A stretch of DNA of 56,154 nucleotides from a virus, in IMG/VR virus record IMGVR_UViG_3300045988_060580; one strand, written 5' to 3'. The position numbers were made by a program, and so were the translations under genes. Of this stretch, positions 1-56,154 are shown one piece after another. Within the stretch, counting starts at the first letter, position 1; each line of letters starts with the position of its first letter. The notes beneath the pieces are model-generated. The model had not been told where the DNA came from, ran no database searches, and was given only the letters and a program-made list of their open reading frames with translations.

Positions 1-39
1 CAGATAACTCCTTATGACCTTAATGAAAGTTATGATAAT
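1..39. repeat. att core / terminal direct repeat, left copy (cagataactccttatgaccttaatgaaagttatgataat)
   Basis: Exact 39/39 match to 56116..56154. Confidence 0.9.
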
Positions 40-137
40 TACTGTATTTAAGGGATTTTGCGGAGGATAAAATAAAAGTGCTTACTCCATCTATACACCA
101 CATAAATCTATATATTTCTATGTATTTCAATGGCAAA

Positions 138-178
138 ATGGTGTAAAAATGGCGTACGGAAAATTTAATGGTGTACGG
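138..178 (+). promoter_or_regulatory. Putative integrase arm-type sites (ATGGTGTA, ATGGCGTACGG, ATGGTGTACGG)
   Basis: Three direct copies of ATGGYGTA within 41 nt, close to the att core. The same motif is found on the other side of the core. Confidence 0.45.
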
Positions 179-221
179 ATAAAGACAATTGAATAAAAGA
201 GCTTTTGCGTGATGTAAATAT

Positions 222-254
222 GAGAAGAACTTGATAATGTTCTTCTCTTTTTTT
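222..254 (+). terminator. Rho-independent terminator
   Basis: Stem gagaagaac/gttcttctc followed by T7. Confidence 0.7.
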
Positions 255-289
255 ATGCCAAAATTAAGTTAGAAAGAGAGGTAGTGCGA

Positions 290-448
290 ATGTTTTCGGA
301 TGAAATTAGAGAAAAAATCTTAAGCAAAGAAGAATTACAGAAACTTGACTTAGTAACATTATCTCTTGTTATCCACGCAATCGAAGAAGTCTTGGAGGAG
401 GTAGAAGATGATAAACAATCCTTATCAGACAACACCTATGATGAATAA
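290..448 (+). CDS. Small acidic hypothetical protein (52 aa)
   Basis: ATG preceded by agaaagagagg. Below the ORF-track cut-off. It overlaps the next gene's start. Confidence 0.3.
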   Translation: MFSDEIREKILSKEELQKLDLVTLSLVIHAIEEVLEEVEDDKQSLSDNTYDE

Positions 449-938
449 TAATTATATGCCTATGCAGAATCCATATGCGGATAGAATGAACTTTTTACAA
501 AATTATCAGCAAAGCCTACAACAGCCTATACAGATGAATCAACAGCCTATGCCCCAGCAGATAGCAGGCATTAACGGAAGAATAGTACAGACAGTTGAAA
601 ATATTAATGCAAATGAAGTGCCTATGGATGGCTCAATGGCATTTTTCCCAAAACAGGATATGTCGGAGATTTATGTCAAGGGTTGGAATGCTAACGGAAC
701 TATTAATACGATTGTATATAAGCCTTATACAGAACCAGGCGGAAGCAATGCTGGCAATCCGACAGCTGACATAGAAAACGCTAAATTTACCCTGTCAGAC
801 GAAAGCACACAGCTATTCTTAAATAAGTTTGAAGAGTTATCAGAGAAAATAGGGCAGTTGGAAGATAGATTTGATAAATCTTTAGGAACACAAAGAAAAA
901 CTTCACGAACACAAAGCAAAGGCGGTGATGAAGAATGA
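408..938 (+). CDS. Hypothetical protein with Q/N/M/P-rich low-complexity N-terminus and coiled-coil C-terminus
   Basis: GGAGGAGG RBS 7 nt upstream of the ATG. The sequence is compositionally striking (MINNPYQTTPMMNNNYMPMQNPY...). Confidence 0.7.
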   Translation: MINNPYQTTPMMNNNYMPMQNPYADRMNFLQNYQQSLQQPIQMNQQPMPQQIAGINGRIVQTVENINANEVPMDGSMAFFPKQDMSEIYVKGWNANGTINTIVYKPYTEPGGSNAGNPTADIENAKFTLSDESTQLFLNKFEELSEKIGQLEDRFDKSLGTQRKTSRTQSKGGDEE

Positions 939-1165
939 ACCCAATTAACATTTTTCAGATGATGAAAGCTGGTCCGCAACAGTTTATACAGCAAATGATG
1001 GGAAATAATCAGATTATGAGCAATCCTATGATGAAAAACACTATGCAGATGGCACAGCAGGGCAATATGCAAGGAATAGAGCAGATGGCTAGAAATTTAT
1101 GCAAAGAAAAGGGATTAAATGCAGATGATGTATTTAATCAGATAAAAAGTAGATTTGGTAATTAG
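935..1165 (+). CDS. Met/Gln/Asn-rich small protein
   Basis: ATGA start/stop overlap with the upstream gene. The composition matches its neighbour. Confidence 0.6.
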   Translation: MNPINIFQMMKAGPQQFIQQMMGNNQIMSNPMMKNTMQMAQQGNMQGIEQMARNLCKEKGLNADDVFNQIKSRFGN

Positions 1166-1235
1166 CAGCATATTAGATGTCTTTGCAAACTACCTAGGTG
1201 ACATCTTTATGAATATATTTTTAGGAGGTAACAAT

Positions 1236-2024
1236 ATGTTTTCAAACTCAAATTGTGCCAGCGTACCATTAGTCGCTAATATTGACGGTAACGGCAATAA
1301 CGGCGGATGGGCTGACGGCGGATGGCTTTGGATAATCGTTGTATTCGCATTACTCTTTGGATGGGGCAATGGTGGATTTGGCGGTTTTGGTGGCAACAAT
1401 GGCGGTGGCTATGTTGCGACAGCGGCTACACAAGCTGATATTCAGAGAGGATTTGATAATTCAGCAGTTATCAGCAAGTTAGACGGCATTTCCAACGGGC
1501 TTTGTGATGGCTTTTATGCCATGAATAACAGTATGCTTACCGGCTTTAATGGTATTAACACAAATATCATGCAGACAGGCTATGGCATACAGCAGGCTAT
1601 TAACGCTGATACAGTCGCTAATATGCAGAATACCAACGCTTTACAGGCGCAGCTTGCTAACTGTTGCTGCGAGACAAGGGAAGCCATTCAGGGTGTAAAC
1701 TACAACATGGCAACTAACACTTGTGCTTTACAGAACACAATGAACAATAACACAAGAGATATTATTGACAGCCAGCAGGCAGGAACGAGGGCTATTCTTG
1801 ATTACTTATGTACAAAGGAAAATGCGGATCTGAGAGATAAGGTGCAGAAACTTGAACTTTCTGCTTCACAGGATAGACAAAATGCACTTCTGACTACTGC
1901 AATGACAGCACAGACACAGCAGATTGTCAACTCTGTAAATCCTACAGCCATTCCAGCCTATGTTGTGCCTAATCCTAATGCTTATGCATATGGATGCGGA
2001 TGTAACACAGGATGTGGCTGCTAA
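1236..2024 (+). CDS. Gly-rich membrane protein with Cys clusters (CCCE, C-terminal GCGCNTGCGC)
   Basis: AGGAGG RBS before ATG 1236. One hydrophobic helix (WLWIIVVFALLFGW) is flanked by GGFGGFGG runs. Confidence 0.7.
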   Translation: MFSNSNCASVPLVANIDGNGNNGGWADGGWLWIIVVFALLFGWGNGGFGGFGGNNGGGYVATAATQADIQRGFDNSAVISKLDGISNGLCDGFYAMNNSMLTGFNGINTNIMQTGYGIQQAINADTVANMQNTNALQAQLANCCCETREAIQGVNYNMATNTCALQNTMNNNTRDIIDSQQAGTRAILDYLCTKENADLRDKVQKLELSASQDRQNALLTTAMTAQTQQIVNSVNPTAIPAYVVPNPNAYAYGCGCNTGCGC

Positions 2025-2094
2025 AACTAAATAATTGAGTATCTTAATTGAGTTTAACTCGATTATGTCTGCTAAGCAGTATTACTTATAATCA

Positions 2095-2129
2095 AAGGGC
2101 AGGCTATAATGTTTGCCCTTATTTTTTTT
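2095..2129 (+). terminator. Rho-independent terminator
   Basis: Stem aagggca/tgccctt followed by a T8 run. Confidence 0.7.
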
Positions 2130-2147
2130 GAAAGAGAGGTAAAGATA

Positions 2148-2567
2148 ATGGAAATAACAGGAATTGCATTACAAACAGTCGCCGCTGGAGAAGATGTTGC
2201 ATTTACAGAAACACCGGTATGCGGTAGCAAATGTATAGTCCACAGACAGGGAAGCGGAATTATCAAGTTAAGAGGTATTACAAATCAGTGCAAGGCAAGA
2301 TTTTTAGTATCTTATAGCGGAAACATTCAGATACCTACAGGTGGTACAGTTGAAGCTATATCACTTGCCATTGCAGTAGACGGAGAACCTTTACAGTCAA
2401 CAAGAATGATTGTAACGCCAGCCGCAGTTGAGAATTTATTTAACGTATCGGCACAGGCATATATTGATGTACCTTGTGGCTGTTGCAGTACAGTAGCGGT
2501 GCAGAATACATCAGCACAGGCTATTGAAGTACAGAACAGTAATTTGATTGCAGTAAGGGAGGCTTGA
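2148..2567 (+). CDS. BclA C-terminal-domain-like (C1q/TNF-type jelly-roll) small protein
   Basis: RBS agagagg. The beta-strand pattern (V.F....G.I.L...ARFLVSYSG...ISLAIAVDGEPL...VQNTS..I.V.NSNL) resembles exosporium BclA-CTD family proteins. Recognised from memory only. Confidence 0.5.
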   Translation: MEITGIALQTVAAGEDVAFTETPVCGSKCIVHRQGSGIIKLRGITNQCKARFLVSYSGNIQIPTGGTVEAISLAIAVDGEPLQSTRMIVTPAAVENLFNVSAQAYIDVPCGCCSTVAVQNTSAQAIEVQNSNLIAVREA

Positions 2568-2571
2568 TATT

Positions 2572-3186
2572 ATGCATAAATGGGCTAAACAGATTATGGA
2601 ATGTGTCAAGGCTAAGGTTGAAGCAATCGGATTAGATAGCTTTGAGGGGCAGAACCTTGACGATTTAAAGGACTTTACAGAAATAGCGAAGAACATAGCT
2701 TGTTTTGACAAAGATTACAGAATTGTTGAAGCTATGGAAAAGTCAGAAGATAATGAAGATATTATGCGTATGCTTGAACAGTACGAAGATTATCCGGACA
2801 GAAGATATTATGACCACTACCGCTATGCAAATGGCAGATTTGCCCCAAAAGGCAAAGGAACATACCGCAGAGGATATGAAGAACCGCCTTATATGCACAT
2901 GTACCCAGAATCAGAGCATATGAGAGATATGGATAGGGATTATGGCAAGATGTACTATACAGAGCCAATGTCTGAAAGTAATTACGACAGAGCAAAGAGA
3001 AACTACACAGAAACTAAGGAAATGCACAAGAATAATACACCAGAAGATAAGGAACACAAGATGAAGTCACTTGACAGCTATACTAAGGAACTTGCAAGCG
3101 ATATTACAGGTATGGTGGCTGATATGTCAGCAGAAGAGAAGAACTTGCTTAGAACAAAGTTAAGCACTCTTGTATCTAAGATATGA
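2572..3186 (+). CDS. Hypothetical Tyr/Arg/Asp/Met-rich protein
   Basis: Long ORF tightly spaced after the previous gene. The RDMDRDYGKMYY-type motifs belong to an uncharacterised Firmicutes family. Confidence 0.65.
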   Translation: MHKWAKQIMECVKAKVEAIGLDSFEGQNLDDLKDFTEIAKNIACFDKDYRIVEAMEKSEDNEDIMRMLEQYEDYPDRRYYDHYRYANGRFAPKGKGTYRRGYEEPPYMHMYPESEHMRDMDRDYGKMYYTEPMSESNYDRAKRNYTETKEMHKNNTPEDKEHKMKSLDSYTKELASDITGMVADMSAEEKNLLRTKLSTLVSKI

Positions 3187-3193
3187 TTTTAAG

Positions 3194-3225
3194 GGCTATG
3201 AGTAGCAATATTCATAGCCTGTTTT
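3194..3225 (+). terminator. Terminator-like hairpin
   Basis: Stem ggctatga/tcatagcc followed by tgtttt. Confidence 0.5.
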
Positions 3226-3245
3226 ATTCAGAAAGGAGCATACAG

Positions 3246-3566
3246 ATGTTTTTTACAATTAATGGTACAAATTGGCGAGTGCAATATGAAAATTCAAATT
3301 CGGGTGAATTAAAGCGGTCAGACAATGTTTCTGTACTAGGTGTAACTGATAGAAATACGCATACAATTTATCTGTCAAATGCCTTGCGTGGATTTATGGA
3401 ACGCAAAGTGCTGATACACGAAGTGTGCCATGCAATCTGTATGTCCTATGATGTGTATTTGCCAATAGAGCAGGAAGAAATATTGTGCGATTTTGTAGCA
3501 ACTTATGGCGATGAAGTATTTGACATTGTTGATATGGTGCTTGGAGCAGTTAGGAGAGTGGGATAA
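3246..3566 (+). CDS. Small HExxH zinc-metalloprotease-like protein
   Basis: RBS gaaaggag. Contains an HEVCH motif, similar to SprT or ImmA/IrrE-type small proteases. Confidence 0.5.
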   Translation: MFFTINGTNWRVQYENSNSGELKRSDNVSVLGVTDRNTHTIYLSNALRGFMERKVLIHEVCHAICMSYDVYLPIEQEEILCDFVATYGDEVFDIVDMVLGAVRRVG

Positions 3567-3712
3567 TGAGTATTGATGAGCTGTTAAAGATAATTCAAAA
3601 GACTAATCCGACTATGACAAAAGAATTATTGATATATGAGCTTAGTCAATGCCGGTATTCAAGTAAAGCATTAATTTATACAGAAAGTTGTTGTGTTGAC
3701 AATAATATTTAA
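3566..3712 (+). CDS. Small hypothetical protein (48 aa)
   Basis: TAATG start/stop overlap. Its 3' end contains the cas5-like promoter. Confidence 0.3.
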   Translation: MSIDELLKIIQKTNPTMTKELLIYELSQCRYSSKALIYTESCCVDNNI

Positions 3713-3724
3713 AAATGCTATTAT
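3696..3724 (+). promoter_or_regulatory. Near-consensus sigma-70/SigA promoter (TTGACA-17-TATTAT)
   Basis: TTGACA at 3696..3701, 17-nt spacer, TATTAT at 3719..3724. Confidence 0.65.
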
Positions 3725-3786
3725 TTAATAGATGTAAACAATTGATAATTAATATATCATTTTACCTTAATAGAACCATAGTGGAA

Positions 3787-3831
3787 AGTTGCATTGATAC
3801 ATTTTTGTATAGGTGCAACTTATTTTATTTT
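3787..3831 (+). promoter_or_regulatory. Leader terminator/attenuator hairpin immediately before the cas5-like RBS
   Basis: Stem agttgca...tgcaact with an inner atac/gtat stem, followed by tattttatttt. It lies in a roughly 110-nt untranslated leader. Confidence 0.5.
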
Positions 3832-3843
3832 AGAGGTTTTATT

Positions 3844-4542
3844 ATGAGAGTTGTAAGATTAAAAATGTATCAAGAAATGGCTAGATTCAATAATCCATCA
3901 GCGCCAAAAGGTGCAGATTGCTACCCTTTGCCACCATTTAGCACAGTTAATGGGTTTATTCATTCAATGTGTCAATGGAAAAGGTATCATAAATTAGATT
4001 ATTTTGTTACTGGCAAAGGAATTTATAATACTAAGGTGCAAAAAGAATGGCACGGTGGCTATAATTTCAACAAAATTAGCGATGAAATGCTTAAGCGTTG
4101 GGATGTTATAACAGATTATGCAGACGGAAGCCATACCGGCTGGGTTAGTACAGTTAAATATCATCTAATGCTAGTTGATTTATATACAACTATATACATC
4201 AAAGCTGATGATAGTGACATAGATGATATATACCATGCTTTACTAAATCCGCCGGTATATCCATCATTGGGCGAATATGGTGATTTATGTAAGATTGAAG
4301 CAGTAGATATTGTAGAACTTAAGGAGCTTGATAAATGTGTACCTGCTCCACTTGCTATGCAATCTTATATTCCTGTTAATAAAGGCAATTTTGCAGGAAC
4401 TATCTATAGAATTAATAACAAATATGAAATTATCAAAGGGCTTAGGCGATTCCAAAAAGTTCCTTGTTACTTAGTGGATAAAGAACAGGAAGTTGTTAGT
4501 AATCTTTTTGATGACGATAAACCGATTATTTTTGTAGATTAA
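3844..4542 (+). CDS. cas5: Solitary Cas5-family (subtype I-B-like RAMP) protein, 232 aa
   Basis: The N-terminus MRVVRLKMYQEMARFNNP....CYPLPPFSTVNGFIHSMC and the C-terminal block HLMLVDLYTTIYIK....LLNPPVYPSLGEYGDLCKIEAVDIVEL match the Cas5t/Cas5h signature blocks as I remember them. There are no other cas genes and no array in the window. Confidence 0.6.
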   Translation: MRVVRLKMYQEMARFNNPSAPKGADCYPLPPFSTVNGFIHSMCQWKRYHKLDYFVTGKGIYNTKVQKEWHGGYNFNKISDEMLKRWDVITDYADGSHTGWVSTVKYHLMLVDLYTTIYIKADDSDIDDIYHALLNPPVYPSLGEYGDLCKIEAVDIVELKELDKCVPAPLAMQSYIPVNKGNFAGTIYRINNKYEIIKGLRRFQKVPCYLVDKEQEVVSNLFDDDKPIIFVD

Positions 4543-4548
4543 TTTAAA

Positions 4549-4600
4549 CCCCACGGAATATAATGCAACTTTTTTGCTACCTCCGTGGGGCTCTCTTTTA
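4549..4600 (+). terminator. Strong hairpin terminator after the cas5-like gene
   Basis: 9-bp stem ccccacgga/tccgtgggg followed by ctctctttta. Confidence 0.6.
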
Positions 4601-4604
4601 TATT

Positions 4605-4843
4605 CGTAATTTCGATTTTGACAATTTTCAAAATCCGGTTCAGATTTCGTTCAAATCCTACTTAAAAAATTGAAAAAATTTTCTCATAAAATATAATGTG
4701 AAATTTTTGAAACCCCCGTCATATGCAATTTTGAAATCCAAAAATCGGTTACACAGAATTTTAATTTTTGCTCCCGATTTCGTTCGGATTTGCCCTGAAA
4801 AATTGATGAAAAACTTTAACAGATTAAAGTGCATTATATAAAC
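4605..4843 (+). repeat. Diverged tandem duplication (two units of about 110-135 nt)
   Basis: Shared blocks in the same order: aaaatc(c)ggtt, gatttcgttc, aaaaattga(t)gaaaaa, tata(a)t. Confidence 0.55.
4670..4697 (+). promoter_or_regulatory. Promoter-like element TTGAAA-16-TATAAT
   Basis: Seen in unit 1 of the duplication. No ORF follows. Confidence 0.45.
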
Positions 4844-4865
4844 TTGACCGGCTGCGATTCGTGCT

Positions 4866-4895
4866 TGTTTTGACTTTGTGACTTTGTGATTTGAC
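4866..4895 (+). repeat. Short tandem TTTG(T)GAC repeats
   Basis: Sequence gttttgactttgtgactttgtgatttgacc. Confidence 0.6.
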
Positions 4896-4964
4896 CTGTA
4901 CGGTGGTTTTATTGTGTCGGTGTAGACTTATAAGCCTACAGAACAAAACAGCCTTAAAACGCCT

Positions 4965-4993
4965 TTGGCAGCGTTGCATAAAATGGGTATAAT
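4965..4993 (+). promoter_or_regulatory. Promoter TTGGCA-17-TATAAT in non-coding DNA
   Basis: Perfect -10 at 4988..4993. The transcript would run antisense into the 3' end of the leftward genes. Confidence 0.5.
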
Positions 4994-5163
4994 ATGCCCT
5001 TACAAGTTGTGGAAGCTGTCGCCAGTTTTGGCGGATTTTCCAGAACGCACGCCGCCCAACTAGGTACACTTGTACACTTAAAAAGCCTTATATATAAGCA
5101 TAGCATTATTGTATTAATTTTTCAAGGTACGCAAAGAAAAGCATATAAATATATACGCTTAGT

Positions 5164-5202
5164 GCTTGCGGCTGGAATCGAACCAGCCAAACCACAGCAA
5201 GC
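5164..5202 (-). ncRNA. tRNA top-half-like minihelix 1 (6-bp acceptor-like stem + 6-bp T-stem + UUCGAUU loop)
   Basis: Minus-strand sequence: gcttgc-tgtggttt-ggctgg-ttcgatt-ccagcc-gcaagc. Confidence 0.5.
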
Positions 5203-5226
5203 CAAAAAGGGCGCAGATTGTACGCC
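5196..5226 (-). terminator. Rho-independent terminator of the 5240..5524 gene
   Basis: Minus-strand sequence: agggcg..cgccct followed by ttttt. Confidence 0.6.
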
Positions 5227-5239
5227 CTTAACCAAGTTA

Positions 5240-5524
5240 TTAATTGTTAAATTCATAAAATAGACCGCTTTTATTATAACAAGTTGTAAGCTTTTTTAAG
5301 CCATAAAAAATATCATAGTTACAATCAAAAACAGCTTGTGGACCCGTGTATATAATTACGCTTCGCCCATTATCCCAAAAAGAAAAATCTGTTATTTTTT
5401 CAAGCTCCAAGATTTCGGCCGCCTTTTTCCCATAGATAAATATAAATTTTTCTAAATTTCCGCGGATTTCTCCGGCTGTTAAAGTGTCTAATTTTTCATA
5501 TATTGTCATATCGTAGACCTCCAT
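5240..5524 (-). CDS. Hypothetical protein (94 aa)
   Basis: ORF with an upstream RBS-like ttaggggataatatt on the minus strand. Confidence 0.55.
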   Translation of the reverse strand: MEVYDMTIYEKLDTLTAGEIRGNLEKFIFIYGKKAAEILELEKITDFSFWDNGRSVIIYTGPQAVFDCNYDIFYGLKKLTTCYNKSGLFYEFNN

Positions 5525-5550
5525 ATTCTTAATATTATCCCCTAAAAGGA

Positions 5551-5594
5551 AAAACCACCGCCGGTATCGGTCCGGCTGGCATTCTCTGCGGCGG
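5551..5594 (-). terminator. Hairpin terminator
   Basis: Minus-strand stem ccgccg....cggcgg followed by tggttttt. Confidence 0.5.
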
Positions 5595-5768
5595 TTAATT
5601 TGCTTTTGCTTCTGCTCTTAAAATCTCAATAGCTTCTTGTGTTGTGTGTTCCCTGTACCACTTCCAAGGCTTTTTATATGCTTTTGCAAGTGCAAAGTCT
5701 TCATGCTTTTCTGTCAAAATGCGTCTAACTTCTAAAAATGCCTTTTTTGCTTCTTCTAATCTGTTCAT
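5595..5768 (-). CDS. Small hypothetical protein (57 aa, MNRLEEAKKAF...)
   Basis: Below the ORF-track cut-off. RBS agagagg lies 8 nt upstream on the minus strand. Confidence 0.45.
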   Translation of the reverse strand: MNRLEEAKKAFLEVRRILTEKHEDFALAKAYKKPWKWYREHTTQEAIEILRAEAKAN

Positions 5769-5809
5769 AATGTTTTTACCTCTCTTTTATTTATTCCCCT
5801 AAAGGGTAG

Positions 5810-5850
5810 AGCAAGCCGGGGAATCGAACCCCGGAAGCGCCAGCCTTGCT
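5810..5850 (-). ncRNA. tRNA top-half-like minihelix 2
   Basis: Minus-strand sequence: agcaag-gctggcgctt-ccgggg-ttcgatt-ccccgg-cttgct. Same architecture as element 1 with different stem sequences. Confidence 0.5.
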
Positions 5851-5852
5851 AA

Positions 5853-6110
5853 TTATGCTAAGAGCTGCAAAAGCTCCGCGCGTTTAGTCTGTATCAATTC
5901 CTTTGCTTTCATAAAATCAACCGCGCCGCCTGTCATATGTTCAATATATCTTGCCGCGTCGATATATGCGTCAAATTCTGCCTTGTATGCCTCATCGAAA
6001 GCATTTTCAAGTTCTGCGTTTTCTGGCTCTTTTGTATATCTTGCCTCTGCTTCGTCTGCGGCTTTCTCTAACTGTTCCAACTTCTTAATCTTTTCAAGTA
6101 AAATCTTCAT
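5853..6110 (-). CDS. Acidic helical hypothetical protein (85 aa)
   Basis: ORF in a tightly packed leftward gene set. Confidence 0.6.
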   Translation of the reverse strand: MKILLEKIKKLEQLEKAADEAEARYTKEPENAELENAFDEAYKAEFDAYIDAARYIEHMTGGAVDFMKAKELIQTKRAELLQLLA

Positions 6111-6113
6111 AAT

Positions 6114-6284
6114 TCACACCTCCTTGTTAATATGTTCAATCTTGAATCTGTCGCGTGTATCTTTTGGAATAACTAAATTAACAAAATCCTCCGCTAAAAC
6201 TAAGGTATCAAATTGTGCCACAATTTTTTCTTTAGGACTTTCAAATTTACTGAAATATTGTGTTTCTATAACTTGCCAATTCAT
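6114..6284 (-). CDS. Small hypothetical protein (56 aa, MNWQVIETQYF...)
   Basis: AAGGAGGA RBS on the minus strand. Below the ORF-track cut-off. Confidence 0.5.
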   Translation of the reverse strand: MNWQVIETQYFSKFESPKEKIVAQFDTLVLAEDFVNLVIPKDTRDRFKIEHINKEV

Positions 6285-6296
6285 ATTTAATCCTCC

Positions 6297-6677
6297 TTAT
6301 TCTGTAATCCTTTCAAATATAACTATTGTTTTGCGTGCGTTTTCTCTCTTCTTTTCAGCCATATAACTATGGCGGCGGCTCTTTAATGCCTTTCTTGCTG
6401 TCTCTATGCTATTAACTCCCCACGCTGCGGCTTCTCTTAATAACTCAACCTCTTCTTTTGGCAACTTAATAGCTCTTAAAGTGTCGGAGTTGATAGAGTA
6501 ATCATCTTTAATTCCTGGATACAAATCTTGACAAAGTGGAATATATTCATCACTCCCCATATTCTCGCCGATATTCCATACATAAAAACCGAATGGAATC
6601 TTTCCGACTATCTTATAAATATCTGTTTTCCATAATGTTTCGCTTGTAATTGTGTCACCCTTAACTTCAAATCTCAT
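6297..6677 (-). CDS. Hypothetical protein (126 aa, start trimmed to MRFEVKGD)
   Basis: The track ORF extends into the operator region. The internal ATG at 6677 is the likelier start. Confidence 0.55.
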   Translation of the reverse strand: MRFEVKGDTITSETLWKTDIYKIVGKIPFGFYVWNIGENMGSDEYIPLCQDLYPGIKDDYSINSDTLRAIKLPKEEVELLREAAAWGVNSIETARKALKSRRHSYMAEKKRENARKTIVIFERITE

Positions 6678-6796
6678 AACCTTGTACCATTTCGCCGACT
6701 GTGATATAATCGGCTTACCTTTCTTTTTGATTGGTGGCGGTTCGTTTCCTTGGTCGGGCGACCGCCTTTTTATTTGCAAGATTATAATAACAAATA

Positions 6797-6866
6797 TAAG
6801 GCACAAAAACAATATACAAATTGTACAAATATAAGGCACATAATTTGTACAATATTTATAAGGCAC
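6797..6866. promoter_or_regulatory. Operator array: TAAGGCACA x3 interleaved with TTGTACAA palindromes x2
   Basis: TAAGGCACA at 6797, 6832 and 6858. TTGTACAA at 6821 and 6845. Confidence 0.55.
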
Positions 6867-6907
6867 AAAATAACACAATGTATATAATAAAGAAGTTAAA
6901 ATATCAA

Positions 6908-6939
6908 TTGACACATAAGGCACAAAATGATATTATAAT
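6908..6939 (+). promoter_or_regulatory. Promoter/operator cassette 1 (TTGACA, TAAGGCACA in the spacer, ATGATATTATAAT)
   Basis: 32/33 identical to 7181..7212. Confidence 0.65.
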
Positions 6940-6971
6940 TACAATAATATTATATGAGGAGATAAAAGTAT

Positions 6972-7166
6972 ATGCAGGAATTAAAGACAAGCGAAAGCCA
7001 ACGAAAAGCCGTATATAAATATGATGATAAGTTTGAGCGTGTTAATTGCAGATTTGCAAAAGGCACAAAGGAGCGCATAGAAAAGCTTGGATACAAGAGC
7101 ACAAACGACTTTATTAAACTTGCAGTAGCGGAAAAGCTGGAGCATGACGAAAAAATCTTAAAATAA
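6972..7166 (+). CDS. Ribbon-helix-helix (CopG/Arc-like) transcriptional regulator
   Basis: The pattern ERVNCRFAKGTKERIEKLG...NDFIKLAVAEKL is typical of RHH proteins. It is flanked by repeated operators. Confidence 0.6.
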   Translation: MQELKTSESQRKAVYKYDDKFERVNCRFAKGTKERIEKLGYKSTNDFIKLAVAEKLEHDEKILK

Positions 7167-7180
7167 GGCACAAAAAACTA

Positions 7181-7219
7181 TTGACATATAAGGCACAAAA
7201 TGATATTATAATTGTACAA
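7181..7219 (+). promoter_or_regulatory. Promoter/operator cassette 2 plus a TTGTACAA palindrome
   Basis: Duplicate of cassette 1. TAAGGCACA at 7164 and 7189, TTGTACAA at 7212. Confidence 0.65.
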
Positions 7220-7258
7220 ATTAAGAAAGGGCAGCCGAAAGGCTGAAAGGTGGAAAGG

Positions 7259-7453
7259 ATGAAAACAATCGAATTATTAAACAAGGTTGTTGAGCTTGGA
7301 TTTAGCAGAGAAAAGGCACTTGCAGACATAGATGCAAGCCTTGACGAAATGATTGGAGCAGAGAACAGAAAGCCAATCGCAGAGGAAGAAATAAGCGAAG
7401 ATCTGGCGAATGATATTTTATTCGGCTTTAAATGTGAAAAAGAAAGCAATTAA
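7259..7453 (+). CDS. Acidic hypothetical protein
   Basis: RBS aaaggtggaaagg. The 5' UTR has a GAAA-tetraloop hairpin (cagcc gaaa ggctg). Confidence 0.55.
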   Translation: MKTIELLNKVVELGFSREKALADIDASLDEMIGAENRKPIAEEEISEDLANDILFGFKCEKESN

Positions 7454-7475
7454 GAAAGGTTAAAAGGTGGACGAT

Positions 7476-7739
7476 ATGAAAGCATATTACACGAGCATAT
7501 ACAACGAGGGGATGATTGGTAAAGTATTAAGACATAACACAGAAGAAGAAGCTGAAAAATATCTTGATGAAGAGTGGGACAGGCTCACAGAAAGAGAACA
7601 GAAAGGATTTAAGCCAGGAACGGCGGACAGCTTCAAGGCGTTTGAAATCGAAGCAACAGAAGAACAGCTTGAACAGATAGAATCTGGAGACATTGCCCCA
7701 GAAGAGCTTGAAATAAGAGTTATTAAGAACATGTTATAA
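7476..7739 (+). CDS. Acidic hypothetical protein
   Basis: RBS aaaaggtgg 6 nt before the ATG. Confidence 0.55.
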   Translation: MKAYYTSIYNEGMIGKVLRHNTEEEAEKYLDEEWDRLTEREQKGFKPGTADSFKAFEIEATEEQLEQIESGDIAPEELEIRVIKNML

Positions 7740-7744
7740 TTATA

Positions 7745-7778
7745 AAGCGATGTATAACAGATATACATCGCTTTTTTA
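7745..7778 (+). terminator. Rho-independent terminator
   Basis: 12-bp stem aagcgatgtata/tatacatcgctt followed by a T run. Confidence 0.8.
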
Positions 7779-7939
7779 ACGCCTATTGATTAATTATATT
7801 TATTGTGTTATTATATTGCTAATAATTAAATATATAAGATTTACACCCGATAATATTAATATTGTTATCGGGTTATTTTTATGTTATTAATATATAAAAT
7901 AATAATTAGCTGGATAAGTTCCAGCAGAAAGGGGAATAT

Positions 7940-8626
7940 ATGGAGAAAGTACAGGAAGCACCAGACACGCCCGAGATATTCCAGAATGACATAGAATTAT
8001 ATCTGACAAAATTTTGCGAAGAACACAATATCGAAGATATGACCAAAGAACCACAAAGCCGATGGAACGCCGCCCTAATGTATATAAATAAATATGTTTT
8101 TAGTGATAAAAGCATATTAAAGTTAAATAAGAATATTAATAAAAATAATACTAACTGCATAATGGACAGTAATTTTTATATGTATGATTTAGATAAATTA
8201 GAGTATATATTATATATATATTATTATTTATGTTCTGTATATGATAAAGAATGTAGTATAATGGGATATAGTTTATTGACAGGTATTAATTACGATACGT
8301 TAATGGACTGGGGAGCAGATGAGAGAAAACTAAGTACAAAAGGCTTCGACATCGTGCAAAAACTGCGCATTTTTCGCGAAGAAAGTCTATCAAACAAGCT
8401 CGCAACCGGCAACAAAAACCCTGTCGGCATCCTCGCAATACTCAACAGACATTATGCGTGGAATCTTCCCGGTGTCAGTAGAGAAAGCACCACAAGAACC
8501 ATTAAGACAGCCGCAGATCTTCCGCAGCTTGGCACATCTGGCAACGCTCAAGGCTCTAATGTTCGTCAAACTGCACAACAAGAAATCATTGTGCAAGATG
8601 TACAAGAAAACCCACAAAGCCAGTAA
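7940..8626 (+). CDS. Terminase small-subunit-like protein
   Basis: The C-terminal motif KNPVGILAILNRHYAWN resembles terS families. Repeats of its 3' end lie downstream. Confidence 0.4.
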   Translation: MEKVQEAPDTPEIFQNDIELYLTKFCEEHNIEDMTKEPQSRWNAALMYINKYVFSDKSILKLNKNINKNNTNCIMDSNFYMYDLDKLEYILYIYYYLCSVYDKECSIMGYSLLTGINYDTLMDWGADERKLSTKGFDIVQKLRIFREESLSNKLATGNKNPVGILAILNRHYAWNLPGVSRESTTRTIKTAADLPQLGTSGNAQGSNVRQTAQQEIIVQDVQENPQSQ

Positions 8627-9168
8627 ACAAGCGGATTCTAGCCGTTTGGCTCATGATAACAGCATTTCGCTAAATTAGACTTTAGCGAAGTGATAAAACA
8701 GAACATTTGAACGATAAAAGCACAGCAAAGCCAGTAAACAAGCGAATTGATGGCGATTGTATGATAATTATTCATTGTGCAGTCGCTCTGCTTTGGCTGA
8801 TTTCGTTGTGCATGATGTACAAACGCAGGGCGTGGGGGTTATATATCCACGCATTGCGAGCCTAACTAAGTCACTCAAATATTCTCAAAGATAAAAAGGC
8901 TTATTATATATATTTATATATACATAACCAACCAATAATAATTTATTAAACTATATACAATAACCATTATATTTATTAATATATAGTCCTGATAATAACC
9001 CATATAATATAATCAATAAATCTACTGTACAAATCTGATAGATAGGTGTATAATAGACACATCTTAATTATTCACAAGATATTCAATAAATACACACATC
9101 AAAACGGCTAATTCAGCCGAGTAAATTCCAAAAAATTTTAAAAAATAAAAAAGAGTTAGGAGTTAGAA

Positions 9169-9588
9169 ATGCAGGGAGCAGAGTATCAGGCTTTAGCTAT
9201 GCGGACAAATGATTGCAAAGCAACAGACAGAATGCTTGAAAATATGTTAACGTGCGATATGAAATATCTTCTACAGCAAAATTTGATTGCAGAAGACGAA
9301 CAACATCTTGATTTTGGTGGCATCTTCAATGCTTGTCTTGGTTTATCCGGCGAGGTTGGAGAACTTAACGACATGCTTAAGAAATGGATTTTCCATGAAA
9401 AGCAGTTAGATGCCGAACATTTAAAGCGTGAAATCAGCGATGTATGTTGGTACTTAGCTTTGATGTGCGATTCTTTTGAGTTCAGCCTTGATGAAATCAT
9501 GCAGATTAACATTGATAAGCTGAAAGCGAGATACCCAGAGGGATTTGATACTTACAGAGCTAATCATAGACAGGCAGGTGATGTCTAA
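9169..9588 (+). CDS. mazG: MazG-like nucleotide pyrophosphohydrolase
   Basis: Motifs EVGELNDMLKK...ISDVCWYLA. Confidence 0.7.
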   Translation: MQGAEYQALAMRTNDCKATDRMLENMLTCDMKYLLQQNLIAEDEQHLDFGGIFNACLGLSGEVGELNDMLKKWIFHEKQLDAEHLKREISDVCWYLALMCDSFEFSLDEIMQINIDKLKARYPEGFDTYRANHRQAGDV

Positions 9589-9956
9589 TGAAATCAAGAA
9601 ATATAATAAATATGTGCCTTAATTGTGAAAATAGGCTGAAACTATTCAATCAGCGACCATGTAATGATTGCGTTGTAAGTGGTGGGGAAAATAACAATTT
9701 TATCCCACTTAAAGATGTTGCACCTAGCGTCAATGAAAAGCCAGTAAAAGACAATGTTAATCATCCAAGCCATTATGAGACTGGTAGCTTTGAATGTATA
9801 GATGTTATGTTGGAAACACAGGGCAAGGAAGCCGTTAAGAACTTTTGCTTATGTAATGCCTTTAAGTACATTTACAGACATAATAACAAGAATGGCTTAG
9901 AGGATATTCAAAAAGCCAAGTGGTACATTGACAAATACATAGAATTGTCAGAATAG
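9588..9956 (+). CDS. DUF3310-like phage protein
   Basis: Motifs NHPSHY...IDV....NAFKYIYR....EDIQKAKWYI. Confidence 0.6.
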   Translation: MKSRNIINMCLNCENRLKLFNQRPCNDCVVSGGENNNFIPLKDVAPSVNEKPVKDNVNHPSHYETGSFECIDVMLETQGKEAVKNFCLCNAFKYIYRHNNKNGLEDIQKAKWYIDKYIELSE

Positions 9957-10041
9957 CCGTGTCGGTCAATGAAAGTATAATGGCTACAAAGGATAGTACA
10001 CTGCGGTTTGTGGCGAATATATACCGAGAATAGCCACTTAA

Positions 10042-10113
10042 TGCACCATAGCCAAGCGGTAAGGCACAGAGCTTTGATCTCTGTATGCGTCGGTTCGAAT
10101 CCGACTGGTGTAG
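10042..10113 (+). tRNA. tRNA-Gln(UUG): tRNA-Gln (anticodon UUG)
   Basis: Manual cloverleaf: acceptor tgcacca/tggtgta with U1-A72, anticodon arm cagag-cTTTGat-ctctg, T-arm gtcgg-ttcgaat-ccgac. Confidence 0.8.
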
Positions 10114-10326
10114 TTTGTCTTACTTTTATCGTAGACTACCATGTTTTGCATTTTAAGGTAGTCCTCCTTTCATGTACTTTCTTGGAAATTCAGTTAAGAG
10201 TGGTGCAAGACCACTCGGAAAGGCTTACCTCATACAGAGGTGTGAAAATCAACTTATCAAGGTTCTTCTCAATATCCCCCAAAATATTATTGCATTTTCC
10301 CTTGATAACCGTTACAGGCGGTATTT
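10114..10326 (+). ncRNA. Structured non-coding spacer between tRNAs (unknown class)
   Basis: Hairpins at 10134..10163 and 10198..10216 (7-bp stem, GCAAG loop), 10226..10243, and a 9-bp helix ttatcaagg/ccttgataa (10253..10308) enclosing another hairpin. Confidence 0.35.
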
Positions 10327-10409
10327 GCCGATATGGGATAAAGGTATTCCAATAGCTTGCTAAGCTATCCAACAGAAATGTTGTTCGTGTTCGATTCACG
10401 ATGTCGGCG
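10327..10409 (+). tRNA. tRNA-Ser(GCU): tRNA-Ser (anticodon GCU), class II
   Basis: Acceptor gccgata/tgtcggc, anticodon arm atagc-ttGCTaa-gctat, variable arm caaca-gaaa-tgttg, T-arm tcgtg-ttcgatt-cacga. Confidence 0.8.
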
Positions 10410-10485
10410 CTTTGAAAGCACTTCTTAGGTCTGCGTGCGTAATGCTGTTTGCGGGCTTATCCTAGGTTAAGAGGTGTGAGTAAGT

Positions 10486-10598
10486 TGCTATGTGCTGAAA
10501 TAGGTAGCCAGTATTGCAGTAGATTTATGAGTTGAAATCTGCAACTTAGATAACTCGTCTTAAGTGTCATGTGGAGGTGCAAATCCTCACCATAGCAA
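10486..10598 (+). ncRNA. Aberrant class-II tRNA-like element (113 nt)
   Basis: It has a perfect 7-bp acceptor tgctatg/catagca, a Leu-like D-arm ctg-aaataggtagc-cag, a long variable hairpin and the T-arm gagg-tgcaaat-cctc. The anticodon arm is replaced by an 8-bp stem with an 8-nt loop (atgagttg). Confidence 0.4.
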
Positions 10599-10603
10599 TA
10601 AAA

Positions 10604-10675
10604 CGGATAGTAGTTCAGTTGGGAGTAACGCTTGATTTATTCAAGTAGTCACAGGTTCAAGTCCTGTCTATCCGA
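10604..10675 (+). tRNA. tRNA-Lys-like gene with abnormal anticodon loop (7-nt register gives anticodon UUA; alternative 5-nt loop UUUAU)
   Basis: Acceptor cggatag/ctatccg, D-arm tagttcagttgggag, T-arm acagg-ttcaagt-cctgt, anticodon region cttga-tttat-tcaag. Confidence 0.55.
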
Positions 10676-10798
10676 TTACAACAAACTAGCTTGACGAAGC
10701 GAAAAGCACTTCCGCTGTGCCTGTTTGTTGTTTTTATTGATCAAGCGGAGTGTGTATCACAGGCATACATAAATAATATCAAGCGGAGGTATTCGATT

Positions 10799-11755
10799 AT
10801 GGCAACAATTAGAGTGCATAAAACAAAAAATTACACAGTTATGAGTAATACTCATTTAAGGGATAAGAATTTAAGTTTGAAAGCAAAAGGATTATTGTCC
10901 GTAATGCTTTCATTGCCCGATAATTGGGATTATTCAATAGCTGGGTTAGTTGCAATAAGTAAAGAGAATGAAACAGCTGTTAAATCGGCTTTAAATGAGT
11001 TAAGGGATAATAATTATGTTGTGGTTACTAAAGAAAACCCAACAAAAAGCAATGGTGGAAGAATAAAGTACACCTATGAGGTTTACGAAGAACCATATAA
11101 ACAGAAAATAGAAAAACAAGATACAGAAAATCTAGGGGTTGAACACCAACAGGTAGAAAACCACGGACAATTAAATACTAATGAATTAAGTACTGATGAA
11201 TTAAATATTAATATACAAAATACTAATGAATTAAATACTAAAAGTAATTCTCTTAACAGAGAACAATGCAATTCTTTTTTACCCAAAGATAAAAAAGTGA
11301 AAGAGTTTAAGCCGATAAGCGATTATTCTCAAAGTGATTGGGAAGTTGCCGAAGAAAGAATGATAAGTAGAGCTGGTAAGATAGCTTATGATTGGACTAA
11401 TGATAAAACACTCAAAGAAAATGTAGAAGCATTCTTTAAATACTTTTTAAATAAACACGGAGAATGTACAGGAGAATATCACTACCCATTAACAGATAAG
11501 GTTTTATCAAGAGTAGTAGATAATTTAACAAAAGAAACCGACATAGAGCGTGACGGATATACAGATACCTATTATGCGGCTATAAGTGATATGGACGATA
11601 ATACAGACTACAAGATGTTGGTTGATGAATATTTCAATACAAAGTTTTCAGCACAATGTGATTACAGCTTAGTTCACTTTTCTTCTGAAAAGGTTTTAAT
11701 TAACATTATGAATCACGCTTGTAAGAGCAGTTGGTGTGAAAGTAAGGAATTGTAG
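10799..11755 (+). CDS. Winged-helix replication-initiator/DnaD-like protein with a low-complexity centre
   Basis: RBS ggaggt. The N-terminus (KNYTVMSNTHLRDKNLSLKAKGLLSVMLSLPDNWDYS) is typical of phage/plasmid wHTH initiators. Confidence 0.5.
   Translation: MATIRVHKTKNYTVMSNTHLRDKNLSLKAKGLLSVMLSLPDNWDYSIAGLVAISKENETAVKSALNELRDNNYVVVTKENPTKSNGGRIKYTYEVYEEPYKQKIEKQDTENLGVEHQQVENHGQLNTNELSTDELNINIQNTNELNTKSNSLNREQCNSFLPKDKKVKEFKPISDYSQSDWEVAEERMISRAGKIAYDWTNDKTLKENVEAFFKYFLNKHGECTGEYHYPLTDKVLSRVVDNLTKETDIERDGYTDTYYAAISDMDDNTDYKMLVDEYFNTKFSAQCDYSLVHFSSEKVLINIMNHACKSSWCESKEL
11175..11234 (+). repeat. Three 15-bp iteron-like repeats (RTACTRATGAATTAA) inside the initiator-like gene
   Basis: Copies at 11175, 11190 and 11220. 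Confidence 0.5.
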
Positions 11756-11767
11756 GAGGTATTCATT

Positions 11768-12262
11768 ATGAGTTCATACAAAGATTTACAGACCAAGATT
11801 TTTAAAAGAGATAATTATACTTGCAGATATTGCGGAAAGAGTAACAGAGAATACAGGGCGTTGGTAATGTCACATATAAGAACAGCTTCAATGTGCGGCG
11901 ATGATAGAGAGAGCAATTTAATTACATTGTGCAGACATTGTTACAATCACATTTCTAACAATGAGATTAGGGCAAAGTTTGAAACAAAAGAAAATGCTGA
12001 TTATTTTTGGGGATTATACCACGAAAAAGTCAAAGGATATTGTTATTATACAAACTACATCAAAAAGGTATTTACTGAAAATGGTGTGCTTATGACAAGA
12101 CCGCAGATTGATAAATATGTCAGTATATTTGTTAAAAATGATGATGATTTTAACGCTTTCAAAGCAGAACTTCAAAATACAGGTTATAAGAATATGCCAT
12201 CTAAAATGCGTAGTGATGTAAGAAAATATAATCATCAAGTTGAAAATCAAAGTAAGGAGTGA
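11768..12262 (+). CDS. HNH endonuclease (packaging-associated type)
   Basis: Motifs CRYCG...SHI....NLITLCRHCYNH. Confidence 0.7.
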   Translation: MSSYKDLQTKIFKRDNYTCRYCGKSNREYRALVMSHIRTASMCGDDRESNLITLCRHCYNHISNNEIRAKFETKENADYFWGLYHEKVKGYCYYTNYIKKVFTENGVLMTRPQIDKYVSIFVKNDDDFNAFKAELQNTGYKNMPSKMRSDVRKYNHQVENQSKE

Positions 12263-12267
12263 TTATT

Positions 12268-12462
12268 ATGGCAGCAGGTGTACATCCACTAAATAAAGAT
12301 AAATTCTATGAAGCAATTAACCTGTACATATCGGGGCAGGTTTCACAGGTAAAGGCGGCAAAAGTAGCAGGTTGCAGCGTGCCGACATTTAAGAAATATG
12401 CTAACAAGATTTATGGCGGCGAGGAATTACCAGATAATTTATGGGGGAAGAATGATGATTAA
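12268..12462 (+). CDS. Small HTH protein (possible terminase small subunit/DNA-recognition component)
   Basis: RBS aaggag. HTH-like segment VKAAKVAGCSVPTFKKY. Confidence 0.4.
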   Translation: MAAGVHPLNKDKFYEAINLYISGQVSQVKAAKVAGCSVPTFKKYANKIYGGEELPDNLWGKNDD

Positions 12463-12691
12463 GAGAATTGTTAATCGTTGGATAAGACACAAGACAAAGA
12501 ATTTAACAAGAATACCATTGTTTACAATGACATTTAACTATCGTAAATATAAAGCAGATGGCAAGAAAGATAGCTGCACAATGCATTGCCACCCAGATAT
12601 TGCCAATGATGAATTTGTAAAGGGCAAATTACAGGAAGTTGTTGACTATATCAGAGATAACTATGATTTGGATATATTTACGAAGATTTGA
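12452..12691 (+). CDS. Hypothetical protein
   Basis: ORF with RBS tgggggaag. Confidence 0.45.
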   Translation: MMIKRIVNRWIRHKTKNLTRIPLFTMTFNYRKYKADGKKDSCTMHCHPDIANDEFVKGKLQEVVDYIRDNYDLDIFTKI

Positions 12692-12699
12692 GGTGCGGT

Positions 12700-12957
12700 A
12701 TGAAAGATTGCTCGATTTGCAAATATTGTGATGAAGATTTTGCCTTTGATGAGGAAATAGGAGAAGAATATCCGGTTTATAATTGCCAAAAAGGGAATGA
12801 CACATCACTTGACTGCGAGTGCAAGGATTTTAAGAAATACAAGCCAAGAAAATATAGAGAAAAAGATACAGAGTGCGATAAATGCGAATATCTTAAGACT
12901 TGCCGTGACAAGGGTAATGTTATTGATTGTAAGACAATCTCTGATGAATTAAAATAA
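12700..12957 (+). CDS. Cys-rich hypothetical protein
   Basis: ORF with RBS gaggtg and multiple CxxC motifs. Confidence 0.5.
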   Translation: MKDCSICKYCDEDFAFDEEIGEEYPVYNCQKGNDTSLDCECKDFKKYKPRKYREKDTECDKCEYLKTCRDKGNVIDCKTISDELK

Positions 12958-12990
12958 ATAATTGCTGATTATCAGCGGAAAGGAATTATT

Positions 12991-13371
12991 ATGAAAAAAT
13001 TATTTGTAAGCGTGCCGATGAAAGGCAGAACAGAGGAAGAAATTAAAGCAAGTATTCAGAAGATGAAAAAGATTGCTGAAATATACGAGGGCGAAGAGTT
13101 AGAGCTTATCGACAGCTACATTGAGGATAACCCACCTAAAGACAGCAAAGAAGCTGTATGGTATTTAGGTGAAAGCCTTAAGAAGCTGGCACAGGCTGAT
13201 GTGTTCATAGGAATTGCGGAGAACTATGATTGGAGTGGCTGCTGCATTGAAAGGGAAACAGCAGAAAGATATGGCATTAAAGCATATATGATTCCAGCAA
13301 GATATGTAATTGATGATTATAATGCACTTGTGCAGAAATTACATCCGGCTGTCCGTGACGTATTATTCTAA
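12991..13371 (+). CDS. Nucleoside 2-deoxyribosyltransferase-like (DUF4406-like) protein
   Basis: The pattern VSVPMKG....ADVFIGI..W..S.GC.IE...A...GI recalls this fold. Confidence 0.4.
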   Translation: MKKLFVSVPMKGRTEEEIKASIQKMKKIAEIYEGEELELIDSYIEDNPPKDSKEAVWYLGESLKKLAQADVFIGIAENYDWSGCCIERETAERYGIKAYMIPARYVIDDYNALVQKLHPAVRDVLF

Positions 13372-13472
13372 CAAAATTTTACCGGCTAACAAATAGAGTT
13401 AGCCGCTGCCCTAAAACAGTTATAGGCAGAGGTCTATAAGCACCTTTGCTGAAAAGTGGAGGTGCTTTTCTT

Positions 13473-15239
13473 ATGGCTAGTCAGAGCCTTATTTCTACAA
13501 TCAATGGATATGAAAACTACATAGAGAAAAACGGAATAGATGAAAGCGTTATGGACGCATACATAGAAGCGTCAGAAGTGGCAATTAAGACCGAAAAAGA
13601 TATTCCGTATGGATTGCAACTAACAAAACGCTGCAAAGAGATTATAGAGCGGTTTTGCGTGGAGCATAGCGGCGTTGGAATATGGGACTTAGAAAAATAT
13701 GCTCAAGACAACGATGAAGAATATCCTTTAATTGACAAATGGTATAAAACTCTTAAAACTGAAAGTTATTATGATTTTGAGAGCTTTATGTTTTATATGG
13801 AACGGAAAAGACATTATAGCAAAAGGTTTTATTTTCCAAGACGACACACCCTTAAAATAGTTGTCAATGATTTGCAAGACCTTGAAAACAGAATAATTAA
13901 ATTTTATGGATTATCAATGCCATCAAGAGTTGGAAAGTCCACAATTTGTATATTCTTCCTTGCGTGGGTATCGTTACGCAGACCTAACAGCCATTCAGCT
14001 ATGGGCGGTCACTCTGGTATATTAGCAAAAGGCTTTTATAAAGAACTTATGAACTTATTTACTACGGAAGAATATACATTTTCTGAATTATTTTATTTTT
14101 GGAATCCAGAATACGCAAATAAACCGCTTGTAACAGATAAAAGTGCTGATGAATTTACAATAACCCTTGGAAATCCAGACAGATTTGCAACAGTTACTTG
14201 CCGTGGTATTGATGGAACTTGGACTGGTGCAGTTGATGTATCAAAAGATGGATATTTGTATGTAGATGACTTGGTAAGAGATAGAGAACATTCATTGTCA
14301 CCTATGCGAATGGAAAATACCTATCAAGAGTATCTAAACAAGATGGTTGACCGAAAAAACGATGGTGCAAGAGAATTGATGGTAGGTACATTATGGAATG
14401 TCCTTGATCCATTGGAACGAATGAGAAAGCAATATGAAAATGACTCTCAATACAGATTTAGAAGAATACCGGCACTTGATGAAAATGATGAAAGTAACTT
14501 TGATTATGAAATAAACGGCTTTTCAACAGCATATTACAGGGATATGAGAGAAAAACTTGACAAGGCTGAATGGATGGCTAAGTTTATGCAAAAACCTTAT
14601 GTTCGTGAGGGATTACTATTCCCAGACAATGAATTGAGATTTTTCAATGGAGACTTTAACCAGGAGCTGGAAAACAAAGAACGAAAAATAATAGCATTGT
14701 GTGACCCGGCTTTTGGCGGAGCTGATAATTTATCAATGCCGGTATGTGCTGATTTTGGCGGAAAGCAGAAATATATTATTGATTGGGTATATAAAAAAGG
14801 CACACAGGCGGTTACAGTTCCATTGGTTGTAGCAGCTATCAAGAAACATTACATAACAGAATTGCACATTGAACAAAATGCTGGTGGGAAGCTAATAACG
14901 GACAGTATAAAAGCTGAAATGAAAAAGCAGAATGTATATTTTTGCAGAATTATTCCATATTACGCAAATACCAAACTGCCTAAAGAGGAAAAAATCAAAG
15001 GATATTCTGACAGAGTAAAAGAAACTTTTATTTTCCTTATGAGTAGGCAGTATCTTGCAATAGATGATAGACCAACTTACATAAGAACACAGATGTATCA
15101 AGATGCTATGGATGAATTTACAATGTATACATCAGAGGGTAAAAATCCACACGATGATGCAAGCGATTCGATAACACAGCTTGCAATAGTAATAGATAAA
15201 AAGGCAACACAAACAGTAATAATGTCAAGTCCGATATAA
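13473..15239 (+). CDS. terL: Terminase large subunit
   Basis: Walker A motif SMPSRVGKST, size and position typical of terL. RBS agtggaggtg. Confidence 0.85.
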   Translation: MASQSLISTINGYENYIEKNGIDESVMDAYIEASEVAIKTEKDIPYGLQLTKRCKEIIERFCVEHSGVGIWDLEKYAQDNDEEYPLIDKWYKTLKTESYYDFESFMFYMERKRHYSKRFYFPRRHTLKIVVNDLQDLENRIIKFYGLSMPSRVGKSTICIFFLAWVSLRRPNSHSAMGGHSGILAKGFYKELMNLFTTEEYTFSELFYFWNPEYANKPLVTDKSADEFTITLGNPDRFATVTCRGIDGTWTGAVDVSKDGYLYVDDLVRDREHSLSPMRMENTYQEYLNKMVDRKNDGARELMVGTLWNVLDPLERMRKQYENDSQYRFRRIPALDENDESNFDYEINGFSTAYYRDMREKLDKAEWMAKFMQKPYVREGLLFPDNELRFFNGDFNQELENKERKIIALCDPAFGGADNLSMPVCADFGGKQKYIIDWVYKKGTQAVTVPLVVAAIKKHYITELHIEQNAGGKLITDSIKAEMKKQNVYFCRIIPYYANTKLPKEEKIKGYSDRVKETFIFLMSRQYLAIDDRPTYIRTQMYQDAMDEFTMYTSEGKNPHDDASDSITQLAIVIDKKATQTVIMSSPI

Positions 15240-15252
15240 GAGGAGGGTTTAT

Positions 15253-15684
15253 ATGACAACTAAGGACTATTTGAATCAAATAAGCAGACTTAACAGAATG
15301 ATAAACAATAAGCTAACAGAAATAACACAGCTTAGAGAACTTTCTTGCAGCATATCGGCGATTGGAAACGAAGAAAAGGTAATATCATCATCTGACCCAG
15401 ATAAAATAGGCTCTACATACGCCAAAATTGACGAAATGGAGCGCAATCTTGATAATATGATAGATGAATATATTGAAAAGAAAAACTTGATTATAGGGCA
15501 AATAGACAGCATAGAGAATGAAGATTATTATAATATTCTGTTTTCAAGATATATTGAAAAGAAAACTTTCGAGGTTATCGCTACAGAAATGAAATATTCA
15601 TGGAGACAAATTATTAGACTTCATGGAAAAGCTCTTAAGGCATTTGAAGAAAAATATGGCAACACATATTTAAAGATGTCATAG
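15253..15684 (+). CDS. Sigma-70 region-4-like/DUF1492-like regulator
   Basis: C-terminal HTH segment (FEVIATEMKYSWRQIIRLHGKALKAF). Confidence 0.4.
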   Translation: MTTKDYLNQISRLNRMINNKLTEITQLRELSCSISAIGNEEKVISSSDPDKIGSTYAKIDEMERNLDNMIDEYIEKKNLIIGQIDSIENEDYYNILFSRYIEKKTFEVIATEMKYSWRQIIRLHGKALKAFEEKYGNTYLKMS

Positions 15685-15816
15685 AATGTCATATTGCGCT
15701 AATGATATACTGTATCTGTAAGAAATTACAGAGCTGTTTTTCATAAATATATTCCTTATCAGAGGCACCGTTACTTAATTGTAGCGGTGTTTTTTGTTAT
15801 GCAATGAGGTGGAAAT

Positions 15817-16026
15817 ATGAATTTTTATATGAATAAAGATAAATCAATTATGTGTCCAAACTGCCATAAGTTTTTGACTAAGGCAGACAGCAAAGACACA
15901 AGAACACATAAATTAGCGTGCAAGCATTGCCACAAATGGATATGGTATGTGCCTAACGATGATGATAATTTTCAAATTAAAGAAATACCAGACAACAGAA
16001 GTTCAAGCGGTATGACATTTTATTAG
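15817..16026 (+). CDS. Zinc-finger protein (Com-like)
   Basis: CPNC...CKHC pairs. Confidence 0.45.
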   Translation: MNFYMNKDKSIMCPNCHKFLTKADSKDTRTHKLACKHCHKWIWYVPNDDDNFQIKEIPDNRSSSGMTFY

Positions 16027-16037
16027 AGGTATAGACA

Positions 16038-17630
16038 ATGCAGACAGGAAGAATTGCTATTTATACAGGCGCAAAAGAAATAACACCTGACAATATAATA
16101 CCAATTTTGCGTGAAGCAATTTTGGAACATGATATTAATTCCAACAGAATACAGTTTCTTCTTGATTATGACGCAGGAATACAGCCAATAGTTAGGAAGA
16201 ACCCAAAGACTTACAGACCAGACATTGATTGTGAATGCTGTGATAATGTGGCTAACGAGGTCACAGAGTTTAATTTAGGATTTAAGTGGGGAAATCCTAT
16301 AACGCTAGTTCAAAACGGCGACAATGAGGATTCTAACCTCACAGAAGCTATAGCAGAATTAAACAGTTGCTACGAATCACAGAATGCAAGGCAGAAGCAA
16401 CAGGAACTTGCAAGATATGTTGAAATCGGCGGTGTTGGATATGTCCTTATTGATGTGAATACAGAATATGAGGATGGGGAAAGCTATTTCACATATGATG
16501 TATTAGATCCAAGAACAACATTTGTTGTAAGGTCAACAGCTTATAGCGATAAGAGGGTTATTCTTGCAGGTACTTATATCAAAGACAAACATAGCGGTAC
16601 AAGATATTACACCTGTTTTACAAAAGATATTCGCTATGAAATTACCGACGGAATAAAAATCACTAACGGACCAGAAAAAGGAAAAACAAAATGGGGATTT
16701 TTAGAGAGAAGTGGGGAAGAGAACCCATTACATAAAATCCCTATTATTGAATATACAAGGTCATTTGATAGAATGGGATGTTTTGAACGGCAAATATCTG
16801 AAATGGATAACTTAAACCTACTCATTTCAGATTTTACGAATGATGTCGAACAGAATACACAGGCAGTATGGCATACAAATGATGTTGATTTCCCGGTTGA
16901 ACAGGAAACAACAGTTGATAAAGATGGAACGCAACGCATTACTGAAAAAGTAAGAAAGCCAAAATCTGGAGAATGGATGCAGACCTACACATCAGCAGAT
17001 GGCAAAACTCCAATAGTTGAGCCACTTGCAATCAATTACGATTACACAGGTATGCTTAATAATATCCAATCAAGGCGACAGATAATCTTGCAGAAATGCA
17101 ATGTGCCACAACGAAATGATAATAGCGGTGGAAGTACAGGAGTTGCAATGTCGGACGCAACAGGCTGGTCACAAGCAGAAACAGCGGCGGCAAAGCAACA
17201 ACTGATTACAGATGGCTGCAAAATGGAAGAGATAAAAGTTGTTCTTGCGGCTATTAAGCTGTCAAACAATGTTAATAGCAGTAATCCATTACTTAAATTA
17301 AGGGCAAGAGATGTAAAGCCTAACATTAAGCGACAAAAAACTTATGAAATGTCAACTAAGGTTAACGCTATGGCGACATTGATAAGCCACGGATTTAGTC
17401 TTAAAGATACAGTTGATGCAATTCCATTTTTTGATGACCCTAACGATGTTGTAGCAAGAAGCGGAGAAATGGTTAAGGCATATCAAGACAGCATAATTAA
17501 CAAAGACACACAGAACCAAGCAGAGGGCGGAGATGGCGAACAATCGCCTAACAAAGACCGCACAATGCAAGACTTATCAGACCAGACAGAAAATAGTCCA
17601 GTTATAGATAAGAGCAGAACTGATAAATAA
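16038..17630 (+). CDS. Portal protein
   Basis: 530 aa, immediately downstream of terL, with an acidic C-terminus. Confidence 0.8.
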   Translation: MQTGRIAIYTGAKEITPDNIIPILREAILEHDINSNRIQFLLDYDAGIQPIVRKNPKTYRPDIDCECCDNVANEVTEFNLGFKWGNPITLVQNGDNEDSNLTEAIAELNSCYESQNARQKQQELARYVEIGGVGYVLIDVNTEYEDGESYFTYDVLDPRTTFVVRSTAYSDKRVILAGTYIKDKHSGTRYYTCFTKDIRYEITDGIKITNGPEKGKTKWGFLERSGEENPLHKIPIIEYTRSFDRMGCFERQISEMDNLNLLISDFTNDVEQNTQAVWHTNDVDFPVEQETTVDKDGTQRITEKVRKPKSGEWMQTYTSADGKTPIVEPLAINYDYTGMLNNIQSRRQIILQKCNVPQRNDNSGGSTGVAMSDATGWSQAETAAAKQQLITDGCKMEEIKVVLAAIKLSNNVNSSNPLLKLRARDVKPNIKRQKTYEMSTKVNAMATLISHGFSLKDTVDAIPFFDDPNDVVARSGEMVKAYQDSIINKDTQNQAEGGDGEQSPNKDRTMQDLSDQTENSPVIDKSRTDK

Positions 17631-17756
17631 ATTGATATTGAGCCACAGGGTAGAAATACCTTGTGGCTTTTTATATGCCCTAGAGAAAGGGCAATACAAA
17701 TATCGCAAGAAGTTGAGAGAACAACAAAAAACGCAGAAAGCAGAGGTAAAGAAATT

Positions 17757-18335
17757 ATGGCAGATGTAACTAACACAACAACAGAACCAACAACTAATAA
17801 TGAGCCACAGAACGAAGAACAGACACCTAGCGTAGAAGAACTTATGGCACAGCTTGCTAGTGAAAGAGCTGAAAAAGAGAAGTATAAGAACGCTTCCGAT
17901 AAAGCCAGTTCAGAAGCAGCTAAGTACAAGAAAGAACTTCGTTCAAAGCAGACAGCAGAAGAACAGGAAGCGGAAGCAAAGGCGGAAGCTGAAAAGTTGC
18001 AGGCTGAAAAGTTCGAGAACATGAGCAAAGAGCTTAATCATATGAAAGCTGTCAATGCTTATCAGAAAGTTATAGGCGATGGAAAGGATATTGATTCTTT
18101 GATTGAGGCAGTTGCAGATGCAGACCATAGCCTTATAGCAACTGTAATTGCCAATGAAGTGCAAAGACAGGTTAAAGAAGCTAAGGCAGAGTGGCTTAAA
18201 TCAAGACCGGCTATTAATGCAGGCGGTGGAGAAGAAAGCACGATAACACAGGAACAGTTCAACAAGATGAATTACCATGAAAGAGTGGAGTTCAAAAATA
18301 AGAATCCAGAACTTTATAAGAAGTTCACAGAGTAG
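17757..18335 (+). CDS. Scaffolding protein
   Basis: Coiled-coil, E/K/A-rich, located between the portal and capsid genes. ATG 17757 has RBS agaggt. Confidence 0.7.
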   Translation: MADVTNTTTEPTTNNEPQNEEQTPSVEELMAQLASERAEKEKYKNASDKASSEAAKYKKELRSKQTAEEQEAEAKAEAEKLQAEKFENMSKELNHMKAVNAYQKVIGDGKDIDSLIEAVADADHSLIATVIANEVQRQVKEAKAEWLKSRPAINAGGGEESTITQEQFNKMNYHERVEFKNKNPELYKKFTE

Positions 18336-18355
18336 AAAATGGAGGTAAATAAACT

Positions 18356-19387
18356 ATGCCACAGACTAAGTTAGCAAATTTAGTAGACCCACAGGTAATG
18401 GCTGATATGGTATCAGCTAAGTTACCAAAGAAGATTAAGTTCTCACCTATCGCAAGAGTTGATACAACACTTGTAGGCAGACCGGGAAGCACAATCGTTG
18501 TGCCAAAGTATGCTTATATTGGTGACGCAGAGGACGTTGCAGAAGGTGTTGCTATGGGTACAACAGTACTTACAACATCTACAACAGAAGCAAAGGTTAA
18601 GAAAGCAGGTAAGGCTGTAGAGCTTACAGATGAATCAGTGTTATCTGGTTATGGCGACCCACTTGGCACAGCTATCAATCAGATTGCTATGTCAATCGCT
18701 GCAAAGGTTGATAATGACAGCTATGACGCACTTTGCACAGCACCTATTGATTACGATGGAACAGCAGCGCCTATCAGCTATTCAGCAGTTGTAGCAGCTA
18801 ATAGCAAATTTGATGATGAATCGGATTCATCACTTACAAAGATATTATTCATTAACCCAGCACAGGAAGCCACATTACTTAATGACGATGATTTTAAGAG
18901 CAATGACAAGTACCCACTTAATGTAATTATGAATGGCACTATCGGTTCTATCGCAGGAGCACAGGTTGTTAAGTCTAAGAAAGTTAAGCTGGTTAAGTAT
19001 GAGCTTGACGATTCAACAGGAACAATCAATGTTGTAGCTGACACAACAAGCGAGGATGCAACGAATGTTCATCTTGACACAGCACTTGCACATACGCTTA
19101 AGCCAAAGGGTAAGGAAATCAAGGTAGGTAGCAAGTTAAAGGCTGTTACAACAGAGTTCTACGCTTGTCCTATTGTTATCGTATCAGCAGAAGACCCTAA
19201 CGAGGAAGCAGGTGCAGATGGCGTATCAGAGGAAGAGAACGCACTTACAATCTATATGAAGAGAAGCGTTGAGATTGAATCAGACAGAGATATTCTTGCA
19301 AAGACAACTGTTATCTCTGGCGACGAGCATTACACAGCAGTCTTAAGCAACGATTCAAAGGTTGTTCTTGCTAAGTTCGGAAAGTAA
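18356..19387 (+). CDS. Major capsid protein
   Basis: 343 aa following the scaffold gene, with a strong RBS ggaggt. Confidence 0.8.
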   Translation: MPQTKLANLVDPQVMADMVSAKLPKKIKFSPIARVDTTLVGRPGSTIVVPKYAYIGDAEDVAEGVAMGTTVLTTSTTEAKVKKAGKAVELTDESVLSGYGDPLGTAINQIAMSIAAKVDNDSYDALCTAPIDYDGTAAPISYSAVVAANSKFDDESDSSLTKILFINPAQEATLLNDDDFKSNDKYPLNVIMNGTIGSIAGAQVVKSKKVKLVKYELDDSTGTINVVADTTSEDATNVHLDTALAHTLKPKGKEIKVGSKLKAVTTEFYACPIVIVSAEDPNEEAGADGVSEEENALTIYMKRSVEIESDRDILAKTTVISGDEHYTAVLSNDSKVVLAKFGK

Positions 19388-19398
19388 GAGGTGTTTAT

Positions 19399-19677
19399 AT
19401 GTTATTAAGACGACATAAAATCAACGCCGCAAAGCAGAGCGAAGAAGTAACAGCAGATAATGTAAGACAGGAAGCTGTTTATGGAGATGAGCTTAAGTAT
19501 GAGGAAGAGCAGGACAAATTCCCTGTTCAACCTACAAGCGATTACACAAAGACAGCTATTAAGCGTATGCCAACAGCGGACTTGCAGACGCTTGCCTTAG
19601 AACAAGGTATTGAGAACGCAATGGAGCTTACAGGAGCAGAACTTAAAGAACTGTTAATTGAGAAATTAGGATTATAG
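19399..19677 (+). CDS. Head-associated small protein with a Rho-N/SAP-like C-terminus
   Basis: Position plus the motif ADLQTLALEQGIE...ELKELLIEKLG. Confidence 0.45.
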   Translation: MLLRRHKINAAKQSEEVTADNVRQEAVYGDELKYEEEQDKFPVQPTSDYTKTAIKRMPTADLQTLALEQGIENAMELTGAELKELLIEKLGL

Positions 19678-19688
19678 GAGCTGAAATT

Positions 19689-20069
19689 ATGGAATACACC
19701 ACATTAGAACAGGCTAAAATCAGACTTAAACAATTTCATATAGAAACTGTCAAAGATGAAGAAAACGAAACAACATCTGATGTGGTAGTGTTCGATAACA
19801 AAGAAGATAATCCAATAATCGAACAACTCATTAAACAGGCTACAGAAGATGTAAAAGCAAGAAGAAATTACCCCGACAGCTACACAGATGAAATGATAAC
19901 CGAAGATTTGAAGAAATTTGAGAATGTTATTGTTAATCTGGCTGTCTACGACCATTCACAAGCTGGTGAGAACTACATGGCGAGTATGAATGAGGGTGGT
20001 GTCAACAGAACTTGGAGAAATAGAGATAGCTTGTTTGTCGGGGTATTTCCGTTTGCTAAAGTATTATAA
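19689..20069 (+). CDS. Head-tail connector (gp6-like)
   Basis: Position, size and the N-terminal motif TLEQAKIRLK. Confidence 0.6.
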   Translation: MEYTTLEQAKIRLKQFHIETVKDEENETTSDVVVFDNKEDNPIIEQLIKQATEDVKARRNYPDSYTDEMITEDLKKFENVIVNLAVYDHSQAGENYMASMNEGGVNRTWRNRDSLFVGVFPFAKVL

Positions 20070-20187
20070 CGCCTATAGGGCATTACAGAATATTAAAGAA
20101 GATTGTGCGTTACCAAATGGTAGCAGGCGGCACACATTAAGGGTGGTGGGCGGTGTGCCATTATTAATTATGAAAGGCGGTATATCA

Positions 20188-20511
20188 ATGCCAATAGCAG
20201 TAATTATAAGCATTATTTCAGTTGCTTTTTCCGTCTTTTTCGGACTGTTTACGTTGGGATTTAATCTTAAGAACAACAAAAAGTCTGACAATGCAGAACT
20301 TACAGAGCGTGTAAAGGAAAATACACGCATAAATATGAAACTTGACACAATATCAGGCAACACAACAGAGATAAAGAATGAAGTTATAGAAATGAGAAAA
20401 GAGCTTAATTCTCATGATAACAGGATTATTAAAGTTGAGGAAAGTGTAAAGTCGGCACATCACCGAATAGACGGATTGGAAGCACGACTTAATGAAGATA
20501 AGGAGGTATAG
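20188..20511 (+). CDS. N-terminal TM + coiled-coil protein (XhlA-like?)
   Basis: Hydrophobic helix MPIAVIISIISVAFSVFFGLFTLGF followed by a coiled coil. Confidence 0.5.
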   Translation: MPIAVIISIISVAFSVFFGLFTLGFNLKNNKKSDNAELTERVKENTRINMKLDTISGNTTEIKNEVIEMRKELNSHDNRIIKVEESVKSAHHRIDGLEARLNEDKEV

Positions 20512-20515
20512 CAGA

Positions 20516-20842
20516 ATGGAGATTATGCAGACATTGATTGCAAATATGACAATCATATTAGCAATTGTCGGGGCATTAGCCTTTATGGTATCTGTAATTA
20601 CACAGGTAATCAAGGGTATTGGAGTATTCAATAAGGTGCCTACAGATATTGTGGTATTTGTCTTATCAATTGGTATTACTGTAGCGGCATTTGTTGCTTA
20701 TATGCAGTATATTCAGATGACAATACTGTGGTACATGATTCTTGCGGCGATTATGGCAGGATTTGTTGTTGCTTTTGTAGCAATGTACGGTTGGGAGAAG
20801 CTGTCTGAACTATGGAAGCGATTTGGCAAGGATGTGAAGTAA
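20516..20842 (+). CDS. Holin-like protein with 3-4 TM segments
   Basis: AGGAGG RBS. Multiple TM helices and a charged C-terminus (WKRFGKDVK). Confidence 0.55.
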   Translation: MEIMQTLIANMTIILAIVGALAFMVSVITQVIKGIGVFNKVPTDIVVFVLSIGITVAAFVAYMQYIQMTILWYMILAAIMAGFVVAFVAMYGWEKLSELWKRFGKDVK

Positions 20843-20843
20843 T

Positions 20844-21302
20844 ATGCTTGACATTAATAAGCAGGCTATGAAGTATTCACTTCAAGGGCAGACAGTAACT
20901 ATCTATGAAAGAGATGATGACGGCAATATTCTTTATGAGGGATATACCGACACAGAGGGTAACTTTATTCCTTATCTTGACGATGAGGGGAATAAGATAC
21001 CCAAAGTTCTTGAAGAAAAAACAGGCTTTTCAGAGCCTATGGATTTTAAAGCAAATATAGCTTTCAGCGGTGGAGAAGCACAGAGCAAGGAATACGGCTT
21101 TGATACCGCTGATTTTGACGCTATTTTGCTGACAGATAGGAATACACTACCTATTCAAAAGGGCGACCTTATATGGCTTAATAGCAAGCCTACATACACA
21201 TCTGACAGCCTTGTTGATGAAACGTCAGCGGATTTCACGATTGTAGGCATTAAGCCGGCACTATATTCAACTAAGTATATGCTTAAAGCAGTTGTAAAGT
21301 AG
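20844..21302 (+). CDS. Head-closure/head-tail adaptor protein
   Basis: Position and size in the connector module. Confidence 0.5.
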   Translation: MLDINKQAMKYSLQGQTVTIYERDDDGNILYEGYTDTEGNFIPYLDDEGNKIPKVLEEKTGFSEPMDFKANIAFSGGEAQSKEYGFDTADFDAILLTDRNTLPIQKGDLIWLNSKPTYTSDSLVDETSADFTIVGIKPALYSTKYMLKAVVK

Positions 21303-21500
21303 GTGGTAAATACGAAATATCAGACAGGCGGCTTTCCTGAAAATGGTTCTTTATTTATACAAACAGACAATGAACAGCTAGTTGGCTCTATCTTTAAAGG
21401 AAAAACAGTTCCATCTACGCAAGAGCCAATAAATGAAAGCATAAGACAAGCTATTTCGCAAGCGGTTAAGGAGCGTGTTTATGGCAAGACATACAATTAA
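21303..21500 (+). CDS. Possible 65-aa ORF starting at the GTG directly after the in-frame TAG
   Basis: The frame stays open straight after the stop of the upstream gene. No ATG and no clear RBS. Confidence 0.3.
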   Translation: MVNTKYQTGGFPENGSLFIQTDNEQLVGSIFKGKTVPSTQEPINESIRQAISQAVKERVYGKTYN

Positions 21501-22023
21501 TATATCCTTGTCTGAAAAGTCCGTAAATGAAGCTATCAGACAGCTACAACAGTATAAGAACTGGCTTATCAAAAAAACTTCACAGCTTGTCAAAGAACTT
21601 GCAGAAGTTGGAATACCTGTCATAGATGAAAATATGGAAAAAGCCAGTTATACATATGACGAAAAAGGAGTGCGCAGCGGTTCAGATACGAGCCATCACA
21701 GTTATGTTGAAATAAAATCCGAAGGAGAATATATTGAAGCAAAATTAATTGTAGAAGGCAAAGAACTTATGTTTATAGAGTTCGGGGCTGGTGTATTCTA
21801 CAATGGAGCGGCTGGAAGTAGTCCACATGACAAAGGCGTTGTTAATGGTATGGTTATAGGCTCATACGGCGAACATCACGGCGTACAAAAAGTGTGGGGT
21901 TACTATGACGATGACGGAACCTTAGTTCTTACACACGGCGTAGAAGCACAAATGCCTGTTTATAAGGCTGATATGGAAATTATACAGAAATATGTTGAGG
22001 TAGCAAGGAGGGTGTTTAGTTAA
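21481..22023 (+). CDS. HK97 gp10-like tail/neck protein
   Basis: RBS aaggag. Position in the neck module. Confidence 0.5.
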   Translation: MARHTINISLSEKSVNEAIRQLQQYKNWLIKKTSQLVKELAEVGIPVIDENMEKASYTYDEKGVRSGSDTSHHSYVEIKSEGEYIEAKLIVEGKELMFIEFGAGVFYNGAAGSSPHDKGVVNGMVIGSYGEHHGVQKVWGYYDDDGTLVLTHGVEAQMPVYKADMEIIQKYVEVARRVFS

Positions 22024-22439
22024 TGGCAAATGCAAACGATTGGGCGACAGACCTTGAGAACACAGTCACAGCACTTGTCAAGGCTAAAACCCTAACACAG
22101 CTTAAAAAGACATATCCAAAGATAGTCATAACCAATGAGGGAGAAAACAGCGGTCAAGCAGTATTCCCGACAGTATACATTCATTTACTGCCAGCAGTTG
22201 AACAAGGACAAACGCTTGACGGACAGACAATTAACGCATTGTTAGCAACATTTCAAGTAGATGTTACCACTAACACAAGCAAGTCTGACTGTCGCAAGGT
22301 TATGGCGGTAATTACAGATACATTCAAGACAATGAGATTTCAAGGCAATGCAATGCCAGAGTTTTCAATCAGCAACAAAGTACATAAGAGTACCGCTAGA
22401 TTCAGAAGAATGATAGCGGCAAATGACAGATTAATGTAA
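22023..22439 (+). CDS. Tail terminator/completion-like protein
   Basis: Position before the major tail gene. Confidence 0.5.
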   Translation: MANANDWATDLENTVTALVKAKTLTQLKKTYPKIVITNEGENSGQAVFPTVYIHLLPAVEQGQTLDGQTINALLATFQVDVTTNTSKSDCRKVMAVITDTFKTMRFQGNAMPEFSISNKVHKSTARFRRMIAANDRLM

Positions 22440-22494
22440 CAAAGAGCAGAAATGCTCTTATTTTTTTGCAAATTTTTAGGAGGTAGACAAGGCA

Positions 22495-22977
22495 ATGGCA
22501 AGTACAAGTTATAAAGCTAGGGTTATCTACAAGGAGCATAGCGAAGATGGTTTTGCAGGCTCATATAAGTTAATGGTTGCGGCTAAGTCAATTTCAGCAC
22601 CAGTATCAGCACCTAACACAGTTGAAAGTACAACATTTGAAGATGATTCACAGACATTCTTAATGGGTATCAAAACATCTGACGCTAAGACTTACACAGG
22701 AAATCTTGAAAAGGCTTATTTACAGGACTTAATCAAAGCAGAGGGCAAGCAGTTAGATATTATTCAGTTATATGGCTCTGACGGATTAGGTGCGGTTGCT
22801 AAGTACGCATTTGTCGGACAGGTAACAGCAACACCTAATGATGTTTCTGGTACTGATTCGGTACTTGAAATGACAGTAACAGCAGTTCCTAATACTTCGC
22901 CTATCGAATGCACAGACAAGCTTCAAGTTGTCGAAGCTGCTGGTGGCACATTCACAGTAACAAAGGTGGGGGAATGA
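22495..22977 (+). CDS. Major tail protein
   Basis: RBS aggagg. Size and position upstream of the chaperone pair. Followed by hairpins. Confidence 0.65.
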   Translation: MASTSYKARVIYKEHSEDGFAGSYKLMVAAKSISAPVSAPNTVESTTFEDDSQTFLMGIKTSDAKTYTGNLEKAYLQDLIKAEGKQLDIIQLYGSDGLGAVAKYAFVGQVTATPNDVSGTDSVLEMTVTAVPNTSPIECTDKLQVVEAAGGTFTVTKVGE

Positions 22978-23149
22978 TAAGCCAATCGACTAAATCAAAG
23001 GCTGTGTCGATTGGTGGCACAAACGCCAAAACAGCCGACTACACATCATATCTTGATGATGTAACAGAATAATTATTTTAAAAGGTAGGTGCGGTGTAAA
23101 ATCCGCACCTTTCCCTATATGGACGATAGGGTGGGAAAGGGTAAAAATT

Positions 23150-23638
23150 ATGATGAATATTAATGTAAACGGAAAAGAATACAAAGTTGAGTTCTCTTTT
23201 GGCGCAGCAGAGTGTAAAGAGATAGTGCAGAAAATGTTTTCTGTCGTTAATGGTTCTTACTTACTTGCACAGACAGATAAGAGTGTTGCACAGGCTTCCT
23301 TTGACGGATTAGCAAATATGACAGCAGATGTGCCAGAGATTTGCATTTTAGCCATTTATGCAGGTTGCATTGACAACAATCCTGTAACTATGGATGAAGC
23401 AAAGGAACTTACTAGAGCATATATTACAGAGAAGAGAAAGACAGATAAGAGTTACGGATATAGAACATTGTTTGAAGAAATCAAGAAAGCGATGGAAGAT
23501 GATGGTTTTTTCGAGTTGAGCGGAATAACAGCGATGTTAGAGGAAATGGCGGACAATGTGGAAGAAGCAACAAAAGAGCAGAAGAAGCCGACAGTAGTTC
23601 CACAAGACCACAAGAAAAAGCAGACTTCCACAAAATAA
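23150..23638 (+). CDS. Tail assembly chaperone (G-like)
   Basis: Acidic protein directly upstream of the tape-measure gene. Confidence 0.65.
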   Translation: MMNINVNGKEYKVEFSFGAAECKEIVQKMFSVVNGSYLLAQTDKSVAQASFDGLANMTADVPEICILAIYAGCIDNNPVTMDEAKELTRAYITEKRKTDKSYGYRTLFEEIKKAMEDDGFFELSGITAMLEEMADNVEEATKEQKKPTVVPQDHKKKQTSTK

Positions 23639-23997
23639 TCTGGGAAGAATACTTTGTCTTAGCCAGTTCACTAGGCGTTAGTTATTCAGACTTTCTAAGA
23701 ATGACACCTACAAAATTATTACTATACGCAAAAGGCAAAAAGATTGATAGACAAAATCGAGATGCAGAAATGTATAACTGGTTTTTTGTCTATGCAATAC
23801 CGGCTATTTCTTGCGGCATTGGTGCGGCATTTAGTAAAGATACACACATTGAATATCCGAAGCAGGCTATTTTATCAGAAAAAACGGAAGAAAGCGAAGA
23901 AGATACCTACGATAAAGAGTTACAGCGAATGTTACTCAATGAACAGAAATGGGCGGCACGAGCTGAAAAGAAAGGATTACCGCCAACAATCCTATAA
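23464..23997 (+). CDS. T-like extension of the chaperone, reached by -1 frameshift (G-T fusion)
   Basis: Open -1 frame overlapping the 3' end of the G-like gene. This is the canonical arrangement. Confidence 0.55.
23614..23620 (+). other. Candidate -1 programmed frameshift site (G AAA AAG)
   Basis: The -1 frame is open from 23464 to 23997. The slippery Lys-Lys heptamer lies 18 nt before the G stop. Confidence 0.55.
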
Positions 23998-24011
23998 AAG
24001 GGGGTTAAAGC

Positions 24012-25283
24012 GTGGAATTAGACAGTTTAGAAGTCAAGATTACCGGTACTGCCACTAAAGCTATCAATTCTGTTGATAAACTGATAAATCAGCTTACAAG
24101 GCTGTCAACATCACTTGCAACTGTGAATGGTTCATCACTAAGCGGTCTTGCGAGTGGTGTTAGTCAGTTAGGTTCTGCTATGCAGAATATGAACGCAGGA
24201 ACAGCAGATTTTACAAGACTTGCTAAGAACATCACAAAGATAGGTTCTGTTGATTCAGTTGCACTAACTAACACAGCTACATCACTTCAAGCTGTCACAA
24301 AGGCAGTTGCAAGCATATCAGCTATTCCGCAAAATGCAACACAAGTCACAGAATTTGCAAAGTCACTTGGTAAGCTAGGCAGTAAGAGTATAGAAAACGC
24401 CGTTGTAAACATTCCAAAATTGGGCAATGCTTTAAATGGCTTAATGACAACGCTATCAAGAGCGCCAACAGTAAGTCAAAATGTTATTCAAATGACTAAC
24501 GCATTGGCTAATCTTGCTAGTCAAGGTAGCAAGGTGGGTACTTCTTCGAACTCACTTCAAAAGTCGCTGTATGGCGTTTCTACAAGTGCTAGGACAGCAA
24601 CTAGAAGTAGTTGGAACTTAGCAAGTGCAATAGGTAAGTTTTATGCCACTTATTTTATGGTAATTCGTGGCAGTAAGAAACTTATAGAAGCCATCAAGTC
24701 AACGACAGATTACATTGAAGCGTTCAACTATCAAGCGGTAGCATTTGGCAAGATCGGTTCAGAATGGGATAAGGATTATGAAAAGTACGGATATGATAAC
24801 GCTACGGCATACGCAGAAAGTTTTCAGAACAGAGTAAATGATACTCTTGGAAAACTATCTGGCTTAAAAGTTAATGTTCAAGGTGGCTTACTTGAAGAAA
24901 GTGGAGCAAAGAACTTAGGACTTAACATACAAGAGATAACACAGTACGCTTCACAATTAGCTTCTGTCACTAACTCACTAGGGCAGACAGGTGAAGCGAC
25001 AACAGCAATAACAAAGTCAATGACAATGCTTGCAGGCGATATAAGCTCACTTTTTAATGTGGACTATAAAACGGTTGCACAGAACTTACAAAGCGGCTTA
25101 ATCGGTCAATCAAGGGCATTGTATAAGTATGGTATTGATATTACTAATGCTACATTAGCGACATACGCTTATAACTTAGGCATTTCCAAGTCGGTGTCTG
25201 AAATGACACAGATGGAAAAACAACAGTTAAGAGTGTTGGCAATATTAGACCAAAGTAAAGTATCTTGGGGTGATTTAGCTAAT
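24012..25283 (+). CDS. Tape measure protein, exon 1 (GTG start)
   Basis: Ala/Ser/Thr-rich helical N-terminal part ending ...SWGDLAN. Confidence 0.75.
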
Positions 25284-25623
25284 AGACGGAAGAAAGTTAA
25301 TAATATAGCTTATCTTCCAAGTGTTGCATAAGAATAGAAATATCTTATGGCAATCGGGCAAAATCGGTGAAGGCTAAAGTTTTCAACTATGCTAATACCG
25401 AGATAACTCAATAGATTACGAACAGGCTATTGAGTATCGTAACGAGTAGGAATTGAATAAATATAATATTCCCAAGAGTGTCCGACACTACTGTATATAG
25501 GACAGTATGAGGCGGAAGTGGCTACCACCAAACCAAACATAATGATGTGGGTGATAATGTACTCTGAACTTATAGGAAACTATAAGAAGTATAGGATAAA
25601 GAGCCTATACGATAACAAATTTG
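25284..25623 (+). ncRNA. ORF-less 340-nt structured insert in the tape-measure gene (candidate group I intron)
   Basis: Removing it restores the frame and a conserved motif. The 5' exon ends in U and the insert ends in G. Hairpins at 25407..25434, 25477..25489, 25490..25506, 25569..25586 (GAAA loop) and 25589..25610. Confidence 0.55.
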
Positions 25624-27678
25624 ACAATCAACTCCCCAAGTAATATGTTACGCCAGTTCGGTAACAATATGAAAGAGGTAGGAATGGTAGCAGGACAGCT
25701 ATTTATCCCAATTCTTTCAAAGGTTATGCCAGTTGTAAACGGCGTTACTATTGCTATAAAAAGATTATTAGTCAATCTTGCTTCTTTAATGGGCGTTAAG
25801 ATTGATTTTGAGAGCTTTGGACAAAGTGGATATAAAGACACATCAGACGGCTTAGAAGATATTTCAAGCGGCTACCAAGATGTAGCTGATTCAGCTAAGA
25901 AAGCTACATTATCCCTTATGGGATTTGATGAAATAAATAAATTACAGGACGATACAAGCTCAAGCAAGGGTTCAAGCGGTGGTGGCGGTAGCACTATTGA
26001 TTTGACAGATGATATCGCTAAGGCGGCGGCTGATTATGAAGCGGCATGGAATAAAGCATTTGCCAATATGGAAAATTCAGCGGTTGCTTGGGCTGATAAG
26101 ATAGAGAAAGCACTTGAACCTGTTAGGAAGATATTTAAAGATTTTGCAATCGGGGATTTCTATGCAGCAGGACAAGATACATCTAACCTTGTGGCAGGAA
26201 TTTTTAATTGGTTTGCAAAGGCTATAGATGATGTTCCTTGGTATACAATTGGACATAATATAGGAGAGTATTTAGCCGGACTTAATTGGCTTGAAATATT
26301 TTCAAGCCTTGGCAATGTGTTATGGCAAGCCATTAAAGCAGCTATCGAATTATGGAGTGGTTCATTTACGGCAGCACCAATCGAAACAACCTTAATAACG
26401 GCTATAGCAGCATTAAAATTTACAGGCTTAGGAAGTGTTTTGAAAAAGAAACTTGTTACAGTAATAGGGACAAGTATTAAAGGTGCTTTAAAATCATTCG
26501 GAACAGGTAGTATAATATCAGGAATAGGTGGATTACTTACAACAGATATAGGCACTATTATAGGAGCAGGAACAGCAACAGAAATAGGCTTAACTATAGG
26601 TGCTGGAATAGTAGGTGGAATAGTAGCTGCTATTGCTGGATTTAATTTAGGCAATTGGCTCAATGAAAAATTAACAGGTGAGAAAATAGATATGTCAATG
26701 TTCGACCAATTAGCATATCTTATAAAAGCACCATTTGAAGATTTACCTAGCTTTATTGACGGAGTGATAGAAACTATCACATTCGGGCATAAAGATGATA
26801 TAGCAAATTGGTGGACTGCAAGTGTTGCACCTTGGTTTACTAAGGAAAAATGGGGAGAACTGGGAGACAACATAAAAACATCTTTAAGCGAAAAATGGAA
26901 CAGTTTTTCAGATTGGTGGGGCAATACAGCTATTGTTAGCTGGTGGAATAATAATGTTGCACCGTGGTTTGAAAAAGAAACATGGGTTGACGCTGTTGAT
27001 GGAATGAAATTAGGAATACAAGAAAAATGGGATTCAATCGTTGGTTGGTGGAACAGTCTTGCAATTGTTTCTTGGTGGAGCAATGATGTGAGACCGTGGT
27101 TTACTAAGGAAAAATGGGAAAACTTAGCTGACGGAATTAAAAAAGGTATTCAAGGGAAGTGGGATGATGTTGTAGATTGGTGGGATAGCAAACCAGCACT
27201 TCAACGCATTTCTGTAGCTATCGAAGATTTTAAAACTAAGATACAGAACGCTTGGAACAGCTTTAAGCAGTGGTGGAATGATTTAGGACTTGAATTTCCA
27301 CACATTGATACACCACACTTTAAGATTGACGGAGAATTTAGTCTTGCACCGCCTAAAGTACCAAAAGTCAGTATTGATTGGTATGCAAACGGCGGATTCC
27401 CAGGCAAAGGACAATTGTTTGTCGCAAACGAAGTTGGACCCGAAATGGTTGGTACTATGGACGGAAGAACAGCAGTAGCCAATCAGCAGGAAATCACAAC
27501 AGGTATTGCCAACGCAGTTTATCCAGCGGTTTACAATGCAGTTGTAGCGGCTATGTCAGAAGCTAACAACAATGTAAACATAACATTACAAGGTGACGCA
27601 GATAAGCTGTTTACAATGGTACAAGATAAAGCTAATAACTATACTAATATGACAGGGCAAGCAGCCTTTCCGTATTGA
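25624..27678 (+). CDS. Tape measure protein, exon 2
   Basis: Begins TINSPSNMLRQFGNN. Contains Gly-rich TM segments and W-rich repeats (WW.N.V.PWF.KEKW). Confidence 0.75.
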   Translation, partial: TINSPSNMLRQFGNNMKEVGMVAGQLFIPILSKVMPVVNGVTIAIKRLLVNLASLMGVKIDFESFGQSGYKDTSDGLEDISSGYQDVADSAKKATLSLMGFDEINKLQDDTSSSKGSSGGGGSTIDLTDDIAKAAADYEAAWNKAFANMENSAVAWADKIEKALEPVRKIFKDFAIGDFYAAGQDTSNLVAGIFNWFAKAIDDVPWYTIGHNIGEYLAGLNWLEIFSSLGNVLWQAIKAAIELWSGSFTAAPIETTLITAIAALKFTGLGSVLKKKLVTVIGTSIKGALKSFGTGSIISGIGGLLTTDIGTIIGAGTATEIGLTIGAGIVGGIVAAIAGFNLGNWLNEKLTGEKIDMSMFDQLAYLIKAPFEDLPSFIDGVIETITFGHKDDIANWWTASVAPWFTKEKWGELGDNIKTSLSEKWNSFSDWWGNTAIVSWWNNNVAPWFEKETWVDAVDGMKLGIQEKWDSIVGWWNSLAIVSWWSNDVRPWFTKEKWENLADGIKKGIQGKWDDVVDWWDSKPALQRISVAIEDFKTKIQNAWNSFKQWWNDLGLEFPHIDTPHFKIDGEFSLAPPKVPKVSIDWYANGGFPGKGQLFVANEVGPEMVGTMDGRTAVANQQEITTGIANAVYPAVYNAVVAAMSEANNNVNITLQGDADKLFTMVQDKANNYTNMTGQAAFPY

Positions 27679-27738
27679 TAAGATAAAAGTATTGTGTTAT
27701 TCTTTTACTATATATAAAAAGCAAAGGGGTAACGCAAT

Positions 27739-28371
27739 ATGGGAGATAAGAAACAGAAAAAGAAAGATAGTAAACTTAGCATAGTGGCAGCGGTTATGGC
27801 ACTTTTTACTTTTACAATTCCAGTAGCACTTATATTAGCTATTGTGGATTTGACTAAAAGCAAAGGGAATAGGTCACAAAGGCATTTAGGTTCTTATTTT
27901 GCAATTATATTTTCGATATTAATGTTAATAGTAGTAATTGACAGAAATGGAAATAATAACAATGCAGACGGTATAAATGTCACTAAACAAGCTGCTACAA
28001 CAGAACAGAACACAGATACAGTTACATATGATAATACAACGCTTAAATATCTTAAGCATGATGTAATTACAGATAGCAATGACAGAGAAGTTCTTGTTGT
28101 TTATTTTGACTTTGCAAACAATTCAGAAGATAACACAGCCTTTGCATATAATTATAATGTTACATGTTTTCAGAACGGCAAAGAACTCGACTATCCGTTA
28201 GTTAGTTTTGACATTGACGAATACAATAATATTGCAAGAGAATTACAGACAGGTACAAATATTACAGTTGCAAGGATATATATACTAGAAGATAAAAGCA
28301 ATGTTGATTTAGAAGTAACGCCACTGGGAGACAATAAAAAACTTATGAAATTAACATTAGAATTACAGTAG
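27739..28371 (+). CDS. Membrane-anchored beta-rich protein (DUF4352/DUF5067-like), moron
   Basis: Two N-terminal TM helices. The C-terminal pattern VVYFDFANNSEDN...ARIYILED is typical of these Ig-like domains. Confidence 0.55.
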   Translation: MGDKKQKKKDSKLSIVAAVMALFTFTIPVALILAIVDLTKSKGNRSQRHLGSYFAIIFSILMLIVVIDRNGNNNNADGINVTKQAATTEQNTDTVTYDNTTLKYLKHDVITDSNDREVLVVYFDFANNSEDNTAFAYNYNVTCFQNGKELDYPLVSFDIDEYNNIARELQTGTNITVARIYILEDKSNVDLEVTPLGDNKKLMKLTLELQ

Positions 28372-28382
28372 AGGAAATATGT

Positions 28383-28727
28383 ATGTCAGTGAAAAAAGAT
28401 TTAGCTGGAATGCTAGAAGCAATAGGGATAAAGAAAAAGCAACAGCCACAAGTTCAACAACCGTTGAATCCCAGCTTCAAAGGAGTGTACAGAGCGACGG
28501 AAAACGGATTGGTTGAAGTATATTGTCCAAGATGTAGTAGTTGGGATTGTTCTCACACGCAGATTACAACAACTGTACCGCAGAAATCCAAAACAAGATA
28601 TACTGTTAATCTGAATCCTTTAAGACCGTTTACACTGGTTAATAAGAAAGAGAAGATTAAGCAACAGGGCGGAACTTATTCACAACATAGGTTTGTGTGT
28701 AACAGATGTGGGCTGATTTTTTGGTAA
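28383..28727 (+). CDS. Zinc-ribbon protein, moron
   Basis: CPRC....CNRC pairs. Followed by two hairpin terminators (28734..28768 and 28836..28872). Confidence 0.5.
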   Translation: MSVKKDLAGMLEAIGIKKKQQPQVQQPLNPSFKGVYRATENGLVEVYCPRCSSWDCSHTQITTTVPQKSKTRYTVNLNPLRPFTLVNKKEKIKQQGGTYSQHRFVCNRCGLIFW

Positions 28728-28892
28728 ACAAAAGGCTGTCAGCCCGACAACTGACAGCCAAAAGTTACAATACCGCTTAAACAAGCAGTACAGACATTAT
28801 ATAACACTAATTGAATTAATGCAATAGAAATATTAAGGAATGTATCAGAAATGGTGCATTCCTTTTTTAATGCCTTGAAAGGGGTGGTTTGA

Positions 28893-29264
28893 TTGATTGA
28901 CGCAGTTGTGATTGAGGGAGTTAGGTTCCCAGTGGCATATAACGGCTACACATACAGTAGGAATAAGATATGGTCTAAAAATACAGGAAGAAATGATTAC
29001 GGAGAAATGGTAGGCACAATCGTGGATATCAAAGACAAAGTTGAGCTTCAATTACCGCCATTAACAGGTGAACAGGCACTATTGCTTGATAATGTAGTAA
29101 GCGACGTAGATAACCCATTCCCAACAGCACAAGTCCTATTTTTAGGAGGTACGCAAAAAGAAATGACAATATACACAGGAGATGTGACATATCCGTATCT
29201 CACAAGGGCGAAGAATGAGGACGGACTAATAGTCGGAGCAAAATTAAGTTTAATTCAGAAATAA
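28893..29264 (+). CDS. Small tail component (TTG start)
   Basis: RBS aaaggggtgg. Located between the tape-measure and tail-tip genes. Confidence 0.45.
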   Translation: MIDAVVIEGVRFPVAYNGYTYSRNKIWSKNTGRNDYGEMVGTIVDIKDKVELQLPPLTGEQALLLDNVVSDVDNPFPTAQVLFLGGTQKEMTIYTGDVTYPYLTRAKNEDGLIVGAKLSLIQK

Positions 29265-29277
29265 AGGAGAGTTCCAC

Positions 29278-29661
29278 ATGAAACTTAAAACGAGTGAGTT
29301 AATAGACAGATTCCAGAGCTTAAGTAACATATCGCATGACAAGACTACAGGCAGAATTGCTATGGCTGTTATGTGCAATATTAAGGCATTGGAAGAACTG
29401 TACAAAGCAACATTACAGACCATAGAAGATACTAAGGCTAAGTATGCAGATAAGGACGACAGTGGTAATCCAGTTATCAACGATAATCAGTATCAGGTTA
29501 CATCAGAGAACTTAAAGAAGTTACAGGAAGAATTGCAAGAAATCAATGAGCAAGAGATTGAAGTGCCTGACACGACAATGCTTCCTATGGACGCATTCGA
29601 TAAATGCGAAGAAATTACACCAGCTAAATTATACTCAATCGAGTTTATGATATCACATTAA
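29278..29661 (+). CDS. Tail-module hypothetical protein
   Basis: RBS aaaggag. Confidence 0.5.
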   Translation: MKLKTSELIDRFQSLSNISHDKTTGRIAMAVMCNIKALEELYKATLQTIEDTKAKYADKDDSGNPVINDNQYQVTSENLKKLQEELQEINEQEIEVPDTTMLPMDAFDKCEEITPAKLYSIEFMISH

Positions 29662-29684
29662 TTAATCAATAAAGGCGGTGTAGA

Positions 29685-32600
29685 ATGAAGATATTAGACA
29701 CAGCTATGACAGAGATTGTTAAGGGAAATAGTGCAAGATACTATTCTAAGTATGTTGTTGAAGGAAAAGAATATATCGAAGCACTCAACAATTTCAAGTT
29801 TCAAAACATAATAAATCCCAATAATGAAATTACGATAGGTAACACTTGCAGTAGCGGTGTTACCTTTTCTATTTATATGCCAGCAATAAGCCTTGAAAAT
29901 AAGGAAATTACCATATTTGAAGGTGTTAAGGTTGGCACAGAAATTAAGTATATTAAGTTGGGAATATTTACAGTTACTAAGCAGACAAGTGACGGAGAAT
30001 ACACAAACTATGAAGCATACGACAGAATGTATAAGGCTGATATGCCTTACTTCTCGGACATGACATTTCCTAGTACAGATAAAGCTATTCTTAATGAGAT
30101 ATGTGGCAAGTTAGGGATATCTTTAGCAACAAATATAGTTACAGCACATACTATCAGCGACAAGCCACAAGGATATACCTATAGAGAAATTATCGGTTAT
30201 ATGGCTATGCTACAAGGCTGTAATGCAGTAATTAATTCTGACGGAAACCTTGAATTAAGGTGGTATAAAGATAGTGGATATGTACTTGACGGACATAAGT
30301 ATTATCAGCAGGGCGTTACATTCACAACGAGTAAAGATTTTATTATACAGAAGCTGACTTGCAACAATACCAAAAGCGGTTCTACAGAACAAAGTCAGAT
30401 TACTTCTGGTGACGGAGCGACAGGACTTAGTTTTGCCAATCCGTTTATGACGCAAGCAATTCTTGATGAAGTCTATAAAAAGATAGGTGGTTTTACATTT
30501 AGACCGCTTACAGTTAAGTTTGTCGGTGATTACCGACTAGAAGTTGGTGACATTATAACTGTCAACAAGGGTGGCGTTGATTACAAAGTGCCTATAATGC
30601 AGATTACACACGAATGTGATGGCGGCTTAATGGATACCGTTACATCTATAGGTCAATCTGACACAGAGAATACAAGCGTTGCTTCTGGTCCTGTCACTAA
30701 GCAAATGGAACGGTACTATGCCGACTTGATACTTGTAAATAAAGCGCTTATTAATAAACTATCTGTTGATGAAGCTGATATCAGATACGCAAGCATTGAA
30801 ACCTTAAAGGCTGTTAATGCTAATATTGACAACCTTAAAACAAATAAACTAGATGCAACATATGCAGATATCATTAATGCTAATGTGGAAAGCCTTAAGG
30901 CTGTTAATGCGGACATTGCAAATCTTAAAGTAGATTATGAAAAAGTTGGCATACTTGACGCAAGTGTAGCTGATATCAAGACATTAATATTCGGTTCAGC
31001 AACAGGAACAACAATAACAACGGATTTCTCTAATTCTGTTATTGCTGTTTTGGGAGAAGCGCAGATTAAGTCAGCAATGATTGATAGTCTTGATGCAAGC
31101 AAAATCACAGCACTTGACATTAATACTACTAATGTACTTGTTCACAGCGAAGATGGCAAGTCACAGTGGAAAGACAATACAATTCAAATATCTGACAGCA
31201 ATAGGGTTAGGGTTCAGATAGGTAAAGACGCTAATTCAGATTACAACATGTATATCTGGGATAAATCCGGCAATTTGATGTTTGACGCTATTGGATTAAC
31301 AGACAAAGGTATTCAACGACAGGTTATCCGTGATGATATGGTTAAGGATAATGCTGATATTGCCGCAAGCAAGTTGAATATAGAATCGCTGTTCAATGTT
31401 ATCAACAATGATGGTTCACACACGCTTAATTCAACGAAGATATATGTTGATAGTGAACAGCAAACCCTTGATAGCGTATTCAAGAGTATTCAGACAACCG
31501 TTGGCGGCAATTCTACATTATGGGGTTCAGCCATTAAGCAATCCAAAGATTTCATTGACCAGAAGTTGTGGTGGACTGATATTCGTAATGGAGAATCCAT
31601 CGAAAGCAAATTCAATACAGTTACAAGTACGCTTGATAGCTTCGGTGTGCAAATAGGAGATGTTTACAAGCAACTCAACGATGATTTCAAGGTATATCAG
31701 GTGACATACGAGCCGACTAAGGATAATTATCCAGCTAATGAGTGGAGTGTACCTATATATCCAAGCGATGATAGATACCCTAGTGATAGCACATGGGAAT
31801 ACACAGAAGCAGAATATGATAATTATGTAGGTATTATAGCGTATTGGGAAGCACAGAACAGAGCGTGGCGTTGGATTAAAAAAATAGACGGAACGCACGG
31901 TTGGAAAGAAATATCTTCAACCGAAATCGCTTATCTTCTTAATCAAAATGCCGCGTTAAAGGTGAACCTTAATACAATCAGCTCTGAATTAAGTAAGACA
32001 CAGATTGATATAAGAGACAACTATAGCACCACTGTACAAGTTAATAATGCTATTACACAGGCAATTAGTGCAGAGAGCAATAGTATAAAGTTGGAAGTCT
32101 CTAATAATTATGCCACTAAGAAGAGTCTTGAAAGTTATGCCACAAATGAAAGCCTTAAAAGCTATGCTACATCAGCAAGCCTTGATTTGTACATCAAGAA
32201 AGACCCAACAAGCGGAGAACTTAAATCTGCAATTGAAGCTATTGCAGATGATATTACACTTAAAGCTAAAGGCACAATTAATATTAGTGGTAATAAGTCT
32301 GTTAATATCAATGGTAATCTGTTCACGCTTACATCTACTAATACTACTATTTCAGCAGATGGTTCGATAGACTGTAAGAAGCTAAAAGCTGTTGATGCTG
32401 ATTTAGAAGGCACATTTAAAAATGTAAATGTAACTGACGGAGGTATTACAATGACCACTACTATTATTGGTGGTGAATACCTTATGAAAAGCAGTACAGG
32501 TGCATTTTTACAGATACAAGGACACTACATTGAAATGTCAAATGATGATGGTTCAGGAACGAACTGGATATTAAGTAGAAGCGAATGTGTTTTTAATGAC

Positions 32601-32765
32601 TATTTAAATGTTAAGCTATATCACCCTTCACTTAAAAACTATATGCGACCTGCTTTGTCTATGAGCAATCCAGTAACATTTGATTGGAGCGGAAGCGTTT
32701 TAACTATATATGTTGACGATGTAGCTGTCGCTACATGGGATTGGGCACAAAAAAATTGGTATTAA
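29685..32765 (+). CDS. Tail tip / tail fibre protein (1026 aa) with coiled-coil repeats
   Basis: Size, position and internal LKAVNA(N/D)I.NLK repeats. Confidence 0.7.
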   Translation: MKILDTAMTEIVKGNSARYYSKYVVEGKEYIEALNNFKFQNIINPNNEITIGNTCSSGVTFSIYMPAISLENKEITIFEGVKVGTEIKYIKLGIFTVTKQTSDGEYTNYEAYDRMYKADMPYFSDMTFPSTDKAILNEICGKLGISLATNIVTAHTISDKPQGYTYREIIGYMAMLQGCNAVINSDGNLELRWYKDSGYVLDGHKYYQQGVTFTTSKDFIIQKLTCNNTKSGSTEQSQITSGDGATGLSFANPFMTQAILDEVYKKIGGFTFRPLTVKFVGDYRLEVGDIITVNKGGVDYKVPIMQITHECDGGLMDTVTSIGQSDTENTSVASGPVTKQMERYYADLILVNKALINKLSVDEADIRYASIETLKAVNANIDNLKTNKLDATYADIINANVESLKAVNADIANLKVDYEKVGILDASVADIKTLIFGSATGTTITTDFSNSVIAVLGEAQIKSAMIDSLDASKITALDINTTNVLVHSEDGKSQWKDNTIQISDSNRVRVQIGKDANSDYNMYIWDKSGNLMFDAIGLTDKGIQRQVIRDDMVKDNADIAASKLNIESLFNVINNDGSHTLNSTKIYVDSEQQTLDSVFKSIQTTVGGNSTLWGSAIKQSKDFIDQKLWWTDIRNGESIESKFNTVTSTLDSFGVQIGDVYKQLNDDFKVYQVTYEPTKDNYPANEWSVPIYPSDDRYPSDSTWEYTEAEYDNYVGIIAYWEAQNRAWRWIKKIDGTHGWKEISSTEIAYLLNQNAALKVNLNTISSELSKTQIDIRDNYSTTVQVNNAITQAISAESNSIKLEVSNNYATKKSLESYATNESLKSYATSASLDLYIKKDPTSGELKSAIEAIADDITLKAKGTINISGNKSVNINGNLFTLTSTNTTISADGSIDCKKLKAVDADLEGTFKNVNVTDGGITMTTTIIGGEYLMKSSTGAFLQIQGHYIEMSNDDGSGTNWILSRSECVFNDYLNVKLYHPSLKNYMRPALSMSNPVTFDWSGSVLTIYVDDVAVATWDWAQKNWY

Positions 32766-32794
32766 ATCTGCACAGCGGTAGAAAGGAAAACAAT

Positions 32795-33061
32795 ATGTTA
32801 AGTATAACAAAGACAACAAACTTAAGCGGAACATCAGTGATTAATGGTCAATCAGCCATGACAATGTATGCGGCTGTGCCGGAAACTGGTTCACTGACAA
32901 TTAGTCAGACAATTACTAACAAGGAATTATACCTTGCAAATCAGACACAATGTGATAATGATTATGAGAATTTTAAATCAGAAGTCAATAAGCTGCTAAA
33001 GAGTGAACAGCAGACAATTGATTCAGATACGATAAACGCAGTAGGAACAGTAACAGAGTAA
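32795..33061 (+). CDS. Small tail-associated protein
   Basis: RBS gaaaggaaaa. Followed by a terminator hairpin. Confidence 0.45.
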   Translation: MLSITKTTNLSGTSVINGQSAMTMYAAVPETGSLTISQTITNKELYLANQTQCDNDYENFKSEVNKLLKSEQQTIDSDTINAVGTVTE

Positions 33062-33115
33062 ATCATCAGAGAGTGTGGGTTTAAGCCTGCACTCTTATTT
33101 TTTAGGAGGCAAATT

Positions 33116-33709
33116 ATGAGCTTAACTGGATTTCTTTCGTACAGCCGTGTAAACTGGCAACAATCGCCAAGCAAAAGTACTCCCTGGAATGCAACAAACT
33201 TAAATATAATGGACGCAGGAATTAAGAATAACAATGACATGATTAGCAATATTCGTGACGAGATTACACAATTAAACAGCAATATTGACGTTAAAAACTC
33301 TTTTTGCAAAAATATTGCAAGTATAAATGGTACTCTTGAAGGTTATGGCTACAATTATTGCTATTATAACAAATCTACTAAAACAGGGATTTTATACTTT
33401 GCTTCAAAAATTGAAACACCAGATTCTGCACAGAATAATTTTACAGGATATTATGACATAGAAACAGTTCTTGAAAATATGGGTATTACTAACTTTAATA
33501 AAATATTGGAAAGCAATTATATTCCTTATGATGCCACAGGTGTAGTTCGAGCAAAGTTGATAGGCTATGGAGCGACATTATTATATAGCTCTGCAAGTCA
33601 GCATTATGCTTTTGCTCGATATTATACAAAAGATGGTAATAAAGGAGCATGGGCTACAAGTGAATTCCAAAAGGGTGATTATATTATAGGCTCACTTATA
33701 TTTAGTTAA
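33116..33709 (+). CDS. Receptor-binding/tail fibre tip-like protein
   Basis: AGGAGG RBS. The N-terminal motif W....S.STPWNATNLNIMDAGI is typical of Firmicutes phage fibre proteins. Confidence 0.5.
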   Translation: MSLTGFLSYSRVNWQQSPSKSTPWNATNLNIMDAGIKNNNDMISNIRDEITQLNSNIDVKNSFCKNIASINGTLEGYGYNYCYYNKSTKTGILYFASKIETPDSAQNNFTGYYDIETVLENMGITNFNKILESNYIPYDATGVVRAKLIGYGATLLYSSASQHYAFARYYTKDGNKGAWATSEFQKGDYIIGSLIFS

Positions 33710-33898
33710 GTTTCAGATACTGTCTTAGTAATTGCACCGGTGCATTTAATATTATTGCAGTTTAGTCGCGGAATGAGCAATTAGTAAGGTTGGCAGTGCT
33801 ACATAACATTAACAATATAATATTCGCAATCAAGCACCTTAGTGGAAACACTGGGGTGCTTTTTTGATACATATTTTTCTAAATTTAGGAGGTAATAT

Positions 33899-35179
33899 AT
33901 GAGTAAATTATTCGGAATTGACACATCAAGGTGGCAGGGAGACTTTGAATTCAAAAGTGCAAAGGATAATGAAGGTGTAGACTTTGCCATTATCAAGGCA
34001 GGCGGTGCTGATGATGGCTTATACGAAGATAGAGAGTTTGAAAACAGTTACAACAAACTGGAAAGTGCAGGAATCCACAAGGGAGCCTATTTCTTTGGCA
34101 ACGCATTAAGTGCTGATGAGGCTGTAAATGAAGCTAGATATTTTGCACAGCTTTTAGCAGGCAAATCATTCTGCTACCCAGTATTCTATGATGTTGAAGC
34201 AGGCATGGTTACTGGCAACGACCTTACGGACATTATTATGGCATTCCTTGATGAAATGAGAAATGCAGGATATAAGAATGTCGGCTTATACTCATATGAG
34301 AACTGCATTAACAATTATGTAGACATTTCAAGAGTAAAAGAAGCTGGTTATGCCGTTTGGGTAGCAAAGTATTCAGATGCAGAACCTAGAATTGCCGTTG
34401 ATTATGATATATGGCAGTTTGGCGGAAGTGTTAATTATCTTAGAGACACACAGATTAACGGACAGACAGTAGATCAGAACTATTGTTATACTGATTATTG
34501 CACAGACCATGTAGTTGAAGAAATCACAGTGCCAGACTATGAGCCAGTGCCAGACACTAAGTATCATAAAGGCGATACAGTTAAGGTTATTAACGCTATT
34601 CAGTACGATAATGGCGAGCCATTCAGCACTTACTATGATGAGTACAGTGTTTTATCAGCTAACGGCAGGAGAGTTGTTATCGGTGTTGACGGCGTAACTA
34701 CTGCTGCTATTGACGAGGATAACATCAGCCTTATCAAGTGTATTTATGACAATGACAATGATATCAACACAGATACAATAAGTCGTGGTGACGGCAAGAA
34801 AGTCAGAGTGCTTGATAACATTGATTATGACGGTGCAAGATTTGCGACATATTATGATGAATATGATGTAATTGAAGAAGATGGAGACAGAATTGTTATA
34901 GGTATCGGTACAACAATCACAGCCGCTGTCAATATTGTTAATCTTGAGTTTGTCGGCAGTGCAAGCTCTGATGACACACCTACTGATATCCCATTCAGTG
35001 AAGATATTGAAGAGGGTAGCACAGTGAGATTTGTCGGCGATACTGATTATGACGGCACACCTATTAAGGCTTGGTTTGATGAGTATAAAGCATCAGAAAG
35101 AAGCGGAGACAGAGTTGTGCTTGTGCATGACGGAGAATTATTCGCAGCGGTCAATGTAGCTGATTGTGAATTAGTCTAA
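33899..35179 (+). CDS. Endolysin: GH25 muramidase with three SH3-like cell-wall-binding repeats
   Basis: N-terminal GIDTSRWQG motif. Three C-terminal repeats of about 65 aa (G..V.V.....YDG..F..YYDEY.V....GDR.VIG). Confidence 0.85.
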   Translation: MSKLFGIDTSRWQGDFEFKSAKDNEGVDFAIIKAGGADDGLYEDREFENSYNKLESAGIHKGAYFFGNALSADEAVNEARYFAQLLAGKSFCYPVFYDVEAGMVTGNDLTDIIMAFLDEMRNAGYKNVGLYSYENCINNYVDISRVKEAGYAVWVAKYSDAEPRIAVDYDIWQFGGSVNYLRDTQINGQTVDQNYCYTDYCTDHVVEEITVPDYEPVPDTKYHKGDTVKVINAIQYDNGEPFSTYYDEYSVLSANGRRVVIGVDGVTTAAIDEDNISLIKCIYDNDNDINTDTISRGDGKKVRVLDNIDYDGARFATYYDEYDVIEEDGDRIVIGIGTTITAAVNIVNLEFVGSASSDDTPTDIPFSEDIEEGSTVRFVGDTDYDGTPIKAWFDEYKASERSGDRVVLVHDGELFAAVNVADCELV

Positions 35180-35192
35180 CCTTAATAAAAAT

Positions 35193-35215
35193 ACCGGGAG
35201 TGCAATGCTCCCGGT
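35193..35215. terminator. Bidirectional terminator between convergent genes
   Basis: Stem accgggag/ctcccggt flanked by A/T runs. Confidence 0.7.
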
Positions 35216-35221
35216 AATATT

Positions 35222-35749
35222 TTAATTATTCAAATCTATCATAACAGCCATAACAGCAGGAATGGTTGTTATAGTGCCATTAGTTCCTTCAAATTCAACA
35301 TTGCCTTCAAGAAGTGTTCCGTACATTGTCACATTATCACCAACAAGCAAATTATAATCAAAATCGTCTCTATAATATGTCAAAACAACAGTATCAGCAT
35401 TATTGCCATCAACAGCTAAATAATAGCAAGCAATATATTCGCTGGATTCTTCGCCAGTATGTGTATTTCCGTCTTTATCTTCGACCTCCCCATCATATTT
35501 TAATTCTGCTACAATATTGCCTGTCAACTTGAATTCTTTATCAATATACTTATTAGGTGTACGCTTGAGCATTTCAACAGTTATATCATCAGGGTATACA
35601 CTCTTGTCTCTTGATAATAATGTTTCTTGTTCTGTCTGAACTTCATTAGTACTTTCAACATTACTATCAGAAGCACCATTCTGACACGCTACAAGGCTCA
35701 ATAAGCACATAACAAGCATAATGCTTACAATTCTCTTTTTCATAAGCAA
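35222..35749 (-). CDS. Lipoprotein (lysogenic-conversion/superinfection-exclusion candidate)
   Basis: Signal peptide with lipobox LSLVAC. Confidence 0.7.
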   Translation of the reverse strand: MLMKKRIVSIMLVMCLLSLVACQNGASDSNVESTNEVQTEQETLLSRDKSVYPDDITVEMLKRTPNKYIDKEFKLTGNIVAELKYDGEVEDKDGNTHTGEESSEYIACYYLAVDGNNADTVVLTYYRDDFDYNLLVGDNVTMYGTLLEGNVEFEGTNGTITTIPAVMAVMIDLNN

Positions 35750-35971
35750 ATCCCCTTAAATTTAATTTTACTAATCATATCACAATATGCATAATTTGTC
35801 GAATGTTGTCGAAACTTGCGATATCTTTAAGTTGATTTTTACATTATCAGTATTTATAATAATAATTGTCCGAGAGAGTTCGGACAGAATCTTCAAGTTT
35901 CGGCTAGGTGGCACTGTTTGATTGGCGTTGGCAGTGTCACCGCTGAAAACTGTTAATCTACTGGGGGTAGG

Positions 35972-36000
35972 TTGACATGTAAGAACAAATGTTCTATAAT
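35972..36000 (+). promoter_or_regulatory. Consensus promoter TTGACA-17-TATAAT
   Basis: Perfect -35 and -10 hexamers. Confidence 0.75.
35982..35995. promoter_or_regulatory. LexA (Cheo/DinR) box AGAACAAATGTTCT in the promoter spacer
   Basis: Perfect GAAC-N4-GTTC inverted repeat. Confidence 0.6.
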
Positions 36001-36044
36001 AACACCATCGCTACCAGCGTTATATCGTGCAATAAGGGGGATAT

Positions 36045-36161
36045 ATGGAGAATGAGGAATATAAACAGAAGATAATTGAACTAATCAATAAAACAGATGA
36101 TTTATGGATACTACATCAAATATATAGATTTATCTGTAACATGACAAAAGAGAGGGGATAA
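36045..36161 (+). CDS. 38-aa ORF under the LexA-box promoter (MENEEYKQKIIELINKTDDLWILHQIYRFICNMTKERG)
   Basis: RBS aaggggga. Followed by a terminator. Confidence 0.4.
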   Translation: MENEEYKQKIIELINKTDDLWILHQIYRFICNMTKERG

Positions 36162-36174
36162 CCCTCTCTTTTTT
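36150..36174. terminator. Bidirectional terminator
   Basis: Stem gagaggg/ccctctc followed by T6. Confidence 0.7.
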
Positions 36175-36538
36175 ACTTCTCGTCTAGCAATTTCTTTGCA
36201 ATAGTTTCTAAACATTCCCAATCTTTAGGTTCAAGTCTTGCCAATGCACTAACAAACTTCTTTTCAAAGCTGTCATCGTTTAATTCCATAACTTCATTAA
36301 CAAAAGCACCAATCTCTTGCTCCCTTGTCCTTGATTTAAACATCTTACCATTGCCAGTTCGCAGCCATTCTTCATTTACATTAAGAATAGAACATAAAAC
36401 TTTAATTGATTGTTCTGAAAGATTTCTATTGCCGTTTTCAACTAACGAAATGTAGTTTTTGGTAAGCCCTAGCTTTTCAGCAAATACATCTTGCGACATT
36501 TTTAATTCTTTTCGCAAGGCTTTTATCCGCTCGTTCAC
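36173..36538 (-). CDS. XRE-family HTH repressor (CI-like, no S24 peptidase domain)
   Basis: HTH segment MSQDVFAEKLGLTKNYISLVENGNRNLS. GTG start with a GGAGGTG RBS. Confidence 0.8.
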   Translation of the reverse strand: MNERIKALRKELKMSQDVFAEKLGLTKNYISLVENGNRNLSEQSIKVLCSILNVNEEWLRTGNGKMFKSRTREQEIGAFVNEVMELNDDSFEKKFVSALARLEPKDWECLETIAKKLLDEK

Positions 36539-36576
36539 ACTTCTCACCTCCTTGCATATATACAATAACATTAAAG

Positions 36577-36656
36577 TCACACAATGTCAAACTTTTTTCA
36601 TTAAAATATGTTGACAGGTATTACTGGGTATGATATTATAATCACACAAAGTCAAA
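36577..36656. promoter_or_regulatory. Lysogeny switch: two TCACACAAWGTCAAA operators flanking the rightward promoter TTGACA-17-TATTAT (36611..36639)
   Basis: Operators at 36577..36591 and 36642..36656. The -10 block ATGATATTATAAT is shared with the RHH cassettes. Confidence 0.6.
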
Positions 36657-36675
36657 TAGAAAGGAAGTGAGAACA

Positions 36676-36894
36676 ATGAGACAGGTATATGTACTTGATG
36701 AACTCGAAAGCACATATGCAGGCAAGGCTTATGCGGAATATCAGCGTTGCAACAGTCAGAAAGCTTCAGATTTAGAAAAAGAAGTTAAAAACTTAGTGGC
36801 TGAATATAATCTGACTGCTACAGTTGCTAAAGGCTTTTTAGAATATATGAAATTGGTTATTGACGGCTGTTCATGTATTCCGAAAGAGAAATAA
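36676..36894 (+). CDS. First rightward early protein (Cro position, no obvious HTH)
   Basis: RBS aaaggaag. Confidence 0.45.
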   Translation: MRQVYVLDELESTYAGKAYAEYQRCNSQKASDLEKEVKNLVAEYNLTATVAKGFLEYMKLVIDGCSCIPKEK

Positions 36895-37087
36895 CCTCAA
36901 CAGAGTGTTCGTTTAAAAGGAAATCTCCGTCTGGGATTTCTTTTGCAAGTTTAAGCATTGCAATCATTTTATCTGAATATGGATATTCTTTTCCGCAGTT
37001 AGGGCAAATGATTTTATCGGAATTAATGTCTTCATTTACAGTGTATGTGCAATGGCAAGGACAAGAAACCTTGATTTTAACGAACAT
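36857..37087 (-). CDS. Zinc-ribbon protein
   Basis: CPCHC....CPNC motifs. RBS GGAGGTG. Confidence 0.5.
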   Translation of the reverse strand: MFVKIKVSCPCHCTYTVNEDINSDKIICPNCGKEYPYSDKMIAMLKLAKEIPDGDFLLNEHSVEVISLSEYMNSRQ

Positions 37088-37146
37088 TTGAATCACCTCC
37101 TTATTATTTAATAAGGAAATTATATCACAGAAAGGAAGTGAATTGA

Positions 37147-37290
37147 ATGAGTGAAAAGGAAAAGGAAATCATCAAGAAGTTATCCGATACAATACCGAAA
37201 CTTGATGATAGCAAGAAAAATTACATTCTTGGCGTTGCCGAGGGAATGGCAATGGTAAGAGAGAGCGAAAAGACAGAAGGAAAGGAGTAA
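37147..37290 (+). CDS. Small hypothetical protein (47 aa)
   Basis: Below the track cut-off. RBS gaaaggaag. Confidence 0.35.
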   Translation: MSEKEKEIIKKLSDTIPKLDDSKKNYILGVAEGMAMVRESEKTEGKE

Positions 37291-37292
37291 GA

Positions 37293-37442
37293 ATGGAAAG
37301 AGAATTGAAAGAATTAATCCAGATTGAAAAGAAAAGAAATTCCTTGCTTGAAGAAATCAACCGGTCATTGAAGAAACTTGCAAGCAAGGAAGATAAAGAG
37401 TATCAGGGTGAAGTTGGCAAATCAGCTTTTAATCTTGATTGA
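37293..37442 (+). CDS. Small coiled-coil protein (49 aa)
   Basis: RBS aaaggag. Confidence 0.35.
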   Translation: MERELKELIQIEKKRNSLLEEINRSLKKLASKEDKEYQGEVGKSAFNLD

Positions 37443-37653
37443 GCCAGTTATGGTAATGTTCCAACATTTCCATAATACCAATTTCAACCCACGCACGACG
37501 AATAAACTCGTGTTCTTCAGCAATGTCAGCAAAGTTTTGTTTTTCAGTAGCAGACATTACTTTCTGATGAATTGAAGAATGAATTTCATCGCCATTAGAG
37601 CTTACAAAAGCTTTGAAATCTTCAAAATTTTTCACAATCTCACCTCTTTTCAT
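37429..37653 (-). CDS. Hypothetical protein
   Basis: 74-aa ORF. Confidence 0.5.
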   Translation of the reverse strand: MKRGEIVKNFEDFKAFVSSNGDEIHSSIHQKVMSATEKQNFADIAEEHEFIRRAWVEIGIMEMLEHYHNWLNQD

Positions 37654-37697
37654 AAAAGATAAGAGGATTATAGCACAAATGGATTAGAATTTTTGAT

Positions 37698-37724
37698 ATT
37701 GATGCAATAGAAAAGTGATGGTAG
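37698..37724. repeat. 27-bp inverted repeat, left arm
   Basis: attgatgcaatagaaaagtgatggtag is 26/27 complementary to 37828..37854. Confidence 0.85.
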
Positions 37725-37827
37725 CGGTAAATAGTTACAAACTTTTATTCAAACATCATTAGTTCTTTTTGACAGGGATAGCGCCCTGTTCGTATCAAGT
37801 GTGAATTACCTACCGATTGGAAAGTGT

Positions 37828-37854
37828 CTACCATCACTTTTCTATTGTATCAAT
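37828..37854. repeat. 27-bp inverted repeat, right arm
   Basis: Sequence ctaccatcacttttctattgtatcaat. Confidence 0.85.
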
Positions 37855-37958
37855 AAATATAAAGTTCTACAAGTTACAGCAGATAGGAATGAGCAGAATC
37901 ACTCAAATGCACCTTAAAAGGTCAAAATATATCACACATTATTTAGAAAGGAATGTTT

Positions 37959-38693
37959 ATGGAGCTACAGATTTTTAGCAATTCAGAGTTTGGAGAAATC
38001 CGAACCATTACTAAAGATGATGAACCTATGTTTTGCTTGGCTGATGTGTGCAAGGCATTGGAAATATCAAATGTAAGTCAGCTAAAAACAAGGCTTAAAG
38101 AAGATGGGGTCATTACTAATGAGGTAGGGGTACAGACAGGCATTAAAGCTGATGGCGCTCCAGCGATTCAGAAAGTAAGAATGAACTTTATCAACGAGAG
38201 CAATCTTTACAAGACAATCTTTCAGAGCCGTAAAGAAAGTGCAGAAAGATTTACAGAATGGGTTACATCAGAAGTCCTTCCATCAATTAGAAAGACAGGA
38301 AGTTACAGTAAGCCTTTGACAACATCTGAACAGATTAGATTATTGGCACAGGGCAACACAGAACTCACAGAGAGAGTTGATAAGGTTGAAGATAAGATAA
38401 CCAGTATCGAAGAAGAAACTCCGCTTTACGGCTGTGAGATTGAAGAAGTGCAGAAACATGTTAGAAAGAAAGGAATTGAAGTACTTGGCGGAAAGGACAG
38501 CAATGCGTACAAAGACGGTGGTATTCGCGGTTCAGTATATTCTGATATATACAAGCAGTTAAAACGCGAATTCGGGTGCGTGGCGACATACAAGAGTATT
38601 AAAAGAAAATACTTAGCTGATGTACACGAATTCATCGACACCTATTTGTTACCAATAGCACTTGCTGAAGTGGTGCATGATACAAACATGTAG
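37959..38693 (+). CDS. Bro-N / KilA-C-type antirepressor
   Basis: N-terminal Bro-N motif (FSNSEFGEIRTI..DDEPMFCLADVCKALE). Confidence 0.7.
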   Translation: MELQIFSNSEFGEIRTITKDDEPMFCLADVCKALEISNVSQLKTRLKEDGVITNEVGVQTGIKADGAPAIQKVRMNFINESNLYKTIFQSRKESAERFTEWVTSEVLPSIRKTGSYSKPLTTSEQIRLLAQGNTELTERVDKVEDKITSIEEETPLYGCEIEEVQKHVRKKGIEVLGGKDSNAYKDGGIRGSVYSDIYKQLKREFGCVATYKSIKRKYLADVHEFIDTYLLPIALAEVVHDTNM

Positions 38694-38701
38694 GAGAAGA
38701 T

Positions 38702-39223
38702 ATGAAAGAAAAAATAATTAACATATCCGCAACACTGGCAGGAATCAGCCTTATAGCGTTGATTCTAAGACCGGTACAACCGCAAGCTAAGATTAATCAG
38801 CAGAGTGCAGTGTTAAGTGAATGCTACAACTCACATGTTGAGTATAAGGTTGAAACTGGAGAGATAAGTGTTGATGAATATGAGTTGTCGCTTATGGCAC
38901 ATTTGCTGATGGGTGAATGCGGAGCGACATGTAACGATGATGAAATGCTATATCTTGCAGGAGCCGTTGTTTTGAACCGAGTACAAAGTGAGTATTTCCC
39001 TAACAGCATTGAAGAAGTTATCTATCAGTCAGGGCAATATCAATGTACAGAGCTTATGAACAGCGGATTCTATAAAGAACCAACAGAAAGGTGTTGGAGA
39101 ATAGCAGAAGAGTTATTAATAAGGGGATATGACATACCTAGCAATGTGTTGTATCAAGCTGAATTTAAACAAGGTAGCGGTGTTTATAAGAAAGTGCAGA
39201 ACATGTACTTTTGCTACAAGTAA
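38702..39223 (+). CDS. SleB/CwlJ-family cell-wall hydrolase with an N-terminal anchor
   Basis: Motifs LLMGECG....AGAVVLNRVQS..FPNSIEEVIYQSGQY. Confidence 0.6.
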   Translation: MKEKIINISATLAGISLIALILRPVQPQAKINQQSAVLSECYNSHVEYKVETGEISVDEYELSLMAHLLMGECGATCNDDEMLYLAGAVVLNRVQSEYFPNSIEEVIYQSGQYQCTELMNSGFYKEPTERCWRIAEELLIRGYDIPSNVLYQAEFKQGSGVYKKVQNMYFCYK

Positions 39224-39232
39224 GGAGTGTTT

Positions 39233-39529
39233 ATGGAAGCAAGGATAAGAGAAGAAATGTTCAACTTAGGTATTCTCTCTAATAAAAGAGGCTACATCTA
39301 TATAATCGAAGCTGTTAAACGCTTTGGAAATTTCACATCAATGGAAAATATTTATAACAGTATTGCTAAGGCAACAAATAGATCGCCAGCATCTATTGAA
39401 AGGTCAATCAGAACAGCCATTAAATCGGCTGACCATGATTTATCAGCATGGAAGAATTATGACTGTCTTACAGCAAGAGGGGTTATAACAACGATGTATT
39501 ACAGATGTAAGGAGAATGCCAATGAGTAG
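39233..39529 (+). CDS. Spo0A C-terminal DNA-binding-domain-like protein
   Basis: LGILSNKRGYIYIIEAV......IYNSIAKATNRSPASIERSIRTAI resembles the Spo0A_C pattern HIKGY.YLREAI...LY..IA....TT.SRVERAIRHAI. Confidence 0.55.
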   Translation: MEARIREEMFNLGILSNKRGYIYIIEAVKRFGNFTSMENIYNSIAKATNRSPASIERSIRTAIKSADHDLSAWKNYDCLTARGVITTMYYRCKENANE

Positions 39530-39674
39530 CATAAAAAGAATTATTAAGCTGAACAGAAACAGGCAGAGAGCTATAAAGGAAAAGGATTTTAGAAAGTTCT
39601 ATACTTTCAGCTGCAAAATACATCTGATTGAGAGAATGGATAAAGTACCAATAGGAAGTTACATATTAAAGTAA
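39522..39674 (+). CDS. Small basic protein (50 aa)
   Basis: Overlapping ATG. Below the track cut-off. Confidence 0.3.
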   Translation: MSSIKRIIKLNRNRQRAIKEKDFRKFYTFSCKIHLIERMDKVPIGSYILK

Positions 39675-39685
39675 GGAGAGAAAAA

Positions 39686-40342
39686 ATGGAAAATGCAATT
39701 AATAACAACAATATCACATTAGTAGGAGTAGTTGAGAAAGAGCCAGAGTACTCACATGAAGTACTTGGCGAAGGATTTTATATCTTCATGCTCAAGTGTT
39801 CAAGAACAAGTGGTAACAAAGATACATTGCCGGTAATGATATCGGACAGACTTACTGATATCAGAGAAATCAAAGTAGGACAGGTTGTCACAGTTTCAGG
39901 GCAGATAAGAAGTTTTAACAGACATATTGATGATGTGAAGAGCAAGCTGATTTTATCTGTGTTTGCGAGAGAACTTGAAATACTGGCACAGGACGCAACC
40001 GAACTACCATTTGAGGAAAATATTAATACAGTTATGCTTGACGCGCATATCTGCAAACCACCTATATACAGATGTACTCCAAAGGGCAGAGAGATTGCAG
40101 ATATCTTGGTGGCAGTAAACAGACCATATGGCAAATCAGATTACATACCATGTATAGCATGGGGAAGAAATGCGAGATTTGCAGGTGGACTTGAAGTTGG
40201 AGAACACATTCAGATCCAGGGAAGATTACAGAGCCGTGAGTACACTAAGAAGATAAGCGACAATGAGATTGAGACAAGGGTTGCTTATGAAGTATCAGTA
40301 AGCAGGATTGATTACACAGAGGAGGGTAAAGCTGATGAGTAG
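39686..40342 (+). CDS. Tandem OB-fold ssDNA-binding-like protein
   Basis: Two SSB-like halves (ITLVGVV.KEPE... and ...IAWGRNARFAG.LEVGEHIQIQGRLQSREY). Confidence 0.5.
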   Translation: MENAINNNNITLVGVVEKEPEYSHEVLGEGFYIFMLKCSRTSGNKDTLPVMISDRLTDIREIKVGQVVTVSGQIRSFNRHIDDVKSKLILSVFARELEILAQDATELPFEENINTVMLDAHICKPPIYRCTPKGREIADILVAVNRPYGKSDYIPCIAWGRNARFAGGLEVGEHIQIQGRLQSREYTKKISDNEIETRVAYEVSVSRIDYTEEGKADE

Positions 40343-40526
40343 TGATATTACAGTTAGAGATTTAGCAAGTATGGCTATTGATGAAGATGTGGTATGCCAG
40401 ATATGGACACCACAGCAGGGAACAGTTTTTAACGGTTCGTTTGAAGAAGCTAAGTATTCAGCCTATGCGGATAGGGAAGTTGATAATTTCCAAGTTGAAG
40501 ATGGCATATTTGTTATGAATATATGA
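40335..40526 (+). CDS. Hypothetical protein
   Basis: ORF with an overlapping start. Confidence 0.45.
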   Translation: MSSDITVRDLASMAIDEDVVCQIWTPQQGTVFNGSFEEAKYSAYADREVDNFQVEDGIFVMNI

Positions 40527-40545
40527 TAAGGAAAGGATATTGTTT

Positions 40546-42474
40546 ATGGAAAGAGCAGTTTTAAAAAAAGTAGTTCTTGAAAACTTTATGTGTTACGCAC
40601 ACGCAGAATTTGATTTTTATGCCATTACAAAGATTATGGCTAAGAATGGCAAGGGCAAGTCAACTATTGCCACAGCTTATTTATGGTGCTTGTTTAACTG
40701 CGATTATGAGTTAAAGGATAATCCGGTTGTAAGAAGAGAGATTGACGGAAAGTCCGTTGATGATATGGACACGGCGGTAACACTTACACTTGATGCCGAT
40801 AGCAAGGAAATTACATTGAGAAAGGTTCAGAAGCGTACATATAGCAAGGACGGCAGTTCATACAAGGACGATAACAAGTACTTTGTGAATGATGTACCTA
40901 AGACTTTAAAAGATTTCAACGCATATCTTGATGTTGATATGAATGTGTTCAAGATGTGCAGTAATGTAAATGCTTTTCTTAATCAGAAGCCGGCTGAAAT
41001 GAGAGAATACCTATTCAGCCTTGTAGGAGATGTTACAGACCTTGATATAGCTTCACAGAAAGCCGAATTAGCCGAGTTAGTTCCGTTGCTTAATAAATAT
41101 ACAGTTGAAGAATTATCTGCTATGAATAAGGCTACCAAGACCAAGATTACAAAGGATTTGCCTATTCTTGACGGACAGATTAAAGAAAAGGAAAGAGATA
41201 TTCAGCTTAAACAGGCTATTGAAGTATCTGACCTTGAATTACAGAAGAACAGCCTTAAAGAACAGATTGCTGATTGTGTAGCAAAGCAGACCGACAATGA
41301 CAAGCTGATGGCTGAATATGACAAGGCTAGTTCGGATATTCTCAATCTTAAATTTGAGCTTAGTGATATGTCACGCAAGGCTAATGAGGACAATGTTAAG
41401 GCAAGAAGAAATCTTGAATCACAGATTAGCAACCTTAATTATGTGATTATAGATAGTAAGCAGTCAGTAAGTAGTGCAGGAATTATTGTTAGTTTTGATA
41501 AGGACAAGATAGCTGAATATCAGAAAACACTTGATGATAGCAGAACCGAATGGAAAGCTGAAAAAGAGCGTGTATTTGACGAGAATAATCTTATTTGCCC
41601 TTATTGTAAACAGGAATACCCAGAGGAAAAGAAAGAGAAACTAAAGGCAGATTTTAAGGCACATAAAGAAACTGAACTTAGCAGAATTACCGATAAGGGC
41701 AACACAGCTAAGAAAATGCTTGATGAAATCAAAGGATTGTTAGTTGAAGCTGAACAGGAATTGGCTGACAGAAAGCAGAAGTTAGAGAAGCACTTGGTCA
41801 ATTTAGCAGATCTTGAAAAGCAGTTATCAGAACTTCCACAGGAGATTGATGTATCAGCCACCGAGGAATACAAGGCACTTGAACAGCGGATTGCTGAAAG
41901 AGAAGAAGCTATGCACAAGGCTAATGATATTTCAGCGGTTAAGGCAGAATTAAAAGCACAGGAAACGGCTTTAAGACAGCAGTTAGCAGAATGTGAAAGA
42001 CAGATTGCAAAGTCCGATACAGCAGCAGATGAACAGCGACTTGAAGAATTAAAGCAGACAAGGATTGATAGCGAACAGAATAAGGCTAATGCAGAGAAAA
42101 CCCTTGATTTGCTTGATGAATTAGACAAGGCGAAGAACGAAGCCTTGACAGAAGCGGTAAACAGCCATTTTGGGTTAGTTAAGTGGCAGTTGTTTACTTA
42201 TACAAAGTCTGGTGGTTACAAGAGCTGTTGCATACCTACAGTTGAAGGAAAAAGCATTTTAACAACTATGAGCAACAAGGGCAACAGGATTTTAGGCAGA
42301 GTAGATATTTGCAACTCTATTCAGAAGATTAGTGACATATCAGTGCCTATTGTTTTAGATGATTCTGAAAGCCTTAGTACAGATAATCAGAAGAAAGTTG
42401 CTGAAATGGTAGATAGTCAGTTGATTATGCTGATTGTTAATGATAGTGAGAAATTAGAGATTATGGAGGGATAA
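40546..42474 (+). CDS. SbcC/Rad50-like AAA ATPase with coiled coil and CxxC zinc hook
   Basis: P-loop AKNGKGKST, a long coiled coil and a CPYC hook. Confidence 0.7.
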   Translation: MERAVLKKVVLENFMCYAHAEFDFYAITKIMAKNGKGKSTIATAYLWCLFNCDYELKDNPVVRREIDGKSVDDMDTAVTLTLDADSKEITLRKVQKRTYSKDGSSYKDDNKYFVNDVPKTLKDFNAYLDVDMNVFKMCSNVNAFLNQKPAEMREYLFSLVGDVTDLDIASQKAELAELVPLLNKYTVEELSAMNKATKTKITKDLPILDGQIKEKERDIQLKQAIEVSDLELQKNSLKEQIADCVAKQTDNDKLMAEYDKASSDILNLKFELSDMSRKANEDNVKARRNLESQISNLNYVIIDSKQSVSSAGIIVSFDKDKIAEYQKTLDDSRTEWKAEKERVFDENNLICPYCKQEYPEEKKEKLKADFKAHKETELSRITDKGNTAKKMLDEIKGLLVEAEQELADRKQKLEKHLVNLADLEKQLSELPQEIDVSATEEYKALEQRIAEREEAMHKANDISAVKAELKAQETALRQQLAECERQIAKSDTAADEQRLEELKQTRIDSEQNKANAEKTLDLLDELDKAKNEALTEAVNSHFGLVKWQLFTYTKSGGYKSCCIPTVEGKSILTTMSNKGNRILGRVDICNSIQKISDISVPIVLDDSESLSTDNQKKVAEMVDSQLIMLIVNDSEKLEIMEG

Positions 42475-42479
42475 TCACT

Positions 42480-43016
42480 ATGAATGATAGATATGTTGTA
42501 GAACGCGAATTTGAACACGCAGGATACAAATGTGTTGTCATATTTGGAAATATCGGACACAGATGCGGTTATGTCGGCATTCCAAAGAATCATCCATTAT
42601 ACGGAAAGGATTACAGCGATTACCTTGAAATCAAGAAAGCTGATGTCGGAGACAGAGAAGTAAGCGGGGTTCTTCCTTTGCTTGGTGCTTGGCTGGATGA
42701 AGATGAAAGAATCCGCATTGAAGCATATTTTCAGTGTCACGGTGGCATTACATATGCAGGCGGTGGAGAGCATTCAAGCTATCCAATCGAGAGTGATTTG
42801 TGGTGGTTTGGATTTGATTGCGGACATGCAGGAGATAAGTCGGATTTGGATTATGCGATGCAGAAGTTTCCGAGTCATAGAAAAGAGTATCAACAACGGA
42901 AAATGGTTGAAAGCAAATATCCGATTGATGATGTTATCCGCACCGAAGAATATGTTGCGGATGAGTGCAAGAAGTTAGCGGAACAGTTAAAAGAGTTTGA
43001 AGAAAGCGAGGATTAA
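42480..43016 (+). CDS. Conserved phage protein (HGGITYAG...WWFGFDCGHAGD)
   Basis: ORF in the recombination module. Confidence 0.55.
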   Translation: MNDRYVVEREFEHAGYKCVVIFGNIGHRCGYVGIPKNHPLYGKDYSDYLEIKKADVGDREVSGVLPLLGAWLDEDERIRIEAYFQCHGGITYAGGGEHSSYPIESDLWWFGFDCGHAGDKSDLDYAMQKFPSHRKEYQQRKMVESKYPIDDVIRTEEYVADECKKLAEQLKEFEESED

Positions 43017-43018
43017 TT

Positions 43019-43900
43019 ATGGCAGAGAATACAGCAGTTGCGGAAAAGAAAGAAGCTGAAAGCAGAGAGCTTGTAGCAAAAGATTTTACAGAGGGAATGG
43101 TTGTAAAAATTAAGCAGAAAGAGAAATTTGGCTTAACATTTCCTAAAGATTATAACTACACAAACGAGCTTATGTCGGCAATGCTTATCTTACAGGACAC
43201 ACAGGATATGAATAAGAAGCCTGTATTACAGAGTTGCACAAGGGCAAGTATTGAAAATGCACTTATCGAAATGGTAACAGACGGATTATCAATAAGAAAG
43301 AAGCAGTGTTACCCAGTCGCTTATGCGGGTAAATTAAGCTGTCAGCCGTCTGTTTATGGTGCAACTTGTCTTGCTAGAAGATATGGGCTTAAAGACATTA
43401 ATGCATCAGTTATTTATAAAGGGGATGTATTCAAGTACCACAAAGAGGATGCAAAGACAATTATTGATTGCCACGAACAGAGCTTTGAGAATATCGACAA
43501 TGACAAGATTGTTGGTGCTTATGCAGTAGCGATTATGGGAAATGGTGAGAAGATTGCAGAAGTTATGACTATGGTGCAGATAAAGACCGCTTGGAAACAG
43601 GGATACGGATATAAGGAGACCGGAAACGGAGTTCATCAGAAATTCGCAGACCAAATGGCTATGAAAACTGTTAAGAACAGACTTCTCAAAGCTATCAACA
43701 ATACTCATAGCGGTTTTGGTAAAGAAGATGATTACGAGGAAATCAGCCACGATGAAATGCTTGAACAGGATGTAGCTTACGATATTGAACAAAACGCAAA
43801 CGCAGTAGATTTTGACGAAAGCGACATTATCGACACCACGGCAACAGAAGCAACCGAAGAACAGGCAGACAGTACATTGCCACCATTTATGCAGGAGTAG
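43019..43900 (+). CDS. recT: RecT-family single-strand annealing protein
   Basis: Typical RecT core (SCTRASIENALIEMVTDGLS...QCYPV) and an acidic tail. Confidence 0.75.
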   Translation: MAENTAVAEKKEAESRELVAKDFTEGMVVKIKQKEKFGLTFPKDYNYTNELMSAMLILQDTQDMNKKPVLQSCTRASIENALIEMVTDGLSIRKKQCYPVAYAGKLSCQPSVYGATCLARRYGLKDINASVIYKGDVFKYHKEDAKTIIDCHEQSFENIDNDKIVGAYAVAIMGNGEKIAEVMTMVQIKTAWKQGYGYKETGNGVHQKFADQMAMKTVKNRLLKAINNTHSGFGKEDDYEEISHDEMLEQDVAYDIEQNANAVDFDESDIIDTTATEATEEQADSTLPPFMQE

Positions 43901-43903
43901 CTT

Positions 43904-44209
43904 ATGAACAATCCGTGCAGAAAGTGTGAGTTTTGCTTTATTTATAAGAACCGCCACTATCCTAATAATAGTATTTGCTTATGCTGTGATAAGCGTAAGA
44001 AGTATGAAGAATATAAGCTAAGCAAGCGAATGTTTGTGGCAGGAGATGTGATTACCACTCTTGATGAATTATTACAGCAGGAATGGGTTATGTGGCTTGG
44101 CAGAGCAAGACATATAGAAAGCATAAAAAGTCTTCAACTTAGATGCGTATTGCAGTTTATTAAAGCAGGATATTTTAAAAAAGCGGTCAGAAAGGAACTT
44201 TACGAATGA
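43904..44209 (+). CDS. Cys-rich hypothetical protein
   Basis: ORF. Confidence 0.5.
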   Translation: MNNPCRKCEFCFIYKNRHYPNNSICLCCDKRKKYEEYKLSKRMFVAGDVITTLDELLQQEWVMWLGRARHIESIKSLQLRCVLQFIKAGYFKKAVRKELYE

Positions 44210-44577
44210 GATTAATATCGCAGAACGGAACAATAGATGTTCCTTATGATTATTTTTCATTATCTATGTCTAGTGGGAAATATAAAAATGTAGAAGTGGC
44301 ATATATCTATTGCCACAATTTATCATCACCGAATGGCACAAAGTTGGCTGAATATTCCACCGAAGCAAAGGCAATTAAGGCTATGGAAATGTTGAGAGAA
44401 GCATACACAGGAAAGCCAAAATTAAATGTAGATGAAATCCCTAACTTAGCACCACGGGAGTTTGGAGAAAAATTAGGAATTGGCGATATTCTACTTTGCG
44501 ATAAAACCAATGCGGATGTCAGCTTTTCAAGCAATTACTATTTTCAGTTCCCGCAGGATGATGAAATCGAGGTGTGA
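44206..44577 (+). CDS. Hypothetical protein
   Basis: ORF with ATGA overlap. Confidence 0.5.
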   Translation: MRLISQNGTIDVPYDYFSLSMSSGKYKNVEVAYIYCHNLSSPNGTKLAEYSTEAKAIKAMEMLREAYTGKPKLNVDEIPNLAPREFGEKLGIGDILLCDKTNADVSFSSNYYFQFPQDDEIEV

Positions 44578-44579
44578 GT

Positions 44580-45311
44580 ATGAGATTAAAATGCTTAGGC
44601 TCATCGTCAGCCGGAAATTGCTATCTGCTAACTTCCAACAGCGGAGAAACACTTATCCTTGATTGCGGAATACCGATTAAGGAAATCAAGAAAGGCTTGG
44701 ATTGGAACATTAAAGATGTTGTGGGTGTGTTATGCACCCATAAACACCTTGACCATAGCAAGTCGGTAAAAGATTTTGAAACTATGGGTATTCCTATATG
44801 TGAGCCATACAAATCCTTGCTTATGAATCAGTTTCTAGCAAATTCTTATTTTACTGTAAGAACTTTTGACCTAACAACGATAGATGGAAACTGGACGCAT
44901 ACAGATGCAGACGGAATACCTTGCCCGATATATGGCTTTCTAATTACTCACAAGGAAATGGGCAGAATGCTTTACATAACCGATTGTGAACTAATCAAGT
45001 GGAAGTTTAAAGACATAAATCACATTCTCTTAGGTGTGAATTATGACAAGGACTTAATCGACAGGGATAACGCAGGCAAAGCTAATCACGTTTTCAGAGG
45101 TCACTTATCCATTGACACAGCTTGCGATTTTGTTAAGGCAAATTATTCAGATAGCTTGCAGAACGTCATAATGTGCCATCTATCAAGTGAAAATTCTGAT
45201 AGAGATAGTTTTATCGAGAAGATGAAGAAAGTCGCTTATGGGGCGAATGTAGATGTTGCAGAGCGCAACAAGGAATGGGTTTTAAGGAAAGGAGATGAAT
45301 GTCCGTTTTGA
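44580..45311 (+). CDS. Metallo-beta-lactamase-fold hydrolase/nuclease
   Basis: HKHLDH motif. Confidence 0.7.
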   Translation: MRLKCLGSSSAGNCYLLTSNSGETLILDCGIPIKEIKKGLDWNIKDVVGVLCTHKHLDHSKSVKDFETMGIPICEPYKSLLMNQFLANSYFTVRTFDLTTIDGNWTHTDADGIPCPIYGFLITHKEMGRMLYITDCELIKWKFKDINHILLGVNYDKDLIDRDNAGKANHVFRGHLSIDTACDFVKANYSDSLQNVIMCHLSSENSDRDSFIEKMKKVAYGANVDVAERNKEWVLRKGDECPF

Positions 45312-45685
45312 TTAGTTGGGATATAGTTACAAAGTTAATGAATTGTTTTCCTAATAGCGTTATAAATCATAACGCAGAGTTTATAGCACATATTAAAAGC
45401 AATACATATTTTGGTTTAAAAGATTGCGAAAATGAAACAGATGTAAAGTGTAAAGTTTTGGAATGGCTATCAAGACCTGCATACAAGACGGAACCATATA
45501 ACACCAAACGGAGCAATGATGAATTTCACAGATTTATGCTTGGCGGCATAAATCAGTTTTTGGAAACAGACTTTACCGAGAAAGATATGGAACAGATTTA
45601 TACATATCTTGGGAATAGGTGCAACCATGCCAAAACATTGAAGTTTATTGAAAGCGGATATGATATGTCGGTTTTGAAAGATTAA
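45299..45685 (+). CDS. Hypothetical protein
   Basis: ORF with RBS aaaggag. Confidence 0.5.
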   Translation: MSVLISWDIVTKLMNCFPNSVINHNAEFIAHIKSNTYFGLKDCENETDVKCKVLEWLSRPAYKTEPYNTKRSNDEFHRFMLGGINQFLETDFTEKDMEQIYTYLGNRCNHAKTLKFIESGYDMSVLKD

Positions 45686-45725
45686 AAAATCCTAGTGAGT
45701 GTCCGTTTTAGAAAGGAGAATTGAA

Positions 45726-46061
45726 ATGAAGAAATCTGAACCAAAAATGATTTTAAATATGTCTCTCAATAGCGAGGAAATTGAAGAAAAGGTCAAGATT
45801 GCTATGGACGAATATGTAGAGAAAGTTATTTATAAAAATCTTGATGAAGAAATTACAAAAATTGTTGACAAGAGAATTGAAAAACTTACATCTGCTTCAA
45901 GCTGGAGTAGCGACAGGAAAATACAGGGTGTTTCTTTTGAGCAGTTTGTGAAAGAAAGGACTGAAAAAACTATCGGTGATTTTGTAGAAAAGAATATCAA
46001 AGAAATTCTTGCTAAGAGATTTGCTGAAATTATGACAGATAGGAGTTTTGACAATGATTAA
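45726..46061 (+). CDS. Hypothetical protein
   Basis: ORF with RBS aaaggag. Confidence 0.5.
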   Translation: MKKSEPKMILNMSLNSEEIEEKVKIAMDEYVEKVIYKNLDEEITKIVDKRIEKLTSASSWSSDRKIQGVSFEQFVKERTEKTIGDFVEKNIKEILAKRFAEIMTDRSFDND

Positions 46062-46323
46062 AGGCAGAAAGGAGCATAGCAAATTAAAGCAACATTTCAT
46101 CGAGAAGATTGGAGAAAACAAAATGAAATATAATGATTTTACGAGCGGAGAATATGTGAAAAAAGAAGATGTGATGACATATTTAAGAGTGTTTAATTGG
46201 GATATGCCAAGAAAAGAATTAATTGAGAAATTTAAAGGTATTTCATCTATTACTCTTAACAACCAGGATATAAACAAAGTAAAAATAAATAAATTGCTAA
46301 ATGGTGAATGGAGCGATGATTAG
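46054..46323 (+). CDS. Hypothetical protein
   Basis: ORF with RBS aggag. Confidence 0.45.
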   Translation: MIKGRKEHSKLKQHFIEKIGENKMKYNDFTSGEYVKKEDVMTYLRVFNWDMPRKELIEKFKGISSITLNNQDINKVKINKLLNGEWSDD

Positions 46324-46355
46324 TTAGAAATACATGTTCGCAGAAAGGAGCAGTA

Positions 46356-46583
46356 ATGGCTAAGAAGAAATTAACAGGAGTAAGCCCTATAACCAACAGA
46401 ATATATTATGGAACGCAAGACACAGAAAAACATATGTGGATAGGACAGAAGACAGATATTACAGATAGTGCAATAGCTTCTGTATTTGAATGGTTCATGG
46501 CGAATATGGTGGGAAAAGAAGAATATTCTATCACATATCCAGAGACAGATTTTGAGTTAGTCATGAGAAGAAAGGAGCAGTAA
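46356..46583 (+). CDS. Hypothetical protein
   Basis: ORF with RBS aaaggagcagtaATG. Confidence 0.5.
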   Translation: MAKKKLTGVSPITNRIYYGTQDTEKHMWIGQKTDITDSAIASVFEWFMANMVGKEEYSITYPETDFELVMRRKEQ

Positions 46584-47074
46584 TGGAGAAATTAACGATT
46601 GATGCGATAATTGAGCATTGCGACAGAAAAACAAGGATGTACGAAAAGGCTTGTGATATTAAGTATCTCGAAACAACTATGAATAATTCTACAAAGGAGT
46701 ATTGGGAACATAAATAAGTTGCTGAATATTTAAGAAAGTTCAAAGATTATGAGGACTTAGAAGAACAGGGCAGAATGATTATTTTCCCATGTAACAAAGG
46801 AGATAAAATCTATGAATTTTATCGCGAATGTGTAGAATGCAGATTAGAAGCCGGAGAGACACCGGAAGATATTATCAGTATGAGGAGAGTTCGTTATTTT
46901 GGGTATAATGGAGATGAAGCATACATTTACGCGTCACAAGCATTACCGGTTCGACTTTTTAATAACGATGAGCCATTTTGTATTCCGGTAAGTGAGATAG
47001 GCAAAACTGTTTTTCTTTCATACGAGGAAGCCGAAGCAAAACTGAAAGAATTGAGAGATGAAGAAAATGAGTAA
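46583..47074 (+). CDS. Conserved phage protein interrupted by one in-frame TAA (46715..46717)
   Basis: The same frame is open on both sides of the TAA. The 19 codons between the TAA and the next ATG (46775) read VAEYLRKFKDYEDLEEQGR, with no RBS. Confidence 0.5.
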
Positions 47075-47423
47075 AGAAAATATAAGAGAACTAGCAGAAG
47101 ACAATGCTATATATGAATTTAATAAATTTAAAAAGATATATGGCAATTATGCGGATGAATATGTCAGGCATTTTTACAACAAGTTAGCTGAATTAAGAGG
47201 TGGGGTTGATGATGTTCACACTTGCAACTGCCAGCATAACAGCAATTCAAGAGACGATGAGCCTTGTTGCAGATGTGATAGTAGAAAGACCAATGCCGAC
47301 AGGATAAGAAATATGTCGGATGAAGAACTATCAGAATTTCTTGTCGGATTCAAAAACACATTTGGAGAGGAATACGAAGGAGAAGCTAGTTGTACGGATT
47401 GGCTTCAATCAGAAGCAGAATAG
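47058..47423 (+). CDS. Hypothetical protein
   Basis: ORF. Confidence 0.5.
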   Translation: MKKMSKENIRELAEDNAIYEFNKFKKIYGNYADEYVRHFYNKLAELRGGVDDVHTCNCQHNSNSRDDEPCCRCDSRKTNADRIRNMSDEELSEFLVGFKNTFGEEYEGEASCTDWLQSEAE

Positions 47424-47431
47424 GAGAGAAT

Positions 47432-47935
47432 ATGGAAGACAAATACTTACACAAGGCAAAACGAACCGATAATGGAGAATGGGTGCAAGGCTATTTAGTG
47501 TACGATAAAAGGGATAAGATGTACAGAATAATTACTGAAATTAACTATTCTACAGGAACTTGCTTAACAGCAGATAATGCTCCAAGAGTTGATTCATCTA
47601 CAATCTGCCGATGTACAGGCTTGAAAGATAAGAACGGCAAGCTGATTTGGGAGAATGATATTGTGGAACTCTTAGGACATAGAGGGGTTATCAAGTATGT
47701 GTGTGGTGGTTTCGGAATTGGATATCGAAAAAATATTGATTGGGAAGAAATACAATCAAATATTATGCGTGTTACAGGGTGTGAAAACATTTTATATGCT
47801 TGTGAAAACGATAATTATATATCATTGTGGGAAATCTATTGGAATTTTAATGATGAGGATGATTCGGTAAACACAGTTGAAGTTATCGGAAACATATTTG
47901 ACAATAAAGAGTTATTAGAAAGTGAGGAAAAGTAA
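47432..47935 (+). CDS. YopX-family protein
   Basis: Motifs GEWVQGY....CTGLKDKNGKLIWENDIV. Confidence 0.6.
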   Translation: MEDKYLHKAKRTDNGEWVQGYLVYDKRDKMYRIITEINYSTGTCLTADNAPRVDSSTICRCTGLKDKNGKLIWENDIVELLGHRGVIKYVCGGFGIGYRKNIDWEEIQSNIMRVTGCENILYACENDNYISLWEIYWNFNDEDDSVNTVEVIGNIFDNKELLESEEK

Positions 47936-48366
47936 TGAATCGTGTAATTTTATGTGGGAGACTGACTAAACAGCCAGAGATTAGATATTCACAGACAGCA
48001 AACGGAAGTACGGCGGTAGCAAGGTACACATTAGCTGTTGACAGAGCTTTTAAGAAAGATGGTGAACAGGCAGCAGACTTTATTAACTGTATCGCATTTG
48101 GCAAGAATGGAGAGTTTGCAGAGAAGTATCTTCATCAGGGAACTAAGATTATCGTTGAGGGCAGATGGCAGACAGGCAATTACACTAACAAGGACGGACA
48201 GAAAGTCTACACTAATGATTGCGTTGTTGAAAAACACGAATTTTGCGAAAGTCGTGCTAATCAGCAGAATAATAACAGTAACGGAATTATGGGCGGTAAT
48301 GCTAGTTCAGACAGCTTTATGTCAATTCCAGATGGTGTAGCTGACGAGGGATTACCATTTAATTAA
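47935..48366 (+). CDS. ssb: Single-stranded DNA-binding protein
   Basis: MNRVILCGRLTKQPEIRY..., followed by a Gly/Asn linker and an acidic DEGLPF tail. Confidence 0.85.
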   Translation: MNRVILCGRLTKQPEIRYSQTANGSTAVARYTLAVDRAFKKDGEQAADFINCIAFGKNGEFAEKYLHQGTKIIVEGRWQTGNYTNKDGQKVYTNDCVVEKHEFCESRANQQNNNSNGIMGGNASSDSFMSIPDGVADEGLPFN

Positions 48367-48378
48367 AGAGGTGTGAGT

Positions 48379-48669
48379 ATGACAGAGAATGAAGCAATAG
48401 AAAAGCTGAAAAATATGCGATTATATATGCAGATTGAGGACAAGAGCAACGACTGCAAGTTTACAGAAGATGATTACAGGGCTAATGAAATGGCAATCAA
48501 AGCACTTGAAAAGCAGATACCAAGGAAACCTATCAAGAGTGAAAAACAAGTAGTTAGGTATGTTAATACATATTATTGCCCGACTTGTAATTTAGGATTT
48601 ACTGGGACAAATATTGCAAAGTATTGCTACCATTGCGGTCAAAAATTTGATTGGAGTGATGAGAAATGA
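48379..48669 (+). CDS. Zinc-ribbon protein
   Basis: CPTC...CYHC pairs. Confidence 0.5.
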   Translation: MTENEAIEKLKNMRLYMQIEDKSNDCKFTEDDYRANEMAIKALEKQIPRKPIKSEKQVVRYVNTYYCPTCNLGFTGTNIAKYCYHCGQKFDWSDEK

Positions 48670-48902
48670 GATTAATTGACGCAGATGTATTTGAGAAGTT
48701 TATAAGAAAAAATTGTACAGATTCGCTTGTAGATTTGTGGTGTGAATTAGTACGAAGACAACCAACATCTTATGATGTAGATAAGGTTGTGAAACAGTTG
48801 GAAGAACTTAGAAAAGAATGTGAAGATCCATTGCAGGATTATGACCCAAATTATTTTATTGTCAAAGCAATCGAGATAGTAAAGGCAGGTGGCAATTCTT
48901 GA
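48666..48902 (+). CDS. Hypothetical protein
   Basis: ORF. Confidence 0.5.
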   Translation: MRLIDADVFEKFIRKNCTDSLVDLWCELVRRQPTSYDVDKVVKQLEELRKECEDPLQDYDPNYFIVKAIEIVKAGGNS

Positions 48903-49489
48903 GTTATCAGAACATAGCAAGAGCCAAGGCAATAGAACAGGAAAACAAAAAGCGACTATTGAAACTGAATCCAAAACTGAATGACAAAAGTGGAATATAT
49001 TTCTTGACAAGAACTGACGAAAACAATATCTCATATTTTTACATAGGACAGGCGGTTAGGATTATACAGAGGATGTGCGGACACCTTGTAGGGTATCAAC
49101 ACATAGACCTATCCCTAAAAAAAAGGGGCTTTTATAGTGATGATAACCCTTATGGGTGGAAGTTGAATTTTATCAATTATCCCGAATCTGAACTTGATAA
49201 ATGGGAACAGTACTGGATTTTGGAGTACACCAAGAAAGGTTATCAGTGTCGCTATAATAAGACAGCTGGCGGTCAAGGAGAGGGCAAGGAAAAGATAAAT
49301 GAATTTAAACCTTCTAAGGGTTACAGAGACGGCATACAGCAAGGCAAAAAGGTGCTAGCGAGGGAATTATCCTCTATCGCAGAAAAGCACCTTAAAATCG
49401 AATTGAGAGAAGATAAGCAGCACAACAAAGTATCGCAGAAACAGTATGAGAAGTTTATGGATTTATTGAAAGTGGGTGATTTAGAATGA
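48899..49489 (+). CDS. GIY-YIG nuclease (free-standing homing-endonuclease-like)
   Basis: Motif GIYFLTRTDENNISYFYIGQA....R...H. Confidence 0.6.
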   Translation: MSYQNIARAKAIEQENKKRLLKLNPKLNDKSGIYFLTRTDENNISYFYIGQAVRIIQRMCGHLVGYQHIDLSLKKRGFYSDDNPYGWKLNFINYPESELDKWEQYWILEYTKKGYQCRYNKTAGGQGEGKEKINEFKPSKGYRDGIQQGKKVLARELSSIAEKHLKIELREDKQHNKVSQKQYEKFMDLLKVGDLE

Positions 49490-49746
49490 GAATTTTGAGC
49501 AGTAAAGATTATTCTTGGCTTATGGACCGAATAGAAACTCTTTCCAATGAAAATGAAAGATTACAGATGAAAGTTGATGAAATAACAAAAGAACAGCCTA
49601 ACGATTGTAAAAGCAATGAAGGAAGTGACTTTTGCAGTATTTGCAAATTTGGCTATTTGAGAACAAGAAATCCATTTGGGGCAGATTTTTATGCTTGCAG
49701 TAAAACAGTGTCTTGTGAGGGCTTTAAAAGAAAAGAAGATAATTAA
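49486..49746 (+). CDS. Hypothetical Cys-containing protein
   Basis: ORF. Confidence 0.5.
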   Translation: MRILSSKDYSWLMDRIETLSNENERLQMKVDEITKEQPNDCKSNEGSDFCSICKFGYLRTRNPFGADFYACSKTVSCEGFKRKEDN

Positions 49747-50590
49747 CTAAAAACCAAAGAAAGGAACAGGTTGTGCGCACATAAAACCGAGGTTTCCTTT
49801 TGGCAGATTTATGAATTTTGACAATTATTCTTGTGATAATCAAATGTCTATATTTGACTTCACAAGAGAACCAATTAGCATTACAAAGCCTATCCGCTTG
49901 ATAGAATTATTCGCCGGCTACGGAAGTCAGGCAATGGCACTAAAGAGAATAGGTGCTAAATTTGAGCATTACAGAGTTGTGGAGTTTGATAAGTATGCCA
50001 TAGCAAGCTATAACGCAGTGCATGGCACAGATTTTCCTACAATGGATATAACTAAGGTTCATGCAGAAGATTTGAATATCTGCGACACAGATGCATTCAC
50101 TTACTTACTTACTTACTCGTTTCCATGCACCGATTTATCAGTTGCCGGAAAACAAGCCGGAATGTCTAAGGGCAGCGGCACAAGAAGCGGTCTGTTGTGG
50201 GAAGTTGAGAGAATACTAACAGAAATTAGAGATAGCAACGGAGAATTACCACAGATTTTGTTCATGGAGAATGTGCCACAAGTGCATAGTCAGGATAATA
50301 TGCCCGACTTTAGAAAGTGGCTAGTTTTCCTTGAAAGCCTTGGTTACACAAATTACTATCAAGACTTGAATGCTAAAAATTATGGTGTAGCACAAAATCG
50401 TGAAAGGTGTTTTATGTTTTCATTCCTGGGTGAGTACAATTACCATTTTCCACAGCCTATACCACTCAAAAAGAAGTTGAAAGACTATCTTGAGGATAAT
50501 GTAGATGAAAAGTATTACATCAACAATGAAAAGGCTGACAAGCTGATAAAACAGCTTATTGACAACGGCACATTGCCACAACACAATCTT

Positions 50591-50637
<47 letters not shown>

Positions 50638-50927
50638 TTGCGTTGACGGAACAATCAATAAGCCGCAGCAAAGAGAAGTTGCAAACTGCATCAAGGCAAG
50701 ATGTGACTGCGGAATATCAAACTTGCGGTCAGACGGAAACTTGGTTGTTAAAGGATATGGGAGAGACGGCAGACAAACAGATTGATGTAGCCGTAACTCT
50801 TAGGGCAAGAGATTATAAAGGCCTTGATAATTATGGAAGCAATGGAGTGATTGAATGGAAAAATTAACAGACGCTATCGGAATAGTGCTTTTTGAAAGTG
50901 AAAAATTCGGTGGCGAAAAGGTACTTA

Positions 50928-50935
50928 GGGGGGGG
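50928..50935 (+). repeat. G8 homopolymer in a methyltransferase TRD
   Basis: Currently in frame (LRGGICPTL). Confidence 0.95.
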
Positions 50936-51054
50936 ATTTGTCCTACCCTAAGAGCCAATAAAACAAGTAGCGGAGTGATTGAAGTAATGGCAGATGTAAA
51001 TGTAATAGGCTCTCTTGAAGCAAAATTCGAGAGTACCAACAGAATTTATGATGT

Positions 51055-51062
51055 GGGGGGGG
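51055..51062 (+). repeat. G8 homopolymer at the frame 2 to frame 0 junction of the methyltransferase
   Basis: G7 or G10 would join NRIYDVGG to CSPTLSTMQGG. Confidence 0.95.
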
Positions 51063-51727
51063 TGCAGTCCAACATTGAGTACAATGCAAGGTGGCAATCA
51101 AGAGCCGAAAATTCTTGAAGAGCAAATTCCATGCAAATTAGATAAAATGCCTAACGGACACTTAGAAAGCTTAGATAATGCGAAAATATGTGACATTAAT
51201 ACACCTACTGCAAGCACAGTGACATCACAATATTATAAAGGCATAGGCAGTCATAAAGACAATATGTGCATAGTTGCTATGCGTGGCAGAAATCCTGATA
51301 ATCCGTCAGATAGAACTGCGGGAAGTCTAACAGAGCAGAGATTAGAGGTGAATATGCAAGGTACAAGTAATTGCTTAACGAGTGTGCAGAAAGATAATTT
51401 ATTGCTTGAAAATAATATCCAAAAAGTCGGTCAAATATCAAGCAACGGTTCCCAATGTGGCACAGTTATTTCTGATAATGGCATATCCGCTAATCTTGTA
51501 GCTGGCACACACGGATATGCAAATAGCCATATTGCTACGCAATATCGTATAAGAAAGCTAACACCGAGAGAGTGTGGACGGCTGATGGGTGTATCTGATG
51601 AAGATATTGACAAAATGGCAGCAATAAACAGTAATACGCAGTTGTATAAGCAATTTGGAAACAGTATTGTGGTAGATGTTATGTGTGCTATGTTTAAGAA
51701 TTTAAACATCAATCAAGGAGATACAGT

Positions 51728-51919
51728 ATGAAAGACGAAACAAAGCAGGAAATACAGATTTTACTTGACCTACTCAAAGGCAGTCTTACAAGAAATGGTG
51801 TAAGTATGGCAACTGACAGAGAGGGCAACTTGATGTTCTTTGATACAACAACTTACATCAAGAGTAAAGGCAAGGAATTTGACGGATTCAGAATTAACAT
51901 TAACGATTTAGTGAAGTAA
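51728..51919 (+). CDS. Hypothetical protein
   Basis: ORF with ATGA overlap. Confidence 0.5.
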   Translation: MKDETKQEIQILLDLLKGSLTRNGVSMATDREGNLMFFDTTTYIKSKGKEFDGFRININDLVK

Positions 51920-51948
51920 CAATGTGACAGAACTTGAAGAGGTAGACT

Positions 51949-52758
51949 GTGAATAAAGGTTGGATAAAATTGCATAGGCAACTACTGGATTGTTGGATAT
52001 GGCGAGTAAACGAACCATTTGACAAGCGTTCAGCTTGGGTTGATTTATTACTTACCGCTAACCATTCAGATACAAAACTATTATTCAACGGAGAAATAAT
52101 CACGATAACAAGGGGACAGATTTTAACATCTGTCCGACAGTTATCAGCAAAATGGAATTGGAGTGTAAATAGAACATATCGCTTTCTAAAAATGCTAGAA
52201 AACGAAAATATGGTGCAAAAAGAAAGCAACGATAATAGAACACTTCTAACCATAGTAAATTACAGCGTTTTCCAGTTTTCAGAAAACAGTAACGAAAACA
52301 CTAACGAACACACCAACGGAAACAGTAACGGAAACACCGATAGAACACTTACGGAAACACCAACGGAAACAGTGACGAAACACATACAAGAATGTAAAGA
52401 ATGTAATAATGATAAAGAATTAAAGAATGATAAGAATATAAAAGAAAAAGATATTACTAACGTAATATCCAAAAAGAAAAGTTATTATCCCAATGATGAA
52501 TTACTTGATGAAGCATTTAACGAGTATGTGACAATGCGCAAGAAAATCAAAAAACCTATATGCACCGACAAGGCATTGCATAGGGCTATGAATACTCTTG
52601 AAAAGTTGTCTGGCGGAGATAATGACTTAGCTGTTAAAATTCTTAATCAGTCAGTAGACCATTGTTGGCAAGGACTGTTTGAGCTGAAAGAAGATAGCTC
52701 TAATAAGCAAGGCAATCAGAATTTCAATAAGGGTGCTATTGACTGGGATAATGTGTAA
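51949..52758 (+). CDS. Replisome-organiser/DnaD-like wHTH protein (GTG start)
   Basis: The N-terminus GWIKLHRQLLDCWIW....RGQILTSVRQLSAKWNWSVNRTYRFLKMLE is typical of phage replication organisers. Confidence 0.55.
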   Translation: MNKGWIKLHRQLLDCWIWRVNEPFDKRSAWVDLLLTANHSDTKLLFNGEIITITRGQILTSVRQLSAKWNWSVNRTYRFLKMLENENMVQKESNDNRTLLTIVNYSVFQFSENSNENTNEHTNGNSNGNTDRTLTETPTETVTKHIQECKECNNDKELKNDKNIKEKDITNVISKKKSYYPNDELLDEAFNEYVTMRKKIKKPICTDKALHRAMNTLEKLSGGDNDLAVKILNQSVDHCWQGLFELKEDSSNKQGNQNFNKGAIDWDNV

Positions 52759-52770
52759 AGGAGAAAAATT

Positions 52771-52977
52771 ATGTATTCAGATACAATTTACGAAATCACA
52801 GTTAATGATAGTGAAAGAGCGGTTATCGAAGATATATTAAATATATTAGATAATTGCCCTATTGATTTGGGTAATTGTGATTATGTGGATATTTTTAGAA
52901 GCATAGCAAATAAAAGCTCAAATGTAGACGCAGATGGTATCAAAATTTTATATGAATCAGGAGGTAGCAATGCTTGA
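52771..52977 (+). CDS. Hypothetical acidic protein
   Basis: ORF. Confidence 0.5.
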   Translation: MYSDTIYEITVNDSERAVIEDILNILDNCPIDLGNCDYVDIFRSIANKSSNVDADGIKILYESGGSNA

Positions 52978-53633
52978 CAAGAGAAGAAACAGTTAAAATC
53001 ATTCGCATTATGTGTGATTGCTACCCTAACTACAAGCCTAACAACCTATCAGAGACAGTAGATGTGTGGAATATGATGTTGGAAAATTACGGTTATGAAC
53101 AAGTGTCAGTCGCACTTAAAGCATACATCAACTCTGATATAAGCGGATTTGCCCCAAGTATAGGACAGCTGATAGGTAAGATACAGACTATATCACAGCC
53201 ACAGGAACTTGACGGAATGACAGCTTGGGGGTTGGTTAGTAAGGCGTTACGGAATGGTACTTATGGGGCGGTTGAAGAATTTAATAAGCTACCGCCACTT
53301 GTCAGGCAGGCGGTTGGTATGCCAGATAACCTTAAAAACTGGGCGACATCAGATTATCAGACGATTGAAACAGTAATACAATCAAATTTTCTAAGAACTT
53401 ACGAAACAGTTGTTAAGCGTGCGAACGAAATAAATCGTATGCCAGACAATATCAAATCACTTATCGAAAAAACGAATGCAAATTCGCATAAGGCTCAAAT
53501 CGAGCAAAAACTCCAAAGAGATATAAATACATTACAAATTAAAGAAAATGCCCTTATCGGTCAAAATACAAACGCAGAAGAGTATATCGAAGCACCTCAA
53601 GATATTCAAGAAAGAATAAACGCCATGAGGTAG
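52974..53633 (+). CDS. G39P-like replicative helicase loader/inhibitor family protein
   Basis: The pattern VDVWNMMLENYGYEQVSVALKAYI....FAPSIGQLI resembles this family. Confidence 0.45.
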   Translation: MTREETVKIIRIMCDCYPNYKPNNLSETVDVWNMMLENYGYEQVSVALKAYINSDISGFAPSIGQLIGKIQTISQPQELDGMTAWGLVSKALRNGTYGAVEEFNKLPPLVRQAVGMPDNLKNWATSDYQTIETVIQSNFLRTYETVVKRANEINRMPDNIKSLIEKTNANSHKAQIEQKLQRDINTLQIKENALIGQNTNAEEYIEAPQDIQERINAMR

Positions 53634-53636
53634 ATT

Positions 53637-54119
53637 ATGAAACCTAAAAATTGTATTTATCCCGATTGTCTTAACTGCACATTGAATGATTGTCTATACA
53701 ATACACTTGAACAGCCAGATATAATTCAACAGAATAAACTGGATAAAGAGATTGCTTTTAGAAATAAATTAGAGCAATTAGAGCCAAAGCAAAGGGCAAA
53801 AGTTGTATATGGCAGAATGTATGAGCAGAGCGAGAAGGGCAAAGCTAGACGCAGACGATATAACCGGTCAGAGGCACACAAAATCAGCCAGAAGAAATAT
53901 TTTCAAACTGAAAAAGGCAAAGCTACACAGACAAGGTATAAGCAATCAGAGAAAGGAAAAGCTGCTCAAAAAAGAAGAGAAACTAAAAGAATTGAAACCG
54001 GTAAAAATGCCATATACTGTAAAAGATATCGGGAGAAAAAGAAAAGAGAGGCTATGTTAAATGAGCAAGTCGGAGCAACGAAGATTTCAAGAACAAATGA
54101 TGAGAGTTCAGTTAAATAG
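53637..54119 (+). CDS. Basic protein with an N-terminal Cys cluster and Y.Q(S/T)EKGKA repeats
   Basis: ORF with three EKGKA repeats. Confidence 0.5.
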   Translation: MKPKNCIYPDCLNCTLNDCLYNTLEQPDIIQQNKLDKEIAFRNKLEQLEPKQRAKVVYGRMYEQSEKGKARRRRYNRSEAHKISQKKYFQTEKGKATQTRYKQSEKGKAAQKRRETKRIETGKNAIYCKRYREKKKREAMLNEQVGATKISRTNDESSVK

Positions 54120-54333
54120 GCAGAAGAACAAAGAAAATAAAGAAATGTTCGGTAATGCCTTAACAATTCTGCTATGGGTGCTGCATGATAAATTCGGATT
54201 TGGAAATAAGCGACTAGAACGGCTTATTGATGAGATTGATAAATTCAACGAAGATTTCAACGCAGGACTTATAGATCCGAAAGAACTTATTGAACAGCTA
54301 GAAGAAGAAACAAAAATAAAAATTAAATATTAA
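54061..54333 (+). CDS. Hypothetical protein
   Basis: RBS gagagg. Overlaps the upstream ORF by 59 nt. Confidence 0.45.
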   Translation: MSKSEQRRFQEQMMRVQLNRQKNKENKEMFGNALTILLWVLHDKFGFGNKRLERLIDEIDKFNEDFNAGLIDPKELIEQLEEETKIKIKY

Positions 54334-54345
54334 GGAGTATGGCTT

Positions 54346-54744
54346 ATGAAGTTTTCAGAACTTACTAAGCCGGAACTTGAAAAGATATTGGAAAATGCCA
54401 ATTTTACCGAGGAAGAATTAAGAATTTTCAAGTTGCTTGTGGGTAATATGAGCTTAGAGCAAATTAGCCAGAGGCTCATGTTATCCAAAGCAACAATTTC
54501 AAGGAGAGTTAAGGATATAAAAATCAAGATAGAAAGGACTGATGAAATGGTTAAAACAATCCCTATATGGGAAAAAGTAACACTGACAGTTGAAGAAGCG
54601 TCTGAATATAGCAATATTGGAATTAATAGAATTAGTACAATGCTTAATGAGATTAGTTGCCCCTTTGTTTTAAAGGTCGGAAATAAAAGGCTTGTCAAGC
54701 GTAAAGAGTTTGAGAAATATATAGAAAAAAGTAGGGAAATATAG
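54346..54744 (+). CDS. Dual HTH protein: sigma-70 r4/LuxR-like N-terminus and excisionase (MerR-type)-like C-terminus
   Basis: Segments LSKATISRRVKDIK and LTVEEASEYSNIGINRI....KRLVKRKEFEKYI. Adjacent to the integrase. Confidence 0.55.
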   Translation: MKFSELTKPELEKILENANFTEEELRIFKLLVGNMSLEQISQRLMLSKATISRRVKDIKIKIERTDEMVKTIPIWEKVTLTVEEASEYSNIGINRISTMLNEISCPFVLKVGNKRLVKRKEFEKYIEKSREI

Positions 54745-54827
54745 AGATATATTGAAATATAAGCTATTGTGTAGTAATATTAATTATCACGCAATAGCTC
54801 TTTATTTATTGAAAGGAGCTAAAGAAA

Positions 54828-56015
54828 ATGGGAAAGGATTTAAAAGGTAAAGAGCTAGGAAATGGAATCTGTCAACGGAAGAACGGAAAATATTGTGGCA
54901 GGTATGTTGATAGATTCGGTCAGAGAAAAAGCATTTATGACGATAAACTGTCAGAATTAAGAAAGAAACTTGCAATTGCAATAGCTGATAGTCAGTCATT
55001 TACAAGCATAAGAGATAACATTAAGTTGGACGATTGGTTTAATCGTTGGGTAGATGTGTACAAAAAGAAAAGTGTACGCCCCAATACACTTAGGGAATAC
55101 ACTCACATATACACTAAGAATATATCACCTTTTTTGGGAAATCGCAACATAAATTCCTTTGTTAAGTCGGATATTCAACAATTAATTGATATTACTGACG
55201 ATAAGGGCTATGGATATGAACGGCAAAACAAAATTAAAGTTATATTATCAGACATGTTTTCAAGAGCGATGGAAGATGAACTTATGTCCAGAAATCCAAC
55301 AAAAGGAGTTAAATTGAGGGCAAAAAAGGAAGTTTTCGCTAAAGCATTAACAATTGATGAACAAGAAGTATTTTTTGAATGCTGTGCTGGCACATTTTAC
55401 GACAATCTATTTAATATTGCTGTAAATACAGGGTTGAGACCGGGAGAACTTTTTGCCTTAACTGAAAATGATATTGATTTTGAAAATGGGCTAATAAATG
55501 TATCTAAGACGCTTGTATATCAGAAATACCTTGATGATGAACGCAAGGAATTTCATTTAGAAGAGCCTAAAACAGAACAGAGCAATAGGAAAGTGCCTAT
55601 GAACAGCTTATGCAGAAAGTATCTTGAAAGGCAGATAAGGCAGAAGCATGTTATCAAAAACAAACAGCCTAAAGAGCAGAACGACTATTTATTTACGACA
55701 AAATTTAACACACCACTTAATTCAGTTTTATACAGTGCGGCGATTGATTCTATTGTAGATACAATAAATCTTGTCCATTCTGTTGATGAAGAAATGGAAT
55801 ATTTCAGCGGTCACGCTTTAAGACACACATTTGCAACAAGATGCTTTGAGGCGGGTGTGCAGCCGAAAGTTGTTCAATCATATTTAGGTCATGCAACATT
55901 ACAAATGACAATGGATTTATACACACATGTTATGCCACAGAAAGCAAGTGACGACATTGAAAGAATTGTTAAAAACGAAAATAAAATTGTTGATTTTGTG
56001 AAAAACGTGGTGTAA
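54828..56015 (+). CDS. int: Tyrosine recombinase / phage integrase
   Basis: Motifs GLRPGEL...HALRHTFATRC....LGHATLQMTMDLYTH (R..HxxR..Y). Confidence 0.9.
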   Translation: MGKDLKGKELGNGICQRKNGKYCGRYVDRFGQRKSIYDDKLSELRKKLAIAIADSQSFTSIRDNIKLDDWFNRWVDVYKKKSVRPNTLREYTHIYTKNISPFLGNRNINSFVKSDIQQLIDITDDKGYGYERQNKIKVILSDMFSRAMEDELMSRNPTKGVKLRAKKEVFAKALTIDEQEVFFECCAGTFYDNLFNIAVNTGLRPGELFALTENDIDFENGLINVSKTLVYQKYLDDERKEFHLEEPKTEQSNRKVPMNSLCRKYLERQIRQKHVIKNKQPKEQNDYLFTTKFNTPLNSVLYSAAIDSIVDTINLVHSVDEEMEYFSGHALRHTFATRCFEAGVQPKVVQSYLGHATLQMTMDLYTHVMPQKASDDIERIVKNENKIVDFVKNVV

Positions 56016-56042
56016 ATGCGGTGTAAATATACGCCATACACC
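56007..56042. promoter_or_regulatory. Putative integrase arm-type sites (GTGGTGTAAAT, GCGGTGTAAAT, inverted TACGCCATACACC)
   Basis: Two direct copies and one inverted copy of the GGYGTA motif overlap or follow the integrase stop codon. Confidence 0.45.
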
Positions 56043-56115
56043 AACTAAAAATCCAGTATTTATGCTATTTAGAAGATTAAAAATGTATAATATTTTAGAA
56101 ACTTATTATGTATAC

Positions 56116-56154
56116 CAGATAACTCCTTATGACCTTAATGAAAGTTATGATAAT
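56116..56154. repeat. att core / terminal direct repeat, right copy
   Basis: Exact 39/39 match to 1..39. It lies 100 nt downstream of the integrase stop. Confidence 0.9.

Follow-up and report, generated by a model that had tools for sequence, protein, structure and literature searches.

A solitary Cas5b homologue behind a crRNA-like leader in a human-gut Lachnospira phage: a probable two-part module against type I-B CRISPR

Mimics of Cas proteins are, to our knowledge, the clearest known route of anti-CRISPR evolution, and for Cas5 we know so far of a single Listeria family. Its member AcrIB3 is a proven anti-CRISPR from a Listeria seeligeri prophage, a Cas5b homologue which inhibits the type I-B system by blocking target binding and which co-purifies with Cas6/Cascade, whereas over-expression of the true Cas5 causes no inhibition (Katz et al. 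2023, bioRxiv 10.1101/2023.06.24.545427). Subunit mimicry is experimentally established for this closest characterised analogue, homologues of which are reported from Listeria alone. RNA mimics of CRISPR repeats form a second group of related systems. Inhibition by Racrs resides in the RNA 5' of the Cas6 cut, their handle portion can be dispensed with, and RacrIC1 is co-transcribed with AcrIC5; type I-B is not mentioned in the main text of that study (Camara-Wilpert et al. 2023, PMC10651486). Cracrs, for which I-B candidates have been predicted, consist of a pseudo-repeat, a short pseudo-spacer and a rho-independent terminator and are co-encoded with Acr proteins; Cas5 is not mentioned in the preprint (Liu et al., bioRxiv 10.1101/2024.10.29.618823).

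The locus described here lies in the virus IMGVR_UViG_3300045988_060580, of which the whole 56,154-nt stretch (hereafter the window) was analysed. The carrier is a common human-gut Lachnospira phage with 218 relatives in IMG/VR, and its group is among the most abundant in the gut. That it is a temperate phage, as a first-pass annotation of the sequence had proposed, is borne out by a tyrosine integrase at 54828-56015 and by a 92%-identical copy found within a prophage. The solo gene, which we refer to as vCas5, and the elements around it are as follows:

3696..3724, plus strand: sigma-70-type promoter TTGACA-17-TATTAT with extended TG, 11/12 match
3732..3739, plus strand: crRNA 5'-handle mimic ATGTAAAC, 7 nt past the -10 box, read from sequence
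3740..3763, plus strand: 24-nt pseudo-spacer AATTGATAATTAATATATCATTTT, with a second major allele AATAGATAACTATTATATCATTTT
3764..3786, plus strand: pseudo-repeat ACCTTAATAGAACCATAGTGGAA, mimicking positions 1-23 of the host I-B repeat
3786..3831, plus strand: intrinsic-terminator-like hairpin and U-tract ATTTTATTTT, arms 3786-3801 and 3806-3821
3832..3836, plus strand: RBS AGAGG, 7 nt 5' of the ATG, read from sequence
3844..4542, plus strand: solo Cas5b-like gene (vCas5), 232 aa, ATG 3844 to TAA 4542
4549..4590, plus strand: 3' hairpin with a 9-bp stem CCCCACGGA/TCCGTGGGG and a 24-nt loop, followed by CTCTCTTTTAT

The 232-aa product quoted in the annotation is an exact match to the open-reading frame at 3844-4542, and relatives carry GGAGG at the position of the RBS; a longer 275-aa reading from 3715 also exists, but it is without an RBS and crosses the leader. 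The 9-bp hairpin annotated 3' of the gene was also recovered, with a GC-rich stem and a small inner stem within its loop (dG -19.8, z=-3.8). It is probably the terminator of the cas5 unit, and was missed by a consensus terminator scan because its loop is too long.

The protein is a genuine but divergent homologue of type I-B Cas5, as had been proposed from its motifs. Of the profiles suggested as a check, NCBIfam TIGR01895 (cas_Cas5t) aligned over its full length (window residues 1-218 on model positions 1-204 of 217) with E=1.8e-23, though its 83.3 bits are under the curated cutoff of 96.7, whilst Pfam PF09704 gave no such support, reaching just E=0.042 and 14.2 bits against a cutoff of 23 and at the N-terminus only. 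The PADLOC Cas5b model PDLC00947 matched with E=4.8e-24, and a profile built from the vCas5 family reached annotated Cas5b/Cas5t at E~1e-56. No PHROGs family was found for the protein, and a search of the PDB by sequence returned nothing. The suggested structural comparison also favoured the assignment: the AF2 model had a pLDDT of 94.1 and a pTM of 0.86, and the top Foldseek matches in the PDB were all Cascade Cas5 chains (probability 1.00), led by 8fcj_A from an I-B complex (TM 0.57/0.62). The protein, as modelled, has the Cas5 (RAMP) fold. It has this fold and its length in common with canonical Cas5b/Cas5t, for example the protein of the host-type locus L182, together with a core of P28-L29-P30-P31, S33, G37, H40, C43, G57, R85, G99, S141-L142-G143, D147 and R201, yet it differs from them in its ~33% identity, its sub-cutoff score and its position outside operons. 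Residues Q10, S20, Y73, L109, R144, E146 and W203, invariant in operon Cas5b, are all replaced. Of these, R144 and E146 are the R and E of the LGRxED motif (canonically LGR[RYH]ED), which reads LGEYGD in the window, so the degeneration noted in the annotation is real, and position 203 is occupied by F; the hairpin at residues 52-75 is altered too.

The gene stands alone in the window, where the annotation had likewise seen no other cas gene and no array. Iterated HMMs, which recovered 55-80 members elsewhere, found no cas6, cas8b, cas7, cas3 or cas4 in the window, phmmer queries with the full set of eight I-B Cas proteins of the host (E<=10) returned the open-reading frame at 3844-4542 as their sole match, and neither TRF nor Rfam nor a k-mer array finder detected a CRISPR array in the window. 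At a permissive threshold, Rfam gave neither CRISPR-DR nor any other credible family across 3500-5300. The window gene is, as in the case of AcrIB3, a full-length Cas5b homologue on a mobile element and outside any cas locus. In a Cas5b tree, built by neighbour-joining only, the window protein falls inside a solo clade with 96% bootstrap support, and AcrIB3 and every operon-embedded Cas5b fall outside it. This clade is deep (32-94% identity), has its own invariant residues (W45, G59, G71-G72, F203 and P227), and every sampled member is without cas6/8b/7/3/4; genome homologues lie within cas6-cas8b-cas7-cas5-cas3-cas4 operons in 79 of 80 cases.

It had been proposed that homologues sitting inside complete cas operons would mark the gene as a fragment of a decayed locus. 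Homologues in the solo clade are never in cas operons, and this alternative fails. A wider version of it, in which the phage acquired a non-functional piece of a cas operon together with an array fragment, would account for the score beneath the curated Cas5t cutoff and for the degenerate LGRxED motif and repeat, but it sits badly with an open-reading frame that is intact in >200 IMG/VR contigs, with a deep clade that keeps invariant residues of its own, with a confident AF2 model and with leader elements that are more conserved than the coding sequence (see below). We strongly disfavour this explanation and regard it as extremely improbable. The settings of the solo cas5 are typical of anti-defence genes: it is found beside ArdA in lineage L010, behind an HTH gene and next to the lysis cassette in L004, L014 and L016, and also at the border of a hypervariable region.

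The annotation's statement that no phage-borne solo Cas5 had been characterised is out of date, given AcrIB3. Both proteins are full-length type I-B Cas5 homologues, each alone on a temperate phage, similar in size (AcrIB3 237 aa, window protein 232 aa) and alike in their scores against the PADLOC Cas5b model (88 and 83 bits, with 106 for the host Cas5b). They have in common Y15F and W203F, at sites otherwise invariant in operon Cas5b, and the host of each carries an active I-B system. However, with only 28% identity between them and AcrIB3 outside the 96%-bootstrap clade, the AcrIB3 mechanism may not hold for the window protein; the placement of AcrIB3 itself in the tree is weak (35-60%), in a loose grouping with Bacilli operon Cas5b. 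AcrIB3 also keeps LGRHED where the window protein has LGEYGD, it is carried by Listeria whilst the solo clade is carried by gut Clostridia phages, and no crRNA-like leader is described for it in the accessible text of the preprint, unlike the leader present in the window. The activity of AcrIB3 has been tested, whereas we infer the anti-CRISPR role of the window protein. The window lineage is a second, much larger one, and was apparently co-opted independently of AcrIB3. Two 'Listeria phage' tblastn matches (H1 and H2) were rejected as AcrIB3, as they represent a complete Listeria I-B operon with its array in UNVERIFIED_ORG records.

Members of the window lineage have been catalogued before. 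Table S3 of the AcrIB3 preprint (bioRxiv 10.1101/2023.06.24.545427), which covers orphan viral cas genes, includes IMGVR_UViG_3300007353_000004 and 3300029054_000005 (g__Lachnospira, cas5, CAS-I-B) as well as 3300006168_000014. The first two are our loci L247 and L246, with coordinates in agreement, and encode a protein with 89% identity to that of the window; the third is identical to P0022. The table is a BLAST-based catalogue and comes without clade analysis, function, host-array evidence or a crRNA-like cassette. The idea of a phage-borne Cas5 anti-CRISPR is thus not new, and what we add here is the clade, the mini-array leader and the targeting by host arrays.

Upstream of vCas5, the annotation had described a consensus promoter and an attenuator-like leader. 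The promoter is present, but as the region contains 13 promoter-like sites where 8.9 are expected, the match carries little weight by itself and conservation is the evidence: 81 related phages keep the hexamers, and L010, L226 and L276, lineages at 53-66% identity, likewise have TTGACA-17-TATTAT. The hairpin and T-run of the leader are likewise present, whilst the attenuator reading gives way to a better one, in which the leader is read, from its sequence, as a crRNA-like mini-array of promoter, handle, pseudo-spacer, repeat mimic and its own terminator; the boundaries of the cassettes were read by eye. The geometry of the promoter predicts a start site at G3731/A3732, and as the handle mimic lies 7 nt past the -10 box, the primary transcript would begin with the handle. 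Host repeats end ATGTAAAT/G, which the handle mimic resembles, and the arrangement of a -10 box, 7 nt ending in G and then ATGTAAAN recurs in L276 and L225, which are independent lineages. The pseudo-spacer occurs as two discrete alleles between invariant flanks and is shorter, at 24 nt, than the host spacers (34-39 nt). The pseudo-repeat corresponds to the section of the repeat upstream of the Cas6 cut, with the hairpin in place of the 8-nt handle section; it matches the host repeat GATTTAATAGATACATAGTGGAATGTAAAT at 18/20 positions (positions 4-23) and shares a 13-nt exact match with the repeat of L019. The hairpin (3786-3821) with its U-tract (dG -16.2 kcal/mol, z=-5.7) ends the mini-array immediately 5' of the RBS. 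A comparison of the CRISPR repeat with the non-coding sequence on both sides of the gene, also suggested in the annotation, was productive for the leader, with its repeat and handle mimics, and not for the downstream island (4600-5207), which has no repeat similarity. A 13-bp perfect complement (3794-3806/3861-3873), considered as a regulatory pairing, was rejected as it is not conserved in L010.

Taken by itself, the window repeat mimic is not significant. The full 30-nt I-B repeat PWM scored 4.0 in the window leader (rank 10), where the shuffle maximum averages 10.1, and blastn-short gave the repeat mimic 26.3 bits, where the null has its mean at 24 and its 99th percentile at 30.2; the comparison with the pre-cleavage part only was chosen after the full-length test failed and was motivated by the Racr mechanism. 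The case is instead made by position, conservation and recurrence across lineages. The top repeat-like match lies on the sense strand and <=150 nt from the solo cas5 in 6 of 11 lineages (P=1.5e-7), and a crRNA-like cassette flanks the gene in 9 of the 11. Across the 81 phages, minor-allele frequency in the handle, pseudo-repeat and hairpin is 0.005-0.008 (0.008 for the handle mimic at 3732-3739, 0.007 for the pseudo-repeat at 3764-3786), compared to 0.046 in the adjacent CDS. Hairpins of unrelated sequence occupy the same terminator site in eight lineages (z -3.7 to -5.8).

The cognate I-B system of the host targets the window phage. In arrays with the repeat G(A/T)TTTAATAGATACATAGTGGAATGTAAAT, 98 of 2,163 unique spacers match the window phage family, and 38 of the 43 protospacers within the window have a CCN PAM; the control spacers (n=2,065) gave no real match. 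The gut I-B arrays targeting the phage are the very arrays whose repeat the leader mimics (18/20). These cognate arrays came from the metagenome scan only, the spacers of 60 arrays beside GTDB-representative operons having no match to the phage, and they are likely to belong to the genus Lachnospira.

Compared to the RNA systems, the leader resembles Racr as a solitary repeat mimic directly downstream of a phage promoter, and the inhibitory, pre-Cas6-cut part of Racr is exactly the part conserved in the window pseudo-repeat. Racr is a single repeat, however, whereas the window cassette adds a 5'-handle mimic and a pseudo-spacer and is therefore a mini-array, and its partner protein is a Cas homologue itself, unlike the partner in the Racr case. 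With Cracr and the host CreR/CreA the leader has a common architecture, seen also in a CreR-type mini-array of the host-type locus L182, and the upstream promoter and downstream rho-independent terminator of Racr/Cracr type are both predicted in the window. Its 24-nt pseudo-spacer is nearer to those of host CreR/CreA (23-27 nt) than to those of viral I-F Cracrs (17-21 nt).

These likenesses fit the two-part module that we favour (below) but also raise an alternative, in our view unlikely, in which vCas5 and the crRNA-like RNA would draw host Cas7, Cas8b and Cas6 into a complex that is programmed by the phage, only binds, and silences a specific promoter, be it that of the cas operon of the host, of a CreT-type toxin, of a further defence system or of a competing phage, with vCas5 marking or adapting the short-spacer complexes. 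Such a role would explain why the cassette has a handle besides its repeat mimic, as a pure Racr decoy needs none, and there are documented viral Cracr RNAs, the predicted I-B cases among them, in which a short pseudo-spacer goes together with a co-encoded Acr protein. In the L182 CreR, built to the same plan as the phage leader, the pseudo-spacer matches the cas6 promoter beside a CCA PAM, yet the window pseudo-spacer bears no resemblance to it. The two discrete pseudo-spacer alleles between invariant flanks would also suit a guide, but a PAM-flanked seed match to the window pseudo-spacer was found neither in the host-type DNA (674 kb) nor in other I-B loci (1.3 Mb) nor in the phage itself, and seeds of at least 9 nt from the pseudo-spacers occurred in the I-B loci at the shuffle rate. 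Similarly, the match that defines a Cracr, with at least nine PAM-proximal positions in a host cas or creT promoter, was absent for the window from the host-type DNA searched. In L133, the 10-nt seed of one pseudo-spacer does match cas3 in 15 loci at a conserved coding position, but these in effect amount to a single event, which may be coincidental. The one good match of the target searches (L317) was rejected as the site is inside an array.

Cas5 proteins of Cascade bind the crRNA 5' handle. vCas5 might on that basis bind its own leader RNA as an autoregulator or chaperone, replacing the HTH (Aca-like) gene of sister lineages and leaving the anti-CRISPR function wholly to the RNA. The transcript is predicted to begin with the handle, and in the window, L276, L226 and L010, where the cassette lies upstream, there is no adjacent HTH gene of the kind seen in L004, L014 and L016. 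However, L016 combines the HTH gene with a mini-array, whilst L004 and L014 have only the HTH gene, which speaks against the two as simple alternatives. A full Cas5 fold of 232 aa, kept with conserved surfaces throughout a deep clade, also exceeds the needs of a handle-binding repressor, and AcrIB3 inhibits as a protein alone (bioRxiv 10.1101/2023.06.24.545427). We consider this autoregulatory role distinctly improbable.

The reading we favour, and consider probable from the sequence evidence, is that vCas5 and its leader form a two-part anti-I-B module which combines a faulty Cascade subunit with a Racr/Cracr-type RNA. By analogy with AcrIB3, vCas5 would be taken into the host Cascade as a faulty subunit, and the complexes containing it would be unable to engage target DNA. 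The leader RNA, made from the promoter shared with vCas5 and perhaps processed, would be bound by host Cas6/Cas7 and, via its handle, by Cas5 or vCas5, and may serve either as a decoy soaking up subunits, as in Racr, or as a reprogramming guide, as in Cracr. A terminator between promoter and open-reading frame would limit vCas5 expression; we assume read-through, with vCas5 translated from transcripts which read through the mini-array terminator. A more ambitious form of the two-part module can be offered only tentatively: the two components may be obligate partners, a counterfeit guide RNA, built of a Cas6-binding repeat mimic, a native 5' handle and a short pseudo-spacer, and a counterfeit subunit capping its handle, which would nucleate host Cas7/Cas8b/Cas6 into phage-owned dead-end sinks or programmable silencers. 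Such a module would be common among Clostridia phages of the human gut, with an evolutionary origin separate from that of AcrIB3.

The pairing of a Cas5 mimic with an RNA mimic has not been described before, and it occurs in a phage group that is under heavy spacer targeting in gut metagenomes. The Y15F and W203F replacements common to vCas5 and AcrIB3 are candidates, open to testing, for the changes that render a Cas5 'faulty'. If protein and leader cooperate, the module would join Cas-homologue Acr proteins, Racr decoys and Cracr regulators, which are now separate ideas, and would provide a compact natural tool to switch off or re-program type I-B Cascade.

The cas5-like gene (vCas5) belongs to a unit on the plus strand, with the following features.

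3696-3724, plus: promoter TTGACA-17-TATTAT, 11/12 consensus positions matched, extended TG
3732-3739, plus: putative 8-nt crRNA 5′ handle, ATGTAAAC, beginning 7 nt after the -10 box
between 3732-3739 and 3764-3786, plus: putative 24-nt pseudo-spacer
3764-3786, plus: putative pseudo-repeat ACCTTAATAGAACCATAGTGGAA, 18/20 to host repeat positions 4-23
3786-3801 and 3806-3821, plus: arms of the leader hairpin, with U-tract (-16.2 kcal/mol, z = -5.7)
3844-4542, plus: cas5-like open-reading frame, ATG to TAA, 232 aa
4549-4590, plus: 3′ hairpin (z = -3.8)

The N-terminal and internal peptides, the promoter and the two folding hairpins described in the first-pass annotation were all recovered. Promoter-like sites are not strongly enriched in the region (13 vs. 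8.9 expected), so the evidence for the promoter is its conservation and not the match itself.

The annotation's Cas5 call was borne out by profiles and structure. vCas5 aligned over its full length to NCBIfam TIGR01895 (Cas5t, type I-B; E = 1.8e-23), though its 83.3 bits lie below the curated 96.7; Pfam PF09704 matched the N-terminus alone (E = 0.042), and the PADLOC Cas5b model gave 83 bits, with 88 for the validated Listeria prophage anti-CRISPR AcrIB3 and 106 for the presumed cognate host Cas5b. An exhaustive HMMER search with the vCas5 family yielded 662 cluster representatives, and the family profile reached annotated Cas5b/Cas5t at ~E = 1e-56. The solved structures closest to a confident AlphaFold model (76 sequences; pLDDT 94.1, pTM 0.86) were all Cas5 subunits of type I Cascades (probability 1.00), type I-B 8fcj_A first, followed by I-E, I-A, Synechocystis I-B and I-C. 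vCas5 is a Cas5 by homology and fold, yet an unorthodox member of the family; its BFVD/UniProt entry reads only 'Uncharacterized protein' and PHROGs holds no family for it.

Neither the window nor any other locus of the vCas5 clade gave a hit to iterated HMMs for Cas6, Cas8b, Cas7, Cas3 and Cas4; elsewhere the same HMMs picked up 55-80 members. All eight cognate host-system proteins matched only the cas5-like ORF in the window (phmmer, E ≤ 10), and TRF, Rfam and a k-mer array finder detected no CRISPR array there, in agreement with the earlier description of a solitary gene. Among homologues from species-representative genomes, 79 of 80 sit in cas6-cas8b-cas7-cas5-cas3-cas4 operons; the empty HMM searches at vCas5-clade loci therefore remove the objection, anticipated in the annotation, that homologues always lie within complete operons.

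A tyrosine integrase at the window end (54828-56015) and a 92%-identical gene copy within a prophage on a 407-kb bacterial contig (L001) establish the element as a temperate phage. It is of a ~56-kb gut phage type with 218 IMG/VR relatives, the best 80 of the 218 being at least 90% identical, and the vCas5 family has representatives on unrelated phage backbones: ArdA and a serine recombinase are near neighbours of a 53% relative, an integrase-bearing element houses a 34% relative, and at 32-38% identity the cas5-like gene forms an operon with a small ORF and an HTH gene, inserted between the tail and lysis genes at prophage ends. Among close relatives, the stretch 5200-7800 downstream of the window gene is hypervariable. 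These are typical anti-defence settings.

Several other features were observed nearby. A 127-aa ORF two ORFs upstream (3183-3566) carries an HExxH motif, a below-threshold ImmA/IrrE (Peptidase_M78) match (E = 6e-4) and a match to phrog_1233, and is syntenic in the 53% relatives, which also possess a large serine recombinase. Downstream, a ~600-nt non-coding island (4600-5207), retained by most relatives, holds two near-consensus promoters (4670-4697, TTGAAA-16-TATAAT; 4965-4993, TTGGCA-17-TATAAT) and a 77% direct copy (4690-4719) of 30 nt in the cas5 terminator loop (4557-4586); a host spacer is directed at 5043-5077, and no I-B repeat similarity was found in the island. At 5163-5188 (minus), just after the terminator (5207-5229) of a leftward operon, a tRNA-like 3′ fragment, GGCTGGTTCGATTCCAGCCGCAAGCA, comprises the T-arm and acceptor 3′ strand, with a weak partial Rfam tmRNA match close by; it could be the attP core for the tyrosine integrase, which would place the cas5-like gene close to one end of the integrated prophage. 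In L001 (4306-5432) spoIIAA, spoIIAB and a truncated sigF (85 aa, region 2 only) directly adjoin the related prophage, which may interrupt this sporulation sigma-factor gene like skin-type intervening elements. Elsewhere in the window are three tRNA genes (10042-10113, 10327-10410, 10604-10675), for Gln(UUG), Ser(GCU) and a suppressor-type anticodon UUA that would read the UAA stop codon, which could point to stop-codon recoding or translation manipulation in this gut phage; an Rfam int-alpA RNA match (51.6 bits, 10679-10746) directly follows them. A candidate site of slipped-strand phase variation is the perfect (GACA) x 11.8 repeat at 50591-50637, where ORFs 49811-50785 and 50559-50867 overlap.

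The bacterial DNA flanking the L001 prophage codes for proteins identical to Lachnospira pectinoschiza / L. rogosae proteins. Scanning metagenomes for arrays whose repeats resemble the leader element gave 120 gut loci with the repeat G(A/T)TTTAATAGATACATAGTGGAATGTAAAT, and 98 of their 2,163 unique spacers match the window's phage family, many perfectly over 34-39 nt. The 43 protospacers across the window carry a 5′-CCN PAM, the classic type I-B PAM, in 38 cases, and one spacer targets the cas5-like gene itself (3963-3996); 2,065 spacers of other I-B arrays gave chance-level partial matches only. L182, a complete I-B locus whose array has this type of repeat, encodes a Cas5b ~33% identical to vCas5, presumably the cognate host protein, and we infer its organism to be a Lachnospira.

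The leader had been described as attenuator-like. Comparison with I-B repeats, which the first-pass annotation had proposed, instead revealed a pseudo-repeat and a handle mimic, and on this sequence basis the leader reads as a crRNA-like mini-array. The pseudo-repeat also agrees exactly over 13 nt with another Lachnospiraceae-type repeat, and the hairpin and U-tract stand where the handle part of the repeat mimic would be. The window alone is insufficient for this claim, because a 30-nt full-length PWM ranks the site tenth in the window (4.0 vs. a shuffle maximum averaging 10.1) and blastn-short of the pseudo-repeat is unremarkable against the null (26.3 bits); it is carried by recurrence, geometry, structure, conservation and a host counterpart. 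For 6 of the 11 independent lineages with a solo cas5, the top repeat-like match in ~11 kb is on the same strand as the gene and no more than 150 nt away from it (2.7% expected; P = 1.5e-7), and inspection finds the same cassette in 9 of 11, upstream of cas5 in the window, L276, L226 and L010 and downstream in L016, L018, L133, L183 and L225. Pseudo-spacers span ~17-32 nt across lineages, with two units in some cassettes; three lineages share a -10 box, 7 nt ending in G and then ATGTAAAN, the handle in others being supplied by a complete first repeat. The hairpins 3′ of the pseudo-repeat differ in sequence and all fold strongly (z -3.7 to -5.8). Among 81 close relatives, minor-allele frequency is 0.005-0.008 in handle, pseudo-repeat and hairpin vs. 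0.046 in adjacent coding sequence, and the pseudo-spacer occurs as two discrete alleles; that the unit is a remnant appears highly improbable.

The host counterpart, of the same design as the window leader, lies upstream of cas6 in L182 (6449-6553 and 6643-6662, minus strand), a CreR-type mini-array ordered psiR1, 22-nt psiS, psiR2 and terminator. The cas6 promoter contains CCA+TTGACACATTTTATATG, which the pseudo-spacer of this mini-array matches over 17 nt beside the CCA PAM; this fits the published CreR autorepression design, here in a gut Clostridia I-B system. vCas5 might itself be an autoregulator that binds its leader, a reading we consider doubtful. Hominibacterium faecale has, downstream of its solo cas5 (L133, ~4274-4400), a three-repeat mini-array with pseudo-spacers of 18-20 nt. 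The first pseudo-spacer has the 10-nt PAM-proximal seed GTATTACAAA; of the 21 places where this seed occurs in I-B loci, 15 are inside cas3, at a site encoding, by our reading, the conserved VICNTV motif. This mini-array may be a guide to cas3 coding sequence, or the match may be chance.

The first-pass annotation knew of no characterised phage-borne solo Cas5, and here it was overtaken by Katz et al. (bioRxiv 10.1101/2023.06.24.545427), who identified AcrIB3, which comes from a Listeria prophage and is 38% identical to Cas5. In their work AcrIB3 blocks type I-B immunity and, in a CRISPRi assay, stops target DNA from being bound; it co-immunoprecipitates with Cas6/Cascade, and over-expression of genuine Cas5 is not inhibitory. 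The same preprint surveys IMG/VR and reports 358 viral cas genes as orphans. The vCas5 family is already catalogued there as a putative orphan viral cas5, since two listed UViGs (3300007353_000004 and 3300029054_000005; g__Lachnospira, cas5, CAS-I-B) are our L247 and L246, whose protein is 89% identical to vCas5. Many Fusobacterium orphans also stand in its Table S3; the cultured Fusobacterium phage vB_FnuS_FNU4 (OQ808964.1) carries a solo 355-aa gene annotated putative Cas5 (L021, 1831-2898) that resembles a long Cas5b variant. The UNVERIFIED_ORG records 'Listeria phage LM 4-11-1' / 'LM 4-14-1' (OR846720.1, L020; OR848150.1) include a Listeria type I-B cas operon in full, together with a CRISPR array of 30 repeats; at least that part is probably bacterial DNA, not phage.

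AcrIB3 is 28% identical to vCas5. In a neighbour-joining tree of 55 sequences, vCas5 falls in a 20-member clade (96% bootstrap) with no operon-embedded member, and all eight members whose contexts were examined, including the window's two near-identical relatives, are solo; AcrIB3 lies outside, grouping weakly with Bacilli operon Cas5b (35-60% support). This suggests that the clade was co-opted separately from AcrIB3, the method being simple and the placement of AcrIB3 poorly resolved. Residues invariant in operon Cas5b are replaced in the clade (Q10, S20, Y73, L109, R144, E146, W203), LGR[RYH]ED has become LGEYGD in the window's subclade, and Y15F and W203F are shared with AcrIB3.

Two published RNA classes resemble the leader. 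Racrs are repeat mimics bound by Cas6 that nucleate aberrant Cas7 filaments; what inhibits is the portion 5′ of the Cas6 cleavage site, the handle is dispensable, and RacrIC1 is co-transcribed with AcrIC5 (PMC10651486). Cracrs are virus-encoded RNAs of crRNA-like form that have short pseudo-spacers plus a terminator; they redirect Cas complexes so that cas or toxin promoters are silenced, often in cooperation with a co-encoded Acr protein (bioRxiv 10.1101/2024.10.29.618823); the window cassette shares their handle and pseudo-spacer. Judged by such features, both classes fit the window RNA, as a putative decoy or guide. For the window pseudo-spacer no target emerged: 9-nt seeds were as frequent as in shuffled sequence, and searches for a PAM plus seed yielded no usable site. 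A phage-programmed hijack of Cascade is a rival reading that we hold unlikely. We favour, as the probable reading, a two-part anti-I-B module in which vCas5 would act as an AcrIB3-like faulty subunit in host Cascade, made by read-through of the mini-array terminator, and a crRNA mimic would be co-transcribed with it. Neither paper links a Cas5 homologue to such RNAs, and the Cracr preprint does not mention Cas5.

The central idea, a Cas5-homologue anti-CRISPR, is already published and the vCas5 family already listed. Beyond this, the present analysis adds an apparently independent, highly abundant clade, direct evidence of CRISPR targeting and a previously unreported link to a crRNA-like cassette.

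What the first reader, a model, noticed from the sequence alone, without database searches (positions are those of the whole stretch)
10604..10675. tRNA-Lys-like gene with a remodelled anticodon loop: ochre-suppressor register (UUA) or a 5-nt loop
The acceptor (cggatag/ctatccg), the D-arm (TAGTTCAGTTGGGAG), the variable loop (tagtc) and the T-arm (acagg-ttcaagt-cctgt) are canonical and closest to tRNA-Lys(UUU) scaffolds as I remember them. The anticodon region reads cttga-TTTAT-tcaag.

Two folds are possible. One is a perfect 5-bp stem with a non-canonical 5-nt loop. The other, in the standard 7-nt register (stem gcttg/caagt, loop AUUUAUU), gives anticodon UUA with U33 and an unusual U37.

UUA is the anticodon of the classical lysT-derived ochre suppressors. 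Alternatively, an altered Lys anticodon loop fits published cases of phage tRNAs that escape or decoy anticodon nucleases acting on tRNA-Lys (PrrC, PARIS AriB). The window also contains one gene with an in-frame TAA (see 46583..47074).
Basis: partly seen in the sequence, partly recalled or inferred. Interest (0 to 1): 0.7.

Follow-up and report, generated by a model that had tools for sequence, protein, structure and literature searches.

The report
Phage tRNA mimic, variable anticodon arm
This gene in a gut phage looks like a stop-codon-reading tRNA, but it belongs to a family of tRNA look-alikes whose anticodon arm is a closed hairpin that differs between related phages, so it probably does not decode anything.

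Summary
Window 10604-10675 (+) is a 72-nt tRNA-shaped gene with canonical acceptor, D and T arms but an anticodon region CTTGA-TTTAT-TCAAG. ARAGORN calls it tRNA-Stop(UUA). Rfam scores it as tRNA only with a deleted loop.

The ochre-suppressor reading is probably an artefact of the fold register.
- A canonical tRNA-Asn(GUU) in sister phages has the identical stem with a normal 7-nt loop, so the homologous fold here is 5 bp plus a 5-nt loop.
- The 7-nt register needs no nucleotide 26, a poorly supported pair, and U37.
- Of 168 non-redundant copies of this tRNA body, none has a canonical anticodon arm. Forms include UUCG-type tetraloops, pentaloops and 8-9-bp helices.
- TAA ends 53 of 98 genes. 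The in-frame TAA at 46715 is a lineage-specific CAA-to-TAA change.

The body is more conserved (95.9%) than neighbouring real tRNAs (78-85%). It was the last gene of its array in all 162 loci tested.

Best reading: a non-decoding phage tRNA mimic. Its role, cis-processing or trans-acting decoy, is unresolved. Weak suppression remains possible (about 0.15). I found no published description.

The parts
10604..10675 (+). 72-nt tRNA-like gene (the finding): canonical acceptor, D and T arms; non-canonical anticodon arm; no encoded CCA
   Evidence: ARAGORN tRNA-Stop(tta). Rfam tRNA 51.6 bits with a loop deletion. Cloverleaf pairs supported.
10631..10645 (+). Anticodon-arm hairpin: 5-bp stem CTTGA/TCAAG (10631-10635 / 10641-10645) closing the pentaloop TTTAT (10636-10640). 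The central base, 10638, is the most polymorphic site in the family (U/C/A).
   Evidence: Identical stem with a normal 7-nt loop CTGTTAA in tRNA-Asn(GUU) of L139/L154. Loop tally TTTAT 94, TTCAT 25, TTAAT 4, TTTGT 1.
10630..10630 (+). Nucleotide 26 (G). ARAGORN instead uses it as a G.U stem pair with T10646.
   Evidence: The 26.44 combination is G.U 110, A.U 9, C.U 4, A.C 1. The evidence for selection to keep it paired is weak.
10042..10113 (+). tRNA-Gln(UUG), first gene of the same tRNA array
   Evidence: ARAGORN and Rfam 62.4 bits
10327..10410 (+). tRNA-Ser(GCU), second gene of the array
   Evidence: ARAGORN and Rfam 52 bits
10679..10746 (+). int-alpA-like structured RNA starting 4 nt after the tRNA-like gene. 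Its outer stem CAACAAAC/GTTTGTTG is followed by a U run. It travels with the 72-, 80- and 81-nt forms.
   Evidence: Rfam RF02996 51.6 bits, E 7.9e-8. Also found in L246 and L250. The inner hairpins differ between loci while the outer stem is kept.
10799..11755 (+). Replication-initiator-like gene downstream of the module, containing 15-nt iterons at 11169-11243
   Evidence: PHROG replication initiation / DnaD-like hits. Iterons are repeat family D3.
46583..47074 (+). Small accessory gene with an in-frame TAA at 46715-46717. Not part of the tRNA-like system in my reading.
   Evidence: Translation. The codon is CAA in L129-L132. L130 and L131 are 99.6-99.8% identical over 474 nt and come from contigs that also carry the tRNA-like gene.

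Best explanation
The gene is one allele of a family of phage tRNA mimics, not a decoder.

Shown here:
- It is the last unit of the phage tRNA array.
- It has a canonical acceptor stem, D arm (with G18G19) and T arm, so it should fold into the tRNA L-shape.
- It has no encoded CCA, and its 3' trailer starts with U.
- Its anticodon arm is a closed hairpin: 5 bp plus the pentaloop UUUAU here, and 5 bp plus a UUCG-type tetraloop or an 8-9-bp helix in sister alleles.
- What is conserved is the tRNA body, not an anticodon.

Inferred from established knowledge of tRNA maturation in Firmicutes: RNase P cuts its 5' end, RNase Z cuts after the discriminator (its known substrates are CCA-less precursors), and CCA is then added.

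Inferred and weakest: its role is in cis, as the terminal processing module of the array. By being excised like a tRNA it would separate the tRNA precursors from what lies downstream and define their RNA ends. Downstream here is the int-alpA-like leader and the replication gene; in other phages it is an RBS 11-31 nt away.

On this view the polymorphic central loop base is simply the structurally free apex of the loop. The same holds for position 2 of the UNCG-type tetraloop in the 70-nt form.
For: Homologous register: tRNA-Asn(GUU) of L139/L154 has the identical stem CTTGA/TCAAG, a near-identical variable loop and an identical T loop, but a 7-nt loop. Rfam and RNAfold also give the short loop.

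One body, many arms: of 168 non-redundant copies, 124 are the 72-nt pentaloop form, 10 are the 70-nt tetraloop form (TTCG, TGCG, TGTG, TGTA), and 34 are 75-83-nt forms with longer arms (mostly 8-9-bp helices; the single 75-nt copy lacks a clean hairpin). None has 5 bp plus 7 nt. One long arm shows a compensatory C-G to U-A change (L274). All forms still score as tRNA in Rfam (41-52 bits).

Body under strong constraint: mean pairwise identity is 95.9%, against 78.1% for Gln and 85.1% for Ser tRNAs in the same rep-anchored sample. There are compensatory changes in the acceptor and T stems.

Position: it is the last tRNA-type gene in 162 of 162 loci with enough flank, across all five length forms tested. 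The 3' trailer starts with T in 167 of 168 copies and CCA is never encoded. No sigma-70-type promoter was found between the array and the rep gene.

The 72-, 80- and 81-nt forms are allelic at the same site, with the same int-alpA-like element and the same downstream genes.
Against: No expression, processing or charging data exist.

RNase P and RNase Z need little specific sequence, so a purely cis role does not explain why the body sequence is more conserved than real tRNAs. That fits a sequence-specific partner in trans better.

The int-alpA-like element looks like a terminator. In that case the tRNA-like gene may simply be the last gene before a terminator rather than punctuation for an mRNA.

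Within the pentaloop form only the two positions that would be anticodon bases 35 and 36 vary (UUA, UCA, UAA, UUG). U/C alternate on at least four shared sequence backgrounds. Anticodon switching would also produce this pattern.

28 of 80 related phages lack the gene, so it is dispensable.

My search patterns required exact matches in the body, which inflates its apparent conservation outside the rep-anchored sample.
Confidence: 0.4

Rival explanations
1. Trans-acting tRNA mimic. The processed L-shaped RNA works away from its gene. It might be a decoy or inhibitor for a host protein that recognises the tRNA body, such as a tRNA-targeting defence nuclease or a tRNA-modifying toxin. It might instead be charged by a synthetase that ignores the anticodon and used outside decoding. 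The anticodon arm would then be either irrelevant or the fast-evolving contact surface in an arms race.
For: The body sequence is more conserved than the real tRNAs beside it (95.9% against 78-85%), and it stays the same in different genomic contexts. That suggests sequence-specific recognition. The anticodon arm is replaced wholesale between alleles yet always remains a stable hairpin. Neighbouring tRNAs in these arrays also show unusual anticodon changes: one scaffold reads AUU, AAC or AAU in different contigs. This fits a conflict centred on tRNA. tRNA-targeting defences countered by phage tRNAs are documented (PMC10264068, PMC11464382, PMC11555353; listed).
Against: No partner has been identified. 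No tRNA-metabolism or defence gene lies nearby in the window. A trans-acting RNA has no obvious reason to be last in its array in every context. Anticodon nucleases read 7-nt loops, which these arms lack. The published evasion cases are point changes within normal loops.
Confidence: 0.25
2. Weak natural nonsense suppressor. On the ribosome the A-U pair closing the pentaloop opens, giving the 7-nt loop A-U-UUA-U-U. The tRNA, charged by a host synthetase, then reads UAA at low efficiency (UGA in the UCA allele). The odd geometry and U37 would keep suppression low enough to be tolerated.
For: ARAGORN reads every pentaloop copy this way, with U33 in place. Only the would-be anticodon positions 35 and 36 vary, and 119 of 124 copies give stop anticodons (UUA 94, UCA 25). 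The window has a CAA-to-TAA change in an otherwise intact gene. One 126-aa gene has TAA at codon 55 in 9 of 37 loci with the downstream frame still open. One contig (L052) has a canonical tRNA-Gln mutated to UUA alongside the UCA allele. A32-U38 combinations occur in functional tRNAs (my own knowledge).
Against: The register conflicts with homology to tRNA-Asn. It leaves no nucleotide 26, or equivalently an arm 1 bp short. It puts a pyrimidine at position 37. Same-body alleles with tetraloops or long helices cannot decode. TAA ends 53 of 98 genes, with no excess of back-up stops. In-frame TAAs are not conserved and also occur in UCA-type and UAA-type contigs. UCA-type contigs show no excess of in-frame TGA. 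Published phage recoding involves TAG and TGA only (bioRxiv 10.1101/2021.08.26.457843).
Confidence: 0.15
3. Decaying pseudogene. A former tRNA (Asn-like) lost two loop nucleotides and is drifting without function.
For: The loop is 2 nt shorter than that of the closest canonical relative. The gene is absent from 28 of 80 relatives. The single 75-nt copy (L281) lacks a clean hairpin.
Against: The body is better conserved than functional tRNAs in the same arrays. Compensatory changes keep the stems paired. All the major arm forms keep stable hairpins. Its position in the array is invariant. It is present in at least 168 non-redundant contigs from many samples.
Confidence: 0.07
4. DNA-level element. 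The tRNA-shaped sequence would be an attachment or recombination site (attP or an attB decoy), with the anticodon-arm inverted repeat acting as the integrase core.
For: Integrases commonly target tRNA genes, often at the anticodon stem-loop (my own knowledge). The phage has a tyrosine integrase. The module sits at a mosaic junction ahead of at least five different downstream genes.
Against: It is a complete tRNA gene, not a 3' fragment. It lies about 10.7 kb from the integrase in a circular 56,115-bp genome. Its 3' half and its anticodon arm occur nowhere else in the genome. No matching host tRNA was found in 185,579 representative genomes.
Confidence: 0.02

Closest known systems
Classical ochre suppressor tRNAs (lysT-, glnV- or tyrT-derived, anticodon UUA), and phage suppressor tRNAs linked to stop-codon recoding (Borges et al., bioRxiv 10.1101/2021.08.26.457843)
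   Same: It is phage-encoded. tRNA finders report a stop anticodon: UUA, or UCA in an allele. The phage is a low-GC gut phage.
   Different: Classical suppressors differ from a canonical parent by one anticodon base and keep a 7-nt loop with A37. This gene has a 5-nt loop on the homologous stem, U at position 37 in the forced register, and no canonical parent with the same body. Phage recoding affects TAG or TGA and many late genes. This genome uses TAA as its main terminator and shows no recoding.
Phage tRNAs that evade anticodon nucleases through anticodon-loop mutations (van den Berg et al. 2023, PMC10264068; T5 tRNA-Lys against PARIS, PMC11464382)
   Same: These are phage tRNA-array genes whose anticodon loops differ from the norm. 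A conflict with tRNA-targeting defences is a plausible backdrop.
   Different: Those tRNAs keep a normal 7-nt loop and a sense anticodon, so they can replace the cleaved host tRNA. Here the loop length or the whole arm is changed and no sense codon can be read. That paper does not mention loop length, pseudo-tRNAs or decoys.
Small stable tRNA-like RNAs in phage tRNA clusters (phage T4 species 1 and 2 RNAs, rnaC/rnaD). Recalled from memory, not checked here.
   Same: They are non-decoding RNAs encoded alongside phage tRNA genes. They have tRNA-like ends, are processed by the tRNA maturation machinery, and their function is unknown.
   Different: They belong to a different phage group and host, with no sequence relationship tested. 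The family here keeps a complete cloverleaf body and varies only the anticodon arm.
tRNA-like processing signals (mitochondrial tRNA punctuation; the MALAT1 mascRNA). From my own knowledge.
   Same: A tRNA-shaped element whose role is to be cut out by RNase P and RNase Z, which defines the ends of neighbouring RNAs. The anticodon arm is not needed for decoding.
   Different: Those examples are eukaryotic or organellar. Cleavage has not been shown here, and the strong sequence conservation of the body goes beyond what a processing signal needs.
Bacterial pseudo-tRNAs with non-translational roles (such as Bacillus cereus tRNA-Other, or cell-wall-dedicated tRNA-Gly in staphylococci). From my own knowledge.
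   Same: They are tRNA-shaped RNAs with features that keep them out of normal decoding.
   Different: Those are chromosomal and keep 7-nt anticodon loops. No charging or downstream pathway is known for this family.

Membership tests
tRNA (Rfam RF00005) | Covariance-model score at or above the gathering score (29 bits) | tested here: met
   51.6 bits for the window gene. 41-52 bits for the 70-, 80-, 81- and 83-nt forms.
Canonical elongator tRNA (decoder) | 7-bp acceptor stem, D arm with G18G19, T arm with a TTC-type loop | tested here: met
   Sequence and fold. Pairs supported across 26 variants.
Canonical elongator tRNA (decoder) | 5-bp anticodon stem plus a 7-nt loop with U33 and a purine at 37, together with nucleotide 26 | tested here: not met
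   The homologous stem closes a 5-nt loop. The 7-nt register removes nucleotide 26 and puts U at position 37. None of 168 family copies is canonical.
Ochre suppressor tRNA | Anticodon UUA presented in a functional 7-nt loop | tested here: inconclusive
   Present only in ARAGORN's register. Rfam and RNAfold disagree. Sequence alone cannot settle it.
Ochre suppressor tRNA | Derived from a canonical Lys, Gln or Tyr tRNA by an anticodon change | tested here: not met
   The scaffold is closest to Asn(GUU) (55/72), against 47/72 for Lys(UUU). No canonical sibling with this body was found in 106 metagenome contigs.
Ochre suppressor tRNA | Aminoacylation and measurable UAA readthrough | not testable with these tools
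   Needs tRNA charging assays and reporter experiments.
Phage stop-codon recoding system | Many genes interrupted by the recoded stop, with low coding density under the standard code | tested here: not met
   There are 98 standard-code genes, 53 of them ending in TAA. The comparative survey found one mid-gene in-frame TAA in the window (46715), and it is not conserved.
Phage stop-codon recoding system | The in-frame stop type matches the suppressor's anticodon across relatives | tested here: not met
   There is no excess of in-frame TGA in UCA-type contigs. In-frame TAA sites also occur in UCA-type and UAA-type contigs.
Nuclease-evading replacement tRNA | Keeps a sense anticodon, so that it can replace a cleaved host tRNA | tested here: not met
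   The loop variants read UUA, UCA, UAA or UUG only in a forced register. The tetraloop and long-helix alleles have no anticodon at all.
Nuclease-evading replacement tRNA | A cognate host tRNA-targeting nuclease exists | not testable with these tools
   The host genome was not identified. Only related prophages in Lachnospiraceae were found.
tRNA-like, non-decoding RNA (tRNA mimic) | tRNA body retained while the anticodon arm is incompatible with decoding | tested here: met
   The same acceptor, D and T arms carry a pentaloop, a UUCG-type tetraloop or 8-9-bp helices.
tRNA-like, non-decoding RNA (tRNA mimic) | Purifying selection on the body | tested here: met
   95.9% mean identity, against 78-85% for neighbouring tRNAs. 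Compensatory pairs.
tRNA-like, non-decoding RNA (tRNA mimic) | Processed by RNase P and RNase Z, with CCA added | not testable with these tools
   The only indirect signs are that CCA is not encoded and the trailer starts with U in 167 of 168 copies.
attP or tRNA-fragment integration site | A partial tRNA 3' segment next to the integrase, identical to a host tRNA | tested here: not met
   It is a full gene, 10.7 kb from the integrase, unique in the genome, with no host match.

The most novel reading that the evidence does not exclude
Temperate Lachnospiraceae phages carry a dedicated trans-acting tRNA mimic. It consists of a strictly conserved L-shaped body with interchangeable anticodon-arm cassettes (tetraloop, pentaloop or long helix). 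It would act as a decoy or inhibitor of host tRNA-targeting immunity, or as an aminoacyl carrier that needs no anticodon. That would make it an RNA-level counter-defence comparable to RNA anti-CRISPRs.
Probability: 0.22. Interest if true: 0.85.

Novelty: new variant of a known kind. Interest (0 to 1): 0.6.

Why it matters
Gene finders report this element as a TAA (or TGA) suppressor tRNA. Surveys of phage suppressor tRNAs and genetic-code change would therefore count at least 168 gut-phage contigs as carrying ochre or opal suppressors, when the call is probably a register artefact.

The element is also of interest in its own right. It is a widespread, strongly conserved tRNA-shaped RNA that has given up a canonical anticodon arm in several different ways. 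It always closes the phage tRNA array, and it sits next to other unexplained phage RNAs: an int-alpA-like element here and ROOL in a relative.

If it acts in cis, it would be a bacterial-virus example of tRNA punctuation. If it acts in trans, it would be a new kind of phage RNA mimic aimed at tRNA-recognising host factors. Either way, the natural arm variants give a ready-made allelic series for experiments.

Tried and rejected
1. Global or local TAA recoding. Rejected: the genome has standard-code gene structure, TAA is the main stop codon and there are no back-up stops.

2. First in-frame-stop survey. It was dominated by off-frame and antisense ORFs, and its 869 events were unusable except for the crude TAA:TGA ratio. 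I redid it with stricter rules.

3. "Alternating stop" CAA-TGA / TAA-CGA upstream of the portal gene. This is an artefact: the TGA is part of the RBS tGAGGTGG before the ATG at 15817. Other "events" were gene boundaries that happen to be in frame with the next gene.

4. Pairing between the loop and the rep leader. The rep leader has ATAAAT, complementary to the loop AUUUAU, but the motif is unchanged in the UCA, UAA, UUG and long-arm alleles.

5. Antisense or DNA-site role for the anticodon arm. There is no significant second copy in the genome.

6. attP remnant. Rejected.

7. Exact copy in representative bacterial genomes, to name the host or a parent tRNA. None was found. The host was inferred only from TerL relatives in Lachnospiraceae prophages.

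8. Cultured-phage representative. None was found in the phage record collection.

9. tRNA-metabolism or defence genes near the array. None was found by Pfam or PHROGs.

10. Literature on the family or on int-alpA in this context. Nothing relevant was found.

11. Promoter and terminator scan around the array. It was uninformative.

Full report
WHAT IS THERE

ARAGORN calls it tRNA-Stop(tta). Its drawing shows how it gets there: it leaves out nucleotide 26, uses G10630 and T10646 as a G+U pair, and opens the A-U pair that closes the loop. That gives a 5-bp stem, a 7-nt loop A-U-UUA-U-U and a 4-nt variable loop. Rfam's tRNA model scores 51.6 bits (gathering score 29) but aligns the loop with a deletion. 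RNAfold prefers the 5-nt loop.

The gene is the third and last of an array: tRNA-Gln(UUG) at 10042-10113, tRNA-Ser(GCU) at 10327-10410, then this gene. A match to the int-alpA RNA family (10679-10746, 51.6 bits) follows 4 nt later.

THE GENOME

The window is a complete circular genome of 56,115 bp, because its first and last 39 nt are identical. It has 36.8% G+C. It is a temperate siphovirus-type genome, with:
- large terminase, portal, major capsid protein, endolysin and integrase;
- a replication-initiator-like gene just after the array, which contains 15-nt iterons;
- MazG and DUF3310 genes upstream of the array, and SSB, RecT, two C5 methylases and a G39P-like loader elsewhere.

There is no close relative among deposited phage genomes. 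Terminase relatives (37-61% identity) are prophages in Lachnospiraceae, including Faecalicatena contorta.

IS IT A SUPPRESSOR? GENOME-SIDE EVIDENCE

TAA terminates 53 of 98 predicted genes. The in-frame extension after TAA has a median of 11 codons, the same as after TAG. The genome therefore shows no recoding and no adaptation to efficient ochre suppression.

However, four relatives with the same N-terminal module have CAA (Gln) at that position. Two of them are 99.6-99.8% identical over 474 nt and come from contigs that carry the same tRNA-like gene. The TAA is therefore a recent, lineage-specific nonsense change or a sequencing error.

I ran a strict comparative survey across about 1.2 Mb of related loci. 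It found only 21 in-frame-stop contexts, and many of those were gene boundaries. The few mid-gene TAA sites also occur in contigs whose allele reads UCA or UAA. UCA-type contigs show no excess of in-frame TGA. One apparent "alternating stop" site turned out to be an RBS. Borges et al. tabulated predicted TAA suppressors in phages but found only TAG and TGA recoding.

IS IT A SUPPRESSOR? RNA-SIDE EVIDENCE

Three independent samples give the family:
- pattern scans of IMG/VR;
- a sample anchored on the downstream rep gene, so chosen without reference to the tRNA;
- a body-only pattern scan of metagenomes.

In the rep-anchored sample, 52 of 80 relatives carry a family member.

Within the 72-nt form the cloverleaf is maintained. 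94.5% of cells pair, against about 35% when the partners are slid. Compensatory changes occur at C1-G72 to U-A and at a T-stem C-G to U-A.

The extra pair that ARAGORN needs is weakly supported. The two bases involved, G10630 and T10646, are nucleotides 26 and 44 in standard tRNA numbering and form pair 27-43 in ARAGORN's drawing. The combination is G.U in 110 copies, A.U in 9, C.U in 4 and A.C in 1.

A canonical tRNA-Asn(GUU) from the same kind of array (L139/L154) has the identical anticodon stem CTTGA/TCAAG, a near-identical variable loop, an identical T loop and a matching D stem, but a normal 7-nt loop CTGTTAA. By homology, then, the window gene has a 5-bp stem closing a loop that is 2 nt short. 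The scaffold is Asn-like (55/72 identical) rather than Lys-like (47/72 to a Lachnospiraceae prophage tRNA-Lys). The best annotated hits among deposited phages are Ile, Pro and Asn.

THE DECISIVE OBSERVATION

The same body carries quite different anticodon arms. By "body" I mean the acceptor stem CGGATAG/CTATCCG, the D arm, the variable loop of the form NRGTC, the T arm and discriminator A. Among 168 non-redundant copies:
- 124 are the 72-nt pentaloop form (loops TTTAT 94, TTCAT 25, TTAAT 4, TTTGT 1).
- 10 are a 70-nt form with stem CTTAG/CTAAG capped by TTCG, TGCG, TGTG or TGTA.
- 34 are forms of 75-83 nt with longer arms. Most are 8-9-bp helices closed by 4-7-nt loops. One of these helices shows a compensatory C-G to U-A change. 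The single 75-nt copy lacks a clean hairpin.
- None has a 5-bp stem with a 7-nt loop.

All forms still score as tRNA in Rfam. The 70-nt form folds as a clean cloverleaf with a tetraloop arm.

The 72-, 80- and 81-nt forms are allelic. They occupy the same site, followed by the same int-alpA-like element and the same downstream genes. An arm capped by a UUCG-type tetraloop, or one 3-4 bp too long, cannot present an anticodon. Whatever keeps this gene in these phages therefore does not require decoding.

WHAT IS SELECTED

- In the unbiased sample the body has 95.9% mean pairwise identity. The co-resident tRNA-Gln has 78.1% and tRNA-Ser 85.1%.
- The gene is the last tRNA-type gene of its array in 162 of 162 loci with enough flank, across all five length forms tested and several unrelated flanking contexts.
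- CCA is never encoded, and the trailer starts with T in 167 of 168 copies. From established knowledge, that is the usual layout of RNase Z substrates in Firmicutes.
- The module precedes at least five different downstream genes. In some contexts the next RBS is only 11-31 nt away.

The variable bases fit structural freedom. The central base of the pentaloop varies, as does position 2 of the UNCG-type tetraloop. These are the positions expected to be exposed, and U/C is the easiest change. This explains the apparent "anticodon switching" without decoding. I cannot exclude selection on that base, because U and C alternate on at least four shared sequence backgrounds.

MECHANISM

My best reading is a non-decoding tRNA mimic that is made and matured like a tRNA. 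I favour a cis role as the terminal processing module of the array (confidence 0.4). The constant last position and the close spacing to what follows support this. The main weakness is that a processing signal should not need such strict sequence conservation. That feature points instead to a trans-acting mimic recognised by a specific protein (0.25). Weak suppression by the pentaloop allele stays possible (0.15). A decaying pseudogene (0.07) and a DNA attachment site (0.02) are unlikely.

COMPARISON WITH WHAT IS KNOWN

It is a tRNA by covariance-model score, but it fails the defining anticodon-arm architecture of a decoder. It fails the defining features of classical ochre suppressors and of phage recoding systems. 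It also differs from the published nuclease-evading phage tRNAs, which keep a normal loop and a sense anticodon. The closest analogues are small stable tRNA-like RNAs in phage tRNA clusters and tRNA-like processing signals. I cite both from my own knowledge. Literature searches found no description of this family.

LIMITS

- There are no expression, processing or charging data.
- The family is about 98% identical within the 72-nt form, so covariation power is modest.
- The pattern scans required exact matches in the body.
- The host is inferred only at family level.
- tRNAscan-SE could not be run.

Noticed in passing
window 10679-10746 (+): A match to the int-alpA RNA family (RF02996, 51.6 bits), which as I recall was described from Proteobacteria, sits 4 nt after the tRNA-like gene in a Lachnospiraceae-type phage. 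Its outer stem CAACAAAC/GTTTGTTG plus a U run looks like a terminator. Its inner hairpins differ between relatives while the outer stem is kept. L250 has two copies.
   Followed up: partly
L305 12435-12983 (-): A full-length ROOL RNA (RF03087, 372.7 bits) lies inside the tRNA array of a related metagenomic contig. That array ends in the 83-nt form of the tRNA-like gene.
   Followed up: no
L052 3662-3735 (-): A canonical tRNA-Gln scaffold with a normal 7-nt loop TTTTAAT (anticodon UUA, A37), which makes it a textbook Gln-derived ochre suppressor. It sits in the same contig as the UCA allele of the tRNA-like gene. This is a single contig.
   Followed up: partly
L139, L154, L057, L206, L150, L210, L180, L213, L216 (arrays upstream of the tRNA-like gene): A second tRNA scaffold (CGGCATGTAGCTCAGTGGTAGAGCAGTC..., with C1-G72 and A73) carries anticodon AUU, AAC or AAU in different contigs. 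All have A34, which is unusual in bacteria. Cys(ACA) also occurs.
   Followed up: no
L245, L258, L272, L251, L275, L286, L269 (about 100 nt upstream of the tRNA-like gene): A conserved sequence rich in hairpins (...GGTTCGAGAACGGTATAA...ACAGCAACAAAAGCAGTTCAA...) directly abuts the 5' end of the 70-nt form and of one 81-nt form. A related sequence precedes the 75-nt and 83-nt forms (L281, L305, L321). No Rfam family matched it.
   Followed up: no
window 1-39 and 56116-56154: An identical 39-nt terminal repeat. The window is a complete circular genome of 56,115 bp.
   Followed up: yes
window 11169-11243 (+): About five tandem 15-nt iterons (AATTAAATACTAATG) inside the replication-initiator-like gene. 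This is probably the origin of replication.
   Followed up: no
window 6858-7213: Repeated operator-like sequences (ATAAGGCACAAAATGATATTATAATT) lie in the region where genes diverge on opposite strands. This is likely the lysogeny switch.
   Followed up: no
window 50591-50637 (+): A GACA microsatellite of about 12 units lies inside the C5 cytosine methylase gene (49811-50785). A second methylase fragment follows at 51015-51731. This could be phase variation or a split gene.
   Followed up: no
window 46715-46717 (+): A CAA-to-TAA nonsense change in a small modular accessory gene. An ATG at 46775 could still express the C-terminal 99 residues.
   Followed up: yes
L141 (tRNA-Gln-like gene): A tRNA-Gln scaffold with a 6-nt anticodon loop (TTTGAT), which ARAGORN calls '?(Gln|Ser)(tg)'. 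This is another loop-length variant in the same kind of array, or a homopolymer error.
   Followed up: no

Follow-up and report, generated by a model that had tools for sequence, protein, structure and literature searches.

The tape-measure protein (TMP) gene of this virus appears as two long open reading frames (ORFs) in different frames, and the locus raises the question of whether these are separate genes or one gene interrupted by an intron. The window analysed here is the whole 56,154-nt stretch of IMG/VR record IMGVR_UViG_3300045988_060580 (~37% G+C). It looks like a temperate siphovirus-type genome: almost all genes lie on the + strand, and they include those for large terminase, portal, major head protein, TMP, a 1026-aa tail protein, endolysin, anti-repressor, RecT and integrase. 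The tape-measure gene is flanked by head/tail genes on one side and by the gene for the 1026-aa tail protein on the other. The nearest prophage-like relatives come from the human-gut Clostridia CAG:882 and CAG:510, and a megablast search of the TMP region against phage genomes returned no close phage, only short intron-derived matches.

The two halves of the tape-measure gene

ORF 24012..25331 (+) stops at TAA 25329-25331, and ORF 25621..27678 (+) lies in another frame (offset 1609 = 3n+1), as a sequence-only reading of the window had described; the ORF list and translations also bear out its claim that removal of a 340-nt insert (25284-25623, 3n+1) restores the frame. No ORF longer than 41 aa was listed within the insert, in line with the same reading. 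The second ORF opens with TTG at 25621, and no ribosome-binding site was seen before it by eye. Excision joins GCT AAT to ACA ATC and yields ...SKVSWGDLAN↓TINSPSNMLRQF... (arrow, junction; the peptide reads ...GDLAN↓TINSPSNM...), so that the ligated exons encode ...VSWGDLANTINSPSNMLR... across the junction and the spliced coding sequence has 1108 codons. Moving the junction by +1 gives an identical mRNA; the boundary T25283/G25623 was chosen because it is the sole option with U at -1 and a terminal G, as group I chemistry requires, and both residues, already pointed out in the sequence-only reading, are seen at these positions. The resulting gene parts are as follows.

24012..25283 (+): 5′ exon, N-terminal 424 codons of the TMP, ending ...GAT TTA GCT AAT (ORF translation; PHROG 1535 positions 2-345)
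25284..25623 (+): probable group I intron, 340 nt, no ORF (RF00028; junction of intron-less homologues; shared by at least 21 other contigs)
25329..25331 (+): UAA stop of the exon-1 frame in unspliced RNA, intron codon 16, ahead of the predicted catalytic core (ORF list)
25624..27678 (+): 3′ exon, C-terminal 684 codons, starting ACA ATC AAC TCC (translation; PHROG 1535 positions 360-537, PHROG 167)

Homologues were used to examine the junction at protein and DNA level. PHROG 1535 (tape measure) covers both halves collinearly (positions 2-345 in the first ORF, 360-537 in the second), PHROG 167 also matches the 3′ half, and a 234-aa junction-spanning fragment aligned unbroken by tblastn to intact, annotated TMP genes of many phages. 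Uninterrupted homologues with 54-95% identity read WGDLANTINSPSNM gap-free across the junction, and metagenomic proteins 66-95% identical to the fragment read SKVSWGDLANTINSPSNM(I/L)RQF, also gap-free. Homologues in which the two ORFs are normally separate genes, named by the sequence-only reading as evidence against an intron, were not what was found: homologous TMPs are single proteins across the junction. At DNA level, the comparison with intron-less relatives that the reading had called for placed the insertion point exactly at aat↓ac (L001, L002, prophage-like loci of Firmicutes bacterium CAG:882 and Clostridium sp. CAG:510, and others). Residues G, D, T, N and R of the GD(F/L)A.T..S..N..R block are invariant in a 16-sequence alignment (A1) that includes a homologue at 39% identity, so the insert sits in the most conserved block of the TMP. 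Profile match and tail-gene synteny together mark the spliced protein as a tail tape measure. Its former label, 'TP901-type', found no support: the spliced protein had no match in Pfam (E<=0.01) and no relevant and no tape-measure match in NCBIfam (E<=1), and a TP901-family core (TIGR01760 / PF10145) found no family-model match in either collection.

The closest intron-less allele, L001 (Logan contig ERR14021227_21660, flanks 93% identical), was used for the local junction only, because the contig looks mosaic. It joins window pieces 17363-18259, 25030-25860 (without the intron), 53254-53617 and 54281-54437 to Mur-ligase, TPR and STAS genes; either the assembly is chimeric or the element is rearranged. 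Aligned with window 25624-25641, its positions 5227-5243 carry seven differences from the intron-bearing alleles in the 18 nt 3′ of the site, with one further difference at -4 of the 5′ exon. All changes are synonymous (ACG ATT AAC AGT CCA TCA versus ACA ATC AAC TCC CCA AGT), and the silent cluster possibly stems from co-conversion or from divergence of an endonuclease target site.

Class and fold of the insert

A search of the 601-nt region 25150-25750, following the check proposed by the sequence-only reading, matched Rfam RF00028 (Intron_gpI) over 25306-25586 and the entire model (1-253 of 253) with E 1.8e-10; the score of 45.8 bits falls short of the gathering score, 50. The deficit is small and comes chiefly from P8, where the alignment is poor, and from the first hairpin. 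Rfam searches of the whole window, at the gathering threshold and by E-value, did not report the intron, and default Rfam scans miss it because its score lies under the gathering score. An Rfam E-value scan of contigs L001-L004 likewise gave no match, which in L003 and L004 is probably due to interruption of the match by an endonuclease insertion. The insert folds better than every shuffle (MFE z-score -4.26 on the + strand, -2.99 on the - strand), and blastn returned partial matches to it in 154 phage records (Streptococcus, Staphylococcus, Bacillus, Clostridium and others). The same intron occupies the same site in at least 21 other contigs with 93-98.5% identity, and 22 alleles were compared.

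The anatomy below combines the Rfam alignment with MFE folds and a comparison of relatives; intron numbering is the window coordinate minus 25283.

25280..25284 (+): predicted P1 5′ strand, exon UAAU plus intron A1 (RNAfold, window and L003 alleles)
25288..25318 (+): P1 extension hairpin, GGAAGAAAGUUA / UAGCUU-UCUUCC, intron 5-35 (MFE, RNAfold, allele comparison)
25322..25326 (+): putative internal guide UGUUG, P1 3′ strand, intron 39-43 (RNAfold; invariant in 22 alleles)
25327..25349 (+): P2 hairpin, GAAA tetraloop 25337-25340, intron 44-66 (MFE, RNAfold)
25354..25360 (+): P3 5′ strand UCGGGCA, pairing with 25479-25485, intron 71-77 (Rfam; all seven pairs covary in alignment A4)
Within 25364..25401 (+): P4, 25364-25369 / 25396-25401, intron 81-86 / 113-118, with A-rich J4/5 and J5/4 (Rfam, covariation)
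25372-25374 / 25391-25393 (+): P5, with P5a 25378-25381 / 25385-25388, intron 89-110 (Rfam, covariation)
25402..25438 (+): P6/P6a hairpin, 12 bp, intron 119-155 (MFE, covariation)
25444..25448 (+): P7 5′ strand GAGUA, intron 161-165 (aligned to RF00028 consensus GACUA; class-specific covariation)
25449..25472 (+): P7.1 hairpin GGAAU / AUUCC with conserved UGAA...AUAUAAU interior, intron 166-189 (covariation)
25479..25485 (+): P3 3′ strand UGUCCGA, intron 196-202 (Rfam, covariation)
25487..25552 (+): P8 domain, intron 204-269, putative closing stem 25487-25489 / 25550-25552
25490-25506, 25518-25528, 25537-25548 (+): three P8 hairpins (allele comparison)
25553..25564 (+): J8/7 GAUAAUG (intron 270-276) and P7 3′ strand UACUC 25560-25564 (277-281) (Rfam, covariation)
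25567..25568 (+): P9.0 5′ strand AA, pairing with UU 25621-25622, intron 284-285 / 338-339 (read by eye)
25569..25586 (+): P9 hairpin, 7 bp, GAAA tetraloop, intron 286-303 (Rfam, MFE)
25589..25610 (+): P9.1 hairpin, conserved loop AUAAAGAG, intron 306-327 (MFE)
25623..25623 (+): terminal guanosine (omega-G, G340), 3′ splice site (sequence, alleles, intron-less DNA junction)

The P3-to-P3′ region was aligned for seven sequences (four alleles and three distant homologues from other genes), and a hand-built structure comprising P3, P4, P5, P6 and P7.1 was scored on them: 97.6% of cells were paired against ~38% in slid controls, with a compensatory change in 15/36 pairs. A covariance model built from this alignment (R1) gave 67 matches in 100 sources. 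In the 58 distinct matches (alignment A4), 91.1% of cells were paired against 34-40% in slid controls and 35/36 pairs had changed on both sides; these sequences were fitted to R1 and the pairing counts are thereby inflated, but the gap to the slid controls is still large. No second intron of this lineage was found by R1 elsewhere in the window. As R1 cannot represent P7, this helix was tested apart from it by searching for the exact reverse complement of each 5′-strand class within 120 nt downstream. GACUA, GAGUA, GCAUA, GCGUA and GAAUA are each found with their own exact complement, and the class complement is present in 45/56 sequences (permuted mean 16.4, maximum 27), which settles, at the level of sequence comparison, P7 as GAGUA 25444-25448 with UACUC 25560-25564. 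This pseudoknot would be the guanosine-binding helix of the insert. The insert thus contains the P3-P8 and P4-P6 domains in canonical order.

Among the 22 alleles compensatory pairs occur in the P1 extension, P2, P5a, P6a, P7.1, two P8 hairpins and P9.1. The P1 extension keeps its stem in L003 though the loop differs, and G6-C34 becomes A-U in one allele; A53-U58 of P2 becomes G-C in three alleles and C126-G149 of P6a becomes U-A in four. In P8 the changes are U211-A219 to C-G and A256-U263 to G-C, and the three-hairpin layout recurs in the related introns of L053 and L086. P9.0 is AA/UU in the window versus AG/CU in L053 and L031 (by eye), and the P9 stem covaries in the phages 6ec and JCL1032 and in L030 and L074. 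The 16-mer TAGGATAAAGAGCCTA, which comprises P9.1 stem and loop, was found in at least 120 viral contigs (L007-L126), and the invariance of the loop suggests a conserved tertiary contact. The internal loop of P5 (UAA / AU), read by eye, may resemble the 11-nt tetraloop receptor. Two elements of the Rfam alignment were set aside: its first hairpin (CUUAU/AUAAG), in favour of the P1 extension and P2, and its long-range P8 pairing, which conflicts with the two covarying hairpins.

Five of the helices proposed in the sequence-only reading are kept in this fold (25288..25318; 25407..25434, now P6a; 25490..25506; 25569..25586, now P9; 25589..25610, now P9.1), and most of them show compensatory changes in relatives. 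The sixth, a local hairpin at 25477..25489, is not native: its bases form the P3 3′ strand. The long-range agagt/actct pairing was also discarded, since the covarying partner of UACUC 25560-25564 is GAGUA 25444-25448 and the 5′ segment of the proposed pairing is invariant across the family while P7′ varies.

The group I intron that had been proposed at T25283↓A25284...G25623↓A25624 is in good agreement with the full-length RF00028 match, the covariation of core and P7, the intron-less junctions and the existence of sister alleles with a GIY-YIG gene; every sequence-level group I feature that was tested was found, apart from the Rfam gathering score. We conclude with high confidence that the TMP gene is interrupted at 25284-25623 by a group I intron, of the subgroup-IA kind that is common among Gram-positive bacterial phages. 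It is called IA-like on account of the insertion between P7 and P3′; P7.1 is present and covarying; the window has no P7.2, a hairpin that does occur in relatives L030, L053 and L086. IA2 membership is not established, because P7.2 is missing and P8 is elaborated.

The 5′ splice site and the predicted splicing pathway

RNAfold of the exon with the 5′ part of the intron gave the same pairing of UAAU↓A with UGUUG for the window and L003 alleles, in which the 5′ splice site is marked by a U.G wobble of U25283 with G25323; next in the predicted fold come a small internal loop, the extension hairpin and P2. The guide UGUUG is invariant in 22/22 alleles, and the sole exon change inside P1 (-4 U to C, in L059) keeps or improves the pairing. 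The sequence-only reading had suggested GUUA at about 25304 as guide. That motif actually lies at 25296-25299 inside the conserved hairpin 25288-25318, and it is replaced or deleted in L003-type alleles though their exons are identical; UGUUG 25322-25326 is more likely to be the guide. P1 is a weak helix (two G.U pairs among its 5 bp) and P10 has only 2 bp (GU 25321-25322 can pair with AC, the first two bases of the 3′ exon), and P1 with its guide is the least secure part of the intron model.

Splicing is expected to follow the standard two-step, guanosine-initiated mechanism. The pre-mRNA would fold into the P3-P9 core, as predicted from the family, and the last four exon bases UAAU with A25284 would pair with UGUUG, presenting the U25283.G25323 wobble. 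Free guanosine bound in P7 would cleave after U25283; G25623, placed by the 2-bp P9.0, would then take over the guanosine's binding site, and exon ligation would produce a single 1108-codon tape-measure mRNA. Ribosomes on unspliced RNA would halt at UAA 25329-25331, ahead of the core.

On this analysis the insert is very probably a group I intron that would self-splice. A genuine group I intron that needs a host- or phage-encoded protein cofactor and splices inefficiently by itself is unlikely, even if P1 is short and G.U-rich, P10 minimal and the P7.2 hairpin of relatives missing: the GAAA tetraloops in L2 and L9 and the receptor-like P5 loop, as read from the sequence, point to a self-stabilising RNA, and related phage IA introns self-splice in vitro. 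A decayed, splicing-dead remnant in a phage making two separate tape-measure polypeptides, or in a defective prophage, is highly improbable. It would fit the missing endonuclease gene, the weak P1 and P10, the Rfam score below gathering and the TTG at 25621 that opens the second ORF, but the core helices are all intact, no ribosome-binding site was seen by eye before 25621, homologous TMPs are not divided at the junction, and most differences among the 22 alleles are compensatory or fall in loops, which argues for selection on the RNA fold. That there is no intron at all, and that the insert is an intergenic spacer between two normal genes or a site of translational bypassing or frameshifting, would account for two ORFs in different frames and has next to no probability, being already refuted by intron-less homologues continuous across the exact junction and at odds with the group I core, with the lack of any excess of promoter-like or terminator-like signals in the insert region and with 340 nt containing stops in all frames, far beyond known bypass.

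For the self-splicing intron, deliberately inefficient splicing, by which the intron would control when TMP is made or in what ratio two tail-assembly products appear, seems very unlikely. If splicing were inefficient, a 439-residue N-terminal TMP fragment (424 exon-encoded and 15 intron-encoded residues) would result.

Alleles, relatives and neighbouring elements

The site shows three states among relatives: no intron, intron alone, and intron with a ~935-nt insertion. Of the 21 further contigs, 13 carry the intron without an ORF, and eight, including L003 (a sequenced relative 94-98% identical to window 20.8-30.9 kb), have the insertion after about position 25386, in the terminal loop of P5. 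In L003, and in L004, an additional contig of the same type outside the 21, the insertion encodes a 311-aa GIY-YIG/NUMOD1 protein (called ORF). As judged from sequence comparison, the three states are a classical homing-intron polymorphism; near-identical alleles with a GIY-YIG gene beside other, intron-less relatives indicate that the element is, or recently was, a homing intron. The window copy has no intron ORF and hence no homing-endonuclease gene, so it cannot home by itself and is presumably a passively inherited passenger. It is conceivable, though very unlikely, that intron-plus-GIY-YIG alleles serve in competition between phages at the TMP locus, in which case the silent changes beside the site in intron-less alleles would represent resistance to cleavage. 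Gene calling splits the 3′ TMP exon of L003 (6001-8033) into ORFs of 373 and 304 aa with a 4-nt overlap, where the window has one 685-aa ORF; the split is a frameshift or a sequencing error.

TMP group I introns are already published, and the window intron adds a member to a well-documented element type. In Bacillus cereus-group prophages, group I introns of classes IA1 and IA2, with or without GIY-YIG or HNH genes, occupy three TMP sites, TMP-IVS1, TMP-IVS2 and TMP-IVS3 (Tourasse & Kolsto 2008, PMC2504315). Compared by description, these share with the window intron the TMP host gene, temperate Firmicutes phages, IA-type ribozymes, insertion in a conserved block, alleles with and without an endonuclease gene, and early intron stops. 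The window intron differs from them in TMP family, in site (GDLAN↓TINSP) and in host clade, the closest prophage-like relatives of the window being the gut Clostridia CAG:882 and CAG:510.

Two phage records resemble the window intron more directly. The TMP of Lactobacillus phage JCL1032 is annotated as a two-part join (NC_019456; R1 match 43.2 bits), and its intron shares J8/7, P7′, P9 with its GAAA loop, the P9.1 loop AUAAAGAG and the GAUAACA...UUUG tail with the window intron; P7 covaries (GACUA/UAGUC in JCL1032, GAGUA/UACUC in the window). The JCL1032 intron differs in its site, which lies in an unrelated part of the TMP, in a simple P8 and in a longer P7.1. In Staphylococcus phage 6ec (NC_024355), a record without intron annotation, the annotated TMP consists of two CDSs with an HNH endonuclease ORF between them; the 3′ 110 nt are 78% identical to the window intron and R1 matched with 41.9 bits, whereas the HNH gene and the insertion site set 6ec apart from the window. 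The introns of T4 td and Staphylococcus phage Twort (IA2) resemble the window intron in overall topology, a peripheral insertion separating P7 from P3′, and td presumably has the same J6/7-P7 segment UAACGA(C/G)UA and A-rich J8/7 as the window intron. Unlike these IA2 ribozymes, the window intron has P7.1 only and a P8 made of a three-hairpin domain.

Knowledge of group I introns is unchanged by the window intron. Its consequence is one of annotation, in that the TMP of the window and of at least 21 related metagenomic contigs, now read as two hypothetical ORFs, would be one spliced 1108-codon coding sequence, of an intron lineage that standard Rfam annotation at the gathering threshold overlooks. 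The three-state allele series offers a convenient case for studying how homing introns cycle between gain and loss in gut phages.

Further introns were seen in other contigs. Among the R1 matches, two or three intron cores per locus are present in L016, L057, L064, L074 and L092. L053 and L086 carry related introns in other genes. The L053 exons, read by eye, are ...HSRAGAQV↓PFSSINLGT, and by eye the host gene resembles an anaerobic ribonucleotide reductase; the P5 loop of L086 contains an ORF whose motif, ...GFFDGDG..., is by eye LAGLIDADG-type.

Elsewhere in the window, a free-standing HNH endonuclease ORF (11768-12262, +; PHROG 144 and others) precedes the terminase region and falls outside every detected intron. 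ARAGORN reported a tRNA with anticodon UUA (tRNA-Stop, ochre suppressor) at 10604-10675 (+; Rfam tRNA 51.6 bits), next to tRNA-Gln(UUG) at 10042-10113 and tRNA-Ser(GCU) at 10327-10410. An int-alpA RNA (Rfam RF02996; 51.6 bits, gathering score 35.8) at 10679-10746 (+) starts 3 nt 3′ of the suppressor-like tRNA; a replication-initiator/DnaD-like ORF (10691-11755) has its listed start within this match. TAA ends 30/55 long + strand ORFs and is the commonest stop despite the UUA-anticodon tRNA, so the genome is not globally recoded. The portal ORF (16038-17630, +) ends in TAA and is followed in the same frame by ORF 17661-18335 (+; 224 aa, without a PHROG match), such that readthrough of the portal TAA would add 234 codons; this arrangement may reflect readthrough by the UAA-reading tRNA or just as well be coincidence.
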